Origin: Nitrospirales bacterium
GTDB lineage: Bacteria; Nitrospirota; Nitrospiria; Nitrospirales; UBA8639
Direction of reading: 5' to 3'
NCBI GenBank assembly: GCA_965232175.1
Contig: CBDDOW010000006.1
Location: 1,315,764 to 1,379,763, forward strand
DNA length: 64,000 nucleotides
The position numbers were made by a program, and so were the translations under genes. Positions 1 to 64,000 of this stretch are shown piece after piece; within the stretch, counting starts at the first letter, position 1; the number at the start of each line of letters is the position of its first letter. Under the pieces are notes generated by a model that ran no database searches, had not been told where the DNA came from, and saw only the letters and a program-made list of their open reading frames with translations.

Positions 1-952
1 CATCCCCGACCAGGCCAATCCGGGTGATCTGGACACCACCCTGACCAGTCTTCACCCCTATCTGCGGTATGCCCTCACCGACCGGCTGACGGTCTGGGGC
101 CTGGTGGGCTACGGCTGGGGCGATCTCACCCTGACTCAGACGGACGGGACCGCCATCGACACGGACACGGATTTCCTCATGGGCGCGGTGGGGAGTCGGG
201 GCCTGCTGCTGGACCCGGCCACCACCGGCGGGCTTCAACTCGCCACCCGTCTGGATGCCATGTTTACCCGCACCAGTACCGAGGCCGCGGCGGACATGGC
301 GGCGACGGACGCGGATGCGCACCGGCTGCGGCTGGTGCTGGAAGGGAGCCGTCGCTACGCCTGGGCCGAAGGCCGGCACCTGACCCCGACCGTGGAAGTG
401 GGGCTCCGGCATGACTGGGGCGATGCCGAGACCGGCTTCGGGGTGGAAGTCGGCGGCCGCGTGCAATATGCCGACCCAAGGCTGGGCTTAACCGTGGAAG
501 GCGCGGTGCGGGGGTTGGTGGCGCATGAAGCCGAGGCGTATGACGAATGGGGGGCGAGCGGCACGGTCCGGCTGGCGCCGGGCGTGGGCGGTCAGGGGTT
601 GGCCCTGACGCTGCAACCGGCCTGGGGAGCCACGGCCAGTGGGGTGGAGGCCTTATGGGGCCGGCAGAGCACCGCGGGGCTGGCGCCCCGCGCCAATCAG
701 GCCGCTACCGGCAGCCTCGCGGCGGAGGTGGGGTATGGAGTCCCGGCGTTTGACACGGGATTGGTAACGCCCTATGCGGGCACGATGCTGGCGGAGGGCG
801 CGAGCCGAACGTACCGGGTGGGCACGCGGCTGCTGGTGCCGGGTCAGGGCGCTACGGGGCTGACCATGACCTTGGAAGGCCTGCGCACGGAGCCCACCGG
901 ATTGCAACCGCTCAATCAGGGCCTCCGCCTCCAGGCCACCTGGGGGTTTTGA
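1..952 (+). CDS. autotransporter outer-membrane beta-barrel domain protein (C-terminal part, 5' end outside window)
   Basis: The frame is open from the window edge. SLHPYLRYALTDRLTVWGLVGYGWGDLTL and the terminal LRLQATWGF (aromatic last residue) are typical of autotransporter beta-domains. Confidence 0.75.
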   Translation, partial: IPDQANPGDLDTTLTSLHPYLRYALTDRLTVWGLVGYGWGDLTLTQTDGTAIDTDTDFLMGAVGSRGLLLDPATTGGLQLATRLDAMFTRTSTEAAADMAATDADAHRLRLVLEGSRRYAWAEGRHLTPTVEVGLRHDWGDAETGFGVEVGGRVQYADPRLGLTVEGAVRGLVAHEAEAYDEWGASGTVRLAPGVGGQGLALTLQPAWGATASGVEALWGRQSTAGLAPRANQAATGSLAAEVGYGVPAFDTGLVTPYAGTMLAEGASRTYRVGTRLLVPGQGATGLTMTLEGLRTEPTGLQPLNQGLRLQATWGF

Positions 953-954
953 GG

Positions 955-1180
955 GGGGGCTGTCGGGATAACCCCCTGAATCCCCCTTGTCAGGGGGACA
1001 GGAGCGGGCCTCTTCGCCCCCCTGATAAGGGGGGGGCGAATTCCCGAAGAGGGAATGAGCGAGGGGGTTTGGGAGGGCAGGGGGCTGTCGGATTACGCTG
1101 CGCTCATCCGATCACCAGATCCGCCTCCTTCCGTCATCCCTGACTTGATCGAGGATCCGGCGTCTTTGTTTTTGCCTTTG
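955..1180. repeat. REP-like intergenic repeat mosaic
   Basis: cttccgtcatccctgacttgatcgaggatccggcgtctttg recurs at 35172-35212. ggattacgctgcgctcatcc-type palindromes recur at about 9009 and 35475. Confidence 0.6.
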
Positions 1181-1218
1181 TAGCTGCGCCATCACGGGTC
1201 AAAGCCCGGAACACGCCG

Positions 1219-1875
1219 TCAGGCGCGTCCCCTGCCGGTCGTTGTGGATTGCGCGGCTTCCTTCGCCAGTCGATCCACCAGCTCGTTATACGTGGCGCCG
1301 GAGTGGGCCTGCACTTTCCGCCACGTGAGGGTCATGCCCAGGGCCCGGACCCGTTCCGCGTACTCCCGGGTAAAGGACGTCCTGGTCTTCCACGTGCCTT
1401 CCACCCAACTGGCTAATCCCGCGTAGTCGAAATGGATCGTGGCCGCGGTAATGCCGCGTTCCCGGCAATGCTCCAGCGCCTGCAGGACCGCCTGAATTTC
1501 TCCGGCCACGTTTCGATGCCGGCGCGCCTCAACCGGCACGTCATGTCCGCTTGCCCGGTGGAGTTCCCGTTCGCCATCGAGGATGACGTAGGCCCAGCCG
1601 AAGCGCAGGCGGCCGCTCCCGTGCTGGAGGCAGGACCCATCAACCCAAATGTGGATGGTGCCGGTTGTGGGCGGGGAGGTTGTTGGGGGAAGCGAGGTCG
1701 CCGGGGGCGGGACGGTCGCCCCGGCAAGACCGTCGCCCACGAAGGCCAGGGCTTGGGCTTTGGTGGGGAAGGCTTTGTAGAGGGCTCCGGGAAATCCCCT
1801 GACCTGCTCGTCACACGCGGGCCACGTTGTATAGACCCCGGGCCGGCGCCCTTTGCGCACCGCGTAGAATTTCAC
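1219..1875 (-). CDS. rnhA: ribonuclease HI with N-terminal hybrid-binding (caulimovirus viroplasmin-like) domain
   Basis: N-terminus is KFYAVRKGRRPGVYTTWPACDEQVRGFPGALYKAF. The RNase H core is WVDGSC...GWAYV...NVAGEIQAV...VQAHSG..NELVDRLAKEA. GTG start. Confidence 0.85.
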   Translation of the reverse strand: MKFYAVRKGRRPGVYTTWPACDEQVRGFPGALYKAFPTKAQALAFVGDGLAGATVPPPATSLPPTTSPPTTGTIHIWVDGSCLQHGSGRLRFGWAYVILDGERELHRASGHDVPVEARRHRNVAGEIQAVLQALEHCRERGITAATIHFDYAGLASWVEGTWKTRTSFTREYAERVRALGMTLTWRKVQAHSGATYNELVDRLAKEAAQSTTTGRGRA

Positions 1876-1880
1876 GGCGC

Positions 1881-3011
1881 TTATTCACCCTTCAACTGTT
1901 TCACGCGTTCCAGAACGAACCTGATGCGCTGGATTTCCCTGGGAATCCCTTCGACCAGGGCGAGATACGTTTCGTATTCTTCGATCGCCCGGCGGGTATC
2001 GGTCTGCTCCAGGCTCTTTGCCAGATTGAACCGCGCTTCGGCGAAGTTCGGACGCAGGACGAGCGCCCGTTTGAAGAGTTCGATGGCGCGGGCCGGCTGG
2101 TGTTGTTCGTCCAGGACCCGGCCGAGATTGCTGATGATCGCCGGAGCATTGGGGCGAAGCGAAAGGGCCTGCTCCAATTCGCGTTGCGCGTCGGCCAGTT
2201 GGCCTTGATCCCGAAGCGCCAGGCCCAGTCGATGATGGGCTTCGGCCAAGCGGGCTTCGTCCTTGAGCCCGTATTGAATGGATTGCCGGTAGGCTTGAAT
2301 GGCCAGCGCCGGCCGGGCGGTTCCGCAGGACCCGAACAGCGCGGCTTCCCCTCGCGCGAATTGCTGAAGGCCCAGGAAATCGTCGCCTTGGTCCGCCTCG
2401 GGCGAGGAGTCTTCGGACGTCGCGGACCGGCTTCGATTGAGACCCGGGAGAAAGGTTTCACGATAACTCGACAGAAGCTGCTCGTACGGATCGATTGCCA
2501 TGGACGCCACGAGCAACGTCGGGTCGCCGTCGCTCTCCAGCACCAGGTATTGAGTCGTGCTGGTGTAATCTCCGGTCCGGTACAGCACCGCGGACCGCGC
2601 GCCCTCTTCCGAGAGGAGTTGCGTGGGATCGATGTAAAACGTGGACGACGGGATGAGTTCGGACAGGGTTTCCCGCAGCACGGGATACGGCTTTAAGGAA
2701 AGCCCCTGTTGATAGCGAAACACGGCGCCGACCAGACGCCGTTCATCATTGAAAAAGTAAAACCGGTCGTGATCGGGCTGACCGCCTTGCGCCAACCGTT
2801 GCAGTTGTTCTCCTGTTCCCCAGGGCACCCGTTGATAGCGGACGTCCCGCCAGCGTTGGACAATGGTTTCCTCGGCGTCGCAGAGGCGAGCTGTCCCCAA
2901 CAATTCAAGATCGCTTGCCGATGGGGGAAGCATGGGGTCGCGAGGCGGCGACGACGGCGTCCCGCACGCCGCGAGCATCGCCAGCCCCAGGACACAGCCC
3001 CATTGTCCCAC
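1881..3011 (-). CDS. TPR-repeat lipoprotein
   Basis: The C-terminal half has TPR-like repeats (AEAHHRLGLALRDQGQLADAQRELEQALSLRPN, ARAIELFKRALVLRPNFAEARFNLAKSLE). The likely GTG start at 3011 gives the lipobox LAMLAAC. The longer ORF to 3212 runs through a tRNA gene. Confidence 0.6.
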   Translation of the reverse strand: MGQWGCVLGLAMLAACGTPSSPPRDPMLPPSASDLELLGTARLCDAEETIVQRWRDVRYQRVPWGTGEQLQRLAQGGQPDHDRFYFFNDERRLVGAVFRYQQGLSLKPYPVLRETLSELIPSSTFYIDPTQLLSEEGARSAVLYRTGDYTSTTQYLVLESDGDPTLLVASMAIDPYEQLLSSYRETFLPGLNRSRSATSEDSSPEADQGDDFLGLQQFARGEAALFGSCGTARPALAIQAYRQSIQYGLKDEARLAEAHHRLGLALRDQGQLADAQRELEQALSLRPNAPAIISNLGRVLDEQHQPARAIELFKRALVLRPNFAEARFNLAKSLEQTDTRRAIEEYETYLALVEGIPREIQRIRFVLERVKQLKGE

Positions 3012-3133
3012 GCGGCGCGTGGCCGGCTTGCGCGCGGCGGGGGGAGGGTTCCACGGCCCCGGCGGGTTCACGGCTGAGGGGGTGGGGGAGGACTTCAAGC
3101 TCGACCTGCGTTGTCCGGTGAAGGATGGTGAAA

Positions 3134-3208
3134 TGGTGGGCGATACTGGTATCGAACCAGTGGCCTCTTCCGTGTGAGGGAAGCGCTCTCCCACTGAGCT
3201 AATCGCCC
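3134..3208 (-). tRNA. tRNA-Val (anticodon CAC), CCA encoded
   Basis: Reverse complement is GGGCGATTAGCTCAGTGGGAGAGCGCTTCCCTCACACGGAAGAGGCCACTGGTTCGATACCAGTATCGCCCACCA. It folds as a cloverleaf: 7-bp acceptor stem, anticodon loop CTCACAC, T-loop TTCGATA. Confidence 0.9.
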
Positions 3209-3350
3209 ACAAAACGAGTCTAGCATAGCCTGCCGATTGCTGACAATGAAACGGACTCGTCCCTGCCTTCTGTCAACGAATGCGCGAGCATCCGGGCTCG
3301 TGAAAAAGAGGTGGCCCCCGTTCCCGAATATTTGTCACAATACCCGTCCG

Positions 3351-4340
3351 ATGAATCATGGTGAGAGATACCCGGACGTGACTCCGCGTCCGGGAGGCGA
3401 TGTTCCGGCGAGCGGCGTTCCGTCGTGGCTGCGCCTGGTTCAGGACGGGTTTCTCGCGTGGGTCCTGCTCGGAGCCGCCTGGGGCTGGTTTATGCCGGGT
3501 TCCGCGGCCTCCGGGAAAATCTGGATTCCCGAAGCGTTGGCCGTTGTGATGCTGGGGATGGGACTCACGCTCACGCCCCGGGACGTCCTCGACCTGCGCC
3601 ATGGAGGCCGGACGTTGCTGCTGGGCGTGGTCTTGCAGTACGTGGTGATGCCGCTGAGCGCCTGGGGCCTTGCGACGGTTCTGGGCCTGCCGAAATTGCT
3701 GGCGCTGGGCGTCATTCTGGTCGGGGCGTGTCCCGGAGGAACCGCCTCGAACGTGGTGGCCTACCTGGCGCGGGGCGACGTGGCGTTGTCCGTGGGCATG
3801 ACCACGGTCTCGACGGTGCTCAGTCCGCTCGTGACGCCCCTGTGGATCTGGCTTCTCGCCTCCGCGTGGCTGGCGATTGATCCGCTCCCGCTCTTCTGGA
3901 CGGTCGCCAGAATTGTGTTGTTGCCGGTGGCCGCGGGCGTGTTGCTGCGCCGCGTCTGGCAACCGGGTCCCTGGTTGTTGGAAGGCGCGCTGCCGCTCCT
4001 GTCGATGGTCGTCATCGCGTGGATCGTCGGCGTGATCGTCGGGTTGAATCATGATCACGGTGGCGTGGCCGGTCCGGTCGTGCTGGCCGTCGTTCTCCAT
4101 AACGCCGCGGGCCTGACCCTCGGATATTGGGGGTCCCGGCTGCGGAAGCTCCCGCTTCGCCGTTGCCGGACTGTGGCCCTCGAAGTCGGCATGCAGAATT
4201 CCGGGCTGGCGGTGGCCCTGGCCGTGGCTCATTTCGGTCCGGTCGCGGCCGTGCCCGGCGCGATCTTCAGTATCTGGCACAATGTCACCGGTCCCCTGTT
4301 GGCGAGCGTCTGGCGCCGGGTCAAAACGGACGGGACCTAG
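3351..4340 (+). CDS. bile acid:sodium symporter (BASS) family transporter
   Basis: Polytopic membrane protein with GLTLTPRDV...VGACPGGTASNVVAYLARGDVALSV...EVGMQNSGLAVALA, typical of the BASS/SBF family. The start is uncertain (3237 or 3351). Confidence 0.7.
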   Translation: MNHGERYPDVTPRPGGDVPASGVPSWLRLVQDGFLAWVLLGAAWGWFMPGSAASGKIWIPEALAVVMLGMGLTLTPRDVLDLRHGGRTLLLGVVLQYVVMPLSAWGLATVLGLPKLLALGVILVGACPGGTASNVVAYLARGDVALSVGMTTVSTVLSPLVTPLWIWLLASAWLAIDPLPLFWTVARIVLLPVAAGVLLRRVWQPGPWLLEGALPLLSMVVIAWIVGVIVGLNHDHGGVAGPVVLAVVLHNAAGLTLGYWGSRLRKLPLRRCRTVALEVGMQNSGLAVALAVAHFGPVAAVPGAIFSIWHNVTGPLLASVWRRVKTDGT

Positions 4341-4581
4341 CTGACCCGCGATTGGCGCGGCGGCGCCCGGCTCTTGACGGAATCGGGGCAACTTGCGTAC
4401 TGATAGGTATTCATCCGGGTCGTCGTCACGCAGTGCGTCATTGGGTTCGCGCATGGGCACACGCTCTCAACTCCAGCCGCCACCGGTCGTCGCCGGCTCC
4501 TTCTCGTCCGCTTGTCCATCCCCGGTTCAGTCGATGGCGCGGCGCGCGCGACGAACGCGTCCGGGGGGCTTTTTTCAATGC

Positions 4582-5256
4582 ATGCCGGTCGGGGAGGCCC
4601 GGGAAGATTCCTCCGGGGCTATCATCCGGGTCAGGGACGTGGCGGCTCTTCTGGTTATCGGCGCGTGGCTGCTGGTGACGGTATCGGCATGTGAACATTC
4701 GAAACGCGCCCACGGCACGGGGGTCGAGGAGAGGCGCGCGCAGATGCAACAAGCGGCTGAGCCCGATGCGATGGCGGAGCAGGAAATCGCGCAAACCCGG
4801 GAGCCCGAAGTTGCCCGGCTTGCCCCGTTCGATTTCATTCCGGAGAGGCCTCCTCAGCCGCGCCTGCCTGAGGAGCCGGTCGCGGCGGTTGCGCTGCCCG
4901 CAGCGCCCGCGCCGCCCGCGGAAGAGGCCGGATTAGCCGACGTCTTTTTTGATTTTGACCGATATGCGATCCGTTCCGATGCCGTCCCCGTCCTTGAACG
5001 GAACGCCGAACTCCTCAAGCAGGCCGGTCACAATGCCGGCGTGCTGCTCGAAGGACATTGCGACGAACTGGGGAGCGTGCAATATAATCTGGAACTGGGG
5101 AAACGCCGGGCTCAAGCCGTGAAGGATTATTTGGTTGACCTGGGAGTCGAAGCGTCCGGCATTCACATTGTCAGCTACGGAAAGGAACGGCCGTTTTGCG
5201 CGGAATCCACCCGGCGTTGCCGGCAGCGCAATCGGCGGGTCCATTTTGTCCGGTAG
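4582..5256 (+). CDS. pal: peptidoglycan-associated lipoprotein (OmpA-family C-terminal domain)
   Basis: Lipobox LLVTVSAC. The OmpA-like domain is VFFDFDRYAIRSDAVPVLERNAELLK...LLEGHCDELGSVQYNLELGKRRAQAVKDYLV..GV....IVSYGKERP. Confidence 0.8.
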   Translation: MPVGEAREDSSGAIIRVRDVAALLVIGAWLLVTVSACEHSKRAHGTGVEERRAQMQQAAEPDAMAEQEIAQTREPEVARLAPFDFIPERPPQPRLPEEPVAAVALPAAPAPPAEEAGLADVFFDFDRYAIRSDAVPVLERNAELLKQAGHNAGVLLEGHCDELGSVQYNLELGKRRAQAVKDYLVDLGVEASGIHIVSYGKERPFCAESTRRCRQRNRRVHFVR

Positions 5257-5266
5257 GTCCACGCAC

Positions 5267-6736
5267 ATGCGAACACTGGAAACCCTGAACTTCGACAACA
5301 CGTATGCCCGGCTGCCCGAGGTCTTCTTTGAACGGGTGATGCCCACGGGCTTTGCCCCCTCGCATCTGGTCGGGTTCAATCCTTCGGCCGCGGCGTTGAT
5401 CGACCTGAACCCGGATGAAGCCAAGCGCCCGGAGTTCCATGAGGCCATGGGCGGCAACCTGCTGCTGCCGGGGAGCGAGCCCCTTGCCCAGCTCTATGCG
5501 GGGCATCAGTTCGGGCACTACGTGTCGCCGCTCGGGGACGGGCGCGCGATTCTGTTGGGCGAAGTGCGCAACTCCCGCGGCGAGAAGTGGGACCTGCATC
5601 TGAAGGGGGCCGGGATGACCCGCTTTTCCCGGGACGGCGACGGCCGGGCGGTGCTTCGTTCGACGATCCGGGAATACCTGTGTGGCGAGGCCATGCACGG
5701 ATTGGGCATCCCGACGACCCGCTCCCTGTGTCTGATCGGCAGCGAGGAAGCCGTGCTTCGGGACAGCGTGGAGACCGGCGCGATGCTCGTGCGCCTGGCC
5801 CCGAGCCACGTCCGGTTCGGGACGTTTGAAATCTTTTTTTATCGCCGTCAGTACGAGCATCTCAAGACCCTGGCGGATTACGTGCTGGCCGGGCATTTCC
5901 CCCATCTCGCCGGGCAGCCGGATGCTTACGCGCACCTGCTGCGCGAGGTGGCCGAACGGACGGGCCGGCTGATTGCCCGATGGCAGGCCGTGGGCTGGGC
6001 GCACGGGGTCATGAATACCGACAACATGTCGATCCTCGGGCTGACCCTCGATTATGGGCCGTATGGGTTCATGGATGATTTCAACCCCGGGTTTATTCCC
6101 AATCATTCCGACCGGTACGGCCGGTACTCGTTTCAGAACCAGCCCGATATCGGGTATTGGAACGTGCGCGCGATTGCCCGGGCCCTTTCCCCCCTGGTGG
6201 GAGAAGCCGACGTCCTTGAAGCCCCCGAACGCTATGAAACCACTATGCAACGAACCTATGCGGATCTGATGCAGGCCAAGTTGGGGCTGCAAGACGTCCG
6301 CGAAGGCGACGACAAACTCCGGCGCGACGTGCTCGCGCTCATGCACAGCAACGGCGTGGACTACACGAATTTCTTTCGGGCGCTCGGGTCCTTCAATCAG
6401 GACGACCCCGCGGCGAACGAACCTCTGCGGGACCGGTTCCCCGACCGGGACGGATTCGACTGGTGGGCGGACCGGTATTGCGCGCGACTCAAGGCCGAGC
6501 GCAGCGCGGACGCCGAACGCAAGGCGCGCATGGACGCCTGCAATCCCAAATACGTGTTGAGAAATTATCTGGCGCACGTGGCGATTGACCGGGCGATCCA
6601 ACACCGGGATTACTCCGAGATCGATCGCCTGCGGGAACTGCTGTGCCGCCCGTTCGACGACCAACCCGAGATGAACGAGTATGCCGCTCCGCCGCCGGAT
6701 TGGGGCAAGCGGATCGTGGTGAGTTGCGCCTCGTAG
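5267..6736 (+). CDS. selO: protein adenylyltransferase SelO (YdiU family)
   Basis: LNFDNTYARLPEVFF...YAGHQFGHYVSPLGDGRAILLGEV...WDLHLKGAGMTRFSRDGDGRAVLRSTIREYLCGEAMHGLGIPTTRSL...GVMNTDNMSILGLTLDYGPYGFMD. Confidence 0.9.
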   Translation: MRTLETLNFDNTYARLPEVFFERVMPTGFAPSHLVGFNPSAAALIDLNPDEAKRPEFHEAMGGNLLLPGSEPLAQLYAGHQFGHYVSPLGDGRAILLGEVRNSRGEKWDLHLKGAGMTRFSRDGDGRAVLRSTIREYLCGEAMHGLGIPTTRSLCLIGSEEAVLRDSVETGAMLVRLAPSHVRFGTFEIFFYRRQYEHLKTLADYVLAGHFPHLAGQPDAYAHLLREVAERTGRLIARWQAVGWAHGVMNTDNMSILGLTLDYGPYGFMDDFNPGFIPNHSDRYGRYSFQNQPDIGYWNVRAIARALSPLVGEADVLEAPERYETTMQRTYADLMQAKLGLQDVREGDDKLRRDVLALMHSNGVDYTNFFRALGSFNQDDPAANEPLRDRFPDRDGFDWWADRYCARLKAERSADAERKARMDACNPKYVLRNYLAHVAIDRAIQHRDYSEIDRLRELLCRPFDDQPEMNEYAAPPPDWGKRIVVSCAS

Positions 6737-6826
6737 CCGCGGAACCCACGGCGACGTCTATCCCCGGTAGTGTTCACAAAAGAAAAATTGGTATCCTTGA
6801 GCAGCCCGGGAGGTCTGTGCATCACC

Positions 6827-7513
6827 ATGATACGAGGCGTTCTTCTGTTGCTGCTGATCCTGGCCGTGTTGGTCGGACCGCAGGTGTGGACCAAATGGGT
6901 CTTCAACAAACATCGCGGGCGTCGCGAGGATTACGCGGGAACGGGCGGCGAGTTGGCCCGGCATTTGCTCGATCGTTTTGAAATGGCGCACGTGCGGGTC
7001 GAGACCACGGAACTCGGCGACCACTATGACCCGCAGGCCAAAGCGGTCCGGTTGCTCCCGGATCACTATCACGGCAAGTCGTTGACCGCGGTGACGGTCG
7101 CGGCGCACGAGGTGGGCCACGCCATTCAGGATCGAACCGGATACGGGCCGTTGCGGGAACGCACGAAACTCGTCCGGTGGGCGCAAGGCGCGGAAAAAGC
7201 CGGGTCCTTCGTCATGCTCGGGATTCCCATCGTCGCCGGGCTGACCCGTTCGCCGGCCGGCGGGCTGCTGGTGTTGCTGGCGGGGCTTGCCGTGATGTCG
7301 ATGGGAGCGTTGGTGCATCTGGTGACCCTGCCCGTGGAATGGGATGCCAGCTTTCGCCGGGCCCTTCCGATTCTCGAGCAAGGCCGGTATGTTCCGCCGC
7401 AGGACATGGACGGCGCGCGAACCATTCTGACGGCCGCGGCGCTGACGTACGTTGCGGCGTCACTGGGCGGGTTGCTGAACGTCTGGCGATGGATCATGCT
7501 CCTGCGCCGGTGA
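6827..7513 (+). CDS. membrane zinc metallopeptidase (YugP-like, HExxH)
   Basis: N-terminal TM segment, HEVGHAIQ zinc motif, and C-terminal TM segments. Confidence 0.65.
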   Translation: MIRGVLLLLLILAVLVGPQVWTKWVFNKHRGRREDYAGTGGELARHLLDRFEMAHVRVETTELGDHYDPQAKAVRLLPDHYHGKSLTAVTVAAHEVGHAIQDRTGYGPLRERTKLVRWAQGAEKAGSFVMLGIPIVAGLTRSPAGGLLVLLAGLAVMSMGALVHLVTLPVEWDASFRRALPILEQGRYVPPQDMDGARTILTAAALTYVAASLGGLLNVWRWIMLLRR

Positions 7514-7559
7514 GACTTGAAGAAGGAAATCGCGAAACTTGCAGTCCAGGCCAGGTGGC

Positions 7560-7883
7560 TTATGAAGCAACACCGCCCTTTGGGCTATTTTCGCCGATTC
7601 CTTCCTGCATATAATCGACAACAATTCTGACAAGCTGTTTAATCGTATCGTTGCACCTATGGTATGTAATGTTTTCTAGAGCTTTGTCTCCATATTGTCG
7701 AATCGCGTCACTAACCAGTGCATGAATAAACGACTGCGTTGTTGCATCAACACCGTCGAAATTCAATATAACCTTTTGATTTTGCGCCAGTGCTGGAAAA
7801 AGTTCGTTACGTCGGATATCCCTTGCGATGTCTTTGTTCTCTGCAAAAGATCCTGCTTTCGCAAAAATATTAATTCGTCTCAT
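7560..7883 (-). CDS. STAS-like DUF4325 domain protein
   Basis: 107 aa. KVILNFDGVDATTQSFIHALVSDAI matches my memory of the STAS-like DUF4325 fold. The ATGA overlap with the upstream ATPase gene suggests coupling. AT-richer than the flanks. Confidence 0.55.
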   Translation of the reverse strand: MRRINIFAKAGSFAENKDIARDIRRNELFPALAQNQKVILNFDGVDATTQSFIHALVSDAIRQYGDKALENITYHRCNDTIKQLVRIVVDYMQEGIGENSPKGGVAS

Positions 7884-8854
7884 GATGTGAACCTCGGTTT
7901 TTTGTATCGTGCCTTCCTGCGTTCTCGTATTTCTTTGCCATATGTTTCTCGGATTAAATCCAAAAGATTCGAGAATTCTCGTGTCCTATCGAGCGCGATA
8001 TTTACGCCAACAACTGTGCCCTTCCAATATGGGTATGTTTCATCCTTTGAGTGCTTATCTTCAAACGGATCGGCGGCTAAAACGGTGCGGCTTGTCGTTG
8101 GTTTTCGGAGTAATTTATACAATGCCTTCCCGCTGTAGATGATAAAGAAATCTCTATTTACACTCGCAATCGATTTGGTAAAAAACAATCCAGCTCCAGC
8201 GTTTTCCGGCGTCCCCCCCTCTCGTTTGGTTGTACCAGTAATCCCGGGCTGTAAGGCAAGCCGAATTGCGTCCATGTCAGTCAAGGCTGGATATGATTGA
8301 TTTATGGCTTTCTTAATGCCAATCCCCGTATCAGCAATCCCAATCCCGACCGAATTGCTCTTTTTGTAATATTGGGCACATATAATTGCGCCATGTTCTG
8401 CCTGCGCATGTTCGATTACGTTTCTGACTAATTCGCTGGCGATATAACGCAGGGTTTGGGCTTGGGCTGGCCGATCTTGAAGATGCAGCAATGGGATCAT
8501 GTTTGTAATAAATTGTGTGGCTTCGTCTGAGTTTTGAATCCTCGACAAGGGGATAAACCGACCGGAGGGGTCATGTTCTAGAACCGTATCCTCTGCTGGG
8601 TCAAGCCCCAAAAAATCCAGGAGCCCCATGCGAATGATGTAATTTTTCGACTTTGACGCGAATTTAATGCATTGAATATGTCGGGTTTCGACCGTTGAGC
8701 CAAGTGCCGCAATCATCGCTAAAACCACTGGATGTACAGCCATCCACTTCTCATTTGCTCTTATTTGAAGTTCCCCCGGCGAGGCTGGGTCAAAATTTCT
8801 CAGAAAATGGTTAATATTACCCAGGAAGGCGCTATTTGGTATATAAATCTTCAT
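7880..8854 (-). CDS. GHKL/histidine-kinase-like ATPase (RsbW/SpoIIAB-like) with unknown N-terminal domain
   Basis: Bergerat-fold motifs: ELVRNVIEHA (N box), IADTGIGI (G1), GAGLFF (G2). The ~130-aa N-terminal region has no recognisable motif. Confidence 0.6.
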   Translation of the reverse strand: MKIYIPNSAFLGNINHFLRNFDPASPGELQIRANEKWMAVHPVVLAMIAALGSTVETRHIQCIKFASKSKNYIIRMGLLDFLGLDPAEDTVLEHDPSGRFIPLSRIQNSDEATQFITNMIPLLHLQDRPAQAQTLRYIASELVRNVIEHAQAEHGAIICAQYYKKSNSVGIGIADTGIGIKKAINQSYPALTDMDAIRLALQPGITGTTKREGGTPENAGAGLFFTKSIASVNRDFFIIYSGKALYKLLRKPTTSRTVLAADPFEDKHSKDETYPYWKGTVVGVNIALDRTREFSNLLDLIRETYGKEIRERRKARYKKPRFTS

Positions 8855-8862
8855 GCTTGAAA

Positions 8863-8910
8863 TTTACCGGGAATCCAGGTATTTTGTCAAATACCTGGAT
8901 TCCCGGTAAA
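8863..8910. repeat. perfect 22-bp inverted repeat (hairpin, 4-nt loop)
   Basis: tttaccgggaatccaggtattt tgtc aaatacctggattcccggtaaa, 9 nt upstream of the ATPase start codon. Confidence 0.95.
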
Positions 8911-9128
8911 CTTACTTGAAAATTCTTAACGGCTCACACGTAATATCTTCATGAATAGGCTCAATAAGGAGCAACGCGCACAAGAGGTATCTGCCTTAGC
9001 TGTGTAGGTGGATTAGCGTAGCGTAATCCAACAATTGCCATTCCGCGGTCCGATGATCGAACAGGTCGAGAAAAGTTCCAAGCTTTGCACGCGCCGGAAC
9101 GTTATCCTTTTAGAACACACACTAATGC

Positions 9129-9365
9129 ATGAGGCAGAACATGAGCGCAATTGTTGGTGATGACGGATCAGGCCGGTATGTCGATCTGGTTGCGAAGTAC
9201 TATGGGGACCCGGAATTTCGGGCACGGATGGATGCGGACCCGGCCGGAACGTTGAAGGCTGAGGGCTTCGAGATCCCCGAGGGCGCGGAGGTGCGAATCG
9301 TGGTGGATTCCGGCAACGCCGTGAACATCGTGCTGCCGCCCTCACCCGGGGACTCAGCCGGATAA
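9129..9365 (+). CDS. NHLP (nitrile-hydratase-like leader peptide)-related small protein without obvious core
   Basis: DPEFRARMDADPAGTLKAEGFEIPEGAEVRIVVDSGNAVNIVLPPSP follows the NHLP leader pattern. It ends ...GDSAG with no Cys/Ser/Thr-rich core. Confidence 0.55.
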   Translation: MRQNMSAIVGDDGSGRYVDLVAKYYGDPEFRARMDADPAGTLKAEGFEIPEGAEVRIVVDSGNAVNIVLPPSPGDSAG

Positions 9366-9429
9366 CCGTCCCGCCCTGGGCGAGGCCAGGCGCCGCCCGA
9401 TTGAGCCTGAATCGAGGAGGGATTCACCC

Positions 9430-9714
9430 ATGCAAACGATTGATGAAATGCGAAAACAGTTGATTGCCAAGTCCACGGACGACCTGGCCTTCCGGAGCCG
9501 GTTGTTGGCGGAGCCCCGGGCCGTGGTCGAGGAGGAGTTCGATATCACGGTGCCGGAGGGCATGGACGTGCGGGTCCTGGAGGACAGCCCCCAGGCGGTG
9601 CACCTGGTGCTGCCGCCCGAGCCCAAACTCAACATGCAGGATATGCGGCAGACGACTGGCGGGACGGGCATGCCCAGTGGCTGCTCGGGTGGCAGCATGA
9701 ATCTCTACGAGTGA
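9430..9714 (+). CDS. NHLP-family RiPP precursor 1
   Basis: Leader is MQTIDEMRKQLIAKSTDDLAFRSRLLAEPRAVVEEEFDITVPEGMDVRVLEDSPQAVHLVLPPEP. It has a GG motif followed by the core TGMPSGCSGGSMNLYE. The RBS gaggaggg is upstream. Confidence 0.8.
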   Translation: MQTIDEMRKQLIAKSTDDLAFRSRLLAEPRAVVEEEFDITVPEGMDVRVLEDSPQAVHLVLPPEPKLNMQDMRQTTGGTGMPSGCSGGSMNLYE

Positions 9715-9775
9715 TGATGGCCCGCGGCTTTTCCGGCGTTGTCGTCGCGCCTCCCTGTCCCGAACGGGGCCGGTT

Positions 9776-12013
9776 GTGACCGGCAACGTTGCGTCTGCGC
9801 CGCAGGGCGTGCGGCATGTGACCGCGGCCGACAAGGGGCTGGTGACCGTTCCGATGCTGGCGCCGCACCTCCGGTTCGACGTCGTGAACTCGGACCGGGT
9901 GCTGTTGGTGGCGGAGGGTGTTGCCGTTGAACTGAATGGGCGGTGCTTTGGGAGCCTGCTGCCGTTGCTCGATGGCAGTCGCACGCGGCGGCAGGTGCTT
10001 GCCGAGCTTGAGAACGGGCATTCGCCGGTTGAGGTGCAGACGGCGTTGGTCCGGTTGGCTTCTTCCGGCTTCGTGGTGTCGGCGGAGTTCAATATGGCGC
10101 CGGAGCTGGCGGCGTTCTGGAGCGCGCTCGGCGCCTCTCCGTCTCGGGCGCAGGAATGCCTTGGCGCGACCCCGGTCGAGGTCCGCGGGGACGATGGCGC
10201 GCTTGCGACGTATCTTGCCGGTCTCGGCGCAGTCGTCGGCGCGGACGCGCCGGGGCTTCGCCTCGTTGTCACCGACGACTATCTGTCGCAACGGCACGAG
10301 GCGTTTCATGCGGCCGGCGGGAACGGCCGGCCATGGTTGCTGGTCAAGCCGACGGACGCGCGAGCCCTGTTTGGCCCGGTCTTCGGTCGGGACGCCGCGT
10401 GCTGGCGCTGTTTTTCACGGCGCCTGTCCGCCACGAGTCAACTGGAGTCCTTCCTGCGCGGGAAATCCGCCCGGCCCGGCTCGTCGCCGCTCGCGGCGGC
10501 GGCCTACGCCCTGGCGGCGGTGGAAATCGCCAAATGGATCGTCTTCGGAGAGGAGGCGCCGCTCCATGATCGCGCGATGTCCGTTGATGCCGCCACCGGA
10601 ACCGGCTTTCACCATGCGCCGCGCTGGCCGCAATGTCCCGACTGCGGCGTGAACGCGGACCCTGCGCCTGTGCCGCCGCAGTTGGGCGCGAGCGCGAATA
10701 CGCTGCGCAACAGCGGCGGGACGAGATCGATTCACCCCGAGGAGACGCTGAGACGTCTTCGCCATCTGGTCGATCCGGTGACCGGTATCGTCACGGACCT
10801 CCGGCGGATCGGGGACCCGTCCGATCCGTGGTTCTTTGTCTATCTGGCCAGCTTTGCCCCGACCGTCCTGGCTTCGAGCTATGCGGAGTTACGCTTCGGG
10901 ATTGTCCGCGGGTCCAGCGCCGGCAAGGGCAGCACGCCCGCCCAGGCGGAAGCCAGCGCGCTCTGCGAGGCGATCGAACGGTATTCGGGTATCCTCCAGG
11001 GCGGGGAGGTCGTGCTGCGGCGCAGGATGGATGAATTCCCCGATGGCGCGGCGTTGCCGCCCAATGCAATCGAACGGTTCAGCGACGTCCAGTTTGAACA
11101 GCCGCCCGACGTGGCGCGTCTCCGGTCAAGGCCGGTGCCGTTCGACGCCTCGCAGGCGCTCGACTGGACGCCGGTCTGGTCATTGACCGCGGAGGCCTGG
11201 CGGTACATCCCCACCCGGCTGCTCTACTATGCCTCGCCGGTGGAGGGGGAAGCCAACCAGTTCCTCGCCAATTCCAATGGCTGCGCATCCGGCAACACGT
11301 TCGAGGAGGCGATTCTCCAGGGCTTTTTCGAGCTTGTCGAGCGCGACGCGTTTGCCTGCTGGTGGTACAACCAGATCCGGGTACCGGCGGTGGACCTGGC
11401 GAGCTTCGACAACCAGTATCTGGCCGAAGCCCCGGCGCGCTACGAACGGGCCGGCCGGGAGATGTGGATGCTCGACGTCACCCACGATCTCGGCATTCCG
11501 GTGTTCGTCGCGTTGTCCCGCTGCGACTCGGGCGGCGAGGATCGCATCCTCTACGGGGTCGGGTGCCATTTCGACCCGCTTGTGGCCGCGTCGCGCGCGG
11601 TCTGCGAACTCAATCAGATCCATCTGGCGGGGACGCTCCCGCAGAAACAGGACAGCGCTCGCGCCGACGAATGGCTGCGCACGGCGAGGATAGCCGACAA
11701 ACCCTATCTTGCGCCGGACCCTGCCACGTCGCTCCGCAAGGCGCCGCCTTCCCGCGCGCCCGGCACGGGCGACCACCGCGACGATATCGCGCTCTGCCGC
11801 CGGATCGTGGAGGATGCGGGCATGGAATTCCTGGTGCTCGACCAGACCCGGGCTGACATTGGTCTGCCGGTCGCGCGGGTGATTGTTCCGGGACTCAGGC
11901 ATTTCTGGCCGAGGTTCGGATCCGGCCGGCTCTACGACGTCCCCGTTGCCATGGGCTGGCGCGCTGCGCCGCTGGCCGAAGCCGAATTCAACCCCGATGA
12001 GCCGGTGTTCTGA
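9776..12013 (+). CDS. fused TOMM-type cyclodehydratase (E1-like leader-binding domain + YcaO domain)
   Basis: 745 aa. The YcaO region is SSAGKGSTPAQAEASALCEAIERYSG...ANSNGCASGNTFEEAILQGFFELVERDAF. The size and architecture resemble PatD/TruD-type heterocyclases. The start could be 9776 or 9854. Confidence 0.8.
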   Translation: MTGNVASAPQGVRHVTAADKGLVTVPMLAPHLRFDVVNSDRVLLVAEGVAVELNGRCFGSLLPLLDGSRTRRQVLAELENGHSPVEVQTALVRLASSGFVVSAEFNMAPELAAFWSALGASPSRAQECLGATPVEVRGDDGALATYLAGLGAVVGADAPGLRLVVTDDYLSQRHEAFHAAGGNGRPWLLVKPTDARALFGPVFGRDAACWRCFSRRLSATSQLESFLRGKSARPGSSPLAAAAYALAAVEIAKWIVFGEEAPLHDRAMSVDAATGTGFHHAPRWPQCPDCGVNADPAPVPPQLGASANTLRNSGGTRSIHPEETLRRLRHLVDPVTGIVTDLRRIGDPSDPWFFVYLASFAPTVLASSYAELRFGIVRGSSAGKGSTPAQAEASALCEAIERYSGILQGGEVVLRRRMDEFPDGAALPPNAIERFSDVQFEQPPDVARLRSRPVPFDASQALDWTPVWSLTAEAWRYIPTRLLYYASPVEGEANQFLANSNGCASGNTFEEAILQGFFELVERDAFACWWYNQIRVPAVDLASFDNQYLAEAPARYERAGREMWMLDVTHDLGIPVFVALSRCDSGGEDRILYGVGCHFDPLVAASRAVCELNQIHLAGTLPQKQDSARADEWLRTARIADKPYLAPDPATSLRKAPPSRAPGTGDHRDDIALCRRIVEDAGMEFLVLDQTRADIGLPVARVIVPGLRHFWPRFGSGRLYDVPVAMGWRAAPLAEAEFNPDEPVF

Positions 12014-12174
12014 TGCTGATACCCGGAAGCGCGCGGTCAGCTCAGGCAAACGCAAGCCCGGGACGCGGGATTGAAAAAAATCTTCCCGGAATGCCAAGGA
12101 ATCCGCTCCGGCTGACGTTTACTATTAATATAAATGACAGAGGCGTCACGTAACTTGGCAAAGGAGGTATGTCA

Positions 12175-12480
12175 ATGCAAACGATGGACGAGATGCGGGC
12201 GCAATTGCTGACAAAATCCACGGACGACCTGGCCTTTCGGAGCCGGTTGCTCGCGGAGCCCCGGGCCGTGATCGAGGAGGAGTTCGGGATCACGGTGCCG
12301 GCGAGCGTGGACGTCCGGGTCATGGAGGACAGCCCCCAGGCGGTACACCTGGTGCTGCCGCCCGAACCCAATCTCAGCCTGGATCAGTTGGATCAGGCGT
12401 CCGGCGGCGGATTTTCTTACACGGCGGAAGATTGGGATCCGCAGGATCAGGGTAGTCATGGCATGTCCGGAACCGAATGA
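12175..12480 (+). CDS. NHLP-family RiPP precursor 2
   Basis: The leader is nearly identical to precursor 1. The core after ASGG is GFSYTAEDWDPQDQGSHGMSGTE. The RBS aaggagg lies 7 nt before the ATG at 12175. Confidence 0.75.
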   Translation: MQTMDEMRAQLLTKSTDDLAFRSRLLAEPRAVIEEEFGITVPASVDVRVMEDSPQAVHLVLPPEPNLSLDQLDQASGGGFSYTAEDWDPQDQGSHGMSGTE

Positions 12481-12651
12481 TGCCGGCGCGCGTTGGCCAT
12501 GACTCATTGTGAGGTCTGTCGTCGGCTGCCCTGCTGCCGCGGGCCGGGACGGGGGATCGAACAAATGTCCCCGGAGGAATCTTCACGGGCTGGTGCCTTT
12601 ATGATAAGGTCGTGATCTTACGGACTTGAGTTCGATGGTGTTTTTTTGCTT

Positions 12652-13188
12652 ATGCAATCGGACGAAATCTTGGCTCAGCGAGTCGTGGCAGGCGATGCCG
12701 ACGCCTTTGTCGAGTTGCTCGATCGGCATTACGGCCGGATCTATCGGATTGGTTTCCACGCGCTGGGCGATGCCGAAGCCGCGGCTGATTTGGCGCAGGA
12801 CATTTGTGTGGCCCTGCCCGCCAAGCTCTCTCAGTTTCGCGGTGATCACGGGTTCTCCAGTTGGCTCTACCGGGTGGTCGTCAACGCGGCAAGCGATGCG
12901 CGACGGCGCAGATCTTCGCGGCAACGCAACGAGGCCCTCTATGCCGAGGCGGAAGCCCTGAGGCGGGCCGGCGAGGTTGCGCGCGCGGAAGAGTTGATGT
13001 GGTTGCGGCAGGCGCTGGATTGCCTTCCCGAGAATCTGCTGGCCACCGCGATTCTCGTCGTGGACCAGGGGCTGCGGCATGCCGACGCGGGCGAGATTCT
13101 GGGTGTGTCTGAAGTGACCGTGTCATGGCGGATGCACCAGATACGAAAGTGCTTGCGCGCCATGGCAGCGAGTGAGGATATGGCATGA
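12652..13188 (+). CDS. ECF-type RNA polymerase sigma-70 family factor
   Basis: Region 2 is DAFVELLDRHYGRIYRIGFHALGDAEAAADLAQDI...SSWLYRVVVNAASD. Region 4 is LPENLLATAILVVDQGLRHADAGEILGVSEVTVSWRMHQIRKCL. Confidence 0.8.
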   Translation: MQSDEILAQRVVAGDADAFVELLDRHYGRIYRIGFHALGDAEAAADLAQDICVALPAKLSQFRGDHGFSSWLYRVVVNAASDARRRRSSRQRNEALYAEAEALRRAGEVARAEELMWLRQALDCLPENLLATAILVVDQGLRHADAGEILGVSEVTVSWRMHQIRKCLRAMAASEDMA

Positions 13189-13634
13189 CCGATCCACTTG
13201 AAAGATTGAAAGCTGCATTCCGCGCCACTGTGCCGGGCGTTGCCGAGGCAGCGCGGAAACGGGCGATTGAGGCTGCGCTGACGGCCTTTGGTCGCCATCG
13301 ACCGGGGAAGACCCGGTCGGCGAACACAACGCACAACAACAAAGGAAAGGATGTGCAGATGCAAACGATTGATGAAATGCGAAAACAGTTGATTGCCAAG
13401 TCCACGGATGATCAGGCCTTCCGGGGCCGGTTGTTCGCGGAGCCCAGGGCCGTGATTGAGGAGGAATTCGGGATCACGGTGCCGGCGAGGGTGGACGTGC
13501 GGATCATGGAGGACAGCCCCCAGGCGGTGCATCTGGTGCTGCCGCCCGAACCCAAGCTCGACATGAAGGAGTTACAGCAGGCCTCGGGAGGCTTTTGCGC
13601 CGAGACCTGTTCTGCGGAGGAGTTGTATGAATGA
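13185..13634 (+). CDS. NHLP-family RiPP precursor 3, in frame with a 58-codon N-terminal extension that overlaps the sigma-factor stop codon
   Basis: The minimal precursor is 13359-13634 (MQTIDEMRKQLIAK...ASGG FCAETCSAEELYE). The upstream in-frame ORF starts with an ATGA overlap at 13185. Confidence 0.7.
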   Translation: MTDPLERLKAAFRATVPGVAEAARKRAIEAALTAFGRHRPGKTRSANTTHNNKGKDVQMQTIDEMRKQLIAKSTDDQAFRGRLFAEPRAVIEEEFGITVPARVDVRIMEDSPQAVHLVLPPEPKLDMKELQQASGGFCAETCSAEELYE

Positions 13635-14680
13635 TAGCGGAAGCTGGTCGGACGCCCTTGCCGGCGGATGAATCGCGGTGTGAAGGCCCGGGGCACGTTG
13701 CAGAGGCGTGGCAGCCTGTGCGGTGCTTCCTGCCGGAGACGCTGGTGGACGAAGCGGGCTGGGGCGGCCTTCTCTCCCTGGTGGCCGGGCTGCCGCGTCT
13801 GGCCATGAACAGCGTGTTCGGGTTCGAAAGCCGGCTTGGGGAACCCCGTCTCGCCGCGGATTTCCATCTGCTTGTGCAATTGGCCACGCCTCTGGCTGAT
13901 TGGTTTCGGCGTTTCCGCGGCGCGGCTGCCGCGGGGCGGCTTCTGAAACGGCTGGGGGACCGCGAGTTCCCCCTGGCGGACCGGGTCCGCAATATCATTC
14001 TCGAATACGATCTCGTAGACGCGTCTCCGGCCGGTCCCCCGCCTGAACCCGGCCTGTTCCTGACCAGGCTCGACATGAAGCCGTCCGTCGCCGACACCGA
14101 CACGCTCCTCCGGGCCGTTCTGGACAGCGTTGAATGGCCGGAGGACGAAACAGAGTGCCGGGCGGTCCGGAAGACCGTAGACACGATCCCACAGAGCGGA
14201 CGTCTTGCCCATCTCGCGGTCCTGCCCGAACGGCGCCCTCGCGCTATCCGTCTTGGCGCCAAGGTCGGCTTGGAGGAACTGCCGGTTTTTCTTCGGGAGG
14301 TCGGCTGGCGTGGCGCGACCCCGGCCACGTGCCTGGCGATGGGGGATTTGCCGGGGATCAGGTCCGAATGCACGATCGCCTTCGACATTGTGGGAGGCAG
14401 GATTTCGCCGCGACTTTCGTTGGAATTTTTCCATGAGCAGCGAATACCCTCCACGCCGCCGGGAGCCTGGCGGGGATTCATCGACCGTCTGGTGGACGAG
14501 GGACTGTGCCTGCCGGACAAGGCGCGCGGGTTGCATGCGTCGTTCATGCCCTGTCAGGGGTTCGACGGGAACGGCTTCTGGACCGTGCGGGGAGGAATCC
14601 ATCATTTCAAGCTTGCGGTCGAGGCGGACGGCGCGGTCTCGGCCAAGGGGTATCTGGTCGTGTTCTACCTGCGTTGCTAG
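13631..14680 (+). CDS. hypothetical protein (349 aa) translationally coupled to precursor 3
   Basis: The ATG overlaps the precursor stop codon (gaatgatag). Amino-acid composition looks protein-like. I recognise no family. Confidence 0.5.
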   Translation: MIAEAGRTPLPADESRCEGPGHVAEAWQPVRCFLPETLVDEAGWGGLLSLVAGLPRLAMNSVFGFESRLGEPRLAADFHLLVQLATPLADWFRRFRGAAAAGRLLKRLGDREFPLADRVRNIILEYDLVDASPAGPPPEPGLFLTRLDMKPSVADTDTLLRAVLDSVEWPEDETECRAVRKTVDTIPQSGRLAHLAVLPERRPRAIRLGAKVGLEELPVFLREVGWRGATPATCLAMGDLPGIRSECTIAFDIVGGRISPRLSLEFFHEQRIPSTPPGAWRGFIDRLVDEGLCLPDKARGLHASFMPCQGFDGNGFWTVRGGIHHFKLAVEADGAVSAKGYLVVFYLRC

Positions 14681-14854
14681 GGGTGGGGTCCTCCCGAACG
14701 CTGGTTCAACGCGACGCGCACGGTCATGCAGGCGTCGGGGAGCCTGAAGCATCCACAAACAGGAGACAGCGTTGAAGTCCCTGGGATTCTGTCGGCGTCA
14801 TGACCGGGAGCCGGGCGGCAGTGGACCGGCCGGGTCGGGCGTACACAGGGTGCC

Positions 14855-16261
14855 ATGAGTTTTTTCGATCTGCCCCGCACGCCGGGGATCCATTGCCGAT
14901 TGCGCCGGGGGCACGATCTCTCCCGTTCCCGGGACGGCGGGTCCTTCACGCTGCGGCGGCCGGGCGGCGAATCCGAGCCGTTCGTATCGTATGAGGAAGC
15001 GTTCGCTGCCGCGCTCGACCGTCTGTCCGCGGGCGCGCATGCCTCCGAGCTGAGAAACCTTGCGCTCGGGGCCGGCGGACCGGCGCGGGCGGCCGCTTTC
15101 ATGATGTTGCTCCGGCGGCTGGCGGCTGCCGGTCTGGTCGAGTTTCCTCTTCTCGACGAGGCGGGAGAGCGGGCTGTGCTGTTGCCGCAGATTGCCACGT
15201 TCGAGCCTGCGCTCGCGGAGGAGCCGGCGCCGGACATCAGCCTCGACCGGTTCGCCTTCATCCGACGCGACGACCGGGGCTGGCTCCTGGAGTCGCCGCT
15301 GGTGGGGGCGCGGCTGTCGTTTTCCGATTCGGCGGCGCTGGACTCGCCTGTTGTGCGCCGCGCGCTCGCCGCGGCCGGGTTTCTTGAACAACGCGATGAC
15401 GATCCCCGGCATCGGGAAGCGCTCGATTTGTGGGAGTTCCACGATCTCGCTTTCTACCGTCATCATCGCGGGGGCTGGCATCAGGATCCCATGGGCGGGA
15501 TCTATCCCCATCTGGGAAGGATCGAGTCGCCGCCGGCGATCCGTTCGCCCTGGCCCGGGACACGCATCACGCTCCCCGTGGCCGTCGACCGGCCAAGCGC
15601 GGCCCTTGCCGACGTGCTGGAGCGGCGCGCTTCGATTCGGGCCTACGATCAGCGTCACCCTATTACGCTCAACGACGTCGGCGCGCTGTTCGACCGCGCT
15701 GTCCGCATCCGTGGCGACCTTGTCGTCTCCGGTACGTTCGGAGGCGGACCGGTCCGCACCGGGGCGCCGAGGCGGCCGTATCCCACCGGAGGCGGGTGCG
15801 GCGAGCTGGAGATTTACCTGGCCATCGACCGGGCCGCGGATATCGAGACAGGGCTCTATCACTACGATGCCGCGGACCACGCACTCGTGCGGCTCTGCGA
15901 CCGAACGCCCGCGGTCGCGGCGCTGCTCGCCGAAGCCCGGGATTCTGCCGGCGGCATCGACGAGACGCAGGCGCTCGTCATCGTGGCCGCGCGGTTTGCC
16001 CGGGTCATGTGGAAGTACAGCGCCATTGCCTATGCGCTCATCCTGCGCGATACCGGTGTTCTTTACCAGACGCTCTATCTGGCCGCGACCGACCTCGGAC
16101 TCGCTCCGTGCGCGCTCGGCAACGGCAACGCCGCGGCCTTTGCCGAGGCCACGGGCCTGGACCCGTTGATCGAGGGCAGCGTCGGGGAATTCCTTCTGGG
16201 CGGCCGGCCGACCGGCCCGGCGATGGCCGCGGCCGAGCAGCGGGCCGGCCGGGACGCATGA
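14855..16261 (+). CDS. SagB-type (nitroreductase-fold) azoline dehydrogenase
   Basis: ERRASIRAYD...RPYPTGGGCGELEIYLA....GLYHYDAADHAL...ALGNGNAAAFAEATGLDPLIEGSVGEFLLG resembles the SagB/ThcOx family. Confidence 0.75.
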   Translation: MSFFDLPRTPGIHCRLRRGHDLSRSRDGGSFTLRRPGGESEPFVSYEEAFAAALDRLSAGAHASELRNLALGAGGPARAAAFMMLLRRLAAAGLVEFPLLDEAGERAVLLPQIATFEPALAEEPAPDISLDRFAFIRRDDRGWLLESPLVGARLSFSDSAALDSPVVRRALAAAGFLEQRDDDPRHREALDLWEFHDLAFYRHHRGGWHQDPMGGIYPHLGRIESPPAIRSPWPGTRITLPVAVDRPSAALADVLERRASIRAYDQRHPITLNDVGALFDRAVRIRGDLVVSGTFGGGPVRTGAPRRPYPTGGGCGELEIYLAIDRAADIETGLYHYDAADHALVRLCDRTPAVAALLAEARDSAGGIDETQALVIVAARFARVMWKYSAIAYALILRDTGVLYQTLYLAATDLGLAPCALGNGNAAAFAEATGLDPLIEGSVGEFLLGGRPTGPAMAAAEQRAGRDA

Positions 16262-16356
16262 CGGCTGTCCGCGCCTTGCCGGGCGGATCGAGCGCCGGGA
16301 CGCGCCCGGCGGCGTTCAGCGCACCCGGCCGTTGCTGATGGGGAACGGTGCCTGAT

Positions 16357-16740
16357 TCAGTCGCCGCAAGCCGGCGGGTTCCCCAACGTTCTCAGCGCCG
16401 CCTCCGCCGGGGTTTCCAGTTTTTTCCTGCGGTTACATTCCAGACATGCCGGGACGGTGTTGCCCTTGGTCGATTTTCCGCCGCGGGCCAGGGGCACGAC
16501 GTGGTCCATGGACAGTTGGTCCGGTTGAAACAGCTTGCCACAGTAGTGGCAGCGCCCGTTGTGGAGTTGCCGCTTCCACCAGGGCGTGCGTTTGAGGGCG
16601 CGGGCTTTTTCCCGCTCTTTGCGAATCCGTGTGGCGGTTTCGGGATCGGGGTCGATTTCAAAGTAACGTTCGGGCGGCATTCCCGTGAGCTTAAAGAAGT
16701 TTTCTGAATTTTTCACGTCGTTGGTCCACTGCCGGCCCAT
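16357..16740 (-). CDS. HNH endonuclease
   Basis: CHYCGKLFQPDQLSMDHVVPLARGGKSTKGNTVPACLECNRRK. Confidence 0.8.
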   Translation of the reverse strand: MGRQWTNDVKNSENFFKLTGMPPERYFEIDPDPETATRIRKEREKARALKRTPWWKRQLHNGRCHYCGKLFQPDQLSMDHVVPLARGGKSTKGNTVPACLECNRRKKLETPAEAALRTLGNPPACGD

Positions 16741-16828
16741 ACGAGGCGCAGACCGCCTCTCTCCATCGTGACGCGGGGCGCGACACATTCCGCTGGCGAC
16801 GGTTCCGGGCTGATGGTATACTGCCGTC

Positions 16829-17461
16829 ATGGACCGGCGAACACGGGCACTCGGGGTGACAGGCGGCCTGGCGGCCGCTCTTTTTTTGACGGGCGGGCTG
16901 AGCGGGGCCGCGATCGATCACGGCGTGTTCGAGGGCTTCATCCACCATATCGCCCGGCAGATTACCCGGGACAAAGTCGATTTTGCGGTCGCGGAGTCCT
17001 GTACGTCGTGGTTTTATGAGCAATTGAAACCGTCTCCCGGAATGCGGCCTGACGTGAAACGCCTGTCCTTTGTCGCGGACGCCGATCCCGACCCCGATTT
17101 CCACGCCTGTGCCGGTCGCTACCCCGGCATCGAGGAAGCGCGTCAGGCCTTTGCGCATACCCAATCCACCCTCTCGTTGAGCCTGACGTTTTATCAATTG
17201 GCCCTGATTGCCGACCGGGATGATGACGAACGCTATGACGCGAGCGAACTCCGGGATATATTGGCTTCCCTGAACGTGACGCCGTTGCCGGGAGAGTATC
17301 CCGGTCAGCTCCTTGCCACGCTGACGGGAAAATTCGACGACGTTCGTGAGGCGGTCGAGTTCACGATTCTGACCGATGGCATGCAGGCGCTGTACAGCAA
17401 GGGGTATCGCTTTACCAGCGCGGATCAGGCTGCGCTGGGCCGCGTGACGGGCGAGTCCTGA
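16829..17461 (+). CDS. secreted hypothetical protein with one EF-hand-like loop
   Basis: Signal-like N-terminus. DRDDDERYDASE fits the D-x-D-x-D...E 12-residue EF-hand loop. Confidence 0.4.
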   Translation: MDRRTRALGVTGGLAAALFLTGGLSGAAIDHGVFEGFIHHIARQITRDKVDFAVAESCTSWFYEQLKPSPGMRPDVKRLSFVADADPDPDFHACAGRYPGIEEARQAFAHTQSTLSLSLTFYQLALIADRDDDERYDASELRDILASLNVTPLPGEYPGQLLATLTGKFDDVREAVEFTILTDGMQALYSKGYRFTSADQAALGRVTGES

Positions 17462-17469
17462 TTCCTCAA

Positions 17470-17614
17470 GAACCCTCTAGTTTATTTATTGTGATAGCGG
17501 GATGCAGGGCAAGGCGTCCCGGAGCGAAATCCGAGGCTTATCAAACGAGATAGGCGAGGGTTGAGCGAGGACACAACGCCGCCATGCGCCCGCTATCGCA
17601 ATAAACCCTACCCT
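17470..17614 (+). mobile_element. MITE-like ~150-nt element, copy 1
   Basis: The core gtgatagcgggatgcagggcaaggcgtcccggagcga...gagggttgagcgaggacacaacgccgccatgcgcc is shared with 39731-39880 (inverted) and 54347-54497. It has terminal inverted repeats ...tttattgtgatagcggg / cccgctatcgcaataaa... Confidence 0.75.
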
Positions 17615-18324
17615 ATTCGTTCGACGGCTTCTCGTGATCTGCTCCGCACCGTCTGATCCCAATCCTCCTTCATCGTATATTCCAATTTGGCCTTGGCTTC
17701 CGTGGCGCGCATGCGTCCCAGGGCCAGCGCCGCGGAGCCCCGCACGTATGCGTGATCGTCTTCCAATGCCTTGATCAACAGGGGAATGCTTTCCCGGTGT
17801 TGCACGACGCCCAGGTAACTGGCGGCCATGCCCCGGACCCGGTGCTGCTTGTCGCCCAGGGAGCGTTTGAAGGTGTACACGAACACCTCGGCCATGTCCG
17901 GAGCCACGCTTTCCAGTCCTTCCAGTTGATAGTCGTTGAGTTCAATGAGTTGGCTGGCGAGATCGAACCGCTTTCGCGGCGCCTTTTCGCCGGAAAATTT
18001 TTTGAGGAGCGCGGCGCGCCGGGTTTTTTGGTTTTTCGCGCGCTTGATCTTGCGCACGTTCACCCACGTGATGAGCGTGAGCGCGACGGCCAGGAACAGG
18101 ACGGGGACGACTTCATCGACGATAAAGTCCTGGGTGTCGAAATCCAAATGATTCCAAATCCAGATCCCGCCGACGACAATGATGACCAGGGCCAGGGCCG
18201 TGGTGAGGGTGGCGTGTCCCCGCTGGTTGTCGAGATGCGATGACGGCGCGTCGATGGCCATGATGCCCAAGGAACGGTTCCGCGCGCGGCCAGTGAACGC
18301 GCGGGCGGGGTTCCCGGTTTTCAA
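17608..18324 (-). CDS. membrane-anchored HEAT-repeat protein
   Basis: HEAT/PBS-lyase-like repeats VRGMAASYLGVVQHRESIPLLIKALEDDHAYVRGSAALALGRM. TM segments lie N-terminal. The start is TTG 18324 or ATG 18261. Confidence 0.65.
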   Translation of the reverse strand: MKTGNPARAFTGRARNRSLGIMAIDAPSSHLDNQRGHATLTTALALVIIVVGGIWIWNHLDFDTQDFIVDEVVPVLFLAVALTLITWVNVRKIKRAKNQKTRRAALLKKFSGEKAPRKRFDLASQLIELNDYQLEGLESVAPDMAEVFVYTFKRSLGDKQHRVRGMAASYLGVVQHRESIPLLIKALEDDHAYVRGSAALALGRMRATEAKAKLEYTMKEDWDQTVRSRSREAVERIG

Positions 18325-18327
18325 GCG

Positions 18328-19113
18328 TTACCCGATTGCCCGGCGGAAGGCCTTGGCCCCGCCGTACAGACACACGGCATCGAAAACGGCGAGGATCACG
18401 AAGGCCAGGGCCACCCGGGGAATGGCGGCGTCCCACCCCGTGATAATGAGCGGGCGCACGGCGTCGATAACCCAGGTCATCGGATTCACCAGGGCCACCG
18501 CCTGCATCCATCCCGGCATGGCGGAGAGGGGCACGAGCGCCGAGCTGAGAAAAATCATGGGCAGGGACAGAAAGCCCAGCAGGGAGAAAAAGTCGCCGTG
18601 GCTTTTGACGGAAAACGCAATGCCCATGGAGATGGCGGTCAGCCCCACGCCGAACAGCATGCCGATCGCCAGGATCACGGCGATGCCCGGCAGCCCCGTT
18701 TCGGGGCGCACGCCGAAGAGGAACGCGATGCTCAGAATGACCAGAATCTGCATGCCGGTAATGGCCATCACGAAGAGGTAGCGGCTGAGGATCACGGAGG
18801 ACCGGTGAATGGGCGTGGACATCATGCGTTCCAGGAACCCGTTCTCTTTGTCGAACAGCAGATCCACGCCTCCGGCCAGTCCGTTGTTGAGGACCGTCAT
18901 GATGACCACCCCGCCCGCCAGGAAACTCATATAATTCGGGGCCTGGAGAATTGTGACGTTGGCGGCGTGCTGAAAGAGGCTGCCGAAGAAGATCAGCCAG
19001 AACAGCATGGGTTGGACCAGGGTAAACAGCATGCTGAATTTTTCCCGGCTGAGCCGGCGAACCCACCGCATCGTGAGGGCGAGCACTTCCTGTCTGTAGT
19101 GTTGGATGGTCAT
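18328..19113 (-). CDS. ABC-2 type transporter permease
   Basis: Six predicted TM segments. It sits 13 nt downstream of the ATPase gene. Confidence 0.75.
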   Translation of the reverse strand: MTIQHYRQEVLALTMRWVRRLSREKFSMLFTLVQPMLFWLIFFGSLFQHAANVTILQAPNYMSFLAGGVVIMTVLNNGLAGGVDLLFDKENGFLERMMSTPIHRSSVILSRYLFVMAITGMQILVILSIAFLFGVRPETGLPGIAVILAIGMLFGVGLTAISMGIAFSVKSHGDFFSLLGFLSLPMIFLSSALVPLSAMPGWMQAVALVNPMTWVIDAVRPLIITGWDAAIPRVALAFVILAVFDAVCLYGGAKAFRRAIG

Positions 19114-19126
19114 CTGTGATCTTCTG

Positions 19127-20107
19127 CTATTCCTCCGCCGCGTCCGGAGTGCCTCCCCGCAATCCGTGCCCGGTATGGGCGACAAACACGTCGTCGAGCC
19201 GGGGCCGGTGATACTCGATCCCATCGAGACTGCAATCAAGGCGTTGGGCGACTTCCATCACCGCGGGGAGAGATTTCTCGGGCGATTCCACGAGCACGTC
19301 CAGTCCGGTTGGTTTGAGGCGCACGTCGCGGACGAAGGGCAGGGTGAGGACGCCTTCGCGCAGGCGGGAGAGTTTGTCTGTTTCGTGCTCCTTGACCGTG
19401 ACGGACAGGCTGTCGCCGCCCAGTCCGGTCTTCAACTCCAGCGGCGAGCCGATGATCCGAATGGTTCCGCCCTCGATGATCGCGAGTCGATCGCACAGTT
19501 GGTCGGCCTCTTCCAGGTAATTGGTCGTCATGACGATGGTGATCCCGTTCTCACGGAGTTGGCGGATGTAGTCCCAGATCCGCAACCGGCTTTGGACGTC
19601 CAATCCCAGCGTGGGTTCGTCCAAAAACACGATTTGGGGGCGAGGCAGCAACCCGCAGGCAATATCCAGTTTGCGTTTCATGCCCCCGGAGTAGGTTTTG
19701 ACCACGCGGTCCGCGTGCTCTTCGAGATTCACGAGCTTCAGCAATTCGGGGATCCGTTCCTGCATGTCCGCCGGGGAAAGATGGTAGAGCCCGCCCAGCA
19801 ACTCGAGGTGTTCCCGACCGGTCAGGAACCGGTCCACGGCGCGTTCCTGCGGCACGTACCCGATCAGGCTTCTGACGGTATCCGCCTCCGTCACGACGTC
19901 GTGCCCCAGCACCGTCGCCGTTCCGTGGGACGGGGGCAGCACGGTGATCAGCATCCGCAGGGTCGTGCTTTTCCCCGCGCCATTGGGGCCCAGGAGTCCG
20001 AAAATTTCACCGGCGTGAACCGTGAACGACAGATCCTCGACGGCCGTCACCGGACCGAAGGTTTTCCCCAAACGGGCGGCTTCGATCACGACCGCGGCAT
20101 GCATCAT
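19127..20107 (-). CDS. ABC transporter ATP-binding protein (DrrA-like)
   Basis: Walker A GPNGAGKST, signature YSGGMKRKL, Walker B IVFLDEPTLGLD. Confidence 0.9.
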   Translation of the reverse strand: MMHAAVVIEAARLGKTFGPVTAVEDLSFTVHAGEIFGLLGPNGAGKSTTLRMLITVLPPSHGTATVLGHDVVTEADTVRSLIGYVPQERAVDRFLTGREHLELLGGLYHLSPADMQERIPELLKLVNLEEHADRVVKTYSGGMKRKLDIACGLLPRPQIVFLDEPTLGLDVQSRLRIWDYIRQLRENGITIVMTTNYLEEADQLCDRLAIIEGGTIRIIGSPLELKTGLGGDSLSVTVKEHETDKLSRLREGVLTLPFVRDVRLKPTGLDVLVESPEKSLPAVMEVAQRLDCSLDGIEYHRPRLDDVFVAHTGHGLRGGTPDAAEE

Positions 20108-20772
20108 CCCCACCCTGACAATTGGGGTTCCCCGTCGAGTTTGAACTTCAGGAGGTCGATCAGGCGGCGGGTTTGTTGAAGCAGGCTTTCGGCTTCGAGC
20201 AGGAACTGTTTTTCCAACGGCGTGAAGTCCAGACACGAGGACAGCCCATTCACCAGCACGCGGTCCGTCATGGCGTCATCGCTCACAAGCTGGCAGAGGG
20301 TCTCGGCGTTTCGTGACTCCAGGTAGCGCGTCGCCAACGCCGTGAGGGTTGAGCGCGCGGCCCCTTCGGTAATCGTTTGAAACGGTTCGCTCGGCTCCAA
20401 CGCGATTTTGGCCTTGCGATACCGGGCATCAAAGAATTCCTCCCGGATCGTATACCGGGAGAGGCCTTGCAGGATCAGGTTCGACCGGCCATCCTGTAGC
20501 GGCTCGATATGGGTCATTCGTCCCACGCATCCCACGGCAAAGACGGGCGGATTGCCGTGATACCGGTCTTCCCAGCCTTGCTTGAACAACGCCATGCCGA
20601 TGCAGGCGCCTTCCCGGCTGGCATCGGCGACCATTTCCCGATACCGGGGCTCGAAAATATGAAGCGGCAGGTACGTGTCGGGAAACAGCACCACGTTGGG
20701 AAGCGGAAAAATCGGAATGATCTCCGGGACGGGAAAGGCCTTCGAAGAAGACGTGTCATTTACTGCGGGCAT
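20104..20772 (-). CDS. LON N-terminal substrate-binding domain protein
   Basis: IPIFPLPNVVLFPDTYLPLHIFEPRYREMV. ATGA overlap with the ABC ATPase gene. Confidence 0.75.
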   Translation of the reverse strand: MPAVNDTSSSKAFPVPEIIPIFPLPNVVLFPDTYLPLHIFEPRYREMVADASREGACIGMALFKQGWEDRYHGNPPVFAVGCVGRMTHIEPLQDGRSNLILQGLSRYTIREEFFDARYRKAKIALEPSEPFQTITEGAARSTLTALATRYLESRNAETLCQLVSDDAMTDRVLVNGLSSCLDFTPLEKQFLLEAESLLQQTRRLIDLLKFKLDGEPQLSGWG

Positions 20773-20913
20773 GCTGTACGATAGCCGACGCTCAAAATGC
20801 CTGTCAACGTGGTGGTTCGTTGGCCTGTGTTGACTCATGTGTTGATGGAACGAGGGGCTCGCCGCGTCGGCGTTGTCATTCCCAAACGAGCGCAACCTGG
20901 AGGGTGAAACGTC

Positions 20914-22131
20914 ATGTCGGGACTCCGTCATGGGGTCATAGGTCTCTGCTGCGTCCTGTCGATTGCTTTCCCTCTTTCCCTGGAAGAGGGCCGGGGCGAG
21001 GGTGTGCTTCCCGCTTCATCCGGAAGCCTCGCGAGGGCCGACCCTGCCTCCGTCCCGTCGCAGGACCTGATTCCGGCACGGCCCGGATACGTGTATGCCT
21101 TTCCCCGGGATCACGGGTCTCACGACAACTACGGCCTGGAGTGGTGGTACTTCACCGGTCACGTTGCTGACCGGTCGGCGCGACGGTTCGGCTATGAAGT
21201 CGCGTTTTTCCGCAAGGCCGTGGATGATGCGCGCGTCCGCGATCACCAATCCCGCTGGGCGTTGCGGCAATTGTATTTCGCGCATTTGGCCGTTACCGAC
21301 GTCGAGGCGGCGGCGTTTCGCTTTTCAGAAAAGTTGAGTCGCGCGGCCTTTGGAAAAGCCGGGGCCGACTCCGGCCGGATGAAGGTCTGGATCGACCGCT
21401 GGGTCCTGGAGCCCGTGACCGGGGAGCATCGCCGGTTGCATCTCACGGCGAAAGATTCCGGATTCGGCGTCGATCTGACGTTCACGCTGAGCAAACCTCC
21501 TGTGATCCATGGACGGGACGGGATCAGCCGCAAGGGCGCCGGCCCGGGTCAGGCGTCGCATTATTATTCCCTCACTCGTCTGGGGACTCAGGGCACCATC
21601 TGGGTAGGCGGCGAACCGTTTGCCGTCACCGGGACCGGGTGGATGGATCATGAGTTCGGGTCCGGCGCATTGGGCCGGGATCAGGTCGGGTGGGATTGGT
21701 TCAGCGTGCAATTTGACTCGAACGTGGAACTCATGCTCTATCTGCTGCGTAAGCGGGATGGGTCCCATGATCCGGCGTCGAGCGGGACGTTGATCTTTCC
21801 CGACGGCACGAGCCGGCATCTGGACCGCTCGGATTTCGTGGTGCGTACGCACGAGCGATGGACCAGCCCGCACAGCCGCGCGCAGTACCCGGCCCAATGG
21901 ACGTTGGAAATTCCGTCGGTTCCGCTTCGCGTGACGGTGACGCCGGTGCTGCCGGATCAGGAACTGCGGACCGAGCGCAGGACCCGGGTGACGTATTGGG
22001 AAGGAGCGGTGGACGCGCGCGGTCATTATCAGAATGTTCCCGTGGCCGGGAAGGGCTACGTCGAACTCACCGGATATGCAACCCCCCTGGACCTGGACCG
22101 TGGCTCCCGCCAGCCCGGCCTGAACCGATGA
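20914..22131 (+). CDS. lipocalin-like AttH / carotenoid 1,2-hydratase (CrtC) family protein
   Basis: FPRDHGSHDNYGLEWWYFTGHV...FGYEVAFFR...GTGWMDHEFGS. Confidence 0.6.
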   Translation: MSGLRHGVIGLCCVLSIAFPLSLEEGRGEGVLPASSGSLARADPASVPSQDLIPARPGYVYAFPRDHGSHDNYGLEWWYFTGHVADRSARRFGYEVAFFRKAVDDARVRDHQSRWALRQLYFAHLAVTDVEAAAFRFSEKLSRAAFGKAGADSGRMKVWIDRWVLEPVTGEHRRLHLTAKDSGFGVDLTFTLSKPPVIHGRDGISRKGAGPGQASHYYSLTRLGTQGTIWVGGEPFAVTGTGWMDHEFGSGALGRDQVGWDWFSVQFDSNVELMLYLLRKRDGSHDPASSGTLIFPDGTSRHLDRSDFVVRTHERWTSPHSRAQYPAQWTLEIPSVPLRVTVTPVLPDQELRTERRTRVTYWEGAVDARGHYQNVPVAGKGYVELTGYATPLDLDRGSRQPGLNR

Positions 22132-23177
22132 AGCGCGTCTTTCGACATGCCGTCGTCCTTTTGATGATGGTGTCCCTGCTGCCGGGATGCACGCAGCGGA
22201 GCGATCGCGTGGTGGCGGTGGTGGTGCATCCCGTCAAGCCGAAGCTGATCTACGTGGCCACCGAAGAAGCCGTGTACAAGACCCGTGACGGCGGACTGGC
22301 CTGGAAGCGGCTTTCCGAAGGGTTGAGCCGCGTTCGGGTGATGAATCTGACGATTGATCCGCAGCTTCCGGCCAATGTGTTTGCCGGCACGCTTGCGGAC
22401 GGGGTGTACCAGAGTCCGGACGGGGGGCGGCGGTGGCTCCCGCGTAATGCCGGCATTCAAAAAGGAACGATCTCGGCCAACGTGAATCAACTGGTCTTCG
22501 ATCCGGCCGACTCGCAGATCCTGTACGCGGCGACGACCGTGGGGGTGTTCTGGACGAAGGACGCCGGCCGGTCCTGGGCCGAGCGCATGCGAGGCATGAA
22601 CGAGATCAATTTTATCGTGGCGTTGGCCGTGGACCCGATCCGCCCCAATATCCTCTACGCGGGGACAAGCGGGGGAATCTATCGCAGTGTTGACGGCGCG
22701 GACCATTGGACCAAGACCAATAACGGGCTCGTGCCCGATGACGCCAAACTGGCATCCATGGCCCTGGGCGTGAATCGGTTGCTGATCGATCCCGCTGATC
22801 CGGACGTGGTCTACGCGGGCACCACGCAAGGGGTGTTCAAAACGCTCAACAGAGGCGAGACGTGGGTGAGACTGGCGGCTGATCTCGGAGAACTCTACGT
22901 GAGCAGTCTCGCGCTGGAACCGGGAAACGGGCGGCATCTCTACATGGGGACCAGCCGGGGCATCTTTCAAAGCCGGGACGGCGGGCACACGTGGAACGCC
23001 ACCAATGACGGGTTGGCCAACCTGAATATTCGAGCCATCGCCATGGACCCGAGCGATTCACGGGTGCTGTACGCGGGCACGAACGGCAGCGGCCTCTTTC
23101 GCAGTCGGGACGGCGGAGCGTCCTGGACCCACATCCCGCTGGTGCCAAAGGCATCGGCTGATGGAGGCCTGCCCTGA
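22128..23177 (+). CDS. BNR/Asp-box repeat beta-propeller lipoprotein (Ycf48-like)
   Basis: Lipobox LLPGC. It has repeated S-x-D-x-G-x-x-W boxes (TRDGGLAW, SPDGGRRW, TKDAGRSW, SVDGADHW, SRDGGHTW, SRDGGASW). Confidence 0.75.
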   Translation: MKRVFRHAVVLLMMVSLLPGCTQRSDRVVAVVVHPVKPKLIYVATEEAVYKTRDGGLAWKRLSEGLSRVRVMNLTIDPQLPANVFAGTLADGVYQSPDGGRRWLPRNAGIQKGTISANVNQLVFDPADSQILYAATTVGVFWTKDAGRSWAERMRGMNEINFIVALAVDPIRPNILYAGTSGGIYRSVDGADHWTKTNNGLVPDDAKLASMALGVNRLLIDPADPDVVYAGTTQGVFKTLNRGETWVRLAADLGELYVSSLALEPGNGRHLYMGTSRGIFQSRDGGHTWNATNDGLANLNIRAIAMDPSDSRVLYAGTNGSGLFRSRDGGASWTHIPLVPKASADGGLP

Positions 23178-23248
23178 ATCTGTTACCGGCAGTAGAGGAT
23201 GGCCCCTGTGCCGTCCTGCTTCGATGGGCAACGACCAATTCCACGGTG

Positions 23249-23364
23249 TGCTACCAATTGGAAACGTGCTGGAGCATTCTGCATCGTTCAGAAAATAAAT
23301 TACTCTCTATTTTCAATAGGTTGCGAAGATATTGCAACAACGCTCGTGATGGCGCGAAAATTGC
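23249..23364 (+). promoter_or_regulatory. sigma-54 promoter region, copy 1 (UAS-like palindrome, IHF-like site, -24/-12)
   Basis: TGGCGCGAAAATTGC at 23350-23364 fits TGGCAC-N5-TTGC. ttcaataggttg (23312-23323) is IHF-like. tgctaccaattggaaac (23249-23265) is also present upstream of nxrA. Confidence 0.6.
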
Positions 23365-23489
23365 TATAGAAATAGAGAAAACCAGCCGGCATTGATTCGG
23401 GTGGATACATGAGGCAGTCGCGTGGCAGAGAAGTGGCTTCTGCCGTAAATCGCGTCCATATTCTACCCGCCGGCAGCATGCTGTCGGCT

Positions 23490-23524
23490 CAAGGGCCGTC
23501 CTTCGGGGTGGCCCTTGCTTTTTT
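23490..23524 (+). terminator. rho-independent terminator
   Basis: caagggccgtcc ttcg gggtggcccttg forms a 12-bp stem including 2 G:U pairs, followed by cttttttt. Confidence 0.7.
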
Positions 23525-23535
23525 GGAAACGGTGC

Positions 23536-24312
23536 ATGCGAACCCGCGTCTATGTCGATGGCTTCAATCTCTACTACGGAGCCCTCAAAGGCACATCGTT
23601 TAAGTGGCTCAATCTCGTCGCTCTTTCCTATCGGGTGCTACCGTTCGGACATACCATCGAAAAGTTGAAATACTTTACAGCCAAGGTTTCCGGAGCATCG
23701 GATCCCTATGCACCGGCTAGGCAGCAAATTTATCTCAATGCGCTTAGGACGTTGCCCGAGGTGGAGATTTGTTTCGGTAGCTTCCTTGCCAAGACAGTCT
23801 GGCGACCACTCGTCAATCTGCCGATTGCCGAAAGACGGATCGATGCACCGGTGCCCGTGACCCTGCCGGCTGGAACCTTTGGCGTTTCTAGTCCGGATCA
23901 ACAGACCCAGACATTGCCCGTGGGAAGCTACGCGTCGCGGAATAGGATAGTGAACAAGCAGCACAAGACCACCAGGCCTTCGCCCGACGCGGTGATTGCG
24001 GAAGTTCATACCATGGAGGAAAAGGGTTCAGATGTGAGCCTCGCCGTGCATCTCCTGAATGATGCTTGGAAAGACCTTTTCGATGTCGCCGTGGTTGTCT
24101 CGAACGACACCGATCTCGTTACCCCTATTCGTATGGTGACAATGGAAAGGGGAAAGGTGGTATATGTCGTTTGCCCGGGGCGTTGGTCGGTGGCACCGAA
24201 GCTGCAGAATGTCGCCAGTCACATCCGGCACATACGGCGGTCTATGTTGCGGGACGCGCAGTTTCCCCATCGTGTGCCGGGCACGAATATAGCAAAACCA
24301 GCATCTTGGTAA
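23536..24312 (+). CDS. NYN (LabA-like, PIN-related) domain protein
   Basis: MRTRVYVDGFNLYYGAL...EEKGSDVSLAVHLLNDAW...DVAVVVSNDTDLVTPIRMV. Confidence 0.7.
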   Translation: MRTRVYVDGFNLYYGALKGTSFKWLNLVALSYRVLPFGHTIEKLKYFTAKVSGASDPYAPARQQIYLNALRTLPEVEICFGSFLAKTVWRPLVNLPIAERRIDAPVPVTLPAGTFGVSSPDQQTQTLPVGSYASRNRIVNKQHKTTRPSPDAVIAEVHTMEEKGSDVSLAVHLLNDAWKDLFDVAVVVSNDTDLVTPIRMVTMERGKVVYVVCPGRWSVAPKLQNVASHIRHIRRSMLRDAQFPHRVPGTNIAKPASW

Positions 24313-24390
24313 CGACGGAGCTATGAAATGCCTATGCGCATCTGGACCGTAATATGAGTCATAGAGGGAAACCATCTACACCGTCGCAGT

Positions 24391-24751
24391 CCTGAATCTG
24401 TTACCGACAGGGGGACTTATATACCTGGAAGCGCAAGCCGTGTGAAGTTTCGGTAACATCCCGCCCTCGGCATCACCACTATACACTATAGCCACTTCCA
24501 TCCGCACTATTTACTCCGCTGATTCACCCGCGCTACACTTCGGCTATTCCGCTCTACTAAGGCTGCCCCTTGTCGGGTCGCCTGCTCAATACAAGAGCCT
24601 TGCACCAGTTGAGGTGGGTCGCTCTCACCTCGACGGGTGCCGTTGTTCACAGGTAAATACGCAGGATCTCCAAGTCGCCTTGGTAGGGTAGAACCGGCCC
24701 GACCTTTGTTTGGTCGGGATTCCGATTCACCGCTCATTAAGGAGGCAACAC
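24391..24751 (+). ncRNA. candidate structured RNA leader, copy A (inverted partner at 26363-26725)
   Basis: A ~360-nt element lies directly 5' of the CDS at 24752. It shares conserved blocks with copy B, for example the 21-nt caatacaagagccttgcacca. Helices are supported by compensatory changes. Confidence 0.45.
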
Positions 24752-25432
24752 ATGAAATCCGTGCTGATGTTGTTGGCTCTGAGCCTCATCGGGCTAGGAT
24801 TATTCGGCCTGATTCGTCCAGGGAACCAATGGTGGCGGGCATCCCGACAACGAAGCGCTCTGCTAATCGTGATCGGGGTCTTTATCGTTCCTGTTTCTAC
24901 TTTCTTTGTCGGGTTTGGACAAGGGCTTAATGACGGCGGTCATCGTGTGACCGATGCATTGGATCGGCTGAGTGCCGAAGTGACAGAGCCGCAATCGCTA
25001 CCGCCCATCCCCGACAAAGCGGCGATCGTTGAAGAACTGCGATGCAAAGGCGAGTGCGACGACCCGCTCAAAGACGAGTTGCCGCCCATTCCTGGCACAG
25101 AGGCGGTCAGCACCAGAAATACGGAGGCCATTTTGTCCGCAGATTTGTCAGGCGTGTGGATTGTGGAAAATCCCTCTGATCCGGACTACGCCTACGTATG
25201 GATGTACCCGGACCATCGGTATATTATCCGGGCATCTGGCTGCACGATTACGTCGCAAGGGACGTGGAAGTACTCAGGAATAACGCTGGAATTTACGACA
25301 CAGGACGGAGAGAAAAGCTCATTGACTGTGTCGCAAGTACCACGAACGTGGTCATATAACGACCTGTTGGTGTTTAATGTCCATAAAATAATTTGGAAGT
25401 TTACAGGAAGGGATACTGAATTGCCGTGCTGA
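24752..25432 (+). CDS. hypothetical membrane-anchored protein
   Basis: The RBS aaggagg lies 6 nt upstream. There are two N-terminal TM segments (MKSVLMLLALSLIGLGLFGL, LLIVIGVFIVPVSTFFVGF). I recognise no family. Confidence 0.55.
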   Translation: MKSVLMLLALSLIGLGLFGLIRPGNQWWRASRQRSALLIVIGVFIVPVSTFFVGFGQGLNDGGHRVTDALDRLSAEVTEPQSLPPIPDKAAIVEELRCKGECDDPLKDELPPIPGTEAVSTRNTEAILSADLSGVWIVENPSDPDYAYVWMYPDHRYIIRASGCTITSQGTWKYSGITLEFTTQDGEKSSLTVSQVPRTWSYNDLLVFNVHKIIWKFTGRDTELPC

Positions 25433-25561
25433 CCATCACAGCTAATAGGTCCTGGACAAGAACGGCTTTTCAGACTGTCATTCGTCGGATTCAGAAGGGA
25501 TGTAAACCGTTTTGTTGAGTTCGTCCTCAGACGGCTCGTGATCAAGTGCTTGGATGACGTA

Positions 25562-26362
25562 TCATTTCAGCAATCCATCAATGCTGACGTTGAACATCGC
25601 TTCAAGGAACGCTTTGGTCTTGGGCTGGTTATCCAGGGAGGCACGGACAAGCTGTGTGGTAAAGAGTCCGGCTTTGGGCTTCCATTTGGCTTGGTCCCGT
25701 GTGACGGTCGCAGCCCACTTCACCGGAGCGACGTATTCGCTGTGTATCTGTTTACCATGTAAACGGTAATCGAGCAGCCACTTCCTTTTGATGATCACGT
25801 CGCTGATCGGTTTGGCATGGTCAGTGACTGTTCCAACTCCCACAAATCCGCGTCCTTTGAGATAAGCGGCAACCACATCACCGGGCTTGAATCGAAGTAT
25901 GGCTGCAAGCCACCGGCCACGGTTGCTCGCTGAAATAAAGCCGATGGTTCGGAAGTCGTCCCAATTTCGGCTTGTTGGATCTTCGCCGACGTTGTAGTAA
26001 TAGAGTCCTGGCTCGTAGTCGAAGCCAGGCAAGTCACGGTGAAGCTTATTATGGGGTCTGAATTTCTTGGCATAGTGGCCTGATGCGACGTTGGACAGGC
26101 GGTCTCCGAGCTTCCACAAGAGGGTCTTTTCGACCAGAAAGGCGTCGTATTCGGAGAGGTTGCGGGCAATGACCCGGACTATCGGATTGAGGCCGTCTTT
26201 GCGAATGGCGCGAATGCGGCGGGCTTTGGTGGAATCGGAGACATCAGACAAATGCGAGTCTTTGCGCGCCCCTTTGCCTTTGCCAATATAGAACTCCTCG
26301 AAGTTTCGAGGATCGATATAGACATACACGTAAAAGTCGTTGGAAAGGACTCGTCTAGCCAT
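25562..26362 (-). CDS. GIY-YIG nuclease domain fused to a C-terminal PUA/EVE-like domain (tentative)
   Basis: N-terminus FYVYVYIDPRNFEEFYIGKGKGARKDSH carries the GIY...YIG motifs. The C-terminal NWDDFRTIGFISASNRGRWLAAILRFKPGDVVAAYLKGRGFVGVGTV resembles PUA-like reader domains. Confidence 0.6.
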   Translation of the reverse strand: MARRVLSNDFYVYVYIDPRNFEEFYIGKGKGARKDSHLSDVSDSTKARRIRAIRKDGLNPIVRVIARNLSEYDAFLVEKTLLWKLGDRLSNVASGHYAKKFRPHNKLHRDLPGFDYEPGLYYYNVGEDPTSRNWDDFRTIGFISASNRGRWLAAILRFKPGDVVAAYLKGRGFVGVGTVTDHAKPISDVIIKRKWLLDYRLHGKQIHSEYVAPVKWAATVTRDQAKWKPKAGLFTTQLVRASLDNQPKTKAFLEAMFNVSIDGLLK

Positions 26363-26725
26363 GCAACACCGTGCCCGACCAGACAAGGTTGGGCCGTGTT
26401 CGCTCCACCAAGGGATACTTGGAGGCCCGCTTATTTACCTGTAGTGAAACAGCACTTCCCGATGAAGGAGCGACCCTCATCCGGATGGTGCAAGGCTCTT
26501 GTATTGGGCGGCGACCCGATCAAGATAGCCCCCAGTGGAGCGAACGGGTCGAGTATAGCGTGAGCGGTGAACAGAGTAAATAGTGCGGGTGGGATAGGCT
26601 ATAGTGTGTATATTGGTGGTGCCGAGGACCGGAATCGAACCGAGTCGCTTATTTGAACGTTACCAAAACTTCACATTTGCTTGCGCCTCTAGGTATATAA
26701 TTCCCCCGACAGGTAACAAGTTAGG
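26363..26725 (-). ncRNA. candidate structured RNA leader, copy B
   Basis: Inverted copy of 24391-24751, directly 5' of the GIY-YIG gene. It contains an extra ~29-nt tRNA 3'-half-like insert (26617-26648). Confidence 0.45.
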
Positions 26726-27073
26726 CGGTGGTTCCTGTGCCATCCTGTTTCGACAGCATGCGACCCGTTTCCCTTCTTTTGGCTGCATTGGCTCACCGGC
26801 CTCTGAAAACTCTCCTTTGTTGTCTTCCCAAATTGGTATTATGTCAAATTACAGGGGCTTTTGGGTAACGGTGAATAGGACAAATGGGTCACTATTGATG
26901 CTTGTGTTACGATAACTAAACGTCTCAAAACATCCTTGCCCTGAACGATATTTCTTTGAAGATCACAACCTATTGTTTTTATTGATATAAAATTGAAAAT
27001 CTGAAAAATGTCACAAGTGGCCTGCGTCATGCATGGGCTTTTTTATCCCGTTGGGTTCATCCCGGGACTGCCA

Positions 27074-27187
27074 TGCTACCAATTGGAAACACGAGCGATG
27101 ACCAGGCAGGGTCTTGAAAATATTTTCCCTTTAATTTCAATATGTTGCAAAAACTGTTTGAAACGTTCATGTTGGCTCGAAAATTGC
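27074..27187 (+). promoter_or_regulatory. sigma-54 promoter region of nxrAB, copy 2 (UAS-like palindrome, IHF-like site, -24/-12)
   Basis: TGGCTCGAAAATTGC at 27173-27187 fits TGGCAC-N5-TTGC. ttcaatatgttg (27136-27147) is IHF-like. tgctaccaattggaaac lies at 27074-27090. Confidence 0.65.
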
Positions 27188-27363
27188 TTAAAAAATGGGG
27201 AGGTTACAGGAAACCAGCCGGTATTCAAGGCGGATGATGAACAGCATGATGAAACAGGAGTCAGGAAAGGAGGTGGTAAGCGTTCCGTTTTCCCCGAGAG
27301 GGGGTTTTTCAATTCATCCATTCCACGTTAGGCCAATCGGCCTTTACACGAGGAGGTTTTGCA

Positions 27364-30300
27364 ATGTTTCTTTCTAGACGTCAATTTTTAAAAGTGACGA
27401 CCGGAACGGTGGCGGCAGTGGCGCTGGCGGACAAAGCCTTGGCCCTGACTGCGCTGCAACCGGTTGTCGAAGTGGGCAATCCGCTGGGCGAGTATCCTGA
27501 TCGCGCCTGGGAGCGGGTGTACCACGATCAGTATCGGTATGATTCGTCGTTTACGTGGGTTTGCTCCCCGAACGACACTCACGCCTGCCGCGTGCGTTCC
27601 TTCGTGCGGAACGGTGTGGTGATGCGGGTCGAGCAAAACTACGACCACCAAACCTACGAAGACCTCTACGGCAATCGCGGGACGTTCGCTCACAATCCGC
27701 GGATGTGCTTGAAGGGGTACACGATGCATCGCCGGGTGTACGGGCCCTATCGGTTGAAAGGCCCCTTGATGCGCCGTGGTTGGAAAGCCTGGATGGATGC
27801 CGGAAGCCCGGAATTCACTCCGGACGTCATGAACAAATACAAATTCACGTCCCGCTATCTGGATGACATGCTGCGGGTGAGCTGGGATACGGCGTTTACG
27901 TACCTGGCCAAAGCCATGGTCATCATCTCGGAGCGGTACAGCGGCGAAGCCGGCGCCCGTCGTTTGCGGGAGCAAGGCTATCCGCCGGAAATGATCGAGA
28001 TGACCAAGGGTTCCGGCGTGCGGTGCATGAAGTTCCGCGCGGGGATGCCCATCCTGGGCGTGATCGGCAAGATGGCCGTCACCCGGATGAACGGTGGCTG
28101 CGGCGCGTTGCTCGACCACTGGATCCGGAAAGTGAAGCCAGCCCAGGCCCAAGGCGGCCGGTACTGGTCGAACTACACCTGGCACGGGGACCAAAACCCG
28201 GCGCATCCGTTCTGGTCCGGGGTGCAAACCTCTGACAACGACCTGAGCGACATGCGGTTCGCAAAGTTGAACACAAGCTGGGGCAAGAACTTCGTCGAAA
28301 ACAAAATGCCGGAAGCGCACTGGAAACTCGAAAGTATCGAGCGCGGGGCGCGGGTGGTCGTGATCACGCCGGAGTACAACCCGACGGCGTATCGGGCCGA
28401 CTACTGGATTCCGGTTCGGCCGGAGACGGACGCGGCGTTGTTCCTGGGCGCCTGTAAGATCATGTTCGACGAGAACATGCATGACCATGATTTCTGCTCG
28501 GCCTATACGGACATGCCGATTCTGGTCCGTACGGACACGCTGCAATATCTTGATCCGCGCGACGTGATCAAGGGCTATTCATTGCCGGACTTCTCCAAGA
28601 CCTATTCGGGGAAAGTGCAAACCCTGAATCCGGCGAAGATTGCGCGTCTCGGCGGTTTCATGGTGTGGGACACCAATAAGAACCAAGCCGTGCCGATTCA
28701 CCGCGAATTGGTGGGATGGCACTACAGGAACAGCGGGATCGAAGCAGCGTTTACCGGGACCTACCGGGTGAAGTTGCTGAACGGCCGGGAAGTTGACGTG
28801 GCACCGATCTTCCAGTTGTATCAGGTCCACTTGCAGGACTATGACCTGGATACGGTCCACCAGATCAACCGGTCCCCGAAGGACCTGATCGTCCGCTGGG
28901 CCAGAGATTCAGGCACCATCAAACCGGCGACGATTCACAACGGGGAAGGCACGAACCACTACTTCCACCAAACCATCATTGCGCGTGGCGCGGCGATGGT
29001 GTTGATTATCGCCGGGAACGTCGGGAAGTTCGGGACCGGGCAACATACCTGGGCCGGGAACTACAAAGCGGGGATCTGGAACAGCACCCCGTGGTCCGGC
29101 GGTGGGTTGGGCACGCACACCGCGGAGAATCCGTTCAAGATCACGACGGATCCGAACGCACACGGTAAGGAAGTGCACGTGCGTGGCTACTACTATGGTG
29201 AAGAGGTGGCTTACTGGAACCATGGGGATACGGCGTTGATCGTGAACACGCCGAAGTATGGGCGCCGGGTGTTTACCGGAAAGACGCACATGCCGACCCC
29301 GACCAAGTTCCGGTGGGTGGCGAACGTGAACGTGTTGAACAACGCCAAACACCACTATGACATGGTCAAGAACGTGGACCCGCACATCGAATGTATCGTC
29401 ACCCAGGATATCGAGATGACCTCGGACGTGAACCATGCCGACGTTGCGATGGGTGTGAATACATGGATGGAGTTCACGTATCCCGAACATACGGCGACGG
29501 TGTCGAATCCGTGGTTCCAGGTGTGGAAAGGGGGCATCCGGCCCTTGTATGACACCAGAAACGACCTGGATACGACCGCCGGCGTGGCCTCCAAATTGAC
29601 CGACATGACGGGCGATGGGCGGTTCCGGGATTACTTCAAGTTCGTCTACGACAACCGGGTGGACGTGTACGTGCAACGGTTGTTGGATGCCAGTTGTACG
29701 GGGTACGGGTACAGCGTTGACACCATGCTCAAGTCCGAGAAGGGCTGGATGGTGCTGTGCCGGACGTATCCACGGCAACCGTTCTGGGAAGAGACGAACG
29801 AATCGAAGCCGCAATGGACGCGGACCGGACGGTATGAAAACTACCGGACGGAGCCGGAAGCCATTGAGTACGGTGAAAACTTCATTTCGCACCGGGAAGG
29901 GACGGAAGCCACTCCATACCTGCCGAACGCGATTATGACGACGAACCCGTACGTACGGCCGGATGACTACGGTATTCCTATCACGGCGCAGCACCATGAC
30001 GACAAGACGGTGCGGAACATTGCGTTGCCGTGGCAGGAAATCAAACGGTACTCCAACCCGCTGTGGGAGAAGGGGTATCAATTCTACTGCGTGACGCCGA
30101 AGACGCGGCATCGTGTACACAGCCAATGGTCAGTGAACGACTGGGTGCAGATGTATGAATCGAACTTCGGTGACGCGTATCGGATGGACAAACGGACACC
30201 GGGTGTGGGTGAGCATCAATTACACATGAACCCACAATCGGCGAAAGACCGGGGCATCAACGACGGTGACTATGTGTACGTTGACGGCAATCCGGTTGAT

Positions 30301-30801
30301 CGGCCGTACCGAGGATGGAAGCCGAGTGACCCGTACTACAAAGTGGCTCGGTTGATGATTCGGGCGAAGTACAACCCGGCGTTCCCGTACCACGTGACCA
30401 TGGCGAAGCACGCGCCGTACGTCGCAACCGCGAAATCCGTGAAGGGCCATGAAACCCGACCGGACGGACGGGCCATCGCAATGGATACGGGGTATCAATC
30501 CAACTTCCGGTATGGGGCGCAACAGTCCTTCACCCGTGACTGGTTGATGCCGATGCACCAAACCGACTCACTGCCGGGCAAACACGCAGTGGGCTGGAAG
30601 TTCAAATTCGGGTATCAGGTGGACAACCATGCGGTCAACACCACTCCGAAAGAATGTCTGATGCGGATCACCAAAGCAGAGGACGGTGGTATCGGCGGCA
30701 GGGGTCCATGGGAACCAGTCCGGACCGGGTTTACGCCTGGGCAGGAAAATGAGTTCATGATCAAGTGGCTCAAAGGCGACCACATTAAGATCAAGGTGTA
30801 A
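27364..30801 (+). CDS. nxrA: nitrite oxidoreductase alpha subunit, periplasmic (Nitrospira) type
   Basis: Tat signal MFLSRRQFLKVTTGTVAAVALADKALA. It is a 1145-aa molybdopterin (DMSO reductase family type II) enzyme, followed directly by nxrB. Confidence 0.9.
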   Translation: MFLSRRQFLKVTTGTVAAVALADKALALTALQPVVEVGNPLGEYPDRAWERVYHDQYRYDSSFTWVCSPNDTHACRVRSFVRNGVVMRVEQNYDHQTYEDLYGNRGTFAHNPRMCLKGYTMHRRVYGPYRLKGPLMRRGWKAWMDAGSPEFTPDVMNKYKFTSRYLDDMLRVSWDTAFTYLAKAMVIISERYSGEAGARRLREQGYPPEMIEMTKGSGVRCMKFRAGMPILGVIGKMAVTRMNGGCGALLDHWIRKVKPAQAQGGRYWSNYTWHGDQNPAHPFWSGVQTSDNDLSDMRFAKLNTSWGKNFVENKMPEAHWKLESIERGARVVVITPEYNPTAYRADYWIPVRPETDAALFLGACKIMFDENMHDHDFCSAYTDMPILVRTDTLQYLDPRDVIKGYSLPDFSKTYSGKVQTLNPAKIARLGGFMVWDTNKNQAVPIHRELVGWHYRNSGIEAAFTGTYRVKLLNGREVDVAPIFQLYQVHLQDYDLDTVHQINRSPKDLIVRWARDSGTIKPATIHNGEGTNHYFHQTIIARGAAMVLIIAGNVGKFGTGQHTWAGNYKAGIWNSTPWSGGGLGTHTAENPFKITTDPNAHGKEVHVRGYYYGEEVAYWNHGDTALIVNTPKYGRRVFTGKTHMPTPTKFRWVANVNVLNNAKHHYDMVKNVDPHIECIVTQDIEMTSDVNHADVAMGVNTWMEFTYPEHTATVSNPWFQVWKGGIRPLYDTRNDLDTTAGVASKLTDMTGDGRFRDYFKFVYDNRVDVYVQRLLDASCTGYGYSVDTMLKSEKGWMVLCRTYPRQPFWEETNESKPQWTRTGRYENYRTEPEAIEYGENFISHREGTEATPYLPNAIMTTNPYVRPDDYGIPITAQHHDDKTVRNIALPWQEIKRYSNPLWEKGYQFYCVTPKTRHRVHSQWSVNDWVQMYESNFGDAYRMDKRTPGVGEHQLHMNPQSAKDRGINDGDYVYVDGNPVDRPYRGWKPSDPYYKVARLMIRAKYNPAFPYHVTMAKHAPYVATAKSVKGHETRPDGRAIAMDTGYQSNFRYGAQQSFTRDWLMPMHQTDSLPGKHAVGWKFKFGYQVDNHAVNTTPKECLMRITKAEDGGIGGRGPWEPVRTGFTPGQENEFMIKWLKGDHIKIKV

Positions 30802-30872
30802 ACATCGAACCAAGATCGAATGTGGAATTTTAGAAATTGAACTGACACACGTTCAAAGAAACGGAGGAAACC

Positions 30873-32162
30873 ATGCCAGAAGTTTATAATTGGCAATTAG
30901 GGCGGAAGATGCTGTATCCCTACGAGGAACGGCATCCAAAGTGGCAATTCGCCTTTGTGTTCAACATCAATCGCTGCTTGGCCTGTCAAACCTGTTCCAT
31001 GGCGGATAAATCCACCTGGCTGTTTTCGAAAGGTCAGGAGTACATGTGGTGGAACAACGTGGAAACGAAGCCGTACGGCGGATATCCACAGTTCTACGAC
31101 GTGAAAATCACGCAGTTGATTGAACAAGTCAACCCAGGCGGACAGGTGTGGAACGTGCGGGTCGGCCGCAAACACCATGCGCCGTATGGGGTGTTCGAAG
31201 GAATGACCATTTTCGATGCCGGGGCGAAAGTCGGCCAGGCGGCGATCGGGTACATTCCGACGGACCAGGAATGGCGGTTTGTCAACATTTATGAAGACAC
31301 GGCCACGTCAATGCGCGCCATTGTGGAAGGCATTGATAAGACCGGGTTTACCAAGGAAGAACCATGGCGGATGACCGGCAGCAGCTTGCCGGAACATGAA
31401 ACCTACTTCTTCTATCTTCAACGCATTTGTAACCATTGCACGTATCCGGGTTGTTTGGCTGCCTGTCCGCGGAAGGCCATCTACAAGAGGCCGGAGGATG
31501 GGATCGTGCTGATCGACCAGAACCGGTGCCGTGGGTACAAGAAGTGCGTGGAGCAATGTCCATACAAAAAGCCCATGTATCGGGGAACGACTCGGGTGAC
31601 CGAGAAGTGCATCGCCTGCTATCCGCGGGTCGAGGGGAAAGATCCTCTCACCGGTGGCGAGCCGATGGAAACCCGGTGTATGGCGGCCTGCGTGGGTAAG
31701 ATTCGCTTGCAGAACCTCGTCAAGGTTGGCGAGGATGGACTGTGGGCGGAAGATCGGTGGAACCCCCTGTATTACACCATCCGGGTGGAACAGGTGGCGT
31801 TGCCGCTGTACCCGCAATGGGGCACGGAGCCGAACGGGTATTACATTCCCCCGCGGCAATCGCCCCGTGGCTACATCCGGCAGATGTTCGGGCCGGGCGT
31901 GGACAATGCGATCGAGAAGTACCTGGTGCCGAGCCGGGAACTGTTGGCCGTCCTCCAGCTCTGGAGAGCGAGCCAGCAGATCGTTTTCCGGTACGACATC
32001 ATTCCCGGACCGAAAGTGTTCGAAACCCAAATTCACGGTCGGAAGTTCGAGATGTACAACGACACCGTGTTAGGGTTCAACAAGTCCGGGAAGGAAGCCG
32101 TGCGGCAGCAGGTGGAAGAGCCGATTTACATTCGGCCAGCCGAACGCGCTACCTGGCTGTAA
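30873..32162 (+). CDS. nxrB: nitrite oxidoreductase beta subunit (4 Fe-S clusters)
   Basis: Cysteine clusters CLACQTC, CNHCTYPGCLAAC, CRGYKKCVEQC, CIACYPR. The N-terminus MPEVYNWQLGRKMLYPYEERHPKW is typical of Nitrospira NxrB. Confidence 0.9.
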   Translation: MPEVYNWQLGRKMLYPYEERHPKWQFAFVFNINRCLACQTCSMADKSTWLFSKGQEYMWWNNVETKPYGGYPQFYDVKITQLIEQVNPGGQVWNVRVGRKHHAPYGVFEGMTIFDAGAKVGQAAIGYIPTDQEWRFVNIYEDTATSMRAIVEGIDKTGFTKEEPWRMTGSSLPEHETYFFYLQRICNHCTYPGCLAACPRKAIYKRPEDGIVLIDQNRCRGYKKCVEQCPYKKPMYRGTTRVTEKCIACYPRVEGKDPLTGGEPMETRCMAACVGKIRLQNLVKVGEDGLWAEDRWNPLYYTIRVEQVALPLYPQWGTEPNGYYIPPRQSPRGYIRQMFGPGVDNAIEKYLVPSRELLAVLQLWRASQQIVFRYDIIPGPKVFETQIHGRKFEMYNDTVLGFNKSGKEAVRQQVEEPIYIRPAERATWL

Positions 32163-32186
32163 GAAGCCGGTAGGGTTTGAAAAAAA

Positions 32187-32218
32187 GCCGGAGGTTTTCG
32201 GACCTCCGGCTTTTTTTT
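32187..32218 (+). terminator. rho-independent terminator after nxrB
   Basis: gccggaggt tttcg acctccggc followed by T8. Confidence 0.85.
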
Positions 32219-32345
32219 GGGGAAACCCCCGGTATCGGGAAGAAATCACAAAAAATTTACTGAGATTCCTTCTCGAAATGGTGTATTCTAGAAAGACGTG
32301 TTGGCTGTTCTCCAAAGACCGTAAGGAAGACGCGACCCCGACGCC

Positions 32346-32675
32346 ATGAGTCTCTCTCCGCCAGACCCCGTTCCTGTTTCAGCGCAGGCCATTCCCTTTT
32401 GGGAACTCCTCGAAGCCGGAACGGTGCCCGATGAATATCTCGAGACGGAGTACGTGACTCAACAATTTGTCGAACGGTTGGTGCATTACGTATTGAGTAT
32501 CCCTTCCAAATCCATTTCCATTCCCCAGCTTTCGGCCGTACTCGAACAAATTGACGCCCGTCAGCAGATTCTCTTTTTCAAACGGTTAAAGGAAACGAGT
32601 CCTCACAGTCTCAAGGAGTTTGCCCCGTTGTATTACGGGTTTATGGCGGAATTTCACCCGTTATTGTTTACCTGA
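32346..32675 (+). CDS. hypothetical protein
   Basis: 109-aa ORF downstream of the nxrAB terminator. No recognisable motif. Confidence 0.4.
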   Translation: MSLSPPDPVPVSAQAIPFWELLEAGTVPDEYLETEYVTQQFVERLVHYVLSIPSKSISIPQLSAVLEQIDARQQILFFKRLKETSPHSLKEFAPLYYGFMAEFHPLLFT

Positions 32676-32709
32676 CTCTTTTCCGGAGCCCCGTTTTGCA
32701 GGAGGAACA

Positions 32710-33078
32710 ATGAACTCAACTTTACATCGAGCGATTTCAAGTTTTTATAACCTGATCTATGAAGCCCAGGCGTTTTCCACGACCATGGCTCGCATCGATT
32801 CGGCCGACCATGAGCGGTATTTGGGACGAGTGGAAGGGCTCAATTGGGTCTTGGATCGGTGCCAGGAATTTGAAGACGTGGACCAGAACCTCACCACGCC
32901 GTCCCTTCACAAATTGTTGGGCGACGTCAAATCGGATCTGGATCATGAATTGTCCGTGCAACGACGGGAAAAAGGCAGGCGGGCTGACGGAAGAGAAGAA
33001 GCGCTGATCTTCGTGACCGACTATCTCACGAGTCTGATTACGGCCACGGAAATTGAATCGGCCAAAAGCCCGGTCTGA
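32710..33078 (+). CDS. hypothetical helical protein
   Basis: The internal ATG at 32710 (MNSTLHRAIS...) follows ggaggaacaatg. No recognisable motif. Confidence 0.4.
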   Translation: MNSTLHRAISSFYNLIYEAQAFSTTMARIDSADHERYLGRVEGLNWVLDRCQEFEDVDQNLTTPSLHKLLGDVKSDLDHELSVQRREKGRRADGREEALIFVTDYLTSLITATEIESAKSPV

Positions 33079-33113
33079 CGAAGCGACGTCGAAGGGTGCC
33101 GTCCTGACAGAGC

Positions 33114-33362
33114 ATGTTTGCCGCTGATAAATTCAAATCCCGATGGGTAAGAGAATGGATTATTTTCGCCGTCTGCCTCGGCCTGGGCGGGCATATCGCC
33201 TTGGGTCTCCTGCTGCACGCTCCGGAACAATGGCCTGCCAGGACCTTATGGCTGCATGGCCTGTTACTCGCGCTCTCCGTCTACGTGTGCATCCAGTTGC
33301 TTCGCTCGATGTGGTGGTGGTGGAAAGGTGAGCGAGCCTCCGAGTCACAGGAACACGTCTGA
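33114..33362 (+). CDS. small membrane protein (2 TM)
   Basis: WIIFAVCLGLGGHIALGLLL and LHGLLLALSVYVCIQLL are hydrophobic segments. Confidence 0.4.
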   Translation: MFAADKFKSRWVREWIIFAVCLGLGGHIALGLLLHAPEQWPARTLWLHGLLLALSVYVCIQLLRSMWWWWKGERASESQEHV

Positions 33363-33363
33363 C

Positions 33364-33654
33364 TTACAGAATACCGTCGGTCGGGATCCCTTCCTCAATG
33401 AGCATGATCGGAATCATTTCCCTGATCGGGTAGGCGATTTTTTTATCGCTTCGGATCAACCCGCCGTCGAGCGGCTCTTTCACCGGGTTCCCGGCCGTAT
33501 TCTGCAATTCCCCATTCGCAATTTTTCGGTTCAGCACGTCGAGGGAGGCCACATCCAGGATCGTCATCGGCTGTTTGGTCTCCGGGCAACATAAGATATC
33601 CAGAAGCGAGGGATCGATCGGCATCGCCTGGGCGGAATTGCTGTCGGAACTCAT
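33364..33654 (-). CDS. Trm112/UPF0434 family protein
   Basis: LLDILCCPETKQPM ... IAYPIREMIPIMLIEEGI. Confidence 0.7.
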   Translation of the reverse strand: MSSDSNSAQAMPIDPSLLDILCCPETKQPMTILDVASLDVLNRKIANGELQNTAGNPVKEPLDGGLIRSDKKIAYPIREMIPIMLIEEGIPTDGIL

Positions 33655-33795
33655 GGCGTCTCAACCGGTTATCGGAGATCCGGTTTCCGTTGGTGGAGTT
33701 GTGTTCTCACGGCCGTCTTTCATACACTAGTCAATGCGTCGATGGATTGCAAGGCAACGTAGAATCATTCTCAGACGCGATCAGACACGACGGAT

Positions 33796-34479
33796 TTGCG
33801 CATGCAACTCTTTGCCACGCTTTACAAGTTGACGACTGCGGGGAAGTACAGTCGGCTGTCTCAACTCAAACGATATTTCATCGCGGGATTATTGATCGTC
33901 GTCCCGGCGTGGGGCACCTACCTGATTCTATCCACCCTGTTCGTGACGCTGGATGGTCTGTGGGCGGATCTGCTGGGACCCGTGATGACGTTTGAAATTC
34001 CGGGCGCGGGGATCGCGCTGTTATTTCTGCTGATTCTGGGGTCGGGGATGTTGGGCACCCGTCTCGTGGGGCAACGTCTCGTCAAACGAATGGAGGATCT
34101 GTTCGAGCGGATCCCCTTGGTGAGAAGTATCTATTACACCCTCAAGGGGATGACCGACGTGTTTCAATTCCGGGAACGATTCGGCCAAAGTACCGTGGTC
34201 GTGTTTCCGTTTCCCCGCACCGGCCTCTGGGCGATCGGATTTCTGATGGGCACCGCGCCCGGGATGCTTCAGATTTCCAAAGACGATGCACTGGTCATGG
34301 TGTTCGTGCCGACGGCCATTCACCCCTTTACGGGGTATTTGGCGTTCGTGGGAGAGTCGACGATCCACCGCGTCAAACTGCGTCCCGAAGAGGCCATGAA
34401 ACTGGAATTTTCCGCGGGGCTGTATCAACCGCCCCAAGGGTGGCTGGCACTCGAACCTCGCCGAATGAGCTTGTCCTGA
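33796..34479 (+). CDS. DUF502 family membrane protein
   Basis: GLLIVVPAWGTYLILSTLF...IPLVRSIYYTLKGMTDVF...VVVFPFPRTGLWAIGFL...FVPTAIHPFTGYL. Confidence 0.65.
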   Translation: MRMQLFATLYKLTTAGKYSRLSQLKRYFIAGLLIVVPAWGTYLILSTLFVTLDGLWADLLGPVMTFEIPGAGIALLFLLILGSGMLGTRLVGQRLVKRMEDLFERIPLVRSIYYTLKGMTDVFQFRERFGQSTVVVFPFPRTGLWAIGFLMGTAPGMLQISKDDALVMVFVPTAIHPFTGYLAFVGESTIHRVKLRPEEAMKLEFSAGLYQPPQGWLALEPRRMSLS

Positions 34480-34628
34480 TCCTTCGACTCCTCTTCCGTT
34501 CGTTCTGAGCCCTTCGACAGGCTCAGGACCTTCGAGTCAGGCTCAGGGCACAGGCGTAGCGAAGCGAAGTCGAAGGAAGCGTAAGGCGCAACGCGCCTGA
34601 AGTCGAAGATGGTATCGTCGCTCAAACC

Positions 34629-35126
34629 ATGAACCATGCAGACTTCCATATCCGGTTGGCCGAACCCCGGGATCTCGAGTCCCTGGTCACGTTTAACCTG
34701 GCGCTCGCCCGGGAAACAGAGGGCAGGCAATTGGACCGGACCCGCCTCAAGTCCGGCGTGGAAGCGGTCCTGGCCGACTCCGCCAAAGGATTCTACGTGG
34801 TCATGGAGCACGCGCCCACCGGGGAGACCATCGGACAGGTGTTGATCACCTTTGAATGGAGCGATTGGCGGAACGCGGTATTTTGGTGGCTGCAAAGCGT
34901 GTACGTCCAAAAGGAATGGAGACGGCACGGCGTGTTCAAACAGTTGTACGACTACGTGTTGCAGGAAGCAAAACGCCTGGGGAACGTGGCCGGCATCCGG
35001 TTGTACGTGGAACAGGACAACGCCGTGGCCCAGGGGGCGTATGCGCGCGTCGGCTTGGCTTTGTCACCCTACAAAATGTTTGAAACCGATTTCATCCTGC
35101 CGTCCGGACCGGGCGAACAAACCTGA
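34629..35126 (+). CDS. GNAT family N-acetyltransferase
   Basis: IRLAEPRDL...VYVQKEWRRHGVFKQLYDYVLQEAK..G..GIRLYVEQDNAVAQGAYARVG. Confidence 0.8.
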   Translation: MNHADFHIRLAEPRDLESLVTFNLALARETEGRQLDRTRLKSGVEAVLADSAKGFYVVMEHAPTGETIGQVLITFEWSDWRNAVFWWLQSVYVQKEWRRHGVFKQLYDYVLQEAKRLGNVAGIRLYVEQDNAVAQGAYARVGLALSPYKMFETDFILPSGPGEQT

Positions 35127-35149
35127 ACCGCCTCAACCCGGCGACCACT

Positions 35150-35545
35150 CTGCTTGATACGAAAAAAGCCTCTTCCTTCCGTCATCCCCGACTTGATCGG
35201 GGATCCCGTGTCTTTGCTTTCTTCGTGCGGGGTTTCGCCCCCGCACGACGAGGTCCTTTTGTTTCGGCAAAAGGACCCAAAACCATTGGCGCCCGGGCGT
35301 GGCCCCAGGGGTGCCTTTGCCCCAGTCCCGCTTGCGTGGGCTGCGGAACTCGCTTCGCTCAGACAGTCCTCGCCCCCAAATAGAATTTTCGGGACTGCGG
35401 CGCAGCCACGCCCGAAGGCGCCGGGAGGTGGCGCGTTCTTCCAAGTGGCCATTCCGAGTCAGGGTAGGTCGGGTTAGCGCAGCGTAACCCGGCAACGAGG
35501 CTAAAGAGGTGTTGGTCTGCGGTGTCAAGTCCGGTTTGAGCAAAC
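35150..35545. repeat. REP-like intergenic repeat mosaic
   Basis: It shares cttccgtcatccccgacttgatcggggatcc with 1120-1160. It also contains the gtcgggttagcgcagcgtaacccggc palindrome. Confidence 0.6.
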
Positions 35546-35637
35546 ACGTCCGGATCTGACGGAAAATTACAGGGATGACAGATGGGAAGGGAGGGAAGGG
35601 TCAGCGAATGAATGTGCGTCTTTACACGGACGACACC

Positions 35638-36042
35638 TTAGAGCAGTTTGACGAGCGCAACAATCAGCGTGCTTTGGGCAATCATCGCCATCACAATCCA
35701 TTTCAGCAGGTCCACTTTGGAGGATTCAATTTTGGCTACCATGTTCGACCTGACCACCTCAATTTTGGCTTCAAGCTCGGTCTTGACCGTTTCAATTTTG
35801 GCTTCAAGCTCGGCCTTGACCGTTTCAATTTTGGCTTCAAGCTCGGCCTTGACCGTCTCAAGGTTCGCCTTAACCGTTTCAAGATCCGCCTTGATCGCTT
35901 GAATATCGACCTTGGTGGCCAGGTTGCTGTTGAGCAGTTGGACCTGTTCCTTTGCAAGGGCCTCGGCCTGTTGTTCCGTAAAGCCGCTTTCGGTCAGATT
36001 CTTGACAAATCGATGGGTATCAAAGGCGATCGCTTCATTCAT
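35638..36042 (-). CDS. DUF1640 coiled-coil protein with C-terminal TM segment
   Basis: FDTHRFVKNLTESGFTEQQAEALAKEQ. It has 11-aa repeats ETVKAELEAKI encoded by a 33-nt tandem repeat at 35760-35858. Confidence 0.6.
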   Translation of the reverse strand: MNEAIAFDTHRFVKNLTESGFTEQQAEALAKEQVQLLNSNLATKVDIQAIKADLETVKANLETVKAELEAKIETVKAELEAKIETVKTELEAKIEVVRSNMVAKIESSKVDLLKWIVMAMIAQSTLIVALVKLL

Positions 36043-36160
36043 GCCATGATTCTAGTCCGCGACATGAGCAAATGCAATGCCTCCATCCCTTGTGGTCCCT
36101 GGAATGGGTTCGTAAAGGAGGCGCGGAACGTTCCCTGTCCTTCGGGGAAGGCGGTCAACG

Positions 36161-37150
36161 TCAATCGGCATGATGCGACGCGAGGGACGCGCACATGTTG
36201 GCCAAATGCCGGCGGAGTTTGGCGGGCCGCTCGACGGTGACGCTTTCCCCCCACGTGATCAGGTGCCAGCACATCTCGTTGATGCCGCCCGCCTTGAACC
36301 GCACGGTCAGTGATTGGTCCTTGTTCTTGACGGTGGTCTGGTTGGGATGGAAGAGGAACGTCCCGGCATCCGGCGCCGCACCGGCGTCGAAGCGCAGGAC
36401 GACGTTCAAGGCTTCTTCCTGGAAAACGCCGAACGAACGCCTCGCATACGCGCGGAGATCGAAATCCTGGTCGCGGGTGAATGTCTCATCGGTCATCTCC
36501 GGTTGGCTCATGTTCGAGAGACGCCAGAGCCGCATATCGTGGCCGCGATCGGTTCGGCCCACCAGGAACGCGCGGTTCCCGTAGAGCAGGCCGTAAGGCT
36601 GGACGCGCCGGGGACTTTGCCGGCCCGTGGATTGTGCGCGATAGCGGAACGTCACCACGCGGCAGGCCTTGAGGGCCTCGCGCAGGAGCGCCAGCAGGCC
36701 CTCGGCAAGTCGGGGGCGTGGTCCCGGACGCATGGCCAGGCCCTCGGCCTCCATGAGCGCTTCCCAATCGGTCTCAAGCTTGCGCAGCGATTGGTCGGAC
36801 AACGTGGCCCGAAACTTGGCGGCCAGGTCGCGCAACAGGGTTGCCCGCTCCCCCAGGCCCGCGCGTTCCAACGTCTCGGCCGCGGATGACAGTTCCGTCA
36901 AGTCCTCGGGTGACACGGATACGAACCGCTGCAACGCGGGGGACTGCAACCGCCAATACCGTTTCCGTTCGTCCCTGTTCTCCACCGGGGTCAGCGGTCC
37001 GAAGGCTTCATCCACCGCGTCGCGCAGGCGCTCCGCCGTTCGCCGGCTGATGGCGAATTCTGTCCGGATATCGTCGAGGGTCATGCCGCCCTTTGAGCCT
37101 TGCAGGCGCATGGCTAATCGCACAATGTCTTTTGCGCGTTCGAAGCGCAT
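36161..37150 (-). CDS. HTH + WYL domain transcriptional regulator
   Basis: N-terminal HTH (MTLDDIRTEFAISRRTAERLRDAV). The WYL-type core is VTFRYRAQSTGRQSPRRVQPYGLLYGNRAFLVG. ATG at 37150. Confidence 0.7.
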   Translation of the reverse strand: MRFERAKDIVRLAMRLQGSKGGMTLDDIRTEFAISRRTAERLRDAVDEAFGPLTPVENRDERKRYWRLQSPALQRFVSVSPEDLTELSSAAETLERAGLGERATLLRDLAAKFRATLSDQSLRKLETDWEALMEAEGLAMRPGPRPRLAEGLLALLREALKACRVVTFRYRAQSTGRQSPRRVQPYGLLYGNRAFLVGRTDRGHDMRLWRLSNMSQPEMTDETFTRDQDFDLRAYARRSFGVFQEEALNVVLRFDAGAAPDAGTFLFHPNQTTVKNKDQSLTVRFKAGGINEMCWHLITWGESVTVERPAKLRRHLANMCASLASHHAD

Positions 37151-37480
37151 TGCGGTATCTCCTCTTGCGGGTCCCCTTCGACTTCGCTTCGCTACGCCTG
37201 TCCTGAGCCTGTCGAAGGGCTCAGGATGAACGGGTGCTTCTCCGGTCACCCTGAGCGTAAGGCGCCACGCGCCTGGAGTCGAAGGGCGCTCAGGACAAGC
37301 AGGACAAACAGGACGGACAGGACAGGCTTTAGCAGATGCGCCGGGGGGATGCAACGCCATGGAGGATGTCGCCATTTTGCACTTTCTTTCCCCCGCCGGT
37401 TCGCCTGTGGGCTGCGCCCCCTGCTTTCGCAGGGGCAGGCTCTTGGCTCACCGACTCTCCCTCAAGGAGGGAGTGATGGG

Positions 37481-39568
37481 TCAGGCCAGAAAGCCGCTCT
37501 TTCTGGCCTGATCGGGTTTGGCCTCGCACTCGGTGCGCAGCAGGCCGACGAGGGCCTGCGTCTCCTGTGCAAGGTCCAGCGCCTCGACGGCCCTGCGGAC
37601 GACGGCGAAATCGCCGGGCGTCAGGACCGTGAGACCCTCGAGTTCCTTGGGGGGCGTACAGTTGAAGAACGCGCGGAACATGGCCGCCGCCTGCTCGGTC
37701 GAGAGGTAGCCGAGCTTGATCTTGAACGTAAAGCGGCGCAAGGTGGCCGGGTCGAGTTTCTCGACGAGGTTGGTCGTGCAGGCAAAAGGTAGCCGGTGGC
37801 TTTCCATCCAGGTCAACATCTCGTTGACCTGACTGATCTCCCAGCCTCTCCGGGCCATACGCCGGTCGGCGAGCAACGAATCGGCTTCGTCAAACACGAG
37901 GAACGCCTCCTGGCTGCGTGCCTCGGCAAAAGTTCCGGCAATGTTCTTTTCCGTGCCCCCAACCCACATGGAAAGCAGATCGGATGCCCGTTTCTGCATG
38001 ATTTCCAAACCCAGGCGTTCGGCAAGATAGCGGACGAACGCGCTTTTGCCTGTGCCCGGCGGTCCCTGCAAGCAGAGCGAGAATCGTCGCTCGTCCTTTT
38101 TCACGAGCCGGTCGGCGAGACGGACCAGGTCTTGATCCGCTTGGATGAAGGCCGGGTCGAATCGTTCCGGCGGTCTTTGGGATGGCTTCTCACACGAAAG
38201 AACCCGCGACAGATTGCGTACGCCGTGGCGCACCGTATCCAGACCGCCACCGCCAAGCTTTGCCGCGGCCGTGGCTCCGGCCGCCACGCCCGGCGTGGCG
38301 TCGAACTCCGTGGCCAGGGAGAGCGCGTCGGTTGCATCCGCCTCGATGCCGTGACGCGAAAGTTGCCTGGTCCAGATCCGCGCCCTGACCCTGGGCGGCG
38401 GCATGCGCAGTTCCATGGCAAACATCATGCGGCGGAGGATACTGGAATCGATCTCGCCGGTGAGGTTCGTGGTCCACAGAGTGGGTGCGGCGTTCTCTTC
38501 GAGCAGCCGGTTCATGAACACTTTTGATTCGCCGTGACGGTGTCCGGGAGAACACCCCAAAAGGAACCCCAACCCGCCTGCGCGTGAGTCCGAAAGCAAG
38601 TCATCCATCTCGTCAAAGAGAAGCATTGACTTCCGGTCACGGCCAACCAGGCATTGGGCCAATTTCAACTCGTTCAGCCGCTCATCCCGGCTCGGTTCTT
38701 TTTTATCTTCGTCGGATTCGCCAATGCTGTAGAGCGTGGCTCCAAGCCTGTTGGCCAGCACCTTGCAGAACTCGGTTTTGCCGGTCCCGGGAGGGCCGTA
38801 CAAGAGCACGTTGACCCCTGCGGCACCGGCCAGAATGGCGCCTCTCAGCAACCCTTCGACGTGATCCCGGTCGCGTGCAAGGTGATCGAAATCCGGCCAA
38901 TCAAGGTCGCTCGGGGTTGTGGCGCCCAGCAACAGACGTGTCGGATCAAGGCCGGCATCGCCTGAGGTCACGGCCAGCCGGTGCAACCGGTCCATGAGGT
39001 TGACGTCTCCGTCACTATCGATGGAGAGCAGTCCCGACCGAAGGAGCGGTCCGTCGGGCTTGAAGCGGCTGCGGATCGAATCGACTGATCTGTCGAGGAG
39101 ATAACGCAGAAAGATCCCCTTGACGTTGAGCTTTGCCATCTTCCGCCGGCTCCTCATGTCGAACACGTCGTCGATCAGCGACTCGATGACCGGCTGTGTC
39201 TCGCAACGGAGCATGAAATTGAGAATATCCATGTCCATTGAAGAGAGCCCCGTCGTCTTTCCAAGACTCCGGATTCGCCGGGCCGTCACATCTTCAGGCG
39301 CGTTTTTTGTTGTGGATCGCTTGCCTTGGAGGATCCTGAGGAATGCCTGCCACTCCTGTTTGGACGGACCCGCTTTGCGCTCGTCCCTGAACGATCGGCG
39401 GCCTCGCAATGGGACCATGCCGTCGAGGTTCAGTTCGTCGGCGTTGCCGGCCACCCACTCGATGAGTTTCTCCGCCTCCTTGCTGGTGTGATGTAAGCGC
39501 GCGGCGGCATTCGCCAAATAGCCGTACATGAGATGTTGTTCGTAGGGGGTCGATGCGGGTATCAGCAT
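37481..39568 (-). CDS. AAA+ ATPase with two ATPase modules
   Basis: Walker A LLYGPPGTGKTEF with Walker B LLFDEMDDL. Second module is LQGPPGTGKSAF with LVFDEADSLL. The ~260-aa N-terminal region is of unknown function. Confidence 0.75.
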   Translation of the reverse strand: MLIPASTPYEQHLMYGYLANAAARLHHTSKEAEKLIEWVAGNADELNLDGMVPLRGRRSFRDERKAGPSKQEWQAFLRILQGKRSTTKNAPEDVTARRIRSLGKTTGLSSMDMDILNFMLRCETQPVIESLIDDVFDMRSRRKMAKLNVKGIFLRYLLDRSVDSIRSRFKPDGPLLRSGLLSIDSDGDVNLMDRLHRLAVTSGDAGLDPTRLLLGATTPSDLDWPDFDHLARDRDHVEGLLRGAILAGAAGVNVLLYGPPGTGKTEFCKVLANRLGATLYSIGESDEDKKEPSRDERLNELKLAQCLVGRDRKSMLLFDEMDDLLSDSRAGGLGFLLGCSPGHRHGESKVFMNRLLEENAAPTLWTTNLTGEIDSSILRRMMFAMELRMPPPRVRARIWTRQLSRHGIEADATDALSLATEFDATPGVAAGATAAAKLGGGGLDTVRHGVRNLSRVLSCEKPSQRPPERFDPAFIQADQDLVRLADRLVKKDERRFSLCLQGPPGTGKSAFVRYLAERLGLEIMQKRASDLLSMWVGGTEKNIAGTFAEARSQEAFLVFDEADSLLADRRMARRGWEISQVNEMLTWMESHRLPFACTTNLVEKLDPATLRRFTFKIKLGYLSTEQAAAMFRAFFNCTPPKELEGLTVLTPGDFAVVRRAVEALDLAQETQALVGLLRTECEAKPDQARKSGFLA

Positions 39569-39730
39569 GTCGCGTCCTTTCGTTCAGGTTTTTCGTGAGA
39601 CGTTGCCACCCTACCACGTGCCTGCGTCAGATTCGGACGCAGTGAAAACCGTCCGGGCGGGGAGCGCCGATCGGTGTGCCCCGCGATCCGGGCGTTTCCG
39701 GTGGACAATCGTGCGAACCCGCTGTTAGAC

Positions 39731-39880
39731 TTCCGGAACCTCTGCTTTGTTGCGCTATCGGGCGCATGGCGGCGTTGTGTCCTCGCTCAACCCTCGCCTA
39801 TCTAGGTTGATAAGCCTCGGGTTTCGCTGCGGGACGTCTTGCCCTGCATCCCGCTACCACAAAAATCAGAGGTTCCTCTT
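39731..39880 (-). mobile_element. MITE-like ~150-nt element, copy 2 (inverted)
   Basis: Reverse complement of the 17470-17614 core. It has flanking inverted gaacctctg...tagcggg termini. Confidence 0.75.
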
Positions 39881-39896
39881 GATTCTTAGGTATCCC

Positions 39897-41111
39897 ATGC
39901 AATTCCATGTAGCCATAGCGCGTGAGTCGGGCGCAGACCAGGCGGCGCAGGCGTTGATCGCATCCGTCCGGGAGGCGTTCGGCCGGGTTTCTCCCGATCT
40001 GGTCTGTCTGTTTTTTTCGCCGCATTATGCGAATGCCTCGGGCGAATTGGTCGAGACGCTCCAGCGGGAACTGGCCCCTCGCGTGATGGTCGGCTGCATG
40101 GGCGAAAGCGTGATCGGGTCGTCCGAGGAATACGAACATGCCTCGGTGGTGACCTTATGGGCGGCACAGTTGCCCGGGGTCCGGGTGGTCCCCCTTCATT
40201 TGACGTTCCATGAAAAGGAACCCGCTTCTGCTGTTTCCGGGTCACAGCCCGGGACAGGCCTTGAGGGATGGCCGCAGGAATTGGACTCGCTGTCGGACCG
40301 GCCGACGTTCCTGGTGTTTGCCGATCCCTTTTCGACGCCGATCGAAGACGTGTTTGAGCTAATGGAGGAACGCTGCCCGGGCGCCCCTGCGATCGGGGGC
40401 ATTGCGAGCGGAGGGACGGATCTGGGTGAAAACCGGTTGGTCCTCAATGGCAGGATCGTGGAGCACGGCCTCGTTGGGGTCGCGTTGTGGGGACCGGTGT
40501 GGATTCGGACCCTGGTGTCCCAGGGCTGCCAACCCATCGGGGAACGTTACGTCGTGACCAAGGCCGAACGAAACATCATGTATGAGTTGGGCGGCGTGCC
40601 GACCCTGGAACGTCTTCAGGAGACGCTCCAACGCCTGGGCCCGGAACGGGGGAAACAGGTTGCCATGTCGGTGCAGGTCGGCGTGGCGTTTGATGAGCAA
40701 CGCGAGCGGTTTGATCGGGGAGATTTTCTCATTCGCGGGTTGCTGGGGGCGGACCAACGATCCGGGGGCGTGGCGATTTCCGATATTGTGCGGGAAGGAC
40801 AGACGGTTCAATTTCACGTGAGGGACCCGATGGCCGCCAGTGAAGAGTTCAATCTGTTGCTGGCTCAGGATCGCCGGAATCATCCGAATGCTCCATTCAA
40901 GGGGGCTTTGTTGTTCAGTTGCAACGGCCGTGGCCGGCGATTCTTCGCCGAACCGAACCATGATATTTCGGCCCTCCGGCGGCAGGCCGACGGGATTCCG
41001 GTCGCGGGGTTTTTTGCCGCCGGAGAAATCGGGCCGGTGGGCGGGAAAAATTTTATTCACGGGTATACCGCGAGCGTGGCGTTATTTGCCGAGCCGTTCT
41101 CAGAAACATAG
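39897..41111 (+). CDS. FIST N/C domain signal-transduction protein
   Basis: The architecture and the C-terminal GALLFSCNGRGRRFF...GFFAAGEIGPV are typical of FIST_C. Confidence 0.65.
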   Translation: MQFHVAIARESGADQAAQALIASVREAFGRVSPDLVCLFFSPHYANASGELVETLQRELAPRVMVGCMGESVIGSSEEYEHASVVTLWAAQLPGVRVVPLHLTFHEKEPASAVSGSQPGTGLEGWPQELDSLSDRPTFLVFADPFSTPIEDVFELMEERCPGAPAIGGIASGGTDLGENRLVLNGRIVEHGLVGVALWGPVWIRTLVSQGCQPIGERYVVTKAERNIMYELGGVPTLERLQETLQRLGPERGKQVAMSVQVGVAFDEQRERFDRGDFLIRGLLGADQRSGGVAISDIVREGQTVQFHVRDPMAASEEFNLLLAQDRRNHPNAPFKGALLFSCNGRGRRFFAEPNHDISALRRQADGIPVAGFFAAGEIGPVGGKNFIHGYTASVALFAEPFSET

Positions 41112-41219
41112 ATTCTCCCCAAAGGCCGTAGAGATGAGCTGGTTCCCAACCTGAACGAGGCTTTGGGACCAGGCTGCGACTTCGCGCGATCCTCAGCGAA
41201 ACGAAAGGAACGAAAGCCA

Positions 41220-41657
41220 ATGCCGTTCAAAAATCTCAGAACATGGGTATGGGTCGTCGTGACGGGCGGATTGTTTGTTCTGCAAGGACCGGGCGCGGTT
41301 CTCGGAGCCGAACCGGAACCCACCACGACGTCGTCCGGGCTGCAATACGTGGACCTGGTGACGGGCGATGGTCGAGAGGCTCACGTGGGAGAGACCGCGT
41401 TCGTCCATTATACGGGGTGGCTGGAAGATGGAACGAAATTTGACAGTTCGGTGGATCGCGGGGAGCCGTTTTCTTTCCGGTTGGGCGCCGGTCGCGTCAT
41501 CAAAGGCTGGGATGAAGGGGTCGTGGGCATGCGAATCGGAACGAAACGCAAGTTGATCATTCCGCCTCAGCTCGGATACGGCAGTCGCGGCGCGGGGCGC
41601 ATCATTCCGCCGAACGCCACGCTGATTTTTGAAGTGGAGCTGCTGGATCTCCGGTAA
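41220..41657 (+). CDS. FKBP-type peptidyl-prolyl cis-trans isomerase (secreted)
   Basis: [60 protein letters not shown]....[14 protein letters not shown]. Confidence 0.9.
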
Positions 41658-41659
41658 AC

Positions 41660-42766
41660 ATGATGAAACAGACTCCCCTGCATGAAGCCCACGTGGCCCG
41701 GAAGGCCAAAATCGTGGATTTTGCCGGCTGGGCCATGCCCCTTCAGTATTCCGGCGTCCTCGATGAGTATCATGCGGTCCGCGCCGCGGCGGGCCTGTTT
41801 GACGTGAGTCACATGGGGCGCCTGCACGTCGAGGGCCCCGGAGCCCTGCCGTTCCTTCAGCGCGTGACCACCAACGACGTGCAACGAGTCGAGCCGATGG
41901 GGGCTCAGTACTCGATGGTGTGCAATCCCGACGGGGGCGTCAAAGATGATATTTTCCTGTACCGGTTGGGCGCGGAGGAATTTCTCCTGTGCGTGAATGC
42001 ATCGAATCTCGACAAGATCAGGGATTGGCTGTTCCAACAGCAGGGCGAAGAACCGGAGCGGCTTCGCCTCAACGATCAATCGGAAGAGCTGGCCCAACTG
42101 GCCCTGCAGGGGCCTGCCTCAAAGTCGGTGTTGCAGGCGCACGTGGCATCATCGCTCGATGGGCTGAAGCCGCGACGCTGTCTGCGAGAGACGGTCGGCG
42201 ACGTCGAATGTCTGATTACGCGGACCGGCTATACCGGAGAACTCGGGTATGAATTGTACGTGCCGGCGACGCAGGTTGCCCGCGTGTGGGATCGGTTGCT
42301 GCAAGCCGGGGAGGCATGCGGCGTGCAGCCCGTGGGATTGGGCGCGCGGGATCTGTTGCGGCTCGACATGGGGTATTTGTTGTACGGCAACGACCTGACC
42401 GAAACGATCACGCCTATTGAGGCCAGCGCCAAATGGGTCGTGAGTTTGACCAAGGGCGCCTTCATCGGCGAGCCCGTTCTCAAACGACAACTGGAAGAGG
42501 GGCCGTCACGACGCCTGGCGGCCTTCGAATTATTGGAAAAAGCCGTGCCCCGTCACGATATGCGATTGCTCGTTCAGGATAAACCAATCGGCACGGTGAC
42601 CAGCGGAAACCTGTCGCCCATCCTGCAGAAAGGCATAGGCCTGGGATACGTGGACCCCGCCTGTGCCGAGGCCGGTACGGCCTTCGACGTCGAGATTCGA
42701 GGCCGGCGCGTGCCCGCCCGGGTGGTGGCGCTTCCCTTTTATAAAAAGCCCAAGCCGCCGGCGTGA
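41660..42766 (+). CDS. gcvT: glycine cleavage system aminomethyltransferase T
   Basis: TPLHEAHVARKAKIVDFAGWAMPLQYSGVLDEYHAVRAAAGLFDVSHMGRL...RTGYTGELGYELY. Confidence 0.9.
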   Translation: MMKQTPLHEAHVARKAKIVDFAGWAMPLQYSGVLDEYHAVRAAAGLFDVSHMGRLHVEGPGALPFLQRVTTNDVQRVEPMGAQYSMVCNPDGGVKDDIFLYRLGAEEFLLCVNASNLDKIRDWLFQQQGEEPERLRLNDQSEELAQLALQGPASKSVLQAHVASSLDGLKPRRCLRETVGDVECLITRTGYTGELGYELYVPATQVARVWDRLLQAGEACGVQPVGLGARDLLRLDMGYLLYGNDLTETITPIEASAKWVVSLTKGAFIGEPVLKRQLEEGPSRRLAAFELLEKAVPRHDMRLLVQDKPIGTVTSGNLSPILQKGIGLGYVDPACAEAGTAFDVEIRGRRVPARVVALPFYKKPKPPA

Positions 42767-42805
42767 GCGCCCTCTGTGCCCCATGAATGCGGGGCGTGGT
42801 TCACG

Positions 42806-43307
42806 ATGAAGACCCCGATCTATAAGGGAAAAATCATCGATCTGTCCGTGGAGACGGTGACGCTGCCGAACGGGGCCACGGCTGACCTTGAGGTCATCAC
42901 CCATCCCGGAGCCGCGGCGGTCGTGCCGATGAAAGACGACCGGACGGTAATCATGGTCCGGCAATATCGTTATGCCGTGGGCGGCTTCATCCATGAAATT
43001 CCCGCGGGCAAGCTGCATCCCGGCGAGGACCCCGGGGATTGCGCGATTCGGGAAGTGGAAGAAGAGACCGGCTACAAGGTGGGGCGGTTGGAGCCGCTCC
43101 TGAGCTTCTTGACCACGCCGGGTTTTACCAACGAGATCATTCACATTTTCGTGGGGACGGACCTTTCTCCGGGCACGCAAAACCTGGGCGCGGAGAATCA
43201 TCGTCGAAATGCCGCTTGCCCAAGCCGTCGGGCATATTGACGGCGCAATCAAAGACGCCAAGACCATCATCGGCCTCCAGGCGGTGTGGCTCAAGATGAA
43301 AAATTAA
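42806..43307 (+). pseudogene. NUDIX (ADP-ribose pyrophosphatase-like) hydrolase with apparent +1 frameshift near 43196
   Basis: The NUDIX box is GKLHPGEDPGDCAIREVEEETGY. The conserved C-terminus IIVEMPLAQAVGHIDGAIKDAKTIIGLQAVWLKMKN lies in another frame (43197-43307). Confidence 0.6.
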
Positions 43308-43375
43308 GCTGATTTTTCATGCGCGCACGGAGGCATCCATCGTTGACCGCGAAGGATGGCCCTTGTAAACTGAAC

Positions 43376-43603
43376 ATGTCTTATCGCGAACGCATCACGA
43401 TAGAACCGGGGAAACGAGGGGGGAAACCTTGTATTCGAGGCTTCCGGATCACCGTCTATGACGTACTCGAATATCTTGCCGCCGGCATGACAGAGCAACA
43501 AATTCTCGCTGATTTTCCTGATCTTGAGCCTGAAGATATCAAGGCCTGCCTGGCCTTTGCTGCCGACCGAGAACGGAAATTCGTGTCGGTGCCTTCCGAG
43601 TGA
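43376..43603 (+). CDS. DUF433 antitoxin-like protein
   Basis: ITIEPGKRGGKPCIRGFRITVYDVLEYLAAGMTEQQILADFPDLEPEDIKACLAFA. Confidence 0.75.
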   Translation: MSYRERITIEPGKRGGKPCIRGFRITVYDVLEYLAAGMTEQQILADFPDLEPEDIKACLAFAADRERKFVSVPSE

Positions 43604-43927
43604 AGTTCCTCTTTGACGAAAATCTCTCACCGCGTCTTGTTGGTCTTCTTGCGACCATGTTTCTGGCTCCACTCATGTTCGCACGTGGGTCTGGCTCAAG
43701 CTGACGATGACGCGGTCTGGTCTTATGCCAAAGACCATGGATTTGTCATCGTATCCAAAGATGCGGATTTTCGCCAAATGAGTTTTATGTCAGGATTTCC
43801 TCCTAAAGTGATTTGGATCCAACGAGGGAATTGCACCACTATGGATGTCATGATCCTCCTTCAAAGTCATCATTCTGATCTTCATGATTTCGAAGACAAT
43901 GCAGCAGCCTTTCTTGAATTGAGGTAA
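43600..43927 (+). pseudogene. DUF5615 (PIN-like) toxin-like protein, apparently frameshifted near 43655-43665
   Basis: The conserved N-terminus VKFLFDENLSPRLVGLL starts at GTG 43600 and overlaps the DUF433 stop codon. The rest (HVGLAQADDDAVWSYAKDHGFVIVSKDADF...PPKVIWIQRGNCTT) lies in the +1 frame. Confidence 0.55.
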
Positions 43928-44025
43928 AGCCTCTTTGCAGGCTTTGGCAAGCTCGACCTTCGCTTACTGAGAGAGCGTCTTCCCCGTGCGTCGACGCGTA
44001 TCGCATCTGACACTCTAAAAAATCC

Positions 44026-45018
44026 CTACCCCAACAGAAACCCGTCCTTTAATGGATCGTCCGGATCGATCATGAATTCGTGACGACCCGTGAGGTAGGC
44101 GCGACCCTCGACTTCCGGAATAATCGCCGGGTAGGAGCCCAGTTGCGTTTCCTCCACAATGGTCCCTCCGAACGACGTGCCCACAAGGCTTTCAACCCGT
44201 ATGGGTTGTCCCAATCCCAGATCTCCTTTGGCATGGAGCAGCGCCAGATGCGCGCTGACGCCCGTGCCCGTCGGCGAGCGATCCAGGGCGCCGTTGGCAA
44301 AGACACACGCATGCCGCAGGTCTCCTGCCCGCGGAGCGCCGACAAAGATCGTGCCGTAGAGATAGCCGAGTTCGGGCTCCACGGGATGGGCAATGGGGCG
44401 TTCGGCCATGATGGCCTGTTTGATGGCGAGCCCCAAGGCCTGGAGTCGGGGCGCCTGTTCCGGCTCGAGGGCGAGCCCCAGCGCGTCCGCGCGGCAAAAG
44501 GCATAGAATGCCCCGCCAAAGGCCAGATCATAGGTCACCGGGCCGATGCCCGGCACCCGGACCGTCTGCTCCACGTCAAGCACAAAGGAGGGCACGTTGA
44601 GAAACGCGACGCTCCGCACCCGGCCTTCATGAATCGAGGCCGTGGCCGTCACCAGGCCGCTGGGGGTGTCGAACCGGATTGTGGTGGACGGCGCGGCAAG
44701 CCGAAACAATCCCTGTTCCAGCATGACGGTGGCGAGCCCGATGATGCCGTGCCCGCACATCGTGCTGTAGCCGTCATTATGAAAAAACAGCACGCCGGTA
44801 TCGGCCTGCGGGTGTGCGGGGGCCACCAGCAGGCATCCGTACATGTCGTGGTGGCCTCGCGGTTCCCACACGAGCGCCGTGCGAAGATGATCCAGGTGTG
44901 TCCGGCAATACCGGCGTTTTTCCAGGATGGTGGAACCGGCGGGCTCGGGAAATCCCGACGTCACCACGCGAAGCGCTTCGCCGGCAACGTGACAGTCAAG
45001 GGTGGTGAGAATGCGCAT
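44026..45018 (-). CDS. proline racemase family protein, Cys/Thr type (trans-3-hydroxy-L-proline dehydratase-like)
   Basis: DCHVAGEALRVV, the first catalytic site STMCGHG, and the second site DRSPTGTG (Thr instead of Cys). Confidence 0.7.
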   Translation of the reverse strand: MRILTTLDCHVAGEALRVVTSGFPEPAGSTILEKRRYCRTHLDHLRTALVWEPRGHHDMYGCLLVAPAHPQADTGVLFFHNDGYSTMCGHGIIGLATVMLEQGLFRLAAPSTTIRFDTPSGLVTATASIHEGRVRSVAFLNVPSFVLDVEQTVRVPGIGPVTYDLAFGGAFYAFCRADALGLALEPEQAPRLQALGLAIKQAIMAERPIAHPVEPELGYLYGTIFVGAPRAGDLRHACVFANGALDRSPTGTGVSAHLALLHAKGDLGLGQPIRVESLVGTSFGGTIVEETQLGSYPAIIPEVEGRAYLTGRHEFMIDPDDPLKDGFLLG

Positions 45019-45072
45019 GGAGAACGTGACTGCCGTGACGAGGAGCCGTCCCGGAAAACCAATCAGCCCTCG

Positions 45073-45729
45073 TCAGGTGAAGTGTTCCGTCATGAACCAA
45101 CCGGCGATCGAAAGCCGTTTGTGGTCGCCCGCCAGCGCGTCCACCCGGCACACGCGATGGAACCGGGGCACGGCAAAGAGGGCGAGCGATCCCGGTTGCG
45201 GGGCGATGCATTGCGCCACGTCCAGGACCCGGTTTCCGCGTGAGTCCTTCCCGGCATGATAGAGGATCAGTTCGCCGCCCCAATCGGTGTTCCATTCGGA
45301 ATGCACGTAGGTCGCCAGGGCCAGCCGCCGGAGTGGCGGCGGGCGGTCACGGTTGGCGGCGTAGGCTTCATCCGTATCGTCATGCGTCGGCAGGCAGTCT
45401 CCGGCGCCGTAGGAATAGTAATTGAAATTCACGTGCCGTCGCCGGATATTGGGAAAGGATTCGACGTATTCCGCGATGCACGGCAGCGACAGTTTCTCAA
45501 GAAACAGTTGCCGCTCGCGGGCGCCGATTTCAGCCTTCAGCCAATTGCCCGACCCGGGGAAGGCCCGGGACACCGCGGGCATGTCCCGCAGGCCCGTCCA
45601 GCTCGAATGCGTCATCGCCTCCCGAAAGATTTCCATTTCCCGTTCGGTCCAAAAATTGTCCAGCACCAACACCGGGTCTTTGCGAAAAGAGAATTTTCTG
45701 GGATTGAATTGATGGAACGACACGTGCAT
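45073..45729 (-). CDS. 2OG-Fe(II) oxygenase family protein
   Basis: The H-x-D motif is PTHDD. The distal His is in VPRFHRV. Prolyl-hydroxylase-like size. Confidence 0.55.
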   Translation of the reverse strand: MHVSFHQFNPRKFSFRKDPVLVLDNFWTEREMEIFREAMTHSSWTGLRDMPAVSRAFPGSGNWLKAEIGARERQLFLEKLSLPCIAEYVESFPNIRRRHVNFNYYSYGAGDCLPTHDDTDEAYAANRDRPPPLRRLALATYVHSEWNTDWGGELILYHAGKDSRGNRVLDVAQCIAPQPGSLALFAVPRFHRVCRVDALAGDHKRLSIAGWFMTEHFT

Positions 45730-45822
45730 GAACGGACCTCGCGCCGGCGTGACGACCTTCCCCCTCCCGCAGTCGTCATCCGGTGGCGTTGATCGAAGGG
45801 TAAGGGAACGGGAGGGGGAGGG

Positions 45823-47487
45823 TCAAGAAGGCTCGGGACCCGGTTGAGCCAGGCGTTTGGCTAAGCGACGCGCCACCCGGGTCATGGCGGTGGAGCGGTC
45901 CTTGGGGTCGAGGATCACATTGAGGACGTGCAGGTGTTCGGAATCCGCCATGGCCGCATCCATGGCCTGCACAAAGGCCCCGAACGTCTCGACCCGGTGC
46001 CCGATGCCGCCGCCGAGCAACGTGCAGATTTCGTCATACTGCCATTCATGCACGTCATTGAACGGCCCTTCCAGAATTTCCCGTTCGGTGGAATAGCCGC
46101 GGTTGTTGAGGATGAGGACGATGGGCGTTTGCCCGTGCCGGAGACAGGTGGCGAGTTCGGTGCCGGTCATCTGAAACGCGCCATCGCCGACCAGAACCAG
46201 GGGTCTCAGGGACGGGTCGGCGAATCCCGCGCCAAGCGCCGCGGGGACGCTGAACCCCATGGACGTATAATAGGCAGGGGAAAGAAACTCGGCGCTTTTT
46301 CGCACGCGCAGATCCGCGGAGGCGAAGAGCGATTCGCCCACGTCGGCAATCACCACGGTGTGTTCGTTCAGCAGCCCGTCCATGTAGCCGACCATGTTGC
46401 GAAGGGTGACGGGCGCGGCCGGCGCCGGCGCGTCAAACGCGCCGAAATCCCCGGTGGGCAGGGGGCGCGGCAGAAACGAAGGAAGCGGGGCTGCGGAAAG
46501 CGCCCGGATGAAGTCCTCGAATTGCACGCCTTCATAGCGGTGGTGTTTGATGGCAATCGAATCAGCCGTGGCATGGATCGTCCGTCCGGCGGCCAGGAGC
46601 GTGGAATGGATCTTGACGTCTTCCACGTCGGTCAGGAGCGTGCCCAACGTCAGCAGGCAATCGGCCTGATCCACGAATTGCAGGATTTCCTCGCGACCCA
46701 CGAGCCCGCCGTACACGCCGATGTATAAGGGATGGTCCTCCCGAATCACCGATTTGCCGAGCAACGTGGTTGCCACGGGGACGCCCATGCGTTCGACCAG
46801 TGTCGTGAGTTCATGCTGGAGGCCGAACCGGTAAATTTCCGCGCCGGCCAGGATCACCGGGCGTTCCGCGGCCGACAGAATCGTGCGCACTTCGTCGACG
46901 GCTTCCTTTAACGCGATGGGATTGCTCTCGCCGGTTGTCGTCGGAGGGGTGGGGGAAGACACCCGGACGGGCGCGAAGACCATGTCACGGGGAATTTCCA
47001 GATAAATGGGTCGTTTGTATTGCAGTAAGGCGGCCAGGGCACGATCAATCTCCCGTTCGGCCGTGAGGGGGTCGTCGAGGATCACGGACGCCACGGTGAT
47101 TTTTTCGAACACGTCGCGTTGGGTCAAAAAATCCCGAACCATGTGATGAAGAAAGGGCGTGGTCAGCCGTTCCGCCAATCCCGGCGAGCCCGACAGCAGC
47201 ACGACCGGCGACCGTTCCGCATACGCGCAGGCAATGGCGTTGACGATGTTCAGCCCGCCGACGCAATAGGTGACGCACGCCCCGCCGATGCCGCGGAGCC
47301 GGGCATAGGCGTCGGCGGCAAATCCGGCGCAATCTTCGCGCGTGGTCCCGACGTGCTCGATGGGCGATTCTTCGATCAGTTGAAAGAGCGAGAGGACGTA
47401 GTCGCCCGGAATGCCGAACAGATGCTTCAGCCCGAGCCGGTGCAACCGGTCGAGCACCAGGGATCCTATGGTATGAGACGCGCGCAT
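45823..47487 (-). CDS. thiamine-diphosphate-dependent alpha-keto acid decarboxylase (IpdC/PDC-like)
   Basis: LFGIPGDYVLSLF...GTTREDCAGFAADAYARLRG.GA.VTYCVGGLN. The TPP-binding motif is GDGAFQMTGTEL...ILNNRGY. Confidence 0.75.
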   Translation of the reverse strand: MRASHTIGSLVLDRLHRLGLKHLFGIPGDYVLSLFQLIEESPIEHVGTTREDCAGFAADAYARLRGIGGACVTYCVGGLNIVNAIACAYAERSPVVLLSGSPGLAERLTTPFLHHMVRDFLTQRDVFEKITVASVILDDPLTAEREIDRALAALLQYKRPIYLEIPRDMVFAPVRVSSPTPPTTTGESNPIALKEAVDEVRTILSAAERPVILAGAEIYRFGLQHELTTLVERMGVPVATTLLGKSVIREDHPLYIGVYGGLVGREEILQFVDQADCLLTLGTLLTDVEDVKIHSTLLAAGRTIHATADSIAIKHHRYEGVQFEDFIRALSAAPLPSFLPRPLPTGDFGAFDAPAPAAPVTLRNMVGYMDGLLNEHTVVIADVGESLFASADLRVRKSAEFLSPAYYTSMGFSVPAALGAGFADPSLRPLVLVGDGAFQMTGTELATCLRHGQTPIVLILNNRGYSTEREILEGPFNDVHEWQYDEICTLLGGGIGHRVETFGAFVQAMDAAMADSEHLHVLNVILDPKDRSTAMTRVARRLAKRLAQPGPEPS

Positions 47488-47596
47488 GAGGTGTGCCGTA
47501 TCGATTATAACATGGGAAAACGCAGTCCGGTGTGCTACACTCCCGCTCGTATCATCGGTGAAGCGAGTTCTGATCTTTCAGCAAGGAGGAAAACCA

Positions 47597-48478
47597 ATGC
47601 GCACGGATCCTGCACGTGTTGTCCTGTCTCACAAACCGGCGTGGCTGCCGGGCGTACGGCGTTGTTCGAAGGCGGCGAAGGTCGTATGGGCCGTGCTTGC
47701 CGTGATGCTCGTCTCCGTCGGCTCGGGTGCCTCCGCGGCCGAAGGGCCTTACGTCGCGATCGGGGGCGGGGTCAACATGCTGAATAATTCCGACGTCACG
47801 GCACAGTACAACGATCCCGTGTTCTCCCCGCTCAACGCCACAACCAGGACCGATACCGGGTATAAGGTGAAGGGCGCGCTCGGTTGGGCCTTTGCCAATG
47901 GCTTTCGCGTCGAAGGCGAGGTCAGTTACCGGAGACACAATCTGGATGATATGAATGTCAGCAGTGCGGGCGCTTTTGTCCTTGACGCGTATGACCAATG
48001 GGCACGAGCCAATAATCAGCCTGAGGGTCTCGCGGCCTACCGTGCGGCCGCCCAAGCACGCCCAGCCCTGAAAACTGCTCTTGAACAGGGAACGATCGCC
48101 GCAAGCCCCCACTCCCTCACCGGCAATTTTCAGGCCATGACTTTCAAGGCCAATGTTTTTTATGATATTGATCTGGGTTTCGCGTGGAAACCGTACGTCG
48201 GTGGCGGCATTGGATTGACGAGGGTTTCTGTGAAGGGGAACTCGGGAACCACGGGCAATTTGCTTGTTGACGATCATGACACCGTGTTTTCTTATCAGGT
48301 GGGTGGTGGCGTCGGATACGAGTTCCCCTTGCCGGAGGACCACTCAATCACCGTCAGCCTGGACTACCGGTATTTCGATGCCGGTGAACCCACCTTCACG
48401 GGGGCCACAAGCCAACAGGATTTCGACGCCAGCATAGCTGGAAATTATGTGGGTGTCGGGCTCCGGTACGGGTTTTAG
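47597..48478 (+). CDS. outer-membrane beta-barrel protein
   Basis: The RBS aaggagg is upstream and the protein has a signal peptide. Alternating beta-strand pattern, terminal VGLRYGF. Confidence 0.65.
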   Translation: MRTDPARVVLSHKPAWLPGVRRCSKAAKVVWAVLAVMLVSVGSGASAAEGPYVAIGGGVNMLNNSDVTAQYNDPVFSPLNATTRTDTGYKVKGALGWAFANGFRVEGEVSYRRHNLDDMNVSSAGAFVLDAYDQWARANNQPEGLAAYRAAAQARPALKTALEQGTIAASPHSLTGNFQAMTFKANVFYDIDLGFAWKPYVGGGIGLTRVSVKGNSGTTGNLLVDDHDTVFSYQVGGGVGYEFPLPEDHSITVSLDYRYFDAGEPTFTGATSQQDFDASIAGNYVGVGLRYGF

Positions 48479-48512
48479 GCCGACCAAGGACCGGGTTCGG
48501 CGCGCGGCGCGG

Positions 48513-49769
48513 TTACGCGCCGTTGTTGCGTCTCTGCTCCAACCTGTCGATGACCGCGGACCCTGCCGCGTCTCCCCAGACGTTGACCGTGGTGCGGCAG
48601 CGGTCCAGGAACCAGTCGATCACCAGAATAAGGGCAATGCCTTCGATCGGCAGGTTCACGGACTTGAGCACGATCACCATGGTGACGAGCCCCGCTTCGG
48701 GGATACCGGCCGCGCCGACCGCGGCCAGAGTCGCCGTCAGCACGATAATCACCGTCTGCGCGAACCCGAGTTCGATTCCATAAGATTGCGCAATGAACAC
48801 GGCAGCCACGGCCTCATAGAGGGCCGTGCCGTCCATGTTGATCGTGGCGCCCAAGGGGAGCACGAAGCGCGCGGTTCGCGGCGAAACCCGGTTTTCCTCG
48901 ATGACGGCTTCCATGGTCAGCGGAAGCGTGGCCGCACTCGAACTGGTGGAGAACGCCGTGGTCAGGGCGGTCCCGATGTTGCGCGCGTACGCGAAGACGT
49001 TCTGTTTCCCGATGAAGTGGAGGAGCAGGGGAATCACGATCAGGCCGTGGATCAACAGGCCCAGGATGACGGTGCCGGCATAGGCGCCCAACTGCGCCAA
49101 TTGCGGCCAAAAGCCGCCGAACCCGCCGGCCTCACCCAGGCGGCCGGCAATCAAGGCCCCGATACCCACCGGCGCGGCCCACATCAGCAAATGGACCATG
49201 GCCATGATGGCTTCGTTCACGCCTTCAACGACGTGAATCACGAGCGCGCCCCGTTCTCCCACCGTCGTCAGGATGCCGCCGAATACCAATGAAAAAATAA
49301 TCAGCGGCAGCACGTCGGCGTTGGCCATGGCTGAAAACAGATTTTTCGGGATGAGTCCGGTCAGGATGGTTCGGAGCAGCTCGGGGACGCTGGCGGGTTT
49401 GTCCACCAATCGTTCGGAAACGGTCGTCATGTCTCCTGCGGCGGATTCCGCCGACCCCGGGATTCCCGGCTGAATCAGGAGAACCAGGACCAGGCCGATG
49501 ACGACGGCGATCCCCGTGGTCGTCATGAAATACAGGACCGCCCGGCCTCCCAGGGGGCCGAGTCGCCGCACGTCGCCGAGGCTGGTGACCCCGACGATGA
49601 TGGAACTCATGACCAGGGGGACCACGAGCACGAACAAGGCTTTGAGAAACAATTCTCCAAGGAACGCAATGGAATGTCCTGCTTCCGGCCAAGTTCCCCC
49701 AAGGATCGTTCCGGCGACAATTCCCGACACGATAGCGAACAGCAGCGTGTTTGGTGATTTCGTTTTCAT
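48513..49769 (-). CDS. dicarboxylate/amino acid:cation symporter (DAACS family)
   Basis: SSSAATLPLTME...LPLGATINMDGTALYEAVAAVFIAQ...AAVGAAGIPEAGLVTM...DRCRTTVNVWGD. Confidence 0.85.
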   Translation of the reverse strand: MKTKSPNTLLFAIVSGIVAGTILGGTWPEAGHSIAFLGELFLKALFVLVVPLVMSSIIVGVTSLGDVRRLGPLGGRAVLYFMTTTGIAVVIGLVLVLLIQPGIPGSAESAAGDMTTVSERLVDKPASVPELLRTILTGLIPKNLFSAMANADVLPLIIFSLVFGGILTTVGERGALVIHVVEGVNEAIMAMVHLLMWAAPVGIGALIAGRLGEAGGFGGFWPQLAQLGAYAGTVILGLLIHGLIVIPLLLHFIGKQNVFAYARNIGTALTTAFSTSSSAATLPLTMEAVIEENRVSPRTARFVLPLGATINMDGTALYEAVAAVFIAQSYGIELGFAQTVIIVLTATLAAVGAAGIPEAGLVTMVIVLKSVNLPIEGIALILVIDWFLDRCRTTVNVWGDAAGSAVIDRLEQRRNNGA

Positions 49770-49809
49770 GGCGCCTTCAATTGAACCCCGTCACCAGGGC
49801 GTTCGGAGG

Positions 49810-52689
49810 TTACTGATAATGCTCGACGGACGGGCACGTGCAGACGACGTTGCGGTCTCCATAGGCGCTGTCGATGCGTGAAACGGCCGGCCAGAATTTC
49901 AGATCCCGGAGCCAGGGCAGAGGGAACGCCGCCTGCTCCCGGCTATAGGGCCGATTCCAGTTCGGGTTCGTGACGTCCTCCATCGTATGCGGGGCATGTT
50001 TCAGGGGATTGTCGTCTCGCGGCAGTCGCCCCTCTTCAATGTCCGCAATCTCTTTTCGAATTGCCAGCAGCGCCTCGCAATACTGATCGAGTTCCGACTT
50101 GGATTCGCTCTCCGTGGGTTCAATCATCATCGTGCCGGCCACGGGCCAGGAAATGGTCGGAGCGTGGAATCCGAAATCCATGAGGCGTTTGGCAACGTCT
50201 TCCACTTCAACCCCGGCGGATTTCTTGAACGGTCGCAAATCCACAATGAATTCATGGGCGCACAAGCCGCCCTTTCCGGTGTACAGAATGGGAAAGTCCC
50301 GCTCCAATCGCTTGGCCATGTAATTGGCGTTCAGAATAGCGACGCCGGTGGCCCGGGTCAATCCGCGCGCGCCCATGAGCGCGATAAACGCCCAGGAAAT
50401 CGGCAGGATGCTCGGGCTTCCCTGTGGCGCCGAGGAGACCGGCCCGATACCGCGCGCTCCGCCCGTGTCGCGGAGCGGATGTCCGGGCAGAAACGGGGCC
50501 AGGTGCCCGGCTGCGGCAATCGGTCCCATCCCGGGGCCTCCCCCGCCGTGGGGAATGCAAAAGGTCTTGTGCAGGTTGAGGTGACAGACGTCGGCGCCGA
50601 CGTCGGCCGGCCGGCAGACCCCGACCATCGCGTTCATGTTGGCGCCGTCCATATAGACCTGGCCGCCGTGCTCGTGCACGATCCGGCAGATGTCCTGAAT
50701 CGTTTCTTCAAAGACCCCGTGCGTCGACGGATACGTCACCATGAGCGCGGCCAGCGTTTCGCGGTGCCGGTCGGCCTGGGCGCGCAGATCCGCGAGATCG
50801 ATGTTCCCGCGTTCGTCGCAAGCCACGGGAACGACGCGCAGGCCGGCAATCGCCGCGCTCGCGGGGTTAGTCCCATGAGCCGACGCCGGGATCAGACACG
50901 TGGTCCGGTGTCCCTGCCCCCGGCTTTCATGATACGCCCGAATGACCAGCAGTCCGGCATATTCCCCCTGGGAGCCGGCATTGGGTTGGAGCGAGACCGC
51001 GGGATACCCCGTGATTTCCGAGAGCCAGGTTTCCAATTCCCGGAACAGGTGGGCGTACCCTTCCGTTTGGTCCGCAGGGGCAAACGGATGAAGGCGACTG
51101 AATTCCGGCCACGTCACGGGAAGCATCTCCACCGTGGCGTTGAGTTTCATGGTGCAGGAGCCCAGGGGAATCATGGAATGAACCAGCGAGAGGTCCCGCG
51201 ACTGGAGGCGGTGCATGTAGCGCAACAGCTCGTGTTCGGAATGATACCGGTGAAAGACTTCGTGCGTCAGGAAGGGGGTCGCGCGGGCAAAGGGCGCCGG
51301 GATCGAGACGGCGCGCGTTGCCGCGAGTTCATGGGCTGTAAATTCCACCCGGCCGTCTTCGGCAAACGTCTTCCACAGGGTTTCCACGTCATCCGTGGTT
51401 GTGGTTTCATCCAAGGCGATGCCGAAGGAGCCGTCCGAGAATTCCCGAAGGTTGAGCCGATGCCGGTTCGCCCGGTCGCGGATCCGTTCCGCTGGCAGCG
51501 CCCCGGCGGACACCCGCAACGTATCGAAGAAGAGTGCGTCCGGCACGCGGCACCCAAGGCGGGTCAGGCCCTCGGCGAGGACAAGGGTCAGACCGCGCAC
51601 GCGTTCGGCCATGCGTTTCAGCCCGTCGGGTCCGTGATACACGGCGTACATGCCGGCAATATTGGCCAACAGCACTTGAGCGGTACAGATGTTGCTCGTG
51701 GCCCGGTCGCGACGAATATGTTGCTCCCGGGTCTGCAAGGCCAGCCGGTACGCCGTTCGCCCCTGACTGTCTTTGGAGACGCCGACGATCCGTCCGGGTA
51801 TTTGGCGTTTGTAGTCTTCGCGCGTGGCCAGGAACGCGGCGTGCGGCCCGCCGAATCCCAGGGGAACCCCAAAGCGCTGGCTGGATCCCACGGCGATATC
51901 CGCATCGAATTCACCCGGCGATTTGAAGAGGGTCAGGGCGAGCAGGTCCGTGGCCACGACGACCTGGGTGCCCGCGTCATGGGCTTGTCGGACCAGGTCG
52001 TGGTGGTGGTGAAGCGTCCCGTCCGTGGCGGGATATTGCAGGAGGATCCCGCCATACGACGCCCGTTTCCAGTCGATTTCATCAACCGGGCCGACGTCCA
52101 ACTCCAGCCCGAGCGACGCGGCGCGCGTCCGGACCACGGCCAGCGTTTGCGGGTGACAGTGGTGCGACGCGAAAAACGCCTGCCGGCCGGTGAGGGCTTT
52201 GCACATGGCCATGCCTTCCGCGGCCGCGGTGCCTTCATCCAGGAGCGACGCATTGGCCAGCGGGAGGCCCGTGAGATCAGCCACCATCGTTTGAAAATTG
52301 AGCAGGGCTTCCAGGCGTCCTTGGGCAATTTCCGCCTGGTAGGGAGTATATTGGGTGTACCACGCGGGATTTTCCAGGATGTTCCGGAGAATGACCGGGG
52401 GCGTGTGACAATCGGAATACCCCATCCCGATAAACGACCGGAACACCTGATTTTGGGCGGCCACGCGCCGGAGGTCGGTCAGGACTTCCTGTTCGCTCCG
52501 GGGGGGCGGCAAGTTAAGCGGCTTCTGAAGGCGAATGTCCTCGGGGACCGTGGCGTTGACCAACGTTTCCAGCGACGGGAACCCGAGAACGTCCAGCATG
52601 TCCCGGCTCTCGGCTTCCGTCGGCCCGATGTGTCGATCGGGAAACGTCTTCTCGGGCAGCAACCAATGTGGGGAGGCGCGTTCAGTCAT
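49810..52689 (-). CDS. gcvP: glycine dehydrogenase (aminomethyl-transferring), single-chain P protein
   Basis: 959 aa. [30 protein letters not shown]...[21 protein letters not shown]. Confidence 0.92.
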
Positions 52690-53006
52690 GAAACGAGGAA
52701 ACGGCGATAGTCAGCATGAATAAAGCGGTTCATGGCGGTCTTTTGAATGTAAAGCAGCAAACAGGCAGTGTCAGACGGCACATGCGACCGCGTTCAACGA
52801 CGTTAAGGAGAAGCCTAGCATGGGCCCATAAAGCCTGCCAAGGTATCCGCCGTTTTCAGGGCTTCTTCCGCGGCGCGTGAAGGCGGCGGGAATCCGGGCG
52901 ACCTTCTCCGATTCTGTGTCAACCCGGGATGGGTTCCCGGACTTGCGCGGCTTGAGAAATGTTGAGCGTTCCGGTACACAGGAAACCGACCGCGCCAGGT
53001 GACACG

Positions 53007-54305
53007 ATGATTATTTTCTCCAACATCCGGAAATTATATGACGGCACCTCAGGCACCGATGCCGCCGTTCATGAAGGAGTGGACGTGTGGGTGGAAGAGG
53101 GCCGGATCGAAGCGGTGAAACCGCATCAGGCCGAACCCGCTTCCGGCCAGAACGTTCACCGCGTGGATTGTTCTTCGCTCACCGCGACCCCCGGGCTCGT
53201 CGATTGCCATAGCCACGTGACCGTGTTGGGCATTCGCGACGAAGACATGGCCGCCATGAACGGGCCGGCCGCGCTGCTCTATACCGAGCGGATTCTCTAC
53301 GCCACGTTGGTCCACGGCGGCGTCACGACCGTTCGTGACGTGGGCGGCGCCACCCACGTGGTGAAACGATTGGTGGAGGAAGGGCTGATCATCGGGCCCC
53401 GTTTGAAGATTGCGATTTGCATGCTGTCCACGACCGGCGGGCATGCGGATTTTCGAAGCACAGACCGGTGCCATGACACGGTTTCCCGGTTATGGCCTCC
53501 GGGTCCCGGTCGTCCCTCCAGCATTGTGGACGGGCCCTGGGATTGTCGAAAGCGCGTGCGTGAGATCGCCGCGTGCGGCGGGGATCTGGTGAAAATCTGT
53601 ACGAGTCCCGGGGTCGTGTCTCCTTCGGATAAATTGGAGAACCGGGATTTCACGCAAGCGGAAATCGAAGCGATTTGTGACGAAGCCGCGGGTCGCGGCA
53701 TGATGGTGGCGGCCCATGCCCACAGCCGCCGCGGGATCGAATTGGCCATTGATTGCGGGGTCCATGATATTCAGCATATCTCGTTTCTGAATGAACCCCT
53801 GGCGGAAAAAGCCTATGCCAAGGGGTGTACGGTGACCCCGACGTCATGGATCAGTTATGAGTTGCCCAAGGTGGACGATCTCTCGCCTTTTATTGCCGAG
53901 AAAGTGCGTCAGGTGACGCAAGCGCATGCCGACGCGGTCAGAATCGCCCATGCGAGCGGTCTCAACATGATCACGGGGACCGATCCCATCCTGCCCCGCA
54001 TGCATGGCCGGAATTATATGGAGATGGTCTCGCTGATCAGGGACGGGTTGTCTCCGTTGGCCGCGTGGCATAGCGGGACGGGGCTCGCTGCCGAGCGCAT
54101 CGGACAGGACGATACCGGGAAATTGGCGCCGGGGTATCGGGCCGACGTCCTGTTCAGCCGAAGCGACGTCATTGCCCGGCCGCACGAGTTCGATGAAGGG
54201 GCGTTGGTGGAGGTGGTCAAAGACGGGATCGGCTATCGCGGCTACCTGACCGGCATTCCGCAGAAAACCTTTCGTTCCGTGGCGGACGATCTGCTGGGGC
54301 GATAA
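53007..54305 (+). CDS. amidohydrolase family protein
   Basis: The metal-binding motif is PGLVDCHSHV. VAAHAHS and GTD are further motifs. Confidence 0.7.
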   Translation: MIIFSNIRKLYDGTSGTDAAVHEGVDVWVEEGRIEAVKPHQAEPASGQNVHRVDCSSLTATPGLVDCHSHVTVLGIRDEDMAAMNGPAALLYTERILYATLVHGGVTTVRDVGGATHVVKRLVEEGLIIGPRLKIAICMLSTTGGHADFRSTDRCHDTVSRLWPPGPGRPSSIVDGPWDCRKRVREIAACGGDLVKICTSPGVVSPSDKLENRDFTQAEIEAICDEAAGRGMMVAAHAHSRRGIELAIDCGVHDIQHISFLNEPLAEKAYAKGCTVTPTSWISYELPKVDDLSPFIAEKVRQVTQAHADAVRIAHASGLNMITGTDPILPRMHGRNYMEMVSLIRDGLSPLAAWHSGTGLAAERIGQDDTGKLAPGYRADVLFSRSDVIARPHEFDEGALVEVVKDGIGYRGYLTGIPQKTFRSVADDLLGR

Positions 54306-54346
54306 ACAGCCTGGTCATTGAACGAATCTCCGATTTCCGAACCTCT

Positions 54347-54497
54347 GATTTCCGAACCTCTGATTTCTTGTGATAGCGGGATGCAGGGCAAGGCGTCCCG
54401 GAGCGATACCCGAGACATATCAAAGAGAGATAGTCGAGGGTTGAGCGAGGACACAACGCCGCCATGCGCCGCTAGCGCGATAAATCAGGGGTTCGGG
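54347..54497 (+). mobile_element. MITE-like ~150-nt element, copy 3
   Basis: Same core as 17470-17614. It is preceded by a 15-nt tandem repeat gatttccgaacctct x2.4 (54332-54367). Confidence 0.75.
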
Positions 54498-55079
54498 TTA
54501 GGAGGGTTGGATTTCCGGTTTGGAAAAATCCTGCTTCGCCGGGTCGTCCTGCAAGTCCACGACAAGCTCCCCCTTCGGCGAGAAAAAGCCCTGCCCGTCG
54601 ATTTGGACAATGCCGTTACAGTTGTCCTGGAAGAATTCCAGGATCCACCCGTTGAAATCATAGCCTTCCTCGGTGATGTCGTTCTGGAGGATTCGAGTCG
54701 CAAGAATGAAGTGGGCTCGCACGACGAACTCTCGCGCCAGATCGGCTTCCACGTCGCCGAAGGCGGACAGTTGCCCGGAAAATCCCTGCTGTTCCCGTTC
54801 AAAAACGTCCTGATAGGTGCCTTCGTTGCGAATGCAAAACAGTTGAATCGGTTTTTTTTCACGGTGGTACCCGAGAGCCACCTGGACCCATGAATACTCA
54901 TCGAGGATCTCCGGGTCCATTTGGGGGATGAGGGGCACCTGATTTTTCGACTTCAGAAAATCCAGCAGCAAGCGAAGCGCAGGCGGATCTTTGCGTTGGC
55001 AAAAGACCCGCGAATAGAGAAACTCGTTTCCCTTGTCATCGGATTTTGTCAGTGAAATGACGGATAATTCTCTTCCCAT
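54498..55079 (-). CDS. hypothetical protein
   Basis: 193-aa ORF with ordinary composition and no recognisable motif. It contains an A8 run at 54852-54859. Confidence 0.45.
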   Translation of the reverse strand: MGRELSVISLTKSDDKGNEFLYSRVFCQRKDPPALRLLLDFLKSKNQVPLIPQMDPEILDEYSWVQVALGYHREKKPIQLFCIRNEGTYQDVFEREQQGFSGQLSAFGDVEADLAREFVVRAHFILATRILQNDITEEGYDFNGWILEFFQDNCNGIVQIDGQGFFSPKGELVVDLQDDPAKQDFSKPEIQPS

Positions 55080-55385
55080 GGTCGTTCCCTTTCTCTTGAA
55101 TCACTCGGATGACGCCACTGTACCGTGGCCGGAGTGTACGCTTCAAGGAACCGCCGAACCGCCGGATTGTTCCGGTTGCCACGGAGCGTTGTTCGCATCG
55201 TCACGTCACAGGGTTTTGTGGTTGACAGGGTATGATGCTTTCTGTAGACTCGCTTCCATCCTCGTGGAGTCTTGTATTTTCAGAGGTCGTTGCTCTTTTT
55301 TCATCTCTTGCAATTGAATTAATCCGATTGCGCACGTGCTCTATATTCCTACAGACACGGTTCTTATACGAAGGGGAGGTCTCCC

Positions 55386-55676
55386 ATGGCCAAAGCTATG
55401 ACAAAGTCTCAGATCGTTGATCAGTTGGCGACAAAGTCCGGCGTGACCAAAAAAATCACGAGTGAAATTCTCGACAACCTGGCTGCCTTGGCGTACAAGG
55501 AAGCGAAAAACTCCTTTACCGTGCCCGGACTTGGAAAGTTGGTCCTGTCTCATCGAAAGGCTCGAACCGGAAGAAACCCCCAAACCGGTGAACCGATCAA
55601 AATCCCAGCCAAAAAAGTGGTGAAATTCCGGATTGCCAAAGTCGCGAAGGATTCCATTTTATCAGGTAAAAAATAG
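55386..55676 (+). CDS. HU/IHF family DNA-binding protein
   Basis: MTKSQIVDQLA...FTVPGLGKLVLSHRKARTGRNPQTGEPIKIPAKKVVKFR. Confidence 0.9.
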   Translation: MAKAMTKSQIVDQLATKSGVTKKITSEILDNLAALAYKEAKNSFTVPGLGKLVLSHRKARTGRNPQTGEPIKIPAKKVVKFRIAKVAKDSILSGKK

Positions 55677-55771
55677 TTTCTCGGGTGAGAAAAAGAGGTG
55701 AGCGCAGGGAAGCGTCACTTGCCCAACTGCCTCTCCGATCGTGTCTTTCCGCAAGATGGGGAACGTTCGTT

Positions 55772-56050
55772 TCAGTAAAACGAAGGCCCCAGCCCTTTCG
55801 TACTCATTCCATCGTGAGCCACGAGGCTGATTTCGTCTCCATCGTGCACGGAGGTGTCTTCGCTCGCCACCCGTCGATTGATCGTCACCATCACCCTGTT
55901 TTCCCGTAACAGCCTGGTCACCTGTCGAAGTTTGCGTCCCTGCTGTTTAATCAGTTGCTTCACCGAAAGGGGATCGTCCAGTTCGCAGGCCAAGCTTCGT
56001 TCGCCGTCGGATGTTTCCAAATCGCCCATCAGGGTAATGGTCACCATCAA
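55772..56050 (-). CDS. MoaD/ThiS-like beta-grasp protein (tentative)
   Basis: VTITLMGDL...INRRVASEDTSVHDGDEISLV resembles ThiS/MoaD. It has no terminal GG. Confidence 0.35.
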   Translation of the reverse strand: MMVTITLMGDLETSDGERSLACELDDPLSVKQLIKQQGRKLRQVTRLLRENRVMVTINRRVASEDTSVHDGDEISLVAHDGMSTKGLGPSFY

Positions 56051-56259
56051 CCACCTCTCTCCTGTTCAACAAGGTGACGAATTCCGGCTCTTTTCATGCC
56101 GGTGATTCCATGCGCCATCCTAGCAGGATTAAAATTCATCCGGCAATTGGGCGGCGGCGAGGAGAGCTGTGCGGGAGGCCCGGGCATTGGCCCGGGGACA
56201 AGAAACCAGTATACTGACGGGCGATCCCCCATAACGGCAATCTCCCGCGGGCTTCGAAC

Positions 56260-56511
56260 ATGTGGCGTCTCATTGTCATCCTGATTCTTCTGATCATTCT
56301 GTTTTTGATGGTCCGGAAATCCATTCGCGATTTTCGAGGCCGCAACGCGCCCGATCCGTCCCTGCCCTCGAAGGATATGATGGTGCAGGACCCCGTCTGC
56401 AAAATGTATATCACGGCGGGCTCGGCGGTGGTTGAAAAAATCGGAGGCCAGCGCTACCACTTTTGCAGTAATGAATGCGCCCATAAGTTCAAGAGCTATA
56501 TGTCCGGATAA
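56260..56511 (+). CDS. membrane-anchored YHS/TRASH domain protein
   Basis: N-terminal TM segment. DPVCKMYI......GQRYHFCSNECAHKF. Confidence 0.7.
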   Translation: MWRLIVILILLIILFLMVRKSIRDFRGRNAPDPSLPSKDMMVQDPVCKMYITAGSAVVEKIGGQRYHFCSNECAHKFKSYMSG

Positions 56512-56540
56512 GGTCTTGGAGACAGCGGGCGGGCGGGGGC

Positions 56541-57509
56541 TCAGGTCAGCGCCCCGCCGCAGGACGAGCCCGCGCCGGCCGTGCATCCGTAACAATGCTG
56601 GCCGATGACGATCGAACGCCGGGCCAGGGGCTCGCGATCAAATTCCGCGATCGTTTGCGGCGCGTTGCAGTCCACGGGCAAATCGAGCATCTGATTAAAA
56701 TCGCAATCGTACAGTCGTCCGTCCCATCCCACGCTGAGCAGGCCCCGGCACATGACGTGTTCAACCGAGCGCGGGTTGAAATGCTCGATAAGCAGGCTCA
56801 TGTACGCTTCATAGTCGCCTTGGGCGTACAGGTCGTTCAGAAAACGGTTAATGGGCATATTGGTGATGGTCTGGAGTTGATTGAATCTGATGCCGAACCG
56901 CGAGAGCAGTTGCTCCTTGTAGGCTTGCTCCAATTCCCGCTGATCAGGAGGCAGGTGGGGACCCAGCGGGTTGTAGACGAGATTCAACACCAGGCCCGTG
57001 TCATGGGTTCCATACCCCAACGCGTTCAATGTCCGCAGGGCGTCCAGGCTTCGGAGAAAGACCCCTTTCCCCCGTTGCTGATCCACGTTCTCCTCAAGAT
57101 AACAGGGCAGGGAGGCGACGATCTCCACTTGGTGCTCAGCCAGAAAGCGGGGAAGGTGTGATTTGCCTTTGACGGAAAAGACCGTCAGATTGCAGCGGTC
57201 GATCACGGTTTTCCCGAGGGTCCGGGATTCTGAAACGAGAAATTCAAAGTGCGGATTCATTTCCGGGGCCCCGCCGGTCACGTCCACGGTGGTGATCTCC
57301 GGTTGGCGTCGAAGGACCTGAACAATGCGCTCCATCGTCTCTCGACTCATCATTTCGGTCCGGGAGGGTCCGGCGTCAACGTGACAATGATGACAGGTTT
57401 GGTTGCAGAGCTTCCCGACGTTCACCTGTAGCGTGTGGATGGTCTTCGCGCGGAGCGGAAACGCCCCGTGTTCCCTCAGGGTTCGTGAAAAGATGGGAAC
57501 CGGTGTCAT
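56541..57509 (-). CDS. radical SAM/Cys-rich domain protein (ArsS-like)
   Basis: The CxxxCxxC motif is CNQTCHHCHV. The C-terminal Cys-rich tail is CYGCTAGAGSSCGGAL. Confidence 0.7.
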   Translation of the reverse strand: MTPVPIFSRTLREHGAFPLRAKTIHTLQVNVGKLCNQTCHHCHVDAGPSRTEMMSRETMERIVQVLRRQPEITTVDVTGGAPEMNPHFEFLVSESRTLGKTVIDRCNLTVFSVKGKSHLPRFLAEHQVEIVASLPCYLEENVDQQRGKGVFLRSLDALRTLNALGYGTHDTGLVLNLVYNPLGPHLPPDQRELEQAYKEQLLSRFGIRFNQLQTITNMPINRFLNDLYAQGDYEAYMSLLIEHFNPRSVEHVMCRGLLSVGWDGRLYDCDFNQMLDLPVDCNAPQTIAEFDREPLARRSIVIGQHCYGCTAGAGSSCGGALT

Positions 57510-57671
57510 CCTGGCGCGCGTATCAGTGAGAGGGAAAGAACGCATCACGGCAGTTCTAACAATGCCGCAGGCCATTGAGCAAGGGGAGGGCCAAGCAGCC
57601 GCAATCCATTGTACCACGGGGTTGGCAAAAACCCGCGGCGCGTCCGTTTCCTGAACGCGGTCACGGGCGGA

Positions 57672-58427
57672 CTATGGCGGCAGGAAGGTCAGCCCGCCGC
57701 CGGCCTCCTCGTCCACCAGCCACGTCAACGTTCCGGCCCGGGGTCCGATGATTTGAGCGGGGAGGACGTCGGGTTGAAAAGGCCCTTCGAGCACAGAACG
57801 GAGCGTTTCGGCTTTTGCGCGGCCACAGATGAGAAACGTGACCTGCCGGGCGTGATTGAGAAGAACCGGGGTGAAGGTGATCCGGGACGTCTGCAAGTGT
57901 TCGACCCAGGGGGCGGTCACGAGCCGGTCCGTTTCATGAACGGCCCGGATGCCCGGAAACAGGGAAGCGGTATGCCCGTCCGGTCCCATCCCCAACAGGA
58001 CGAAATCGAACCGGGGGATTTCCGGTCCGGAGACAGCGAATTGCTTGCGCAGCACGGCTTCATATTGGTCGGCAGCGGCGCGGGCATCGGGGAGTTCGCT
58101 CGGCACGCGATGAACCTGCGCCATGGAAAGGGGCACCCGGCTCAGGAGCGCTTCATGGGCCATTCGATAATTGCTGTCCGCGTGATCCGGCGGGACGTGA
58201 CGTTCATCTCCCCAGAAGATCCGGACTTTCGTCCAATCGAGTTGACTCCGGAACGGCTCGTCGGCCAGTTTCGCATAGAGGTCTTTCGGGGTTGAGCCTC
58301 CGGCCAGGGCGAGCGTAAACGCGCCCCGTGCCGAAATGGCCTGACGCGCATGGTCGAGGAGGTGCCGCGCCGCGGCGTCCACTAACGCGTGCGGAGTCGG
58401 GTAGACGTGTATGTTCCGGTGAGGCAT
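57672..58427 (-). CDS. pgl: 6-phosphogluconolactonase
   Basis: FTLALAGGSTPKDLYAKLA......WTKVRIFWGDERHVPPDHADSNY...GMGPDGHTASLFPG. Confidence 0.85.
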   Translation of the reverse strand: MPHRNIHVYPTPHALVDAAARHLLDHARQAISARGAFTLALAGGSTPKDLYAKLADEPFRSQLDWTKVRIFWGDERHVPPDHADSNYRMAHEALLSRVPLSMAQVHRVPSELPDARAAADQYEAVLRKQFAVSGPEIPRFDFVLLGMGPDGHTASLFPGIRAVHETDRLVTAPWVEHLQTSRITFTPVLLNHARQVTFLICGRAKAETLRSVLEGPFQPDVLPAQIIGPRAGTLTWLVDEEAGGGLTFLPP

Positions 58428-58706
58428 GCGAGAAGTCGGAAAGGTGAACCCATGGTTCTGCGTCAGCAGCCGGAAAAGCCGGAATCCGCGAGGGCGCGTT
58501 GACGTCCTGTCCGGCAAAATCGTAACCCTGACGCACGGTCCAGTCAAATGAAGAAATCACTGACAACGCGCAAGACGTTTGTCAACGCGTGACGGGCTCA
58601 ATTACAATACGCGCGTGTGAAGACGGGCCGGGGTTGAAAGCCTGTGGTCCATCGACGGCCCTGTGATTGAGAAGACGGTCTGCCAACGCGATGAGGGAGG
58701 AAGCCG

Positions 58707-59360
58707 ATGAAAATCTATCTGGATACCGGCAACGTCAAGGAAATTGCCGAAGCCGCTCGACTGGGGATTCTGGACGGGGTGACGACCAACCCGTCATTGG
58801 TCTCCAAAGAGGGGCGGGATTTCAAGGATCTGATCCGGGAAATCTGTCAACTCGTGGATGGTCCGGTCAGCGCGGAGGTCGTGAGCGTGGAAGCCGAGGC
58901 CATGGTCAAGGAAGGGCGGGACCTGGCCCGCATTCATCCCAACGTGGTGGTCAAGTGCCCCCTGATTCCTGAAGGGCTGGCTGCGACCAAACGCCTGGCC
59001 GATGAGGGGATTCGCGTGAACGTCACGTTGTGTTTTTCCCCGACCCAAGCCCTGCTCGCCGCCAAAGCGGGCGCGTGGTGCGTGTCGCCGTTTATCGGCC
59101 GGTTGGACGACGTCAGCAGTGACGGTATGGACCTCATCCAGCGGATCGTGACCATTTTTCGCAATTACGATTTCCCCACCCTGGTGCTGGTGGCAAGCGT
59201 GAGACATCCGCAGCACGTGGTGGAAGCCGCGCTGGCGGGCGGCGATATTTGCACCCTGCCCTATGCGGTCTTTCAGCAGTTGATCAAGCATCCGCTTACG
59301 GACATCGGCCTGAAGAAATTCCTGGACGATTGGGAAGCCCGAAACGCGCCGAAAGGGTAA
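58707..59360 (+). CDS. tal: transaldolase (short type 3B / Fsa family)
   Basis: [13 protein letters not shown]......[12 protein letters not shown]...[10 protein letters not shown]...[20 protein letters not shown]...[10 protein letters not shown]. Confidence 0.9.
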
Positions 59361-59365
59361 GCCCG

Positions 59366-60049
59366 TCAGGGCAGCCCGTCCACCAACTGCCGGGCGCGTT
59401 GAAAGACGCGATGAAACATGGGGCGGGTGAGTGTTCCGGTGAAGGTGTTTTGTTGGCTGGGGTGGTAGGAGCCCAGCAGGGTGACGCCCCAGGCCGTGGC
59501 ATAGCTGGTGTCATGCCCGAATCTGGGTTTGCCGGTGAGCCGTCCCGGCGGTCCGGCGGCGGTCACGTATTCGTCGAAGGCGATTTTCCCCAAGGCCACG
59601 ACCACGGCGATGCGCGTCAACAAACGGAGTTCTTCGCGGACGTACGGCCGGCATGTTGCAAATTCCTCTTTCGAGGGTTTGTTTCCCGGTGGCGCGCAGC
59701 GCACGGCCGCGCCCACGTAACAATCCGTCAACCGCAACCCATCGTCCCGGTGCGCGGACTCGGCCTGATTGGCGAATCCGAATCGAAACAGGGCCTCATA
59801 GAGCCAGTCCCCGCTGCGGTCCCCGGTGAACACGCGACCGGTTCGATTCCCGCCATGCGCCGCCGGAGCCAACCCAATGACGTAGAGTCTCGCGCGGGGA
59901 TCTCCAAACCCGGGAACGGGCCGTCCCCAGTATTCCCAGTGCTGAAACCGCTTCACCTTCGTGACGGCGACTTCCCGGCGGTAGGCGGTCAAGCGCGGAC
60001 ACTGCGTGCAATCGGCAATGGTCTGCTGTAACACCCTGAGGCTGCGCAT
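59366..60049 (-). CDS. uracil-DNA glycosylase, family 4/5 (UdgB-like)
   Basis: CTQCPRL...PVPGFGDPRARLYVIGLAPAAHGGNRTGRVFTGDRSGDWL...GSYHPSQQN. Confidence 0.75.
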   Translation of the reverse strand: MRSLRVLQQTIADCTQCPRLTAYRREVAVTKVKRFQHWEYWGRPVPGFGDPRARLYVIGLAPAAHGGNRTGRVFTGDRSGDWLYEALFRFGFANQAESAHRDDGLRLTDCYVGAAVRCAPPGNKPSKEEFATCRPYVREELRLLTRIAVVVALGKIAFDEYVTAAGPPGRLTGKPRFGHDTSYATAWGVTLLGSYHPSQQNTFTGTLTRPMFHRVFQRARQLVDGLP

Positions 60050-60087
60050 CAGGGGAATCGTACCATAACGAACGAGGCGGGAAACAC

Positions 60088-61431
60088 ATGCCAATCCGTA
60101 TCGATTGCCCAGACAGAAACGCCCGAACGATGTTCAGGCAACTGTTTCTCGCGGGGCTGGATGCCGCTGATCCCGAGTCGGCGATCCGGGGCGCCGTCCG
60201 GATCAGGAACAACAGGCTCACCGTGGGCGCGCGGGAGTACGATCTCACCCGATTTTCGCGCATCGTGTGCGTCGGGGCGGGAAAAGCCTCGGGTGCCATG
60301 GCGGCCGCGTTGGAACGCCAATTCGGAGCGAGGTTGGAAGGCGGCCTGGTGGCGGTCAACGAGGGCCGGGCCGGGCAAACGAAGCGGGTGCGCCTGCTCG
60401 AGGCGCGGCATCCGGTCCCGGATCATCGAAGTGAAAACGCCGCGCGCAGGATGGTTCGTCTGCTTGAGTCCCTGACGGATCGCGACCTGGTTCTGATGGC
60501 GCTGTCCGGCGGCGCCTCAAGTCTGTTGGCAGCCCCGGCCGCCGGCCTGACCCTGAAGGAAAAACAACTCACCACCCGTTTGTTGCTGCGAAGCGGCGCG
60601 CCCATTCAGGATGTCAACACGGTGCGCAAGCACATATCCGCGATCAAGGGCGGGCGCCTGGCGGGCGCCACGCCGGCCACGGTCATTGCGCTCGTCCTGT
60701 CGGACGTGCCGGGCGATGATCCGGCGATCGTCGGGTCGGGTCCCATGGCCCCTGATCCCTCGACATTTGCAGATGCGAAACGGGTGCTCGACACGTTCGA
60801 CGTCCGGCACCGAATCCCCCCGGCCGTTCGACGACACGTGGACCGCGGAATCCGGGGACGCATTCCCGAGACGCCCAAACCCGGTGAGGCGCGGTTTTCC
60901 CGGATCCAGCATCACGTGATCGGCAATAACCGCGCGGCAATCGAACGGATGGCTCAACAAGCCAGGACGTTGGGGCTCCGGCCCCTGATCCTGACCACGA
61001 CCCTGTGCGGGGAAGCGCGTGAGATCGGCAGGCTCTTCGGGCATCTCGCCAGGGAAATGCGCGTTTCCGGAAACCCCGTCCGGCCTCCGGCCTGTCTGCT
61101 GGCCGGCGGCGAACTCACCGTGGCTGTGAAAGGGAAGGGGATGGGAGGGCGCGCCCAGGAATTTGCCTTGGCGGCCGCGCCCTCACTCGAAGGGCTGTCT
61201 CGGGTATTTGTGGCCGGATTCGGCACCGACGGGACCGATGGGCCAACGCCGGCGGCGGGCGCGATCGCGGACGGGAGAACCGTCAGCCGGGCCGGGCAAA
61301 AGGGGATGAACCTTGACGCGGCGCTTGTCGAGAACGACAGCTATCGGTTTTTTCACCGGACGGGCGGCCACGTCGTGACCGGCCCGACGGGCACAAACGT
61401 GAACGACGTCTATATGATTCTGGCGTTGTAA
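60088..61431 (+). CDS. glycerate 2-kinase (DUF4147/MOFRL family)
   Basis: VGAGKASGAMAAALE...ARHPVPD...LSGGASSLL...VRKHISAIKGGRLA...GTDGTDGPT...TGPTGTNVND. Confidence 0.8.
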   Translation: MPIRIDCPDRNARTMFRQLFLAGLDAADPESAIRGAVRIRNNRLTVGAREYDLTRFSRIVCVGAGKASGAMAAALERQFGARLEGGLVAVNEGRAGQTKRVRLLEARHPVPDHRSENAARRMVRLLESLTDRDLVLMALSGGASSLLAAPAAGLTLKEKQLTTRLLLRSGAPIQDVNTVRKHISAIKGGRLAGATPATVIALVLSDVPGDDPAIVGSGPMAPDPSTFADAKRVLDTFDVRHRIPPAVRRHVDRGIRGRIPETPKPGEARFSRIQHHVIGNNRAAIERMAQQARTLGLRPLILTTTLCGEAREIGRLFGHLAREMRVSGNPVRPPACLLAGGELTVAVKGKGMGGRAQEFALAAAPSLEGLSRVFVAGFGTDGTDGPTPAAGAIADGRTVSRAGQKGMNLDAALVENDSYRFFHRTGGHVVTGPTGTNVNDVYMILAL

Positions 61432-61441
61432 ACAGGACTCG

Positions 61442-61849
61442 ATGAAAGGACGGAGTATGGACGACACGCAAAAAATGGTTCGGGAATTCCACCGGCAGTT
61501 CGACATCCACGTCGCGGAGAGCCCCAGCGTGCCGGATTCAAAGACCACGGCGTTGCGCGAACGGCTCATTCAGGAAGAGTTTGACGAATTGAAGGAAGCC
61601 ATGCACGCGGGCAATCTTCCCGGCATTGCCAAAGAACTCGCCGACCTTCTCTACGTGGTGTACGGCACGGCGGTTTCCTGTGGGATCGACATGGACCCGG
61701 TGTTCCGGGAAGTACAGCGTTCAAACATGAGCAAGGTGGGCGGGTATAAACGGGACGACGGGAAGTGGATCAAGCCGCCGACCTATTCACCGGCCAGGAT
61801 TGAACCGCTTCTCGACCGCCAGCGGAGACAGTCCGGTCGGACCGGGTGA
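61442..61849 (+). CDS. MazG-like nucleotide pyrophosphohydrolase
   Basis: VREFHRQF......LRERLIQEEFDELKEA......IAKELADLLYVVYGTAVSCGID...F.EVQRSNMSK. Confidence 0.7.
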   Translation: MKGRSMDDTQKMVREFHRQFDIHVAESPSVPDSKTTALRERLIQEEFDELKEAMHAGNLPGIAKELADLLYVVYGTAVSCGIDMDPVFREVQRSNMSKVGGYKRDDGKWIKPPTYSPARIEPLLDRQRRQSGRTG

Positions 61850-61887
61850 GCCATGGGCCGTCACCCATCATGACGGCAACGTTCGGG

Positions 61888-62430
61888 TCAGGAACGGTGA
61901 TGGCTCTCGTGCGTCAGCAGGGCTTCTTTAATGGAGAGCCCGCCGCCGTAGCCGACGAGTTTCCCGTTGCTGCCGATGACGCGATGACAGGGGACGAGGA
62001 TCGAAACGGGGTTCTGTCCGTTGGCCGCTCCCACGGCGCGGCCGGCCCTGGGCATGCCGATCGCGGTGGCGATTTGTCCGTATGATTGCGTTCGTCCATA
62101 GGGGATGGTCCGCAGGGCCTGCCAGACGCGTTGTTGAAACGGGGTTCCCTGGGGCGCCAAGTTGATCGTGAACGTTTTCCGTTTCCCGGAAAAATATTCG
62201 TTGAGTTCCCGGATGGGTCGTTGAAAGGGCTGTTCGGCATAGGTCCACCGGGGGTCCGGAGTGATCGGATGCCGGCCGTCCTGAAACGAAAGGTGCGTCA
62301 GGGCGCGGGCGGTCCCTGCCAGGAGGAGCCTGCCGACGGGACTCCGGATGATACAATAGAACACGGCATCGACGCGACGCGCGGCAGGCAACGCTTTCTG
62401 ACGGGGGCTGGCTGAAGGCATGTTGCGCAT
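61888..62430 (-). CDS. ogt: methylated-DNA--protein-cysteine methyltransferase
   Basis: FQQRVWQALRTIPYGRTQSYGQIA...RAVGAANGQNPVSILVPCHRVIGSNGKLVGYGGGL. Confidence 0.9.
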   Translation of the reverse strand: MRNMPSASPRQKALPAARRVDAVFYCIIRSPVGRLLLAGTARALTHLSFQDGRHPITPDPRWTYAEQPFQRPIRELNEYFSGKRKTFTINLAPQGTPFQQRVWQALRTIPYGRTQSYGQIATAIGMPRAGRAVGAANGQNPVSILVPCHRVIGSNGKLVGYGGGLSIKEALLTHESHHRS

Positions 62431-62635
62431 AACCTCAAAGTCGTCATCCTGAGCCTGTCCTGAGCAACGCGAAGGACCTGGCGAAAGAATGACAGACGGG
62501 TTGGGCAGAGGTCATTGTAGCATAGGCGCGCCGGGCCACCAACAAGGGGCGCGCAAGGAATTTTCTGCCGTTGCAGAAACCGCGGGGATATGAAACGGTC
62601 GATCGTGTGAGCGCGCTTGCGGAAGCAGGGGAAAC

Positions 62636-64000
62636 GTGTTGTCGCTCGAGTCATTCGCATTGAATCAGATTCTGAAGGTTGCCGGGCTGGCCCTCCTTGG
62701 GGCGGCAGCGACGGGATTCGCATCCGGACACGCCTTCCCGATTTCCATGATGAACGGTCAGGGAACGTGGCAAGCGGTGCCCCTGTTGACGATTGGAGAC
62801 CGGTTGCCTTCCCGTGATCCCCGTTTGAGGGATCAGGGGTATCAACCCGTGGGCGCGCCGGACGGTCTCGGCGCCTACCGGCTGGATGAAGAGACCGTCC
62901 GGGTGCTGGTGAATCATGAGTTGGCGGGCAGGGCGGGCTCTCCGTACCGGCTCGACAACGGCGCGACGTTGACCGGGGCGCGCATCAGCTTTCTGGATAT
63001 CGATCGCAGGACGTTGCGGATTCTCAACAGTGGACTGGCGTATCGGGCCATTCGTGACCGCCGCGGCCGGCTCGTCGAAACGGGATTGCAGATCAATGAA
63101 ATCTCCCGTACCGAACGCGGGCTGTCGCGCCTGTGTTCGAGTCAATTGATCGACAGGGGCGCCTTCAATTTTGTCGACAGGATCTACCTCGCCCCGGAAG
63201 AGCTTTCGGACCCCCTGGACCATCCGTATGGCGGAACGGTCTGGGCGTTGGACGTGGAACGCGGAACCCTGCACGCGGTGCCGGCGATGGGACGCATGGC
63301 CGGAGAAAATACCGCGCCGCTGTCCGGCCCGTCCGGTGCCGTGGCCCTCCTGATCGCAGACGATACGATCCCGCAAACCGACGAGGCCGCTTCCTTCGGA
63401 CACAGGGCCGGCCGGACCACGTCGCCGGATCATCTCGTCATGGCGCCGCTCTGGTTGTACGTGGGGCAAAAACAGGCCTCGACCGGGCCGCGTGCTCCCG
63501 GCGTTGATCCGGCCAACGCGGCGTTCCTGAACCGGAACGGATTACTCGTGGGGCAATTGTATTATTTTGTGGCGGAACAGGGCGTGCGGACGGTGGCGCA
63601 ATTTAACGGGACCGGCTCCATCCTCGCCGGCGCCTGGAAAAAGATTGAGGTCCTGGACAGGGCGAAGGCCGGCAAACAGGGGTATGACGCATTGGGCTAT
63701 AAAGCGGGATTGACGCTCAGACAGGAGGCGAAAGCCGGCGGCGCCTTTCAATTTCCCAGGCCGGAGGACGTGAGCACGCATCCGTCCATCGGCACGAGAG
63801 CGGTCCTGGCCTCGACGGGATGGGATACGGTGTTTCCCGACCATGATGCGTGGGGGACTCTGTATCAGATCGACGTCGATCTGGAACGCATGACGGCCAG
63901 GCTCACCATTGTCTACGACGGCGATGACGCCGGCGGGGCCGGATTGGCACACCCCGACGCGGGCATTCGCAACCCGGATAATCTGGATTGGGCGGATGAC
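62636..64000 (+). CDS. secreted DUF839/PhoX-like protein (3' end outside window)
   Basis: The frame is open from 62594 to the window end and is not in the ORF track because there is no stop codon. Signal-like VAGLALLGAAATGFASGHA. FPRPEDV and IRNPDNLDWADD motifs resemble PhoX-type phosphatases. The antisense ORF 62651-63469 is judged spurious. Confidence 0.6.
   Translation, partial: MLSLESFALNQILKVAGLALLGAAATGFASGHAFPISMMNGQGTWQAVPLLTIGDRLPSRDPRLRDQGYQPVGAPDGLGAYRLDEETVRVLVNHELAGRAGSPYRLDNGATLTGARISFLDIDRRTLRILNSGLAYRAIRDRRGRLVETGLQINEISRTERGLSRLCSSQLIDRGAFNFVDRIYLAPEELSDPLDHPYGGTVWALDVERGTLHAVPAMGRMAGENTAPLSGPSGAVALLIADDTIPQTDEAASFGHRAGRTTSPDHLVMAPLWLYVGQKQASTGPRAPGVDPANAAFLNRNGLLVGQLYYFVAEQGVRTVAQFNGTGSILAGAWKKIEVLDRAKAGKQGYDALGYKAGLTLRQEAKAGGAFQFPRPEDVSTHPSIGTRAVLASTGWDTVFPDHDAWGTLYQIDVDLERMTARLTIVYDGDDAGGAGLAHPDAGIRNPDNLDWADD

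Follow-up and report, generated by a model that had tools for sequence, protein, structure and literature searches.

The locus studied here is an element that lies within a short palindrome, with a BNR-repeat gene on one side and nxrA on the other, in the genome of a sponge-associated Nitrospira-like bacterium; the 64-kb stretch of DNA around it was analysed as a whole (the window). G+C content is lowered over 23250-27250. Two genes are found in the element. Cargo gene 1 (24752-25432, plus strand) encodes a membrane or secreted protein of 226 aa that has a hydrophobic segment at its N-terminus and for which no match was obtained in Pfam, NCBIfam or PADLOC; the Shine-Dalgarno sequence AAGGAGG (24739-24745, plus strand) stands 6 nt upstream of its ATG. 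Cargo gene 2 (25562-26362, minus strand) encodes a 266-aa LEM-3-like GIY-YIG nuclease fusion (Pfam PF22945, E 1.9e-8) with more than 2000 homologues, whose N-terminus resembles PD-T4-3 and C-terminus PDC-S11 in PADLOC.

Each gene is preceded by one of two diverged repeat copies in inverted orientation. Copy A (24391-24751, plus strand) runs into the ribosome binding site and the ATG at 24752, and copy B (26363-26725, minus strand) up to the ATG of the nuclease gene at 26362. The copies are 70% identical over 356 nt (blastn, E 3.7e-31) and were also recovered by MAFFT alignment and as the inverted-repeat blocks I1-I4 and I6. Within the window, exactly two occurrences of the 21-mer CAATACAAGAGCCTTGCACCA exist, at 24587-24607 (plus) and 26486-26506 (minus), where chance would give none. 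A first-pass annotation of this DNA had described the inverted copies, their junctions with different genes and the 21-nt identity, and all three are borne out. The leader described below is present in the window in these two copies only.

The ~350-bp repeat is a composite of an outer transposon end and an inner promoter and leader RNA. Read inward, the inverted repeat is followed by a spacer of ~100 nt, a predicted sigma-70-type promoter, a structured 5' leader of ~180 nt and the cargo gene. The repeats are inverted because they are transposon ends. The first-pass annotation had taken the entire ~350 nt as one structured RNA element, and had foreseen its reclassification if the copies proved to be the terminal inverted repeats of a transposon. 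That reclassification applies to the outer part, while the inner leader is indeed a structured RNA; its length is ~180-210 nt, since an RNA starting just past the promoter leaves out ~150 nt on the outer side of each repeat.

Transposon ends and insertion site

The transposon spans 24412-26705 (2.3 kb) and is delimited by terminal inverted repeats and an 8-bp target-site duplication. The inverted repeats comprise the outer ~27 nt of each copy and begin with GGGAMTTATATACC. The left one, GGGACTTATATACCTGGAAGCGCAAGC (24412-24438, plus strand), was found as inverted repeat I1 and matched by an nhmmer end model with E 5e-12; the right one, GGGAATTATATACCTAGAGGCGCAAGC (26679-26705, minus strand), was found by inverted-repeat search and by the end model. 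Identical same-strand 8-mers, CCGACAGG, flank them at 24404-24411 and at 26706-26713, and both abut the inverted-repeat ends directly. Ends of the ISNwi1 group in ISfinder presumably read ggnnatTAT, and GGGAATTAT would fit this pattern.

Inverted ends were matched by the end model in the window and in L005, L010, L032, L033, L034 and L035. Five sister elements from related genomes (L005, L032-L035) have the ends in common and possess their own directly flanking 8-bp duplications together with an IS1595-family transposase; only the ends of ~40 nt are shared among them, and the remainder is different. The duplications are CCAAGAGG in L005, CTTACAAA in L032, CTTGCGAG in L034, CCGAAAGG in L035 and, as in the window, CCGACAGG in L033. 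The transposase, which matches NF033547 and PF12762, scores above the NCBIfam cutoff within L005 and adjoins leader modules in L012 and L015, and homologues of it lie inside L032-L035. No transposase was found in 24412-26705: apart from the two cargo genes there is no substantial ORF, and transposase models match neither of them. The window element would therefore be at most a non-autonomous derivative, and we assign it provisionally to the IS1595-family type.

Duplications of 8 bp are usual at the flanks of IS1595-family members (PMC8101967). The elements described here agree with insertion sequences of this family in the transposase of the sister elements, the inverted ends starting with GG and the duplication length, and the extra non-transposase genes agree with family derivatives that carry passenger genes. 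They differ in that the window copy has no transposase and bears the right-end block of ~350 bp at both of its ends, and in the conserved promoter and structured-leader module ahead of the cargo genes, of which no account for the IS1595 family was found in a literature search. The reversed core that separates GTTAC from GGGGA had suggested site-specific recombination sites, or a 4-6-bp duplication in a palindrome, a reading that was dropped: with the repeat beginning at GGGA, the duplication has 8 bp, consistently in six elements. A phage or plasmid origin was likewise rejected, with no blastn match in phage and plasmid collections and no pattern match in viral contigs.

An uninterrupted paralogue of the target site is found directly after the stop codon of the BNR-repeat gene (23173-23230, plus strand). 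It reads CCTGAATCTGTTA-CCGGCAG-, is identical to 24391-24410 in 19 of 20 positions and continues into sequence like the right flank at 26726-26757, and was used as an internal empty site for comparison. Several insertions occupy the loop of a short palindrome, comprising one BNR/nxrA site with three different duplications, plus L032.

Two further features lie upstream of the promoter and outside the leader. An 8-bp helix, GTTACCGA/TCGGTAAC, had been proposed to close the 5' domain of the RNA. The pairing is present in the sequence, and its 5' arm consists of 4 nt of chromosomal flank and the first 4 nt of the duplication. It does not belong to the RNA, as it straddles the transposon boundary, lies upstream of the promoter and is missing at the ends of L005, L033 and L034. 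The second feature, present in copy B only, is a segment like the 3' half of a tRNA, GGTTCGATTCCGGTCCTCGGCACCACCA (26620-26650, minus strand), that sits past the inverted repeat and ahead of the promoter and appears in the MAFFT alignment as a 24-nt insertion relative to copy A. Neither ARAGORN nor Rfam called a tRNA or tmRNA on this region, and readings as a tmRNA (standard or permuted) or as a tRNA-like RNA were rejected: a matching 5' acceptor strand is missing, as is the insert itself in copy A and at the sister ends. Being upstream of the promoter, the insert is not part of the leader RNA.

Structure and covariation of the leader RNA

Promoters and the RNA 5' end are predicted from consensus, and transcription from them is inferred. 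The sigma-70-like promoter of copy A (24510-24539, plus strand) has TTTACT and TACACT separated by 18 nt, and that of copy B (26552-26580, minus strand; consensus and positional scans) has TTTACT and TATACT separated by 17 nt. In all 12 copies examined, the -35/-10 pair ends 8-13 nt upstream of the first pair of helix P1 and a same-strand ORF lies downstream of the leader. A sigma-54 promoter was looked for in the conserved blocks and is absent on reading.

The leader of copy A (24545-24726, plus strand) scores 136 bits with the covariance model R2 (E 9e-27). Alignment A6 assigns it P1 (24547-24563 with 24677-24693), a small hairpin P1b (24565-24568 with 24575-24578), P1a (24581-24586 with 24660-24665), P2 (24602-24609 with 24633-24640, and 24611-24618 with 24624-24631) and P3 (24698-24704 with 24712-24718), and the minimum-energy fold of copy A has the same helices. 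In copy B (26366-26551, minus strand; 97.4 bits, E 1.3e-18), A6 gives P1 at 26545-26529 with 26414-26398, P1a at 26511-26507 with 26431-26426, P2 at 26492-26485 with 26458-26451 and at 26481-26474 with 26468-26461, and P3 at 26392-26388 with 26379-26375. One mismatch in this P3 results from a G-to-A change in GGCCCAACC, and on account of the mismatched P3 and the lower score copy B may be decaying.

The long terminal helix P1 closes a junction with the hairpin P1b and a long arm formed by P1a and P2, and is followed by the conserved hairpin P3. Within the junction and the arm's internal loop, some 40 unpaired nucleotides hardly vary, and the conserved unpaired blocks read UUGUCGGGUC, AAUACAAGAGCC and GGUAAAUACGCAGG. 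P2 is capped by an apical loop (GGUAGCU/GGUCGCU) whose sequence is conserved though unpaired.

A total of 17 copies fit a single covariance model with 67-183 bits; five of them come from loci picked by transposase homology alone, outside model building. Among the 17, 93.2% of helix cells are paired, compared with 70.5% in shuffles and 36-42% with slid partners, and 30 pairs out of 37 carry compensatory changes, these and the following pair counts being somewhat inflated by the fitting of alignments A5 and A6 to the model structure. None of 500 shuffles reached the observed values. The first-pass annotation had recognized two helices kept by double substitutions between the two window copies, and both are present in each copy. 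Its long-range helix (24547-24557 with 24683-24693; 26545-26535 with 26408-26398) corresponds to P1, where double changes affect all 14 pairs and 98% of cells are paired; its local hairpin (24611-24631; 26481-26461) is part of P2, with double changes in three of four upper and all eight lower pairs. Its proposal of a structured RNA with genuine covariation as the 5' leader of two genes is supported, and the covariation is kept in the further copies found. A test of P1 duplexes that needs no alignment, and is hence independent of the fitted ones, gave a mean of -29.7 kcal/mol for strands of the same copy and -16.5 +/- 4.0 kcal/mol for strands combined across copies. The fold with P1 and P3 is the minimum-energy fold, or within 3 kcal/mol of it, in 10 of 12 copies.

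Long transposon ends that merely decay, with helices arising by chance, would also produce diverged repeats: the outer ~27 nt are transposon ends, the window copies are only 70% identical and copy B scores below the other copies. This explanation is already contradicted, and we give it next to no weight, by the compensatory changes and their shuffled and slid controls (the latter ~40% paired), by the 13 kcal/mol between own and cross duplexes, by copies that stand away from transposon ends, and by sister elements that have no more than the ~40-nt ends in common.

Leaders are found at two kinds of position in the elements. In the window, L034 and L035, promoter and leader lie 65-130 nt inside the inverted repeat and read inward. 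In L005, L010, L032 and L035, leaders are also found 0.5-1.6 kb from the ends or as second internal copies, each with its own promoter and ORF. No inverted repeat was detectable in the available flanks of the copies in L014, L016, L019, L021 and L023. The end-proximal positions would suit a leader that serves the transposon itself, by controlling inward transcription from the ends (convergent with the transposase gene and, if unterminated, antisense to it) or as a processed non-coding RNA modulating transposition. In L034, the gene driven by the leader and the transposase gene run towards each other, and at least one leader is present in each of the four elements recovered by transposase homology alone. 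The internal copies and those lacking a detectable inverted repeat speak against such a role, and no use of RNA is known for DDE transposases of the IS1595 family; we consider such a role improbable. The IS110 bridge RNA, the IS200/IS605 omega RNA or reRNA and the IS10 RNA-OUT are comparable, as structured RNAs just inside a transposon end that are conserved with the element. They act on the recombinase or nuclease of their own element, by pairing with it or guiding it or as antisense RNA to its message, whereas the present leader heads cargo ORFs, is also internal and accompanies a DDE transposase. Leader segments compared with the varying target sites gave no match.

The helices hold 35 G-U cells and nine A-C cells, and the reverse strand reaches at most 17 bits with the covariance model. 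Along with the placement of promoters and ORFs, this is counted for a predicted fold of RNA on the sense strand and against one of double-stranded DNA. Single-stranded DNA folded for transposition or recombination, as at IS200/IS605 ends or integron attC sites, would share the strand specificity, the tolerance of G-T wobbles and the location near ends of a mobile element. It is very improbable here, as no HUH/Y1 transposase or integron integrase was found in the window region or the sister elements, the enzyme being a DDE transposase, and as 8-bp duplications are typical of double-strand DDE integration; moreover, a promoter precedes and an ORF follows each copy examined, and the internal copies are far from the ends.

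Family status, downstream genes and possible function

The leader belongs to an RNA family that has not been described before and is absent from Rfam. The first-pass annotation had recognized no known family, in agreement with our searches of Rfam 15 (4227 models): the whole window at gathering thresholds yielded only a tRNA-Val at 3137-3208, and 24200-26900 at E up to 10 only two spurious matches of 12-14 bits. No earlier description turned up in a literature search that covered the conserved blocks and RNA motifs of Nitrospira. The family was encountered in just a narrow range of metagenomes and MAGs, all sponge-associated, so that many copies are related by recent descent. A variant in L011, L024, L026 and L027 reaches only E 2-3 with R2, and a 19-mer scan of species-representative genomes gave four matches, all by chance.

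The genes behind the leaders mostly encode envelope or candidate defence proteins that are unrelated to one another, including surface lipoproteins, outer-membrane beta-barrel proteins, GT8 and GT2 glycosyltransferases, TraT and the GIY-YIG nuclease. A leader specific to GIY-YIG genes was ruled out, since the model found no match upstream of the homologues in L009, L029, L030 and L031. No single pathway common to the downstream genes was found from which a ligand could be guessed. In four copies, the start of the ORF is 140-300 nt downstream.

Based on these results, we favour a non-autonomous IS1595-type transposon whose ends carry a promoter and a cis-acting leader of an undescribed RNA family, with a probability of about 0.6. 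Transcription from the end promoter would put the folded leader at the head of the cargo mRNA, the conserved core would most probably bind a small molecule or a protein, and binding would set the expression of the cargo gene behind the leader, whatever that gene is. The leader likely acts in cis on its own mRNA, with a presumed effector.

More tentatively, the effector may be a small molecule or second messenger, in which case the leader would be a new riboswitch class travelling as a promoter-plus-sensor cassette at an IS1595-type transposon end. Riboswitches and structured 5' leaders, for example the c-di-GMP classes heading surface-protein genes, are likewise promoter-proximal on the sense strand, have multi-helix junctions closed by a long P1 with conserved unpaired junction nucleotides and covarying stems, and put one RNA ahead of different genes. 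The present leader differs from them in matching none of the Rfam models, in being transposon-borne and lineage-restricted, and in that no terminator or RBS-sequestering platform was demonstrated in predicted folds. The Shine-Dalgarno region has a P(unpaired) of 0.3-0.5 with no clear sequestration, minimum-energy folds give no consistent signal of it, and a U-rich tract after P3 is found in few copies only. An extended P3 competing with P1 as the expression platform is not supported because own and cross duplex energies are -5.3 and -4.4. An alternative to P3 pairs GUCGGGUCN with N'GGCCCGAC, and a pyrimidine-rich segment is able to pair with the 3' strand of P1. RNAalifold on the MAFFT alignment preferred the GUCGGGUCN/N'GGCCCGAC helix, which has one informative covarying position only (the terminal pair, G:C in four copies and U:A in five). 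It was rejected as the main fold on this single position and on an energy penalty, the alternative state being 12-30 kcal/mol less stable than P1 and P3 except in copy A, where the gap is ~5. The GUCGGGUCN/N'GGCCCGAC pairing is possibly a pseudoknot or a transient alternative.

The leader could instead be the recruitment site of a dedicated protein, such as a NusG/RfaH-like antiterminator, a translational repressor or an RNA chaperone, that would coordinate the expression of horizontally acquired envelope genes. The downstream genes (GT8, GT2, TraT, beta-barrel proteins, lipoproteins) resemble classical RfaH-type regulons, one leader is common to unrelated, horizontally acquired genes, and the P2 apical loop is conserved despite being unpaired. 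JUMPStart/ops leaders of RfaH-dependent operons similarly form a common leader ahead of LPS, surface and transfer genes gained by horizontal transfer. However, the ops element GGCGGTAGnnTG was sought in the conserved blocks by direct reading and is missing in all 17 aligned copies, the likeness being limited to GGTAGC in the P2 loop of some, and a leader of ~180 nt with five covarying helices differs from a short DNA motif. The loci examined showed no co-occurring candidate for a regulator gene, and sequence alone is equally compatible with ligand binding. We regard protein recruitment as unlikely.

Repeated occupation of the hairpin beside nxrA makes it an insertion hot spot next to the key nitrite-oxidation enzyme. 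If the riboswitch interpretation is true, any cargo acquired would fall under the same signal, as in a mobile plug-in module rather than a chromosomal regulon, and the cargo so controlled would be envelope-remodelling proteins and candidate anti-phage nucleases of sponge symbionts. If the favoured reading is confirmed, the poorly studied sponge-associated nitrite oxidisers contribute an RNA family whose covariation is unusually clear. By bringing along a regulatory RNA for the genes it carries, a transposon could spread a regulon horizontally, and the leader would offer an experimentally tractable handle on the signals behind symbiont envelope and defence genes.

Two inverted leader copies and their relatives

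Copies A (24391-24751, plus strand) and B (26363-26725, minus strand) align by blastn with 70% identity over 356 nt (E 3.7e-31), and several of their blocks are 83-96% complementary in an inverted-repeat search, which confirms the two diverged, inverted elements of about 350 nt proposed in the first-pass annotation. The 21-nt identity reported between them occurs exactly twice in the window, where none is expected by chance. Each copy was also correctly described as abutting a different gene: copy A runs up to the RBS and start codon (ATG, 24752) for a 226-aa protein whose N-terminus is hydrophobic, and copy B, on the minus strand, reaches the start codon (ATG, 26362) for a LEM-3-like GIY-YIG protein of 266 aa. 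No third copy was found anywhere in the 64-kb window by blastn or covariance models. Rfam 15 gave no match to the repeats, whether with gathering thresholds or with E relaxed to 10, and ARAGORN reported nothing at the repeat region.

Exact-word scans of viral contigs and species-representative genomes gave no real match. A protein search with the GIY-YIG protein returned >2000 homologues, the closest of which (76%) comes from the MAG named Nitrospira sp. SB0672_bin_25 at NCBI, where its locus is syntenic (L005-L008), with the gene order ABC transporter, LON-substrate-binding protein, AttH, BNR-repeat gene, variable island and nxrA. The 3' half of the repeat recurs there upstream of two different genes, and its first ~40 nt form an inverted pair bounding a 5.7-kb island. 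A search pattern built from blocks common to these copies (GGTAAATAMGYRGG, a gap of 24-36 nt, GGCCCRRCC) retrieved 18 metagenome loci, with about seven distinct true homologues and three chance matches; two of the source assemblies, MKWU and LXNJ, are Mediterranean sponge metagenomes (PMC5099237, PMC5649159). A first covariance model, made from one sequence and the proposed structure, recovered 12 copies, and a second, trained on those 12, added five from loci encoding homologues of the L005 transposase, giving 17 aligned copies. Since these loci were fetched solely for transposase homology, the five added copies are independent of the RNA pattern.

Fold of the leader RNA and its predicted promoter

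A sigma-70-like promoter, with a TTGACN-like -35 box, a spacer of 17-19 nt and a TANNNT -10 box, was present in all 12 copies examined, and it ends 8-13 nt upstream of the long helix P1. Positional scans place it at 24510-24539 (plus strand) in copy A and at 26580-26552 (minus strand) in copy B, the latter also recovered by a generic promoter scan. Because the promoter directly precedes P1, the transcribed element is predicted to be only ~180-210 nt. The structured leader annotated at ~350 nt thus stands as an RNA but not at that length, its first ~150 nt being upstream of the predicted promoter. The 5'-domain helix GTTACCGA/TCGGTAAC, which pairs 4 nt of chromosomal flank and the first 4 nt of the target duplication with sequence inside the element, was rejected as an RNA helix; it precedes the promoter, and the ends of L005, L033 and L034 lack it.

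The 5' strand of P1 (14-17 bp) forms the extreme 5' end of the predicted transcript. It is followed by P1b, a small hairpin (NACCC, loop YUUGUC, GGGUN), by P1a (CCUGY with RCAGG) and an internal loop whose blocks AAUACAAGAGCC and GGUAAAUAC are nearly invariant, and by P2, a long two-part hairpin with the apical loop GGUAGCU or GGUCGCU. From P2, a pyrimidine-rich linker extends to the 3' strand of P1, after which P3 is formed by GGCCCGACC, a loop and GGUCGG, 11-45 nt before the RBS in most copies.

That the apparent structure arose by chance was weighed against the pairing data. Across the 17 aligned copies, pairing holds in 93.2% of helix cells, compared with 70.5% in shuffles and 36-42% with slid partners, and two-sided changes occur in 30 of 37 pairs. 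The long-range helix of the first-pass annotation, which is P1, has such changes in 14/14 pairs, and its local hairpin is borne out as the top of P2 (upper P2 3/4, lower P2 8/8); P1a and P3 have 3/6 and 2/5. These counts lean towards structure, as the alignment was fitted to the model. The alignment-free duplex test of P1 does not carry this bias: own strands pair at a mean of -29.7 kcal/mol versus -16.5 +/- 4.0 for cross-copy strands, with the copy's own pairing ranking first in each row. For 10 of 12 copies, the fold with P1 and P3 either is the predicted minimum-energy fold or differs from it by no more than 3 kcal/mol. A single-stranded-DNA fold is a further, improbable rival. The helix cells contain 35 G-U versus 9 A-C pairs, and the reverse strand scores <=17 bits with the covariance models, which places the pairing on the sense strand. 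We put the probability of a real structured RNA at about nine in ten, and its structure is solid.

A more distant leader-like variant, with the P2 loop GGTAGCTCC together with GGTAAATAAGCGGG and GGCCCGACC, was observed in L011 (5393-5590), L024 (6127-6324), L026 (1665-1829) and L027, scoring only E 2-3 with R2, a covariance model of the leader RNA. In four contigs it lies right at the contig end, which hints at a multi-copy repeat causing assemblies to break.

An IS1595-type transposon and its insertion site

If the inverted repeats begin at GGGAMTTATATACC, both are abutted by the same 8-mer on the same strand, CCGACAGG, at 24404-24411 and 26706-26713, which delimits an element of 2294 bp (24412-26705). 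An nhmmer model of the end found inverted pairs in six further loci, five of which have 8-bp direct repeats of their own (CCGACAGG in L033, CCAAGAGG in L005, CCGAAAGG in L035, CTTACAAA in L032 and CTTGCGAG in L034); in L010 the ends were found and the duplication was not. Between the ends, each of the five with direct repeats encodes an IS1595-family transposase, and IS1595-family fragments adjoin leader modules in L012 and L015 (NF033547, above its cutoff in L005, L012 and L015). Duplications of 8 bp are usual at IS1595-family elements (PMC8101967). No transposase gene is present within the window element, which is thus a non-autonomous derivative; in other respects the mobile element agrees with IS1595-family elements carrying passenger genes. 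L033 shares its site and duplication, carries a copy B-like leader and retains the transposase, and probably shows what the window element lost. In L034, L035 and the window, promoter and leader face inward, 65-130 nt from an end, so that the ~350-bp block is a conserved terminal module of repeat, spacer, promoter and leader. Its presence at both ends explains the long inverted repeat.

Four related genomes carry a member of this transposon family at the intergenic palindrome between the BNR gene and nxrA. Besides the window, duplication pairs are located at 4493-4500/10232-10239 in L005, ~2353-2360/~6530-6537 in L033 and ~6796-6803/~11400-11407 in L035, and the three different duplications at one palindrome denote repeated insertion into a hot spot. 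An uninterrupted paralogue of the target site right after the BNR gene (23173-23230) provides an internal empty-site comparison.

Several further features surround the site. The L032 target is likewise a hairpin loop, with the stem CCCCTCC/GGAGGGG. GGTAAC, ~45 nt inside the inverted repeat (24452-24457, 26659-26664), mirrors the chromosomal flank GTTACC, so the end module is bracketed by arms of the target palindrome; this bracket, which only the two window ends and the right end of L035 show, may have been left by a nested insertion. Immediately behind the BNR gene (23173-23400) lies a second copy of the target site and of part of the nxrA upstream region, with 23248-23366 resembling L005 10598-10716 and the NYN gene following the duplicate, which points to segmental duplication of this intergenic stretch, before or around the insertion. 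A 24-nt insert exclusive to copy B (26620-26650, minus strand), between inverted repeat and promoter, resembles the 3' half of a tRNA (T-loop GGTTCGATTCC, acceptor strand, CCA) and may be a captured tRNA-gene remnant; copy A has just CCCTCGGCATCACCA. The island is followed directly by nxrA-like (1145 aa, molybdopterin) and nxrB-like genes at 27364-32162 whose DNA is 87% identical to the Nitrospira MAG locus, which marks the source as a Nitrospira-like nitrite oxidiser.

Genes behind the leader and its putative role

The ORF behind the leader differs from copy to copy: lipoproteins with weak TbpB-like C-termini, a subtilase lipoprotein, an outer-membrane beta-barrel protein, GT8 and GT2 glycosyltransferases, TraT, small membrane and secreted proteins without family assignment, and the GIY-YIG protein. 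The last (25562-26362, minus strand) matches PADLOC PD-T4-3 at its N-terminus and PDC-S11 at its C-terminus, and the NYN-domain protein (23515-24312, plus strand) matches the PADLOC candidate HEC-09 (E 5e-43). Based on these matches, the low-GC stretch 23250-27250 looks like a small defence-type island beside nxrA. Covariance-model searches did not find the leader upstream of GIY-YIG homologues in other taxa, so it tracks the lineage and the transposon and not one gene family. Three elements at the BNR/nxrA site (L005 6864-7367, L033 4479-4982, L035 9594-10100) encode a secreted cargo protein of 167-168 aa, with 77-85% identity and no match in Pfam.

The predicted mRNA thus begins, after a promoter-like site, with a covarying five-helix fold holding about 40 nearly invariant unpaired nucleotides, an anatomy similar to that of riboswitch-type leaders. 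We read it as a probable cis-acting sensor or regulatory leader, its conserved core presumably binding a small molecule or a protein. We consider an action in cis on cargo expression somewhat favored, a small-molecule effector rather unlikely; the leader might instead recruit a protein. Less probably, the RNA serves in transposition control. Unlike the transposon-end RNAs bridge RNA, omega RNA and RNA-OUT, it heads cargo ORFs and shows no relation to the varying target sites.

Alternative pairings exist within the leader. GUCGGGUCN can pair with upstream GACCC, forming P1b, or with downstream N'GGCCCGAC, which alternatively forms P3, and the P1 3' strand is a possible partner for the pyrimidine-rich linker; combined, these yield two internally consistent global folds. 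The second is 12-30 kcal/mol less stable, except in copy A (about 5), and its long helix has one informative covarying position (G:C in 4 copies, U:A in 5, G.A in 2). No output mechanism emerged from the analysis: predicted folds gave no consistent signal of SD sequestration across copies, a U-rich tract follows P3 only in a few copies, a P3 extension competing with P1 fails the own-versus-cross duplex test, and four copies have a long spacer between leader and ORF.

No prior description of this RNA was found in the searchable literature, and no curated family matches it. We regard it as a new family of leader RNAs, carried on a transposon as a portable promoter-leader module. Its occurrence is lineage-restricted, and the link to a transposon is unusual.
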